DNA of 25,121 nucleotides, from positions 1 to 25,121 of the forward strand of contig CAMAJC010000001.1 in assembly GCA_945835425.1 (NCBI GenBank). Direction: 5' to 3'. How positions within the stretch are numbered: position 1 is the stretch's first letter; each line of letters starts with the position of its first letter. Under the pieces are notes generated by a model, which did no database searches, was not told the origin of the DNA, and worked only from the letters and a program-made list of their open reading frames with translations. The DNA comes from an uncultured Clostridia bacterium (GTDB lineage: Bacteria > Bacillota > Clostridia > Oscillospirales > Ruminococcaceae). Shown here in pieces: positions 1-25,121 of the stretch. The position numbers and the translations under genes were made by a program.

Positions 1-100
1 TTGACGGCACTTGGATAGATACAGGATGATGACCATCTGCGCATCGATACCATTTTTATCGGATAACGTTACAATATTTATATTGTGCGGCATTTATACT

Positions 101-127
101 GTAGGGCGGGCTGCCCTCAGCCCGCCG
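101..127 (+). repeat. GTAG-type REP palindrome
   Basis: GTAG-GGCGGGCTG-CCCT-CAGCCCGCC-G: GTAG foot plus a perfect 9-bp stem. Near-identical copies at 11547..11573(-) and 11603..11629(+). Confidence 0.8.
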
Positions 128-172
128 CAAACCGGACACGCTTTCGGAAAATACCGAAACTGCATATAAAAA

Positions 173-1375
173 TCATTCCGGCATATCAATGGAAATCTCG
201 TTGAGCAGATAGTTGACTGCGCCGACCTCCCTGCCGTCGCGGAAATAGACTCTGGGGACCCGCTTACCGATCAGGCAGAACAGCTCATAGCTGATGGTGT
301 CGGCATACCCTGCCAGCTCGTCAAAGGTGATGGCGTCTTCCCCGTCTTTTCCGACGATGGTCGCGATGTCCCCGGCGGCGGCTCCTTCGATGCCGGTGAC
401 GTCCACCATGATCTGGTCCATGCAGACGTTGCCGATGACTCTGGCGCGCTTGCCGCGGATCAGGACGCTGGCCTTGCCGGACATACAGCGCAGATACCCG
501 TCGGCGTACCCGATGGGGATGGTCGCGATCCGGCGGTCGCCCTCGGTCGTATAATGGCGGCCGTAGCTGATGCAGTTGCCCGCGGGCAGGGTTTTGACCA
601 TCGAAACCACCGAGCGGATGGAGAGCAGCGGATGGAGGTCGAGGGCGCAGCCTTCTCTTGTGTCGACCGGCATACCGTACATGATGATGCCCGCGCGGAC
701 ATAGTTATAGTGGCAGCTCCGTTCGTTTTCGATACCGGCGGAGTTTTGCAGATGGCGGCAGCGGAAATGAACGCCCGCTTTTTCCAGCGCCTCGACCGTC
801 CGGTCGAACCGCTGCTGCTGCAGCCGGGTATAGGCAAGCCCATCCTCGGTGATGTCGTCCGCCGAGGAGAAATGGCTGAACACCCCTTCGATGGACAGTC
901 CCGGCAGTGCTGCCACCGCCTTGATTTCTTCCACCGGGTCGATGTCTTCCCGGACGATAAAGCCGATCCGGCCCATGCCGGTGTCCAGCTTGATATGGCA
1001 GCGGATGGTGACCCCGGCTTTTACCGCTGCATCGCTCAGCTTCCGGGCATATTCGGAGGAATAAACCGCCTGTGTGATGCCGTAATGGGCGAGGTCGGCT
1101 GCCCTTGTGCAGGGCGTGACGCCGAGGATCAGGATATTCCCTTCGATCTCCTTCCGGCGCAGGGAGAGGGCTTCCTCCAGGTTGGAGACGGCGAAGAAAT
1201 GCACGCCGAGCTTGCTCAGTTCCGAGGCGATGTACCAGTCCCCATGGCCGTAAGCGTCCGCCTTGACGACCCCGATGATGCCGGTGTCGGCCGGAATCAC
1301 CTTTCTGATCTCCGCTATATTCTGATGAAGGGCGTCCAGATCGATCTCCGCCCAGGTCCGTTTTAGAAATTCCAT
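173..1375 (-). CDS. alr: Alanine racemase (400 aa)
   Basis: PLP-lysine motif VVKADAYGHG, HIKLDTGMGRIG, catalytic Tyr region ISYGRHY, IGNVCMDQ. Start set at MEFLKRTWAEID (ATG at 1375) with RBS GGAAGGAAG upstream. Confidence 0.96.
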   Translation of the reverse strand: MEFLKRTWAEIDLDALHQNIAEIRKVIPADTGIIGVVKADAYGHGDWYIASELSKLGVHFFAVSNLEEALSLRRKEIEGNILILGVTPCTRAADLAHYGITQAVYSSEYARKLSDAAVKAGVTIRCHIKLDTGMGRIGFIVREDIDPVEEIKAVAALPGLSIEGVFSHFSSADDITEDGLAYTRLQQQRFDRTVEALEKAGVHFRCRHLQNSAGIENERSCHYNYVRAGIIMYGMPVDTREGCALDLHPLLSIRSVVSMVKTLPAGNCISYGRHYTTEGDRRIATIPIGYADGYLRCMSGKASVLIRGKRARVIGNVCMDQIMVDVTGIEGAAAGDIATIVGKDGEDAITFDELAGYADTISYELFCLIGKRVPRVYFRDGREVGAVNYLLNEISIDMPE

Positions 1376-1463
1376 GTTATGTTGCTTCCTTCCGTTTCCG
1401 GCGCACCGCGCCCTGGTAACGATTTCTGTAATATTGTAAAAATTTCCCAAAGGAGGGCTGCAT

Positions 1464-1994
1464 ATGCAGCAAAACGCGCCGTCTTCCCGGGACGGCTGTT
1501 CCCACAGCGCCTGTTTTACAGGCCACCGCCCCGACCGCTTTTCCGGCGTCCGGATGGACGATCTGCGGCTGGATATCAGCGCGGCCATTGTCGAGGCTGT
1601 CGAGGAGGGCTACGATACCTTTTACTGCGGGATGGCGCAGGGCACCGATATTCTGGCCGGAGAACTGACGGCGTCACTCCGCCAGCAGTACCCCTGGATC
1701 CGCCTGATCGCCGTGGTGCCATTCCCGGAGCAGACCGACGGCTGGAGCGCGGACTGGCTGCAGCGCTATGAGAGCCTCCTCGAAAAATCCGACGAAGTGC
1801 GCACCCTCCTGCCCCATATCCAGAAAGGCGGATATTTCCTGCGGGACCGGTATATGGTCGACCGCTCCTCCCTGCTGATCGGGGTGTACAGCGGTGCTCC
1901 GCGCGGCGGTACGGCCTACACGATCCGATACGCCCGGAAAAAGGGGCTGCGGATCCGGATCCTGACGCCGCAAAGCTACCGGCGGCGGAAATAA
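1464..1994 (+). CDS. YpsA/DUF1273-like SLOG-family protein
   Basis: Motifs CFTGHRP, GMAQGTD, RDRYMVDRS, GGTAYTIRYA; RBS AGGAGGG. Divergent from alr with 88 bp between the starts. Confidence 0.85.
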   Translation: MQQNAPSSRDGCSHSACFTGHRPDRFSGVRMDDLRLDISAAIVEAVEEGYDTFYCGMAQGTDILAGELTASLRQQYPWIRLIAVVPFPEQTDGWSADWLQRYESLLEKSDEVRTLLPHIQKGGYFLRDRYMVDRSSLLIGVYSGAPRGGTAYTIRYARKKGLRIRILTPQSYRRRK

Positions 1995-2048
1995 CCGGCT
2001 GCACTTTTCCACTATACTATATTTAGCCGCGATTTGCAAGCCTTTTCC

Positions 2049-2262
2049 TGTGAATAACCCGTGACAGAAAAAAATCGGTCCGAATATCCGTGCTCAGCTT
2101 TTTTCACAGAAATCTTGCGGGAAATTTTCCGTTTCCGCGCTTTTTCCCGACTGTTTTTTCTCAGATTTTACAAATTGTACAATCCGGCGAAAAAATACAC
2201 GTTTTCCACACTTTCCACCGGGTTGTAAACATTCCACCGTCCCCGATTTCCGGTTTTCCACC
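2049..2262. promoter_or_regulatory. Cluster of DnaA-box-like 9-mers
   Basis: TTWTNCACA matches at 2049..2057(-, TTATTCACA), 2100..2108 (TTTTTCACA) and 2202..2210 (TTTTCCACA); near matches at 2211, 2230 and 2254. Confidence 0.35.
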
Positions 2263-2548
2263 GAATGAGACGGCGGTTTCCGGGGAACAGACGCAAGAAT
2301 CCTGAAATTCCGCCCTTTTCCGTACAATTCCTGAAAAACTTCTCAACATCCCAGATGTTGAAAGAGTGGAATACTTCTTTTCCCGATGACCACAAGATAT
2401 TGTGACCGTCATCCCCGCTTTTTCGGCTGATTCCGACCGGGTACGGAAAAGCTGCCGCCATTTTTCTGAAAAAGTGCATGAAAGCAGGCGTCGTTTTTGC
2501 CGCTTTACGACAAAATATCAGAAAACAGTAGCGAATTTCTTATGAATG

Positions 2549-2557
2549 TGCTATACT
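2549..2557 (+). promoter_or_regulatory. Extended -10 promoter element upstream of the M15B gene
   Basis: TG-c-TATACT, with a second TATAAT at 2563..2568; no clear -35. Confidence 0.4.
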
Positions 2558-2658
2558 AAGACTATAATGTATTTCTGTACGCAGTTTTTTGCTCACAGTG
2601 TTTCCAATCATATTTTTAACCATTTGCGGAGCTGTTCCGCTGAAAGGTGTGAAGTCAA

Positions 2659-3750
2659 GTGTCGTATTCTTCCAAAGGCCGTAAAGTCCGAAGACGCCGC
2701 AAGAGCATCAATGTCCGCAACCTGATTATCCTGATTGCGGGAGCCGTCGTCACAATAGTTCTGTTTATTTTGCTGATCACCGGCATCGTCCGGCTGATTT
2801 CCAAAGGAATCGGTGCCCTGACCGGGGACGGCAAGGAAAAAAATTCTTCCCAGATTTCTTCCACTGTATCGGATACCGATTCCAGCTCCGCCGAAAGCTC
2901 GCAGCCTGCCCTCGTCTACAGCAACATCCAGATGACCCAGGCGGACGAAAACCAGGGCGAGCTGATCCTCATCAATTCGACCCACGGCTACCAGAGCGAG
3001 GTCGAAGACCTTCAGATCTTCTGGGGCAATAAGAATAAATCCTATTCGCTGCTGGTCGCGGAGATGTACGCCAAACCGGAGGTCGTCACCGGCATGAACG
3101 AAATGATGGCGGCGTTCCAGACCCAGAGCGGCATCAGCTCGGTCATGGTCTCCAGCGCCTACCGCAACGTCGATGATCAGCAGAAGATGTACGACAACGA
3201 CCTGGCCAAAAACGGCACCGACACCTCCGAGACGGTCGCCAAGGCCGGCTACAGCGAGCATCATTCCGGCTACGCCCTCGACCTGTCCTATAATTCCGCC
3301 GCCGGCACCGCTTATCTGGACGGCACCGGAAGCTATTCCTGGCTGATCGAGAACTGCTACAAATACGGCTTCATCATCCGCTATCCCGAGGGCAAAACCG
3401 CTGTCACCGGCATGGCTTATGAGCCCTGGCATTTCCGCTATATCGGCAAGGTCCACGCGGAAGCCCTGACCAAGGGGAACTACTGCCTGGAGGAATATAT
3501 CGATATGCTCCGGCTCCACGGCCAGGACAACCCCTATAACTTCGTGTCCGAAACCGGCGCCGATTACCTGATCTACTACGTTCCCAGCGGCGGCACCACC
3601 ACCGAAATTCCCATCCCACAGGGCAAGGAATACACCGTTTCCGGCACCAACGAAGGCGGTTTTGTCGTCACCGTGACCATGGGCAGCGGCAGCAGCTATG
3701 CTTCCGACACCAAAGTCAGCACCGCCGGCACCGCGTCCTCCTCCAACTAA
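2659..3750 (+). CDS. Membrane-anchored D-Ala-D-Ala carboxypeptidase, M15B/VanY family
   Basis: Basic N-terminus plus one TM helix and a Ser-rich linker; motifs SAYR, GYSEHHSGYALD (SxHxxGxAxD) and YEPWHFRY (ExxH). GTG start with RBS GAAAGGTG. Confidence 0.92.
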   Translation: MSYSSKGRKVRRRRKSINVRNLIILIAGAVVTIVLFILLITGIVRLISKGIGALTGDGKEKNSSQISSTVSDTDSSSAESSQPALVYSNIQMTQADENQGELILINSTHGYQSEVEDLQIFWGNKNKSYSLLVAEMYAKPEVVTGMNEMMAAFQTQSGISSVMVSSAYRNVDDQQKMYDNDLAKNGTDTSETVAKAGYSEHHSGYALDLSYNSAAGTAYLDGTGSYSWLIENCYKYGFIIRYPEGKTAVTGMAYEPWHFRYIGKVHAEALTKGNYCLEEYIDMLRLHGQDNPYNFVSETGADYLIYYVPSGGTTTEIPIPQGKEYTVSGTNEGGFVVTVTMGSGSSYASDTKVSTAGTASSSN

Positions 3751-3764
3751 AACAGCATCCTTGC

Positions 3765-3796
3765 ATCTCCCTCACGGCTGTGAGGGAGATTTTTTT
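3765..3796 (+). terminator. Rho-independent terminator
   Basis: ATCTCCCTCAC-ggct-GTGAGGGAGAT (11-bp perfect stem) followed by a T run. Confidence 0.85.
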
Positions 3797-3798
3797 GC

Positions 3799-3831
3799 AA
3801 AGAAAACAGCCTGTCGGTTTTCCCGGCAGGC
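3799..3831 (-). terminator. Probable terminator of the DUF1622 gene
   Basis: Minus strand GCCTGCCGG-gaaaa-CCGACAGGC followed by TGTTTTCTTT. Confidence 0.55.
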
Positions 3832-3850
3832 CGTTTCAGCATCCTCTGAT

Positions 3851-4216
3851 TTATTTATGCTTTTCATGAACCGGCGGCTCGTCCAGCGCCTTGGCTTCTT
3901 CTTCCTCGTTCTTGATCTCCCAGTGGATCAGGAAGGTCAGCGCAGCCCGCAGCAGGATGATCGCACCGACAATCGCGATCTCCGACAGGTCGCGGACAAC
4001 GACCGTACGCAGAATCTCGCTGCCCAGCTTAAATTCCAGCCCCATGGCCATCCCCTTTGCCAGCTTGAGCCGGGTCAAGGGGTCGCGCCGAACGAAATTG
4101 TACACGCCCTGGGCGCCTGCCAGGGTGATGATAATAATACCGACGATCTCGAAAAGGACGATTGCGTATTCCGCCATGCCTTTTACGATCTCCTCCAAAA
4201 TAGCGAGAAGGTCCAT
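3851..4216 (-). CDS. DUF1622 family small membrane protein (121 aa)
   Basis: Signature GLEFKLGSEILRTVVVRDLSEIAIVGAIILLRAALTFLIHWEI; start MDLLAILEE with RBS AAAGGAG. Confidence 0.85.
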   Translation of the reverse strand: MDLLAILEEIVKGMAEYAIVLFEIVGIIIITLAGAQGVYNFVRRDPLTRLKLAKGMAMGLEFKLGSEILRTVVVRDLSEIAIVGAIILLRAALTFLIHWEIKNEEEEAKALDEPPVHEKHK

Positions 4217-4363
4217 CTCTGTTCTCCTTTCCGAGCGCCGTCCGGGACTGCAGCCCGCTGCGCCACAAATAATGCAGAAAACCATTCTGTCAAAATCTGA
4301 CAGAAACGGACAGGTTTCCTTTCATTTATTGTAGCACAAAGCCACAGCCGTTGCAAGGGAAAA

Positions 4364-4777
4364 TTATAGTACCATGAACAGCGTTCCTGCCGCGATTAAA
4401 ATGCCGCCGATGATCGACTTGACCGAGACGGTCTCGTGCAGGAAAACAAAGGCAAGGATCAGGGTGAAGACGATGCTCAGCTTGTCGATCGGCGCGACCT
4501 TGCTGACCTCGCCCATCTCCAGCGCCTTGTAATAGCACAGCCAGGACGCGCCGGTCGCCAGCCCCGACAGGACCAAAAACAGCCAGCTCTTCTGGCCGAT
4601 ATCCTTGATGCCGTTCTGGGTGCCGGTGATGAACACCATCCCCCAGGCCATGATCAGGACGACAGCGGTGCGGATCGCCGTCGCAAGGGTGGAATTGACG
4701 CCGGTGATGCCGATCTTCGCCAGAATCGACGTCAGCGCCGCAAAGACCGCGGATAAAAGTGCGTATACTGCCCACAT
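4364..4777 (-). CDS. EamA/DMT family transporter, single-domain (137 aa)
   Basis: MWAVYALLSAVFAALTSILAKIG...LCYYKALEMGEVSKVAPIDKLS; about 5 hydrophobic segments; RBS AAGAGGA. Confidence 0.9.
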   Translation of the reverse strand: MWAVYALLSAVFAALTSILAKIGITGVNSTLATAIRTAVVLIMAWGMVFITGTQNGIKDIGQKSWLFLVLSGLATGASWLCYYKALEMGEVSKVAPIDKLSIVFTLILAFVFLHETVSVKSIIGGILIAAGTLFMVL

Positions 4778-4821
4778 AGAAATTCCTCTTTTCATTTATG
4801 CCCGGCGTGAAGCCTGCCGGT

Positions 4822-5283
4822 TTATTTTTCCTGCACGCGGGCGGAAAGGGTCTGGTAGTCCGTCTTCCGCTCGGATTTGGACTTTTGATAGAGCGTGTCA
4901 AGCACCTGCAGGAAAACACGCTTCTCCTCCTCCGGAATATCCTCCAGCAGCCAGGCGTAATAAAACGCCTCCAGCGCCGCCTGGGAATCCTTGAGGCTGT
5001 CCGCCTTTTCGGTGGCGTAAATCTGCCGCCTGCGGTTGTCGTCCGGGTGCGGCTGCCGGGTCACAAAGCCCTTCCGCTCCAGCCCTGCCACCATATGGGC
5101 GACGGCGCTCTTTTCCCGGTACAGCTTCCGGCAGACCTCATCGGAACAGATGCCGGGATTTTTGCGGATGCAGTGGAGCACCTCGTATTCGCTGGCGCCC
5201 AGCCCCACTTCCTTGGCCTGCGACTGGGCAAAATGGGAAGCATTGCGGGCAATTTTCGTGATCTGGCGTCTGCTCGGGTCCAT
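4822..5283 (-). CDS. MarR family transcriptional regulator (153 aa)
   Basis: Winged-helix pattern EKSAVAHMVAGLERKGFVTRQPHPDDNRRRQIYATEK; RBS GAAAGGAG before MDPSRR. Confidence 0.88.
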   Translation of the reverse strand: MDPSRRQITKIARNASHFAQSQAKEVGLGASEYEVLHCIRKNPGICSDEVCRKLYREKSAVAHMVAGLERKGFVTRQPHPDDNRRRQIYATEKADSLKDSQAALEAFYYAWLLEDIPEEEKRVFLQVLDTLYQKSKSERKTDYQTLSARVQEK

Positions 5284-5336
5284 GGGCCATCTCCTTTCTC
5301 TGATTGATCGAAATAGTTGCTGCATCAACTAATTAG

Positions 5337-5365
5337 AGGATAACACATTCTTTTCCTGCTGTCAA
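5337..5365 (-). promoter_or_regulatory. sigmaA promoter of marR-eamA
   Basis: Minus strand TTGACA-17-TATCCT with the extended TGn motif. Confidence 0.7.
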
Positions 5366-5393
5366 TATATTTCCAAAATATTTGCATTTTCTC

Positions 5394-5422
5394 TTGACAA
5401 ATATATCGGCCGCCGTTATAAT
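5394..5422 (+). promoter_or_regulatory. Consensus sigmaA promoter of the padR operon
   Basis: TTGACA(5394)-17 nt-TATAAT(5417). Confidence 0.9.
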
Positions 5423-5444
5423 AAATATGTCGGAACCCGATATA
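5402..5444. promoter_or_regulatory. Two tandem palindromic operators, probably PadR autoregulation
   Basis: TATATCGG-ccg-CCGTTATA (5402..5420) and TATGTCGG-aac-CCGATATA (5426..5444). Each is one mismatch from TATATCGG-N3-CCGATATA; they overlap the spacer/-10 and the presumed start site. Confidence 0.65.
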
Positions 5445-5490
5445 ACGAATCCAGATATAACGGAAGCCGAAATCAGACAGGAGGGGTCAG

Positions 5491-5820
5491 ATGGAATCAA
5501 TCGCATTGACCGAGGCGGTCTATTACATCCTGCTCTCGCTCGACCAGCCGATGCACGGGTACGGCATCATGCAGAACACGGAACAGCTGAGCGGCGGACG
5601 GGTGCGGCTGGCGGCGGGGACGCTGTACGGCGCGCTGAACACCCTGCTGGATAAAGGGTGGATCAAGGCGCTGCCCGGCGAAAAGAACAGCCGCAAAAAG
5701 GAATACCAGATTACCGACGCGGGGCGCGAAGCTGTCCTGCGTGAGATGGAGCGGCTGGCGGAGTTGCTGCGCAACGGACAGCAGCTGACCGCGCGCTGGC
5801 TGAAAGGAGGAGGACTATGA
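5491..5820 (+). CDS. PadR family transcriptional regulator
   Basis: MHGYGIMQ...LAAGTLYGALNTLLDKGWI...RKKEYQITDAG; RBS GGAGGGG. Confidence 0.93.
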   Translation: MESIALTEAVYYILLSLDQPMHGYGIMQNTEQLSGGRVRLAAGTLYGALNTLLDKGWIKALPGEKNSRKKEYQITDAGREAVLREMERLAELLRNGQQLTARWLKGGGL

Positions 5821-6359
5821 TCAAAAAGGTTTGGAAGCAGTGGTGGGCCTGGGATTTCGACAAGGAAGAGGCCTGGTACAACGAGATGGCGGCAAAGGGG
5901 TACAATCTCTCCTACATCCGGCCGTTTCAGTATTATTTCCAGACGGGAACGCCCGGCGAATACATCTACCGGCAGGAGCTTCTCGACCATCTCCCTTCCC
6001 ATCCGGAGAGCGAAAGCTACATCCAGTTCATGGAGGAGACCGGCGCGGAACTGGTCTGCACCTACCAGCGCTGGGCCATCTTCCGCAGAAAGGCGGAGGA
6101 CGGCGCGTTCGACCTCTTTTCCGACCTCGATTCCCGGCTGAAGCACCTGAAACGGGTCGGCGCGCTGCTGCTCTCCCTGACGCTGATGGAGTTTGCCATC
6201 GGGCTGAATAACATCAGCCTCTCTTTTGCGGCGGACAGCCCGCTAAACTTCTGGTGCGGACTGATCTGCCTGCTGCTGGGGATTTGCCTGCTGAGCGGCA
6301 GCAGACGGGTCTGGAAAATGAGCAGAAAGATCGCCAAAGAACGGAATATCCGCGAATAA
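5817..6359 (+). CDS. DUF2812 family membrane protein
   Basis: WDFDKEEAWYNEMAAKGYNL...YQELL...FMEETGAELV pattern with C-terminal TM helices; ATGA overlap with padR; padR-DUF2812 pairs are common in Firmicutes. Confidence 0.85.
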   Translation: MIKKVWKQWWAWDFDKEEAWYNEMAAKGYNLSYIRPFQYYFQTGTPGEYIYRQELLDHLPSHPESESYIQFMEETGAELVCTYQRWAIFRRKAEDGAFDLFSDLDSRLKHLKRVGALLLSLTLMEFAIGLNNISLSFAADSPLNFWCGLICLLLGICLLSGSRRVWKMSRKIAKERNIRE

Positions 6360-6374
6360 TATGGAGGAATGATT

Positions 6375-6704
6375 ATGGAAAAGATTGCAGAGTTTGCACT
6401 GGCGGCGCTTCCGCTCATTCTGGTCGGACTGGCGCTGGCGCTGTTTATCGCCGCGTGGAACATCCGCAGCAAAGAGGAATCACTTCCCGACGGGCAGAAA
6501 CTGATGCGCAGCGGCTGGGCTTATCTGCTGGCAGGTCTTTTGTGCATGGCGCTGGGGTATCTGGTCGGAAAGGCGCAGCCCTTTGAGGACCAGAGTTACC
6601 TGCAGGGGGTGCTGAACGGGATGCAGATCGTGCTGCTGCTCCTCGGCATTTACCGGCTCGGGCTGGGTCTGGGACATAAAAATAGCGAAAACAAAAAAGA
6701 CTGA
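6375..6704 (+). CDS. Hypothetical small membrane protein (about 3 TM)
   Basis: RBS GGAGG 7 nt before ATG 6375; three hydrophobic stretches; followed by a terminator. Confidence 0.75.
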   Translation: MEKIAEFALAALPLILVGLALALFIAAWNIRSKEESLPDGQKLMRSGWAYLLAGLLCMALGYLVGKAQPFEDQSYLQGVLNGMQIVLLLLGIYRLGLGLGHKNSENKKD

Positions 6705-6713
6705 ACATACAGC

Positions 6714-6745
6714 AAAACCTCCGAGGCTTTCCCCGGAGGTTTTTT
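6714..6745. terminator. Bidirectional terminator between convergent genes
   Basis: AAAACCTCCG-loop-CGGAGGTTTT(TT) between the membrane-protein gene and whiA. Confidence 0.85.
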
Positions 6746-6746
6746 C

Positions 6747-7673
6747 TTACTCTGTTTCAGGCGCCGTCACGCCCTGTTCGCGGAGTTTTTCCGCAGTTTC
6801 GCTGATGCGTTTGAGCCGGTGGTTGACACCGCTCCGGGAAATCGGGGTGGAAAGCATCGCCGCCAGTTCCCGCAGCGACATCGCCTCGTTTTCCAGCCGC
6901 AGCTTTGCCAGTTCCTGCAAATCCTCGTCGAGATAGGACAGCCCGACCGTCTGCTCGATAAAACGGATATCCTGCACCTGCGCGGACGCGGCGGAGATGG
7001 TCTTGCCGAGGTTGGCGGTCTCGCAGTTGGTGGTGCGGTTGACGTGGTTGCGCACCGTCTTCATGACCTTTATTTCCATCAGCTTCATGCTGGAAGTCGA
7101 CGCGCCGATCAGGGTCAGGAAGTCCTCGATCTGTTCGCTTTCCTTTATATAGAGGATCTCGCAGCCCTTGCGCCTTGCCATCTTGAACCGGATGCCGCAC
7201 TGGACGGCCAAGGCGTGAATCTCCTCGGCGAACATCGGAGTGAGGGCGTTTATCTCCAGATGGTACTCCTTTTCGGGGTTGGTCATCGAGCCATAAGCCA
7301 GAAAAAGTCCCCGCAGAAACGCCGCTTTGCAGCAGCTCCGCTCGACGAAGTCCTTTGTCAGCGGCGACCGGCCCAGATGGTAGTATTCCTGCAGCAGCTG
7401 CCGGGTATTTTCATGCTCAATGGCAACGGAATAGACCTCGGTATCGCCTTTGAGCCGGTGCAGATCCCGCCGGATATCGACGATTGCGCCCAGTTCCGCC
7501 AGCATCGTCGCGACCTCTTCCGCCAGCTCGCGGTTTTCGGTCGTAAAGATGGTCGGTTCCTGCGGGAAGGATTTGCTCAGTTTGAGCACGGCATAAACCA
7601 GCGCGCCGCGGCAATGGAACTCCCGCAGCGGGTTTTTCATCACTTCCTGCTTGACATCCTGACAAAAAGACAC
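6747..7673 (-). CDS. whiA: WhiA DNA-binding/cell-division protein (308 aa)
   Basis: LAGLIDADG-like AFLRGLFLAYGSMTNPEKEYHLE; VNRTTNCETANLGKT; C-terminal HTH SLRELAAMLSTPISRSGVNHRLKRI. GTG start with RBS GAGGGAG. Confidence 0.93.
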   Translation of the reverse strand: MSFCQDVKQEVMKNPLREFHCRGALVYAVLKLSKSFPQEPTIFTTENRELAEEVATMLAELGAIVDIRRDLHRLKGDTEVYSVAIEHENTRQLLQEYYHLGRSPLTKDFVERSCCKAAFLRGLFLAYGSMTNPEKEYHLEINALTPMFAEEIHALAVQCGIRFKMARRKGCEILYIKESEQIEDFLTLIGASTSSMKLMEIKVMKTVRNHVNRTTNCETANLGKTISAASAQVQDIRFIEQTVGLSYLDEDLQELAKLRLENEAMSLRELAAMLSTPISRSGVNHRLKRISETAEKLREQGVTAPETE

Positions 7674-7683
7674 GGGGACTCCC

Positions 7684-8541
7684 TCATTTCTCGATATCGC
7701 GGTGGCTGATGCGGACGTTGAAGCCCTTCGCCGCCAGATCCTCATAGAGGTACTCGGCAAAGGTCACGCTGCGGTGATGGCCGCCGGTGCAGCCGACCGC
7801 AATCATCAGCTGGGTCTTTCCTTCCTTCTGGTAGAGCGGAACCAGAAACTCCACCAATTCCTTGAGCTTGCGGAGCAGCTCGACCGACTCCGGCGCGTTC
7901 ATCACATAATCCCGCACCGGCTGCTCCAGACCGGTATGGTCCTTCAGGGTCGGGACATAAAACGGGTTCGGCAGGCAGCGGACGTCAAAAACAAGGTCGG
8001 CCTCGCTCGGCAGGCCGTGCTTGAACCCAAAGGACATGACGCCGACCAGCATCGCGCTGCGGATATCGGTGGCAAAGATCGCGTTCAGCCGTTTCCGCAG
8101 TTCGGACGCCGACATGCAGGTCGTGTCGATCACATAGTCTGCCCGTTCCTTCGCCTCAGTCAGCGCCATCCGTTCAGCCGCAATCTGCGCCGAAAGTCCG
8201 CCCGGCACCGAATCGGCCAGCGGATGACGGCGGCGCGTCTCTTTATACCGCCGGATCAGCTCGGTATTGGACGCGTCCAGAAACAGCATTTTATAGGAAA
8301 GCCCTTCGTCCTTCATGGCGTCCATCTCACGGAACAGCCCGTAAAACATATCGCCGCCGCGCATATCCGTCACCACGGCAATCCGGTCCAGTTTTCCGCC
8401 TGCCGCCAGCGAAATATCCGCTATCCGACCGATCAGCTGAGGCGGCATATTGTCCACGCAGTAAAAACCAATGTCCTCCAGCGCGTCCATTGCCCGGGAT
8501 TTTCCCGCCCCGGACATCCCCGTTACAATCAAAAAATCCAT
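7684..8541 (-). CDS. rapZ: RapZ/YvcJ P-loop nucleotide-binding protein (285 aa)
   Basis: GMSGAGKS Walker A, LEDIGFYCVDNMPP, SFGFKHG, DVRCLPNPFY, IAVGCTGGHHRSV. Confidence 0.95.
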   Translation of the reverse strand: MDFLIVTGMSGAGKSRAMDALEDIGFYCVDNMPPQLIGRIADISLAAGGKLDRIAVVTDMRGGDMFYGLFREMDAMKDEGLSYKMLFLDASNTELIRRYKETRRRHPLADSVPGGLSAQIAAERMALTEAKERADYVIDTTCMSASELRKRLNAIFATDIRSAMLVGVMSFGFKHGLPSEADLVFDVRCLPNPFYVPTLKDHTGLEQPVRDYVMNAPESVELLRKLKELVEFLVPLYQKEGKTQLMIAVGCTGGHHRSVTFAEYLYEDLAAKGFNVRISHRDIEK

Positions 8542-8554
8542 CTTCCCCACCTCT

Positions 8555-8866
8555 TCCAGCTTTTTGAAAAAAGCTGGGCAAAAACTTTCTTGTCCGCGAT
8601 GATCGGCCGCGTACCGACGGCCTCGTTCGTACTTAAACCGGCGTGAGCGAACGCGCCGGGAAGGTGGTACTGTCAAAAGCTTTGTTTTTCAGCCAGACGA
8701 AACTATTCCTGTTCAGCGCGTACGACAATTACCCAGCTACCCGGCGCGTTCAGTCAGTTAAAGACCATTACGAACGAGCGGATGGCGTAGCCGGAGCGAA
8801 CGTCGCGAACAGGAAAGTTTTTGATGCTGTCTGCAAGACAGCGCAGCTTCTTTTCAAAAAGCGGGA
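8555..8866. mobile_element. ~310-bp fold-back (MITE/REPIN-like) element
   Basis: Nested inverted repeats: 8555..8577/8843..8866, 8581..8599/8803..8821, 8622..8631/8769..8778 (perfect), 8649..8660/8740..8751 (perfect). Fills the murB-rapZ gap. Mobility is inferred, not shown. Confidence 0.65.
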
Positions 8867-8874
8867 CGTAACTC

Positions 8875-9786
8875 CTACATACCGAGCTTCCTTACTTCGG
8901 GCTCCAGGGTGAAACCGGTTTCGCGCTTGACGGTTTGCTGGACCTGGGCAATGAGGGCTTCGATGTCGGCGCAGGTGGCCTTGCCGAGGTTGACGATAAA
9001 ACCGGCGTGCTTTTCGCTGACGCAGGCGTCGCCGACCCGTGCGCCTTTCAGGCCGCACTGCTCGATCAGTGCGCCCGCAAAGGCTCCCTCAGGGCGCTTG
9101 AAGGTCGAACCGGCGCTGGGGTATTCCAGCGGCTGCTTTTCCCGACGCTTGCCGAGAAGCTCCACCATCCGCTCGCCGATCGCTTCCCGGTTCCCCTTTT
9201 TCAGGCCGAAAGCGGCGCGGACGATGCACCAGTCCGGATGCGCGGAAAAAACGCTCTGCCGGTAAGAGAGCGCCAGTTCATCCCGCTCCAGCCGGTGGAG
9301 ATTCCCTTCTGCGTCCAGATATTCCGCCCAGAGGATCACATCCCGCAGTTCGCCGCCGTAGGCTCCGGCGTTCATATACACACCGCCGCCGACCGTTCCG
9401 GGAATGCCGAACGCAAATTCCAGTCCCGTCAGGCTTTCCGCTTCTGCCGCGCGGCAGAGGGAGTTCATTCCCACGCCTGCGTCGGCAATGATGGTGTTCC
9501 CCACCGTCTCCAGCCCGGACAGTCCCCAGGTGAAGACAACGACGCCGTCCAGCCCGTTGTCCGATACCAGCAGGTTGGAACCTCTGCCGACGAACCAGAC
9601 CGGCGCGATTTCATGCTCATGCAGATACTGCAAAAGCACTTTCAGTTCCTCCACAGACGACGGCAGCGCCGAAAAACGCGCCTTTCCGCCGACCCGAAAG
9701 GTCGTATAATCCCGCATCGGCGTATCCTTCCGGCAGGAAATCTCGTGCTGCTGACAAAACAGCGTCAGCGGTTCCAGAAATGACAT
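8875..9786 (-). CDS. murB: UDP-N-acetylmuramate dehydrogenase (303 aa)
   Basis: TTFRVGG, VGRGSNLLV, GIPGTVGGGVYMNAGAYG, QPLEYPSAGSTFKRP, VSEKHAGFIVN, LEPEV; RBS GGAGG. Confidence 0.97.
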   Translation of the reverse strand: MSFLEPLTLFCQQHEISCRKDTPMRDYTTFRVGGKARFSALPSSVEELKVLLQYLHEHEIAPVWFVGRGSNLLVSDNGLDGVVVFTWGLSGLETVGNTIIADAGVGMNSLCRAAEAESLTGLEFAFGIPGTVGGGVYMNAGAYGGELRDVILWAEYLDAEGNLHRLERDELALSYRQSVFSAHPDWCIVRAAFGLKKGNREAIGERMVELLGKRREKQPLEYPSAGSTFKRPEGAFAGALIEQCGLKGARVGDACVSEKHAGFIVNLGKATCADIEALIAQVQQTVKRETGFTLEPEVRKLGM

Positions 9787-9826
9787 GAACATGGACCTCC
9801 AAAGATACTCTTTCTGTATCACAACA

Positions 9827-9849
9827 CGGCGGGATGAATCATCCCGCCG
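9827..9849. repeat. REP-like hairpin lacking the GTAG foot
   Basis: CGGCGGGATG-aat-CATCCCGCCG has the same stem as the 11547 REP but a different loop and no CTAC/GTAG. Confidence 0.5.
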
Positions 9850-9888
9850 CATGATACCACTATGGAACTTCTGATAAGCAAAAAGGAA

Positions 9889-9964
9889 TTATTCGTGCAG
9901 CTTCCACAGCATGGCAGCGCCGATGGTGCCTGCGTCGTTGCCCAGTTTGCAGACATCCAGACGG
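9889..9964 (-). pseudogene. Orphan duplicate of the last 24 codons plus stop of the ROK gene
   Basis: 73/76 nt identical to 10132..10207; all three differences are synonymous (RLDVCKLGNDAGTIGAAMLWKLHE*). Confidence 0.9.
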
Positions 9965-10131
9965 GCGGTCACGGACCGCTTTTTTTCGCCGCGACCTGAC
10001 TTTCCCGCACTAACCTGCACAGGACTGCTCGATACCTCGCAGTCTTCGCAACCGGCATCAACGCTCGACAACATTGCGCCTGTTGTCAAATACTGCCAAC
10101 GGATTCTCCCGGCACAATTTGATTCAATGGC

Positions 10132-11088
10132 TTATTCGTGCAGCTTCCACAGCATGGCAGCGCCGATAGTGCCCGCGTCGTTGCCCAGTTTGCAGACGTC
10201 CAGACGGCAGGTGGGCTGTCCTTCGATGGAGTACGCTTCCTTTTCGATGTACGCGCGCAGAGGAGCAAGCAGGGTCTCGCCTTCCTTGCAGATGCCGCCG
10301 CCGATCAGCAGGACTTCCGGCTGGAAGATGTTGATGTAGTTGGTCAGGCCTGCGCCCAGATAGTTCTGATAAGTATCGACGACTTCGATTGCTGCGGGGT
10401 CGCCTGCACGCATGCCGTCATAAGCGGTCTTGCCGTTGACAGCGTCCAGAGTGGGCGCGATCTTCCACATAGCGGATTCGGGATGCGCCTCCATGGCCTC
10501 CTTGGTCATGTTGATCAGGCCGGTCGCGGAAGCATACGCCTCGATGCAGCCTTTTCTGCCGCAGGTGCACTGTCTGCCGCCGTATTCGACGACCATATGG
10601 CCCAGCTCGCCCGCGAAGCCGTTGAAGCCGGTGTAGATCTTGCCGTCGATGATAATGCCGCCGCCGACGCCGGTGCCCAGGGTGATAACGACGACGTCCT
10701 GATAGCCTGCTGCTGCGCCGGCCAGAACTTCGCCGTAAGCGGCGACGTTGGCGTCATTTTCCAGATAAACAGAGGTGTGCAGGCGGTCTTCCAGATATTT
10801 GCCCAGAGGGGTGTTGCGGAAACCGAGGTTGTTGGCGTAAACGACGATGCCGTTCTTCGCGTCGACCGCGCCGGGAGTGCCGACGCCGACTGCGGAGATG
10901 TCAGCGATGGTCAGGTTCAGTTCTTCCATCGCCATGGAAGCAGCCTTTGCGATGCGGTCTGCCAGACCCTCATCGTTGCCGTCGACCTCAGAGGGGACGC
11001 TTGCCTTGGCCAGAATATTGTAATTTTCGTCTACGACGCCAGCTTTGATAAAGGTGCCGCCCAAATCAATGCCTACATAGTATTTCAT
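10132..11088 (-). CDS. glcK: ROK family glucokinase (318 aa)
   Basis: GIDLGGT, ENDANVAA, ITLGTGVGGG, GELGHM, Zn motif CTCGRKGCIEAYAS; RBS GAAAGGAA. Substrate is inferred from family. Confidence 0.9.
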   Translation of the reverse strand: MKYYVGIDLGGTFIKAGVVDENYNILAKASVPSEVDGNDEGLADRIAKAASMAMEELNLTIADISAVGVGTPGAVDAKNGIVVYANNLGFRNTPLGKYLEDRLHTSVYLENDANVAAYGEVLAGAAAGYQDVVVITLGTGVGGGIIIDGKIYTGFNGFAGELGHMVVEYGGRQCTCGRKGCIEAYASATGLINMTKEAMEAHPESAMWKIAPTLDAVNGKTAYDGMRAGDPAAIEVVDTYQNYLGAGLTNYINIFQPEVLLIGGGICKEGETLLAPLRAYIEKEAYSIEGQPTCRLDVCKLGNDAGTIGAAMLWKLHE

Positions 11089-11153
11089 AAAGTCCGTTCC
11101 TTTCTGCGGATGCCCGCTGTCCGAAAACTGATTTTTCGGAGTTATTTTCTTAT

Positions 11154-11182
11154 AGTATATCACATGGCAGCTTTTATTTCAA
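11154..11182 (-). promoter_or_regulatory. sigmaA promoter of the ROK gene
   Basis: Minus strand TTGAAA-17-TATACT with extended TGa. Confidence 0.75.
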
Positions 11183-11310
11183 CCGTCATATGTGAAAGAA
11201 ATAACGCGGATTTTTCTACAGTTCCCGAAATGGTCTTTTGCCCGCCTGCGGCGGCCAAAAGCCGGCGGACCGTTCGCTTTTTTCAACCGTCATATGCGAA
11301 AGAAAAAACG
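11177..11310. repeat. 30-nt direct repeat pair, period 104
   Basis: TTTCAACCGTCATATGTGAAAGAAATAACG (11177..11206) vs TTTCAACCGTCATATGCGAAAGAAAAAACG (11281..11310), 28/30 identical, with partial extension GATTTTTC..ACAG. Confidence 0.85.
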
Positions 11311-11348
11311 TTGATTTTTCACAGGCTGTCGAAAAAGTCGGAAATAAG

Positions 11349-11537
11349 CCCTCTCAGTCAGCCTAACGGCAGTTTTCCGCAGGAAAACGCAGCTCGTCCC
11401 CAAAGTGGTAATGAGCCTCGCCGCTTAGCAGCAGCTGGCAAAGACGGAAAGCTTCACAAATGCCGGTCAATCCTGCATCTACCCGAATGTTGCCAAGGCC
11501 TCTCCTTTTGGGAGAGGTGGCCGTAGGCCGGAGAGGG
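11349..11537. repeat. 189-bp palindromic intergenic element with CCCTCTC...GAGAGGG ends
   Basis: Terminal inverted CCCTCTC/GAGAGGG; internal hairpins GTTTTCC/GGAAAAC (11372..11388), TGGCAA/TTGCCA and CCTCTCC/GGAGAGG (11499..11517). Confidence 0.65.
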
Positions 11538-11546
11538 TGGGAAAAA

Positions 11547-11629
11547 CGGCGGGATGAGGGCATCCCGCCCTACCGTATATTCATACGTCCACTTTTACAT
11601 CAGTAGGGTGGGATGCCCTCATCCCACCG
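11547..11629. repeat. Inverted REP doublet (REPIN-like)
   Basis: Two 27-nt GTAG-REPs in opposite orientation (11547..11573, 11603..11629), GTAG feet facing inward, 29-nt spacer. Confidence 0.85.
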
Positions 11630-11767
11630 CGGTAATCGCAAAGCTATCCGGTAAGGACATACCGCTTGCAATTTACGCTTTTTCCAAAACAGCAGCTTTT
11701 TAGTCAGGTAAATGCTTCTGCATAAGCGTATTGGTTTATATTTTTACTCATCCTATTTTTGAACAGC

Positions 11768-14869
<3,102 letters not shown>

Positions 14870-14877
14870 TCATCTCC

Positions 14878-14905
14878 ATATTACCATATTTATGGCAAAA
14901 AGCAA
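14878..14905 (-). promoter_or_regulatory. Possible lacZ promoter
   Basis: Minus strand TTGCTT-16-TAATAT with extended TGg. Confidence 0.4.
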
Positions 14906-15049
14906 GAAGAAACAGATGAATTTTCTGCAAATGCCGGCCGAAAACGCACTATACTATTTGTATAATCCAAATGCCGCAAAATTGAAAATATCCACAGTTT
15001 TTCTCCAGTTTTTTAAAAGTACAATCTTTGAACATATAAAAATCACGTT

Positions 15050-15110
15050 TGTTACATTCAGCGAAACAAAATGTTACTATGACGTAACAGACCGTTTCAC
15101 AAGCTGTTAC
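15050..15110. promoter_or_regulatory. Phased TGTTAC repeats, WalR-half-site-like
   Basis: TGTTAC at 15050, 15072 and 15105 (offsets 22 and 33); TGTTAC-N5-CGTAAC at 15072..15088, which is also the palindrome TGTTAC-N6-GTAACA. Confidence 0.4.
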
Positions 15111-15190
15111 ATTTAAAATTAACACGCTGTAAATTCTTATTTTGCTAAGAAAGGTAGTCAAAATATACAAAAACCATTTCTCCGGTTCAT

Positions 15191-15219
15191 TTGACAGTTT
15201 CTGTGATTCCAGCTAAAAT
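15191..15219 (+). promoter_or_regulatory. sigmaA promoter of the G5/3D gene
   Basis: TTGACA-17-TAAAAT; predicted start about 15226. Confidence 0.85.
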
Positions 15220-15225
15220 ATAGGC

Positions 15226-15320
15226 AACGGTCGAGGAGTATGAGTTGCAGACGCTCCCCGTCGGGTTTTGGATGTCTGAGCGCGTTCGGTGGCTGCCGGA
15301 TGATATCTAAGACAACCGTT
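15226..15320 (+). ncRNA. Candidate structured cis-regulatory leader RNA (riboswitch-like)
   Basis: Closing stem AACGGT/ACCGTT starts at the predicted +1; internal GGAGT/GCTCC; loop CAGAC can pair with GTCTG (15274..15278). Family not identified. Confidence 0.55.
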
Positions 15321-15391
15321 CTGTCACGGAATGGTAAAAATTTTTGAGCGGCGGGTTTCGGCCCGTTAATCAGAAAGGAAGAACACATAAC

Positions 15392-16450
15392 GTGAAGAGA
15401 CTAATATCCAAAATTTCCGGAATGATCTGCGTCATGTTTGCCGGCGTCCTGATGATGAACGTCATGGACGGCGCGGCGGAAACACAATATCTTTTTTATA
15501 TTCAGGACAGCGGTGAGACAGAACTGATTTACTCCGCCACTGGTTCTGTGGAAAAAGCAATGCAGCAGGCCGGAAAGGTTCTGTATGAAGACGATTTCTA
15601 TACGGTGGAAAATACCAGCCGCGATGTTTATACAGTCACGATCACCCGTGCTGATTCCTGCATCGTCGAGGCGGACGGTGAACGGACGCCGGTTTCTTTC
15701 CGCCCTGAGGAGACGACTGTCGGCGAGGTTCTGGCAGAAGCCGGTGTTACGGTCGGTGAAAACGACCTGGTTTCGCTTGGCCTGGACGAACTGGTCAAAG
15801 ACGGTGAAACGATCCGCGTCTCCCGTGTAACGTACGAAAATTATCTGACTGACGAAGTAATCGACTGGCAGTATGATTTTGAGCCGACCCGTTATCTGCG
15901 GGAAGGTGTGATGAAGGTCTTCGCCCAGGGCGACGACGGCGCGAAAACAGTTGAACACCGCAGGACATATGTGGACGGACAGCTGGTCAGCGACGAGGTC
16001 GTAGGCGAGACGGTAACCAAAGCGGTCACCAATGGCCGTGCACAGATCGGCGACAAGGATGCGCCGGTTGATTATCTGGAAGAACCCGAATGGCTGACAT
16101 TTGATGAAAATGGGGTTCCGCAGCAGGCTGTGAAAGTCATATCAGGCCTCGGAACTGCATATACAACAACTGAAGGCGTTTACGGAGCCACCGGCCGGTA
16201 CCTGTCGGAAGGGTATGTAGCGGTTGATCCGAGTATCATCCCTTACGGTACCAAGCTTTACATCAAGACCAAGGACGGTTCTTGGGACTATGGCTATGCC
16301 ATTGCCGCGGACACTGGCGGCGCGATGCTCTCCGGACGGATTCTGGTCGACCAGTATATGAATTCTTACAACACCTGTATGCAGTATGGCGTACGCGAAG
16401 TGGACATCTATGTGTTGGAAGACCTGGATGCCCATGCTGAAATTGACTGA
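15392..16450 (+). CDS. YabE-like cell-wall protein: DUF348 + G5 + 3D domain (352 aa)
   Basis: N-terminal signal/TM; DUF348-like TVGEVLAEAGV; G5 repeat; 3D aspartates in AVDPSIIPYGT, AADTGG and LVDQY. GTG start with RBS AGAAAGGA. Confidence 0.88.
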   Translation: MKRLISKISGMICVMFAGVLMMNVMDGAAETQYLFYIQDSGETELIYSATGSVEKAMQQAGKVLYEDDFYTVENTSRDVYTVTITRADSCIVEADGERTPVSFRPEETTVGEVLAEAGVTVGENDLVSLGLDELVKDGETIRVSRVTYENYLTDEVIDWQYDFEPTRYLREGVMKVFAQGDDGAKTVEHRRTYVDGQLVSDEVVGETVTKAVTNGRAQIGDKDAPVDYLEEPEWLTFDENGVPQQAVKVISGLGTAYTTTEGVYGATGRYLSEGYVAVDPSIIPYGTKLYIKTKDGSWDYGYAIAADTGGAMLSGRILVDQYMNSYNTCMQYGVREVDIYVLEDLDAHAEID

Positions 16451-16475
16451 CATCTCCCCCATAAATATTTCCCGG

Positions 16476-16512
16476 AAAAACGGACATCTGGATTATCAGA
16501 TGTCCGTTTTTT
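16476..16512 (+). terminator. Rho-independent terminator
   Basis: AAAAACGGACATCTG-gattat-CAGATGTCCGTTTTT(T), a 15-bp perfect inverted repeat. Confidence 0.9.
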
Positions 16513-16580
16513 CCGCCCAAAAACTTTTCTTCCATATAATAGGGCACGGATTGGTGTAAAAATATGGATATTCGACAAAG

Positions 16581-16653
16581 TTTACATCTGCTTAACACTT
16601 TCCGAGCCCTAAATATGTTACAATTTAGATACGAATTGTAATCGATTTGCAAT
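16581..16653. promoter_or_regulatory. WalR-like direct-repeat boxes
   Basis: Minus strand TGTTAA-GCAGA-TGTAAA (16581..16597) matches TGTWAH-N5-TGTWAH exactly; plus strand TGTAAT-CGATT-TGCAAT (16637..16653) has one mismatch. Confidence 0.45.
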
Positions 16654-16699
16654 CTTTTGCGGTTTGAAAACATTTTTTGCGGATAATTGTGATTATGCC

Positions 16700-16728
16700 T
16701 TGATTTTTTGTCAGATATGCTGTATAAT
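16700..16728 (+). promoter_or_regulatory. sigmaA promoter of the cdaR-like gene
   Basis: TTGATT-17-TATAAT. Confidence 0.75.
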
Positions 16729-16821
16729 TAGAGCAGATTCTTATGTGATTTGTCAGGCAGAGGGTGAAACGCACTGCCGGCAGCTCAAATCGAATAAACA
16801 AGGGTAAAGGGGTAAAAAACT

Positions 16822-17907
16822 ATGTCAAACCGGCTTTTCCAGGGCGTTGTCCATCAGATGCGCGATGCGATTGACCGCGTGATCGGCGTAATTGACGAGA
16901 ATGCATCCATCATCGCCTGCAGCGAACTTTCCAAAATCGGTACGACCGGGGATTACTACTCGGTGGATTTTGGCGAATCTCACGACCTTTTTGTGCGCGA
17001 CGGCTATACCTATAAGCCCTTCGGCCCGCATATCAAGGCGGACTACGCGGTGTTCGTAGAGGGCACCGACGAGCTCGCAGGGCAGTACGCACAGATTCTG
17101 GCGATCTCCCTGTCCAGCATCAAGCAGTATTATGACGAAAAATACGACCGCAACAACTTCATCAAAAACGTTGTCCTGGACAACATCCTCCCGGGCGATA
17201 TCTTCACCAAGGCGAAGGAGCTCCACTTCAACGTGGACGTCACCCGCGTTGCGCTGCTGGTCCGCGTGGTTTCCACCAACGACGTTTCCGCTTACGATGT
17301 TATCCAGAATCTCTTCCCGGATAAGCAGAAGGACTTTGTCTTCAATATCAGTGAAAGCGATATCGTCCTGATCAAGGAGATCAAGGCCGGCATCGATTCC
17401 AAGGACCTGGAGAAGCTGGCCCGTTCGATCGTCGACACCCTCAGCTCTGAGTTTTATACCAAAGCGATCGTCGGCATCGGCACCAGCGTCGTCGGCATCA
17501 AGGACCTGGCTCGTTCCTTCAAGGAAGCGCAGGTCGCTCTGGAAGTCGGCAAGGTATTTGATACCGACCAGTCGATTGTCAGCTATGACAATCTGGGCAT
17601 TGCCCGCCTGATCTATCAGCTGCCGACCACCCTCTGCGAAACCTTCCTCAAAGAGGTATTCAAAACCGGTTCGATCGATTCTCTCGACCATGAGACCCTC
17701 TTCACGATTCACAAATTCTTTGAGAACAACCTGAATGTCTCGGAGACCTCGAGAAAGCTGTTCGTGCACCGCAATACGCTTGTTTACAGACTGGAGAAGA
17801 TCAAAAAGCTCACCGGTCTGGATCTGCGCGAATTTGACCATGCGATCATCTTCAAGATTGCCCTGATGGTCAAGAAATACCTGAATTCGAGCCCCACAAA
17901 GTTCTGA
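16822..17907 (+). CDS. CdaR/PucR-family transcriptional regulator
   Basis: N-terminal sensor region, degenerate GGDEF-like middle (IVGIGT...LARSFKEA) and C-terminal HTH FFENNLNVSETSRKLFVHRNTLVYRLEKI. Confidence 0.88.
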   Translation: MSNRLFQGVVHQMRDAIDRVIGVIDENASIIACSELSKIGTTGDYYSVDFGESHDLFVRDGYTYKPFGPHIKADYAVFVEGTDELAGQYAQILAISLSSIKQYYDEKYDRNNFIKNVVLDNILPGDIFTKAKELHFNVDVTRVALLVRVVSTNDVSAYDVIQNLFPDKQKDFVFNISESDIVLIKEIKAGIDSKDLEKLARSIVDTLSSEFYTKAIVGIGTSVVGIKDLARSFKEAQVALEVGKVFDTDQSIVSYDNLGIARLIYQLPTTLCETFLKEVFKTGSIDSLDHETLFTIHKFFENNLNVSETSRKLFVHRNTLVYRLEKIKKLTGLDLREFDHAIIFKIALMVKKYLNSSPTKF

Positions 17908-17918
17908 TGGAATGTCTG

Positions 17919-17951
17919 CGATTTCCGCGGGCTTATTGCCTGCGGAAATCG
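17919..17951 (+). other. Strong hairpin between the cdaR-like gene and ftsE
   Basis: CGATTTCCGCGGG-cttattg-CCTGCGGAAATCG; only a weak U-tract follows, so it is a leaky terminator or a stabilising stem. Confidence 0.5.
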
Positions 17952-18151
17952 ATTTGCTATGTTTAGGGGAAAAAATTTAATATGTTGCCTTGCTAAAAAA
18001 GGAGACATAATTGGGGAAACGCGTGTTTGGGATGTAAGAATTCTGGCGGGCACCTGAAAGCCCTGCAGAAAACATGGGGGAAATTGATCCGACCGGGGGA
18101 ATGGTCGCGGTCAATTCGGCAAAATAACCAAACCAAAGGAATGATACAAAC

Positions 18152-18844
18152 ATGATAGACCTGATCGACGTTTCATTTCAGTATGAAAATGGAACCGAGG
18201 CCTTACACAATGTCAATCTGCGTGTAAATCAGGGCGAATTTGCTTTTGTCGTCGGCTCGTCCGGCGCCGGCAAGACCTCGATTCTGAAGCTGCTGCTGCG
18301 GGAAGCGGTCGCGACTTCGGGACAGGTTATCGTCAACGGCTTCAACTTAAATAAGCTAAAAAACAGGCAGATCCCGAAATTCCGCCGCAGTATCGGCGTT
18401 GTCTTTCAGGATTTCCGCCTGATACCGGACATGACGGTGTACGACAACGTCGCCTTTGCGATGCGCGTCACCGACCAGTCCAATAAATCCATCCGGCAGC
18501 GTGTCCCGGAGGTGCTCGAAATGATGAACCTTGCCCATAAGGCAAAGCAGCATCCTTACGAGCTGTCCGGCGGCGAACAGCAGCGCGTATCTTTGGCGAG
18601 AGCGCTGATCAACCATCCGCCGCTGATCATCGCGGACGAGCCGACCGGCAACATTGACCCTGAATTTTCCTACGAAATCGTGGAAATGCTGCAGCAGATC
18701 AATAAGCAGGCGGGTACCACCATTCTGATGGTCACCCACGAGCATGAGATGGTCAAGTATTTCGGCGGCCGCACGATCAATATCGAAGAGGGCCGTGTAG
18801 TTTTCGACGATTATATTATTGGAGGGGCCAATGAGAGCGAGTAG
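18152..18844 (+). CDS. ftsE: Cell-division ABC ATPase FtsE
   Basis: GSSGAGKT Walker A, IGVVFQDFRL, LSGGEQQRVSLARA, IIADEPTGNID; immediately upstream of ftsX. Confidence 0.95.
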   Translation: MIDLIDVSFQYENGTEALHNVNLRVNQGEFAFVVGSSGAGKTSILKLLLREAVATSGQVIVNGFNLNKLKNRQIPKFRRSIGVVFQDFRLIPDMTVYDNVAFAMRVTDQSNKSIRQRVPEVLEMMNLAHKAKQHPYELSGGEQQRVSLARALINHPPLIIADEPTGNIDPEFSYEIVEMLQQINKQAGTTILMVTHEHEMVKYFGGRTINIEEGRVVFDDYIIGGANESE

Positions 18845-19736
18845 TATGCGGTATCTGGTGAAAAACGGGTTCAAAAACCTGTGGAATAACCGGATGATGA
18901 CCGTCGCTTCGGTGGGAACGCTGATCGCCTGTCTGCTGATCGTAGGCATCGCGGTGCTGTTCTCGCTGAACGTGGACAATATGGTCGAATACGTCGGCGA
19001 GCAGAATGAGCTTGTCATATTTATGGAAGCCGGGACCACCGAGAACCAGCTCAGCGAGACCCGCAGCCAGTTAAGCAAAATCAGCGGCCTGGGCGACATC
19101 ACCTATGTTTCCAGCGAAGAAGCGATGCAGTCGATCGTCGACAAATACCTCGACGGGGACGCAGGCCTTCTGGAAGGGATGGACAATGATTTTATGCCCG
19201 CCTCCTTCCGCTGCCGGATCACCGACCCGGAGATCGTTTCGGAAATCACCGATACGCTGCAGGCTCTGCCGTATGTGCAGGAGGTGGAAGCGCCCACCGA
19301 GATCACCGAGACGCTGGTCCGCCTGCGCAAGATGATCAACGTTTTCGGCGGCGCGATCATTGTCGCGCTGGTCATCGTATCGCTGGTCATCATCACCAAT
19401 ACGATCCGCGCGTCGGTCTTCACCAGACGCCGTGAGATCAACATCATGAAATACGTCGGCGCCACCAACTCCTTCATCCGGATTCCGTTCATTGTAGAAG
19501 GAATGGTCCTGGGACTGCTGTCCGCCTGCATCGCGTTTGGCCTTGTCTGGGCCGGATACAATGTTTTCCTGGACATTATCCGCATGGAGAGCACTTCGCT
19601 GATGGCCGGCGTCGTCAATCAGGTCATGCCGTTCTCTGAACTGGCGACCCAGGTGCTGGGATGCTTCCTGCTGTCCGGCATCAGCGTCGGCTGCATCGGC
19701 AGTGTATTCAGCATGAGAGGGTACCTGAAAGTCTGA
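18831..19736 (+). CDS. ftsX: Cell-division permease-like protein FtsX (301 aa)
   Basis: 4 TM with a large extracellular loop; ITNTIRASVFTRRREINIMKYVGATNSFIRIPFIVEG; RBS GGAGG; overlaps the ftsE stop. Confidence 0.95.
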   Translation: MRASSMRYLVKNGFKNLWNNRMMTVASVGTLIACLLIVGIAVLFSLNVDNMVEYVGEQNELVIFMEAGTTENQLSETRSQLSKISGLGDITYVSSEEAMQSIVDKYLDGDAGLLEGMDNDFMPASFRCRITDPEIVSEITDTLQALPYVQEVEAPTEITETLVRLRKMINVFGGAIIVALVIVSLVIITNTIRASVFTRRREINIMKYVGATNSFIRIPFIVEGMVLGLLSACIAFGLVWAGYNVFLDIIRMESTSLMAGVVNQVMPFSELATQVLGCFLLSGISVGCIGSVFSMRGYLKV

Positions 19737-19808
19737 ACAATCGCAAAAACCTCATGTAAAGCCAAAACGCTTTACATACCCGTCACCTGCAAATGGGAGG
19801 GAAAACCA

Positions 19809-21137
19809 ATGCACAAATTACAATTACATCCCCGTCTGAAACGTCTTTGCACCATTTTCCTGGCAGCTGCGATCACGATGACTGCCACGATCGGCCTGGC
19901 CGGTTACCATCCGGCAGTCCGGGCCTCTGCGGCATCCATTACCGAACTGGAATCCCAGAAAGAGGAGATCAACGCCAAGCTGGACGCGGTCAATGAAAAG
20001 ATCGACGACCTGCAGGATAAGATCGATCAGGAAGAAGCCTATCAGGCGGAGCTGACCAATCAGATCAGCCTCTATAAGCAGCAGATTCAGCTGCTGGACG
20101 AGGAGATCGAGAGCCTCGAAATCGAGATCGAAAATAAGAACGCGGAGATCGTCCAGCTGGAAGAGGATATTGACCAGCTGGAGGTCGATATCGCCGCCAA
20201 GCAGGTCGAAATCGACGAGACCTATGAGCAGTTCAAGACCCGCATGGTCGCGCTGTATCAGGCCGGCGAGACCTCTTCTCTGGCGATGCTGCTTTCTTCC
20301 AGCAGCTTTTCGGACTTTGTGACTAATGTCCGTCTGATGCAGGCGGTTTCCGCCAGCGATGAGCAGCTGGTAGACAAGCTGCGCACCCAGAAAGCTGATC
20401 AGGAAGAGACCAAGGCGCAGGTCGAGGACACCAAGGCGCAGGTTGAGACCGCTCTGATCGAAGTGCAGGAATATGAAGAATCCGTTATCCTGCAGCGCGA
20501 GGAGCAGAAGACCGCCCAGTCCAATCTGGAAGTCGCTTATTCCAAGAGTAAGTCGGCGCAGGAGGACCTGGAGGCCCTGAAGGCGCAGTATGAGGAAGAC
20601 CTGGCGGCCGCAAAGGCGCAGGATGAAGCCGTTGAAAGCGAGATTCAGGCGTTCTATGCCGAGCAGGCCAGAAAAGCTGCCGAGGCCGAAAAAGCCAGAC
20701 AGGAAGCAGCCGCAAAGGGCGAGACCGTCGAAGAAGCGCCTGTCAACACCGGAAACCTCAGCTTCCGCTGGCCGCTTCCCGGTTACAGCATGATCACCTC
20801 CGGCTACGGCCCCAGATGGGGCAGCTTCCACACCGGTATCGACATCAGCGGCGGCGGCGTCTACGGTGCGTCGATCGTTGCGGCGGAGTCGGGGACGGTT
20901 ATTCTGGCGTCCTCCCATTACAGCTACGGCAACTACGTCATCGTTGATCACGGCGGCGGATATACGACTCTGTACGCCCATATGTCCAGCATCGCCTGCA
21001 GCGTCGGCGACTACGTCTCCAAAGGCCAGACGATCGGTTATGTCGGCTCGACCGGCAACTCCACCGGTCCGCATCTGCACTTTGAGGTGCGTATCAACGG
21101 TTCCCATCAGAATCCTTCCGGCTTTGTCAGCCCGTAA
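19809..21137 (+). CDS. Secreted coiled-coil + M23 peptidase (EnvC/PcsB-like FtsEX partner)
   Basis: Signal peptide (AVRA/ASA), about 280-aa coiled coil with PcsB-like RMVALY..GETSSLAMLLSSSSFSDFV, C-terminal LytM domain with HTGID and HLH; RBS GGGAGGG. Confidence 0.9.
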   Translation: MHKLQLHPRLKRLCTIFLAAAITMTATIGLAGYHPAVRASAASITELESQKEEINAKLDAVNEKIDDLQDKIDQEEAYQAELTNQISLYKQQIQLLDEEIESLEIEIENKNAEIVQLEEDIDQLEVDIAAKQVEIDETYEQFKTRMVALYQAGETSSLAMLLSSSSFSDFVTNVRLMQAVSASDEQLVDKLRTQKADQEETKAQVEDTKAQVETALIEVQEYEESVILQREEQKTAQSNLEVAYSKSKSAQEDLEALKAQYEEDLAAAKAQDEAVESEIQAFYAEQARKAAEAEKARQEAAAKGETVEEAPVNTGNLSFRWPLPGYSMITSGYGPRWGSFHTGIDISGGGVYGASIVAAESGTVILASSHYSYGNYVIVDHGGGYTTLYAHMSSIACSVGDYVSKGQTIGYVGSTGNSTGPHLHFEVRINGSHQNPSGFVSP

Positions 21138-21169
21138 TAATCAAAACGGTACCTGCATATAACAGTAAT

Positions 21170-21211
21170 GGCCGGCGTCCCGGTTAAGAGGGCGTCGGCC
21201 TCTTTGCTTTT
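21170..21211 (+). terminator. Probable terminator after the M23 gene
   Basis: GGCCGGCGTCC/GGGCGTCGGCC (11 bp with 2 G-U pairs) followed by TCTTTGCTTTT. Confidence 0.5.
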
Positions 21212-21243
21212 CCGAAGAAAACGGCAGAAAGAAGAACGATGTT

Positions 21244-22437
21244 ATGAAACAAAATAAAACAGCCCATTGGCTGCGCAGGGGGATTGCACTCGGGACGGCT
21301 TTTTTGCTCGGAAGCGCTTTGACTCTGGCTGGCGTCTGTCTGGGTCAGCGGATTGTGGGGACGCCGGTTTCCAAGGAGGTGCTCCGCAAGCTCTCGGAGG
21401 TGGAGGAGCTGGTCGATGCGCATTATCTGTTCGATATCGACGCGGAGGAAGCGGCCAACAGCACCGCTGCCGGTTACGCTTCCGTTCTGGACCAGTACAG
21501 CATCTACCGCGACCCGACCCAGTACGAGGCTTTTCAGGACAAAAACGAAGGGGAAATGTGCGGCATCGGTGTCACGGTGGTGCAGTACGACCCGGATGCC
21601 CTGACCGTCCTGTTTTTGACCGATGATTCTCCGGCGGCAGGGCTCCTGCTGCCCGGCGACGAGATCATTGCCGTAGAGGGGGAGACGGTCGAGAGTCTGG
21701 GTTATGCGGCCGCCGTCAGCAAGGTCAAGGGCGAAGAGGGAAGCTACGTTTCCCTGACGGTCCGCCGGGATGAGCAGGAACGCACCGTTTCGGTTCAGCG
21801 CCAGGATATCGTCAACACCGGGATCTATTCGATGCGCTTTGAGGGCGTCGGCTATGTCCGGATTTCGACTTTTAACAATGCGACGCCGGACGCCTTTGCA
21901 GCGGCCGTGACCGAACTGATCGGCGACGGGGTGGACTCGCTGCTTTTTGATGTCCGCAATAACGGCGGCGGGCTGTTAAACAGCGTGACCGCCATGCTGG
22001 ATTTCCTGCTGCCGTCGGGCGACCTGGTCTCCAAGACCGATAAGGACGGCCGGACAACTGTCCTGTACACCTCGGACGAGAGCTGCATCGACCTGCCGAT
22101 GGCGGTTTTGGTCAATGAATCCACCGCATCGGCAGCGGAGCTGTTCGCCTGCGACCTGCAGGAATACGGCGTGGCGACCGTCGTCGGCACCCAAACCTTC
22201 GGCAAAGGCGTCATGCAGACGACCTATCCATTGTCTGACGGCTCCTCCCTGACCCTGACGACCGATTATTATAATCCCTCCAGCGGTCAGAATTATAACG
22301 GAACCGGCGTCATACCGGACGTTGTCCGGGAACTGACCGACGAAGAAAGAGCGGATTATGTTCATTTTGATCCGGATCATGACCCACAGCTTGCCGCCGC
22401 CCTGGACGTTCTCCGGCAGGAAGATACTGACAAGTAA
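21244..22437 (+). CDS. ctpA: S41 carboxyl-terminal processing protease (CtpA/CtpB-like)
   Basis: N-terminal TM, PDZ loop GIGV, DVRNNGGG, catalytic Ser in TASAAE, Lys in TFGKG. Confidence 0.92.
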   Translation: MKQNKTAHWLRRGIALGTAFLLGSALTLAGVCLGQRIVGTPVSKEVLRKLSEVEELVDAHYLFDIDAEEAANSTAAGYASVLDQYSIYRDPTQYEAFQDKNEGEMCGIGVTVVQYDPDALTVLFLTDDSPAAGLLLPGDEIIAVEGETVESLGYAAAVSKVKGEEGSYVSLTVRRDEQERTVSVQRQDIVNTGIYSMRFEGVGYVRISTFNNATPDAFAAAVTELIGDGVDSLLFDVRNNGGGLLNSVTAMLDFLLPSGDLVSKTDKDGRTTVLYTSDESCIDLPMAVLVNESTASAAELFACDLQEYGVATVVGTQTFGKGVMQTTYPLSDGSSLTLTTDYYNPSSGQNYNGTGVIPDVVRELTDEERADYVHFDPDHDPQLAAALDVLRQEDTDK

Positions 22438-22453
22438 TTTATCTTTACACAAT

Positions 22454-22489
22454 ATTTTCCTATGATTTTCACTAAAATCATAGGAAAAT
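22454..22489. terminator. 16-bp perfect AT-rich inverted repeat after ctpA
   Basis: ATTTTCCTATGATTTT-cact-AAAATCATAGGAAAAT; either a terminator or a protein-binding palindrome. Confidence 0.45.
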
Positions 22490-22543
22490 CCTTTCCATAA
22501 CAGCGCCTGTCCGGCATCGGCCGCGGGAAATGGGAAAAAACGC

Positions 22544-22572
22544 TTGACAGCTTTCGCGCATTATGCTATACT
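22544..22572 (+). promoter_or_regulatory. sigmaA promoter of the tyrS leader
   Basis: TTGACA-17-TATACT with extended TGc. Confidence 0.88.
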
Positions 22573-22578
22573 CATTCC

Positions 22579-22869
22579 CAGAGGCAATGAAAAGAAATAG
22601 TACGCATTTTCTGACGTGCACAGAGAGCGTCCGGCTGGTGGAAGGGCGCGGCGGGAAAATGGGGAATACCTCTTGGAGCTGCGTCCTGAACCGAAAGCAG
22701 TAGGGATTGCCGGGTCTGCCCGTTACAGCGGAAGGGAATACGGGTTCTGTTTGCAGAACGGTTCTCTGTGAGGCCGGTCATCGTGAGGTGCCGGTAAACT
22801 GAGGTGGTAACACGGATGCCATTTACTTGACATTTCGTCCTCTGTCCTTCATCGGGGCAGAGGATTTTT
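22579..22869 (+). promoter_or_regulatory. Tyr T-box riboswitch leader
   Basis: AG box AGAGAG (22622), GCTGGTGGAA, specifier TAC (Tyr) at 22667..22669, T-box TGGTAACACG (22805..22814), terminator TCCTCTGTCC/GGGCAGAGGA plus T5. Confidence 0.92.
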
Positions 22870-22907
22870 CATGCCCTGAAAAACTTTATTTATAAGGAGA
22901 GAAAACT

Positions 22908-24122
22908 ATGACCTGTTACGAAGAACTCAAAGCCCGCGGCCTGATCGCGCAGGTAACGGACGAAAAACTGATCCAGGACTTAATCGACAACGGCAAGGCG
23001 ACCTTCTACATCGGATTCGACCCCACGGCTGATTCCCTGCACGTCGGCCACTTTATGGCGCTCTGCCTGATGAAACGGCTGCAGATGGCCGGCAACCGCC
23101 CGATCGCCCTGATCGGCGGCGGCACCGCCATGATCGGCGACCCTTCCGGCCGCACCGACATGCGCCAGATGATGACCCCCGAGACGATCCAGCACAACTG
23201 CGACTGCTTCAAGAAACAGATGAGCCGCTTTATCGACTTCGGTGAAGGCAAGGCCCTGATGGTCAACAACGCCGACTGGTTGATGGACTTAAACTACGTT
23301 GAATTTATCCGCGACATCGGTTCCTGCTTCTCGGTCAACAACATGCTCCGCGCCAAATGCTACGAGCAGCGGCTGGAAAGAGGCCTGTCCTTTTTGGAAT
23401 TCAACTACATGATCATGCAGAGCTACGACTTCCTCGAGCTGTACAAGCGCTACGGCTGCAACCTGCAGTTCGGCGGCGACGACCAGTGGAGCAACATGCT
23501 CGGCGGCACCGAGCTGATCCGCAAGAAGCTGGGCAAGGACGCCAGCGCCATGACCATCACCCTGCTGCTCAACTCCGAGGGCAAGAAGATGGGCAAGACC
23601 CAGTCGGGCGCCGTCTGGCTGGACGCCGAAAAGACCTCTCCCTACGACTTCTTCCAGTACTGGAGAAACGTCGGCGACGACGATGTCATCAAGTGCATGA
23701 AGCTGCTGACCTTTATCCCGCTGGAGGAGATCGAGGAGATGGAGCGCACTCTGACCGGCGAAATGCTCAACCCTGCCAAGGAGCGCCTGGCTTACGAGCT
23801 GACCAAGATGGTCCACGGCGAAGAGGAGGCTAACAAGGCCCTCGCTTCTGCCCGCGCAGTCTTCTCCGCAGCCACCGATACGGCCAATATGCCCGCTTCC
23901 GAGATCCCCGCGGCTGAGGTCGAAGGGGAAGTCGGCCTTCTGACCCTGCTGGTCAAGGCCGGCATCGCGCCCTCTAACGGCGAGGCAAGACGCCTTGTCC
24001 AGCAGGGCGGCATCTCGATCGACGGCGAAAAGGTCACCGATCCTGCCATGAAGCTGACCGTAAAGGAAGGTATGGTCATCAAAAAAGGCAAGAAAGTCTT
24101 CCGCAAGATCGTTCTGATCTGA
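22908..24122 (+). CDS. tyrS: Tyrosyl-tRNA synthetase
   Basis: YIGFDPTADSLHVGH (HIGH), QFGGDDQW, KMGKT (KMSKS), C-terminal S4 domain SNGEARRLVQQGG. Confidence 0.98.
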   Translation: MTCYEELKARGLIAQVTDEKLIQDLIDNGKATFYIGFDPTADSLHVGHFMALCLMKRLQMAGNRPIALIGGGTAMIGDPSGRTDMRQMMTPETIQHNCDCFKKQMSRFIDFGEGKALMVNNADWLMDLNYVEFIRDIGSCFSVNNMLRAKCYEQRLERGLSFLEFNYMIMQSYDFLELYKRYGCNLQFGGDDQWSNMLGGTELIRKKLGKDASAMTITLLLNSEGKKMGKTQSGAVWLDAEKTSPYDFFQYWRNVGDDDVIKCMKLLTFIPLEEIEEMERTLTGEMLNPAKERLAYELTKMVHGEEEANKALASARAVFSAATDTANMPASEIPAAEVEGEVGLLTLLVKAGIAPSNGEARRLVQQGGISIDGEKVTDPAMKLTVKEGMVIKKGKKVFRKIVLI

Positions 24123-24220
24123 TTTCCCGGCAAAACGGACGAAACTTGCCGAAAGTGGGAGTTCTTCCTGTGAAGAATGCCGTTTTCGGAAAAATTTCCG
24201 GAAAAAAGAAGACAAAACCC

Positions 24221-24249
24221 TTGCAAAATCCCACTTTCTATGCTATTAT
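24221..24249 (+). promoter_or_regulatory. sigmaA promoter of rplS
   Basis: TTGCAA-17-TATTAT with extended TGc. Confidence 0.75.
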
Positions 24250-24313
24250 GTACTAGATATTGTTCCGCCCATGATTTTCATGGCGGAGGATATATGTTAA
24301 TCACACATTATCC

Positions 24314-24350
24314 GGACAGTCCTCTGCACAAACTGATGCACGAATGTCTG
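24314..24350 (+). promoter_or_regulatory. Probable ribosomal protein L19 leader
   Basis: GACA/TGTC stem with an internal loop (GTCCTCTG...GAA) and TGCA/TGCA cap just upstream of the rplS RBS; resembles the Firmicute rplS leader from memory. Confidence 0.55.
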
Positions 24351-24369
24351 AAATTCAGGAGGAAAAAAC

Positions 24370-24714
24370 ATGGACGCACTCAAACTCATCGCTCAGTCCA
24401 GCATGAAAGCCGACATGCCCAAGGTTCAGGTCGGCGACTACGTCAGAGTCAACGTTAAGATCCGCGAAGGCGACAAGGAAAGAATCCAGGCTTTCGAAGG
24501 CACCGTCATCGCTATGAAGCACGGCGGCATCTCTGAGACCTTTACCGTAAGACGCGTTGCACACGGCGTCGGCATCGAGAGAGTATTCCCGATCCATTCG
24601 CCCAGAGTCGACTCCGTTGACGTTCTCCGTCACGGTGTTGTCAGACGTGCAAAACTGTACTACCTGCGCAACAGAGTTGGCAAGGCAGCCAGAGTCAAAG
24701 AGAAAATCGTATAA
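24370..24714 (+). CDS. rplS: 50S ribosomal protein L19
   Basis: [51 protein letters not shown]. Confidence 0.98.
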
Positions 24715-24730
24715 GAATCGCACAGAGGAA

Positions 24731-24756
24731 GAAGGGGGCGGCAGCGTCCCCTTTTT
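24731..24756 (+). terminator. Terminator after rplS
   Basis: GAAGGGGGCG-gcag-CGTCCCCTTTTT. Confidence 0.75.
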
Positions 24757-24882
24757 CTGCTATTCAGACATTTTTCATCTGCATCCGCAGATTTAGGAAG
24801 CCTCTGACCATCCTGCCGCAAAGTGCGCGGAGAGCGGAGGAATACCGGAAATATTTATAAAGGAAAGGAAGGCTTGCTCGTT

Positions 24883-25121
24883 ATGGCATCTGAGCAGAGG
24901 AGAACCAGTACCGACGAAGAAATTGACAAGATCCTTGCCGAACTGGGGATCAGCACTACGCCCGCTTCTACCGGCGGACAAGCGCCTGCGCCGGCAAAAC
25001 CGCCTGTAAGGGAAGCGGCAAAACCCAAACCTGCACCGGCACCTTCTGCGCCCGCTCCTTCCGGAGACGATGAGTTCCGGATCGACCTGGACGTATTTGA
25101 CAATATTAAAAAAGAAGAACA
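24883..25121 (+). CDS. 5' part of a protein truncated by the window end (Pro/Ala-rich N-terminus)
   Basis: RBS AAGGAAAGGAAGG, then MASEQRRTSTDEEIDKILAELGIS...PAPAKPP...EFRIDLDVFDNIKKEE, open to the window end. Not in the ORF track because it has no stop. Confidence 0.7.
   Translation, partial: MASEQRRTSTDEEIDKILAELGISTTPASTGGQAPAPAKPPVREAAKPKPAPAPSAPAPSGDDEFRIDLDVFDNIKKEE

Follow-up and report, generated by a model that had tools for sequence, protein, structure and literature searches.

A conserved structured 5′ leader, predicted to pair with the start of its own coding sequence, precedes a G5/3D cell-wall gene in a group of pig-gut Clostridia

The c-di-AMP riboswitch (ydaO/kimA, RF00379) is found in the 5′ leaders of wall-remodelling genes, including those for muralytic enzymes of the Rpf/3D type. 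Upstream RNA can also act on expression through its own folding: in the maturation gene of phage MS2 an upstream segment pairs with the initiation region, making translation dependent on folding kinetics, and in the aprE and ermC stabilisers a hairpin a few nucleotides from the 5′ end protects Firmicute mRNA against 5′-end-dependent decay. In Bacillus subtilis, the cwlO mRNA is made very unstable via RNase Y (PMC8464778, citing Noone et al. 2014), and yabE, the G5-domain homologue of this species, is lowered by the antisense RNA S25 (PMC8464778, citing Eiamphungporn & Helmann 2009).

Here we analysed the leader of a G5/3D gene in an uncultured member of the Clostridia; the window is the whole stretch of 25,121 nucleotides studied (contig CAMAJC010000001.1 of assembly GCA_945835425.1, forward strand). 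This leader is a real, previously unannotated cis-acting RNA that lies outside every described riboswitch class. On the model developed below, its appearance is that of a brake on translation and mRNA decay that is built into the transcript, not of a typical metabolite-sensing riboswitch. It resembles the c-di-AMP riboswitch in sitting 5′ of a wall-remodelling gene, but its architecture of four hairpins (H1 to H4) plus a clamp is unrelated to RF00379 and gives no Rfam match. Its purpose may be analogous to that seen with B. subtilis cwlO and yabE, namely post-transcriptional control of an autolysin gene; in contrast to these, the leader shares no sequence or structural homology with them, has no conserved antisense promoter, and would work by an intramolecular UTR-CDS clamp that we infer here. 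As in the MS2 maturation gene, an upstream segment is predicted to pair with the translation-initiation region, whereas the partner here is codons 5-8 and not the Shine-Dalgarno (SD) sequence, and the predicted helix encloses three hairpins. As in the aprE and ermC stabilisers, one hairpin (H1) lies within a few nucleotides of the predicted 5′ end. The features of the locus are collected in Table 1.

Table 1. Position of the G5/3D gene, its leader and the neighbouring genes in the window
Feature	Coordinates	Strand	Evidence or remark
GH2 beta-galactosidase, divergent upstream neighbour	11768-14845	minus	
Sigma-70-type promoter: -35 TTGACA (15191-96), 17-nt spacer, -10 TAAAAT (15214-19)	15191..15219	+	promoter scan, 11/12 matches
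5′ untranslated leader of the G5/3D mRNA, ~165 nt	15224..15391	+	RNA contigs; covariance model
H1, 5′-proximal hairpin ~3 nt from the predicted 5′ end	15226..15267	+	RNAalifold, covariation
Predicted long-range helix, 5′ strand GTTTTGGATG	15265..15274	+	no invariant run in the leader is longer than its TTTGGAT core
H2, variable hairpin domain	15275..15313	+	alignments; 15-48 nt among species
H3, conserved 9-bp hairpin ACCGTTCTG / CGGAATGGT, then A-run, then T-run	15315..15335	+	
H4, T-run 15341-47 paired with TCAGAAA 15370-76 abutting the SD; inner stem CGGGT/GCCCG	15341..15376	+	
Shine-Dalgarno AAAGGAAG (15374-81) and GTG start (15392-94)	15374..15394	+	AAGGAA invariant across the aligned leaders
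G5/3D gene, secreted YabE/Rpf-like peptidoglycan-remodelling protein	15392..16450	+	Pfam PF03990, PF07501, PF06725
Predicted long-range helix, 3′ strand TATCCAAAAT, CDS +14 to +23, codons 5-8 I-S-K-I	15405..15414	+	
Invariant TCTGC, codons 12-13	15426..15430	+	complements the H1-loop invariant GCAG(R), also the 5′-terminal GCA
PucR-type regulator (GGDEF_2 + HTH_30), downstream neighbour	16822-17907		

Translation and Pfam assignments place the start of a 352-aa DUF348/G5/3D protein at the GTG at 15392. The order of the GH2, G5/3D and PucR genes is repeated in relatives, and the leader is present before all the G5/3D orthologues at 71-99% protein identity. Every string quoted in the original prediction, made from the letters of the window, occurs where it had been placed, and the consensus promoter it proposed (TTGACA-17-TAAAAT, 11 of 12 matches) proved invariant in all the relatives: the -35, the -10 and the flanking TTTGACAGTTT show no variation in 15 homologous sequences. 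We also observed that the PucR-type regulator is 97-98% identical in protein sequence between species whose G5/3D proteins share only 71-75%, and that its RNA contigs begin at about 16768-16777.

The leader is transcribed. DNA of the locus is contained in 18 RNA-labelled runs, most of them pig-gut metatranscriptomes, and contigs assembled from four of the RNA runs (two studies) were mapped onto positions 14300-17100. The contigs start at 15235, 15273, 15238 and 15238, and all extend into the CDS. Moreover, RNA coverage is zero in all four runs both across 14770-15234, the 465-nt upstream intergenic region, and across 16486-16767; these gaps show that the signal comes from RNA and not from DNA carry-over. 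The contig starts fit a +1 at about 15224-15228 and a leader of about 165 nt that is read through in its entirety; note that the contigs are unstranded and flat in depth, such that a primary transcription start site and a processed end look the same. The +1 of about 15226 in the original prediction agrees with three of the four runs, which begin at 15235-15238, and with the lack of coverage of 14770-15234 in any of them. It had named a start site downstream of 15320 as an outcome that would count against it, and all the contigs begin upstream of that position, at 15235-15273. Two other promoter candidates were discarded. One, at about 15045-15060, would read through the GTTAC boxes described below, where RNA coverage is absent. 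The other, an antisense promoter at 15327-15300 returned by the promoter scan, is not conserved, since its spacing is made by a 6-nt insertion in only four species.

A BLAST search of the leader against 60 related genomes picked up seven congeneric species, at 66-88% identity. A covariance model made from eight leader sequences found exactly one copy per genome in 8 of the 15 species of the genus, always before the G5/3D gene. A protein search and contig look-ups added eight loci, bringing the alignment to 14 distinct leaders; one homologue on an ENA scaffold (L099) was excluded because of an internal run of N and an apparently chimeric leader that combines two species' versions. Beyond these, the model found no credible match in 150 family-level genomes from other genera (four marginal matches, none near a G5/3D gene), none in 150 order-level genomes, and none next to 22 distant G5/3D homologues. 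A metagenome protein scan for wider homologues returned none, a metagenome pattern scan for the leader returned only one promoter, which is unrelated, and a genome pattern scan gave nothing beyond the seven relatives already known. A sister clade with 43-45% protein identity retains the promoter, a hairpin before the SD and another that resembles H3 and has the loop motif UCUCACGG; it has neither the UUUUGGAU/H2 module nor the AUCCAAAA codons, and the covariance model did not recognise its leaders. The organisms that carry the leader are uncultured MAGs from one sub-clade of one genus. Conservation of the leader is restricted to one small group of pig-gut Clostridia, the only group in which it was found, and with so narrow a distribution its general importance is limited.

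The same arrangement of H1, a variable H2, H3 and H4 emerges from RNAalifold and from the model-based alignment. With a model of H1, H3 and H4, 94% of cells are paired across 15 distinct rows, and compensatory double changes occur in 12 of the 28 pairs, against 5.3 +/- 1.5 in shuffled alignments (0/500) and 2-4 in slid controls. H1 has eleven pairs, six of them with compensatory double changes (93% of cells paired), and its apical loop carries an invariant GCAG (15247-50). Two of the seven modelled pairs of H3 have double changes, these in the divergent group formed by L006, L100 and L008. The ten pairs of H4 are 97-100% paired, four with double changes, and have a high base-pair probability in most species. 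The whole leader folds only moderately better than its shuffles (z = -2.0). On this comparative evidence, H1, H3 and H4 are RNA helices supported by compensatory changes. The leader is transcribed in the mRNA, keeps a fixed position before the orthologues and contains covarying helices, the features by which a structured cis-regulatory 5′ UTR is recognised. H2 behaves differently from one species to the next: a 6-nt insertion, shared by this species and three relatives, gives rise to GATATCTAAGAC (GAUAUCUAAGAC, 15302-13), a local decoy partner for the linker that is predicted to form a 12-bp stem when the CDS is omitted.

Part of this fold had been anticipated. The GGAGT/GCTCC stem of the original prediction (its P2) is real and covaries as a portion of the longer H1, the CGGGT-TTCG-GCCCG hairpin before the RBS forms the inner stem of H4, and the covariation that it proposed to look for in homologous leaders was found, together with conservation, for H1, H3 and H4 across the 14 leaders. 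The closing stem P1 (AACGGT/ACCGTT) did not survive the comparison: 5-7 of the 14 sequences disrupt its two inner pairs, its other positions are invariant letters, and its AAC has another partner, GTT 15265-67, with which it forms the base of H1. Neither did the CAGAC/GTCTG pseudoknot, which is 77% paired with no compensatory changes, nor P3 and the alternative 9-bp helix excluding P2, both of which lie within or against the hypervariable H2 and are peculiar to this species. Of its view that the leader is a possibly orphan cis-regulator, what stands is a conserved, transcribed and structured RNA before a wall-enzyme gene; what falls is the P1-closed, pseudoknotted aptamer.

When 40 or 106 nt of the CDS were added to the leader, RNAalifold paired, unprompted and in two alignments, GUUUUGGAUG (15265-15274) with UAUCCAAAAU (15405-15414), a leader-CDS pairing that the original prediction had missed and that is newly recognised in this analysis. 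The predicted helix encloses the RBS and the GTG start plus three hairpins in a domain of about 135 nt. Across the 14 sequences the helix is 99% paired, with a base-pair probability of 0.67-0.96 in every one by partition-function folding, and forbidding it costs 2.7-5.4 kcal/mol in every species. In 13 of the 14 sequences it is also the longest complement between leader and CDS, at a constant position. The two strands stand out by their invariance. Across 13 species, no invariant nucleotide run in the 1056-nt CDS is longer than TATCCAAAAT (only one other run reaches 8 nt), and TTTGGAT in the leader is the exact reverse complement of the core of TATCCAAAAT, a complementarity between invariant runs whose chance in random sequence we estimate at about 4 positions x 4^-7 = 2e-4. 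Among 178 degenerate codons with a conserved amino acid, just 11 columns use a single codon, and these include codons 6 and 7. Synonymous diversity in the 4-codon window at codon 5 is the lowest of 318 windows (0.07 vs a median of 0.46), and among codons 5-7, at this minimum, a rare ATA (12% usage) is conserved. With and without the clamp, the SD core shows no consistent difference in predicted accessibility. Our results suggest that the invariant linker UUUUGGAU between H1 and H2 probably pairs with codons 5-8 (AUCCAAAA), which would close the domain of about 135 nt holding the SD and GUG and occupy the downstream edge of the 30S landing site. A second contact between leader and CDS is possible, between TCTGC (15426-15430) and the H1 loop: the pairing with GCAG is 100% paired, invariant and short (CUGC at 15427-30), and codon 13 TGC is another of the 11 single-codon columns.

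On balance, we favour the reading that this is a lineage-specific structured 5′ UTR which clamps the start region and thereby tunes the translation or the stability of a potentially lytic G5/3D enzyme. The mRNA is transcribed from the conserved sigma-70-type promoter, and its leader folds into the 5′-proximal H1, the variable H2, the conserved H3 and the SD-abutting H4; the linker would pair with codons 5-8 and cover the edge of the 30S site. The clamp and the 5′ hairpin could then hold translation low and control the lifetime of the mRNA, for an enzyme that would be dangerous if over-made, and expression would be set by how often the clamp is open. It may be open co-transcriptionally, before its CDS partner has been synthesised; alternatively, it might be opened by the local H2 decoy in some species, or by a trans factor.

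Other readings of the same leader have to be weighed against this one. The leader could be passive, with H1 and the other hairpins guarding the mRNA against 5′-end-dependent decay, the complementarity between leader and CDS being coincidental and the invariance of codons 5-8 reflecting codon or initiation selection in the signal peptide. H1 does start about 3 nt from the predicted 5′ end, and the long-range helix does not covary, the only changes being from G.U to A-U at its end; note that a helix in which both strands are invariant cannot covary. The per-sequence p-values are also modest, 1-79 of 300 shuffles equalling or exceeding the observed leader-CDS complement, and third-position conservation is raised over all of the first ~105 nt of the CDS (0.67-0.71 vs 0.46-0.59 elsewhere) and not in codons 5-8 alone, so the synonymous constraint could reflect codon selection in the signal peptide or the initiation region. 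However, the longest invariant runs of the UTR and the CDS are exactly complementary, all 14 predicted ensembles contain the long-range helix, its two strands are missing together from the sister clade, and a mere stabiliser has no need of H3, H4 or an invariant linker. We regard a purely passive leader as rather unlikely. It is very improbable that the conserved blocks downstream of the promoter are transcription-factor sites in DNA and not RNA elements. The 190 bp upstream of the promoter are likewise rich in invariant blocks (GTTAC/GTAAC, CTTA-N6-TAAG and the TGCACAAAA box), which places the locus clearly under complex DNA-level control, and the invariant blocks in the leader do not covary; yet the compensatory changes in H1, H3 and H4 are explained only by RNA pairing, the region is transcribed, and an operator made of two inverted half-sites with 130 bp between them would have an unusual geometry. 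We give hardly any credit to a transcription attenuator in which H3 and the T-run act as a conditional intrinsic terminator, with P1 or the 5′ end as anti-terminator. The terminator-like match at 15315-15335, followed by AAAAATTTTT, was flagged by a lenient rule only, and in most species the 5′ strand of H3 can pair with the 5′ AACG. On the other side, an A-run of 3-6 nt lies between the stem and the T-run, which is just TTT in three species and serves as the 5′ strand of H4, the inner pairs of P1 are broken in half of the species, and RNA contigs read through H3 in all four runs. H3 was also rejected as a canonical intrinsic terminator on the same two grounds, the intervening A-run and the contigs that pass through it.

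The leader is not a member of a catalogued riboswitch family. With Rfam 15 at gathering thresholds nothing was found at the leader, the sole match in the window being a T-box; at E<=10, positions 15100-15450 gave nothing credible (one spurious IRES match of 10 bits), and at E<=1 ten homologous loci gave zero matches. The suspicion in the original prediction that this is not a c-di-AMP (ydaO) riboswitch is therefore borne out by the absence of Rfam matches on the leader (E<=10) and on the homologous loci (E<=1), and the Rfam scan it suggested, Clostridia orphan motifs included, found no family for the leader. No riboswitch was found upstream of more distant G5/3D homologues in 20 other genomes. 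As a separate observation, the T-box leader of the window lies at 22578-22845 and is full length (105 bits). Nothing indicates a ligand-binding aptamer in the alignment, in which invariant unpaired letters are few; an aptamer is generally expected to have invariant unpaired letters at the junctions of a multi-helix core that is shared by distant lineages or by several genes, which is not what the leader offers, with an H2 of 15-48 nt, a single copy, presence in 8 of 15 species and none in 300 other genomes. A ligand-sensing riboswitch is unlikely, and distinctly so. There is a small chance that the leader is a genuine switch of an orphan, riboswitch-like kind, in which a metabolite, a protein or an sRNA binds H1, H3, GCAG or UUUUGGAU and toggles the clamp between closed and open. 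We attach a similarly slight probability to a very young factor-responsive switch, in which H1, H3 or the linker would be bound by a signal derived from the wall, or by an RNA-binding protein, and the clamp thereby released or locked; were a switch to be true, the synthesis of a muralytic enzyme would be coupled to the state of the cell wall. A switch would account for invariant unpaired letters that are conserved beyond the needs of the stems (the GCAG loop, UUUUGGAU and ACAACCG...UCACGG), for the decoy of the clamp strand in 4 of the 14 species, which gives two mutually exclusive pairings, and for the retention in the sister clade, despite an otherwise different leader, of the UCU(G)UCACGG motif of the H3 loop; moreover, no known RNA family accounts for the leader. 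Against it speak the confinement to a single sub-clade within one genus, the 150 family-level and 150 order-level genomes having yielded none, the single copy with one gene association, the hypervariable H2, the absence of a multi-helix junction with conserved unpaired letters, the lack of CsrA in all the leader-carrying genomes, and the fact that the only SD-masking alternative costs 6-20 kcal/mol at a base-pair probability of 0. This alternative, pairing of the SD with an anti-SD in the 5′ strand of H3, came from one RNAalifold run and was rejected on those values (ensemble probability 0). Control by CsrA through GGAUGU and the SD was discarded as well: none of the 8 genomes with the leader encodes PF02599 (three of these genomes are 98-100% complete), and the domain occurs only in G011, a genome without the leader. 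Attenuation by a leader peptide was dismissed since no ORF is common to the 14 leaders and their indels are not multiples of three.

The clamp reading that we favour makes a direct prediction: expression should go up when codons 5-8 are altered synonymously, and come back down when the leader is changed to compensate. Peptidoglycan hydrolases need tight dosing, and the locus would be an example of post-transcriptional control of a YabE/Rpf-like enzyme in uncultured gut Clostridia. It also indicates that a 3D-domain gene can have a long structured leader other than a c-di-AMP riboswitch.

Finally, the DNA upstream of the promoter has features of its own. The 190 bp there, including 15040-15190, are almost as conserved as the leader. 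They contain GTTAC/GTAAC boxes at 15051, 15073, 15084 and 15106, among them TGTTAC-N5-CGTAAC at 15072-15088, which resembles the WalR-type direct repeat TGTWAH-N5-TGTWAH, together with a CTTA-N6-TAAG palindrome at 15136-15149 and a (T)ACAAAA box. The blocks in 15040-15190 are probably transcription-factor sites, since the region has no RNA contig coverage. In five loci from other genera and the sister clade (L043, L044, L045, L046 and L047), GGTTACA/GTAACA repeats follow AAACAAA directly past the -10 of the G5/3D homologue, and these repeats are predicted to pair together in the leader RNA; in this window, the string AAACAAA-NN-GTTAC is found as well, some 160 bp ahead of the promoter. An invariant palindrome, TATAC-N5-GTATA at 14948-14968, lies in the half of the intergenic region nearer to lacZ; it overlaps a perfect extended -10 (TTTGTATAAT) and is probably the promoter/operator of the beta-galactosidase gene.
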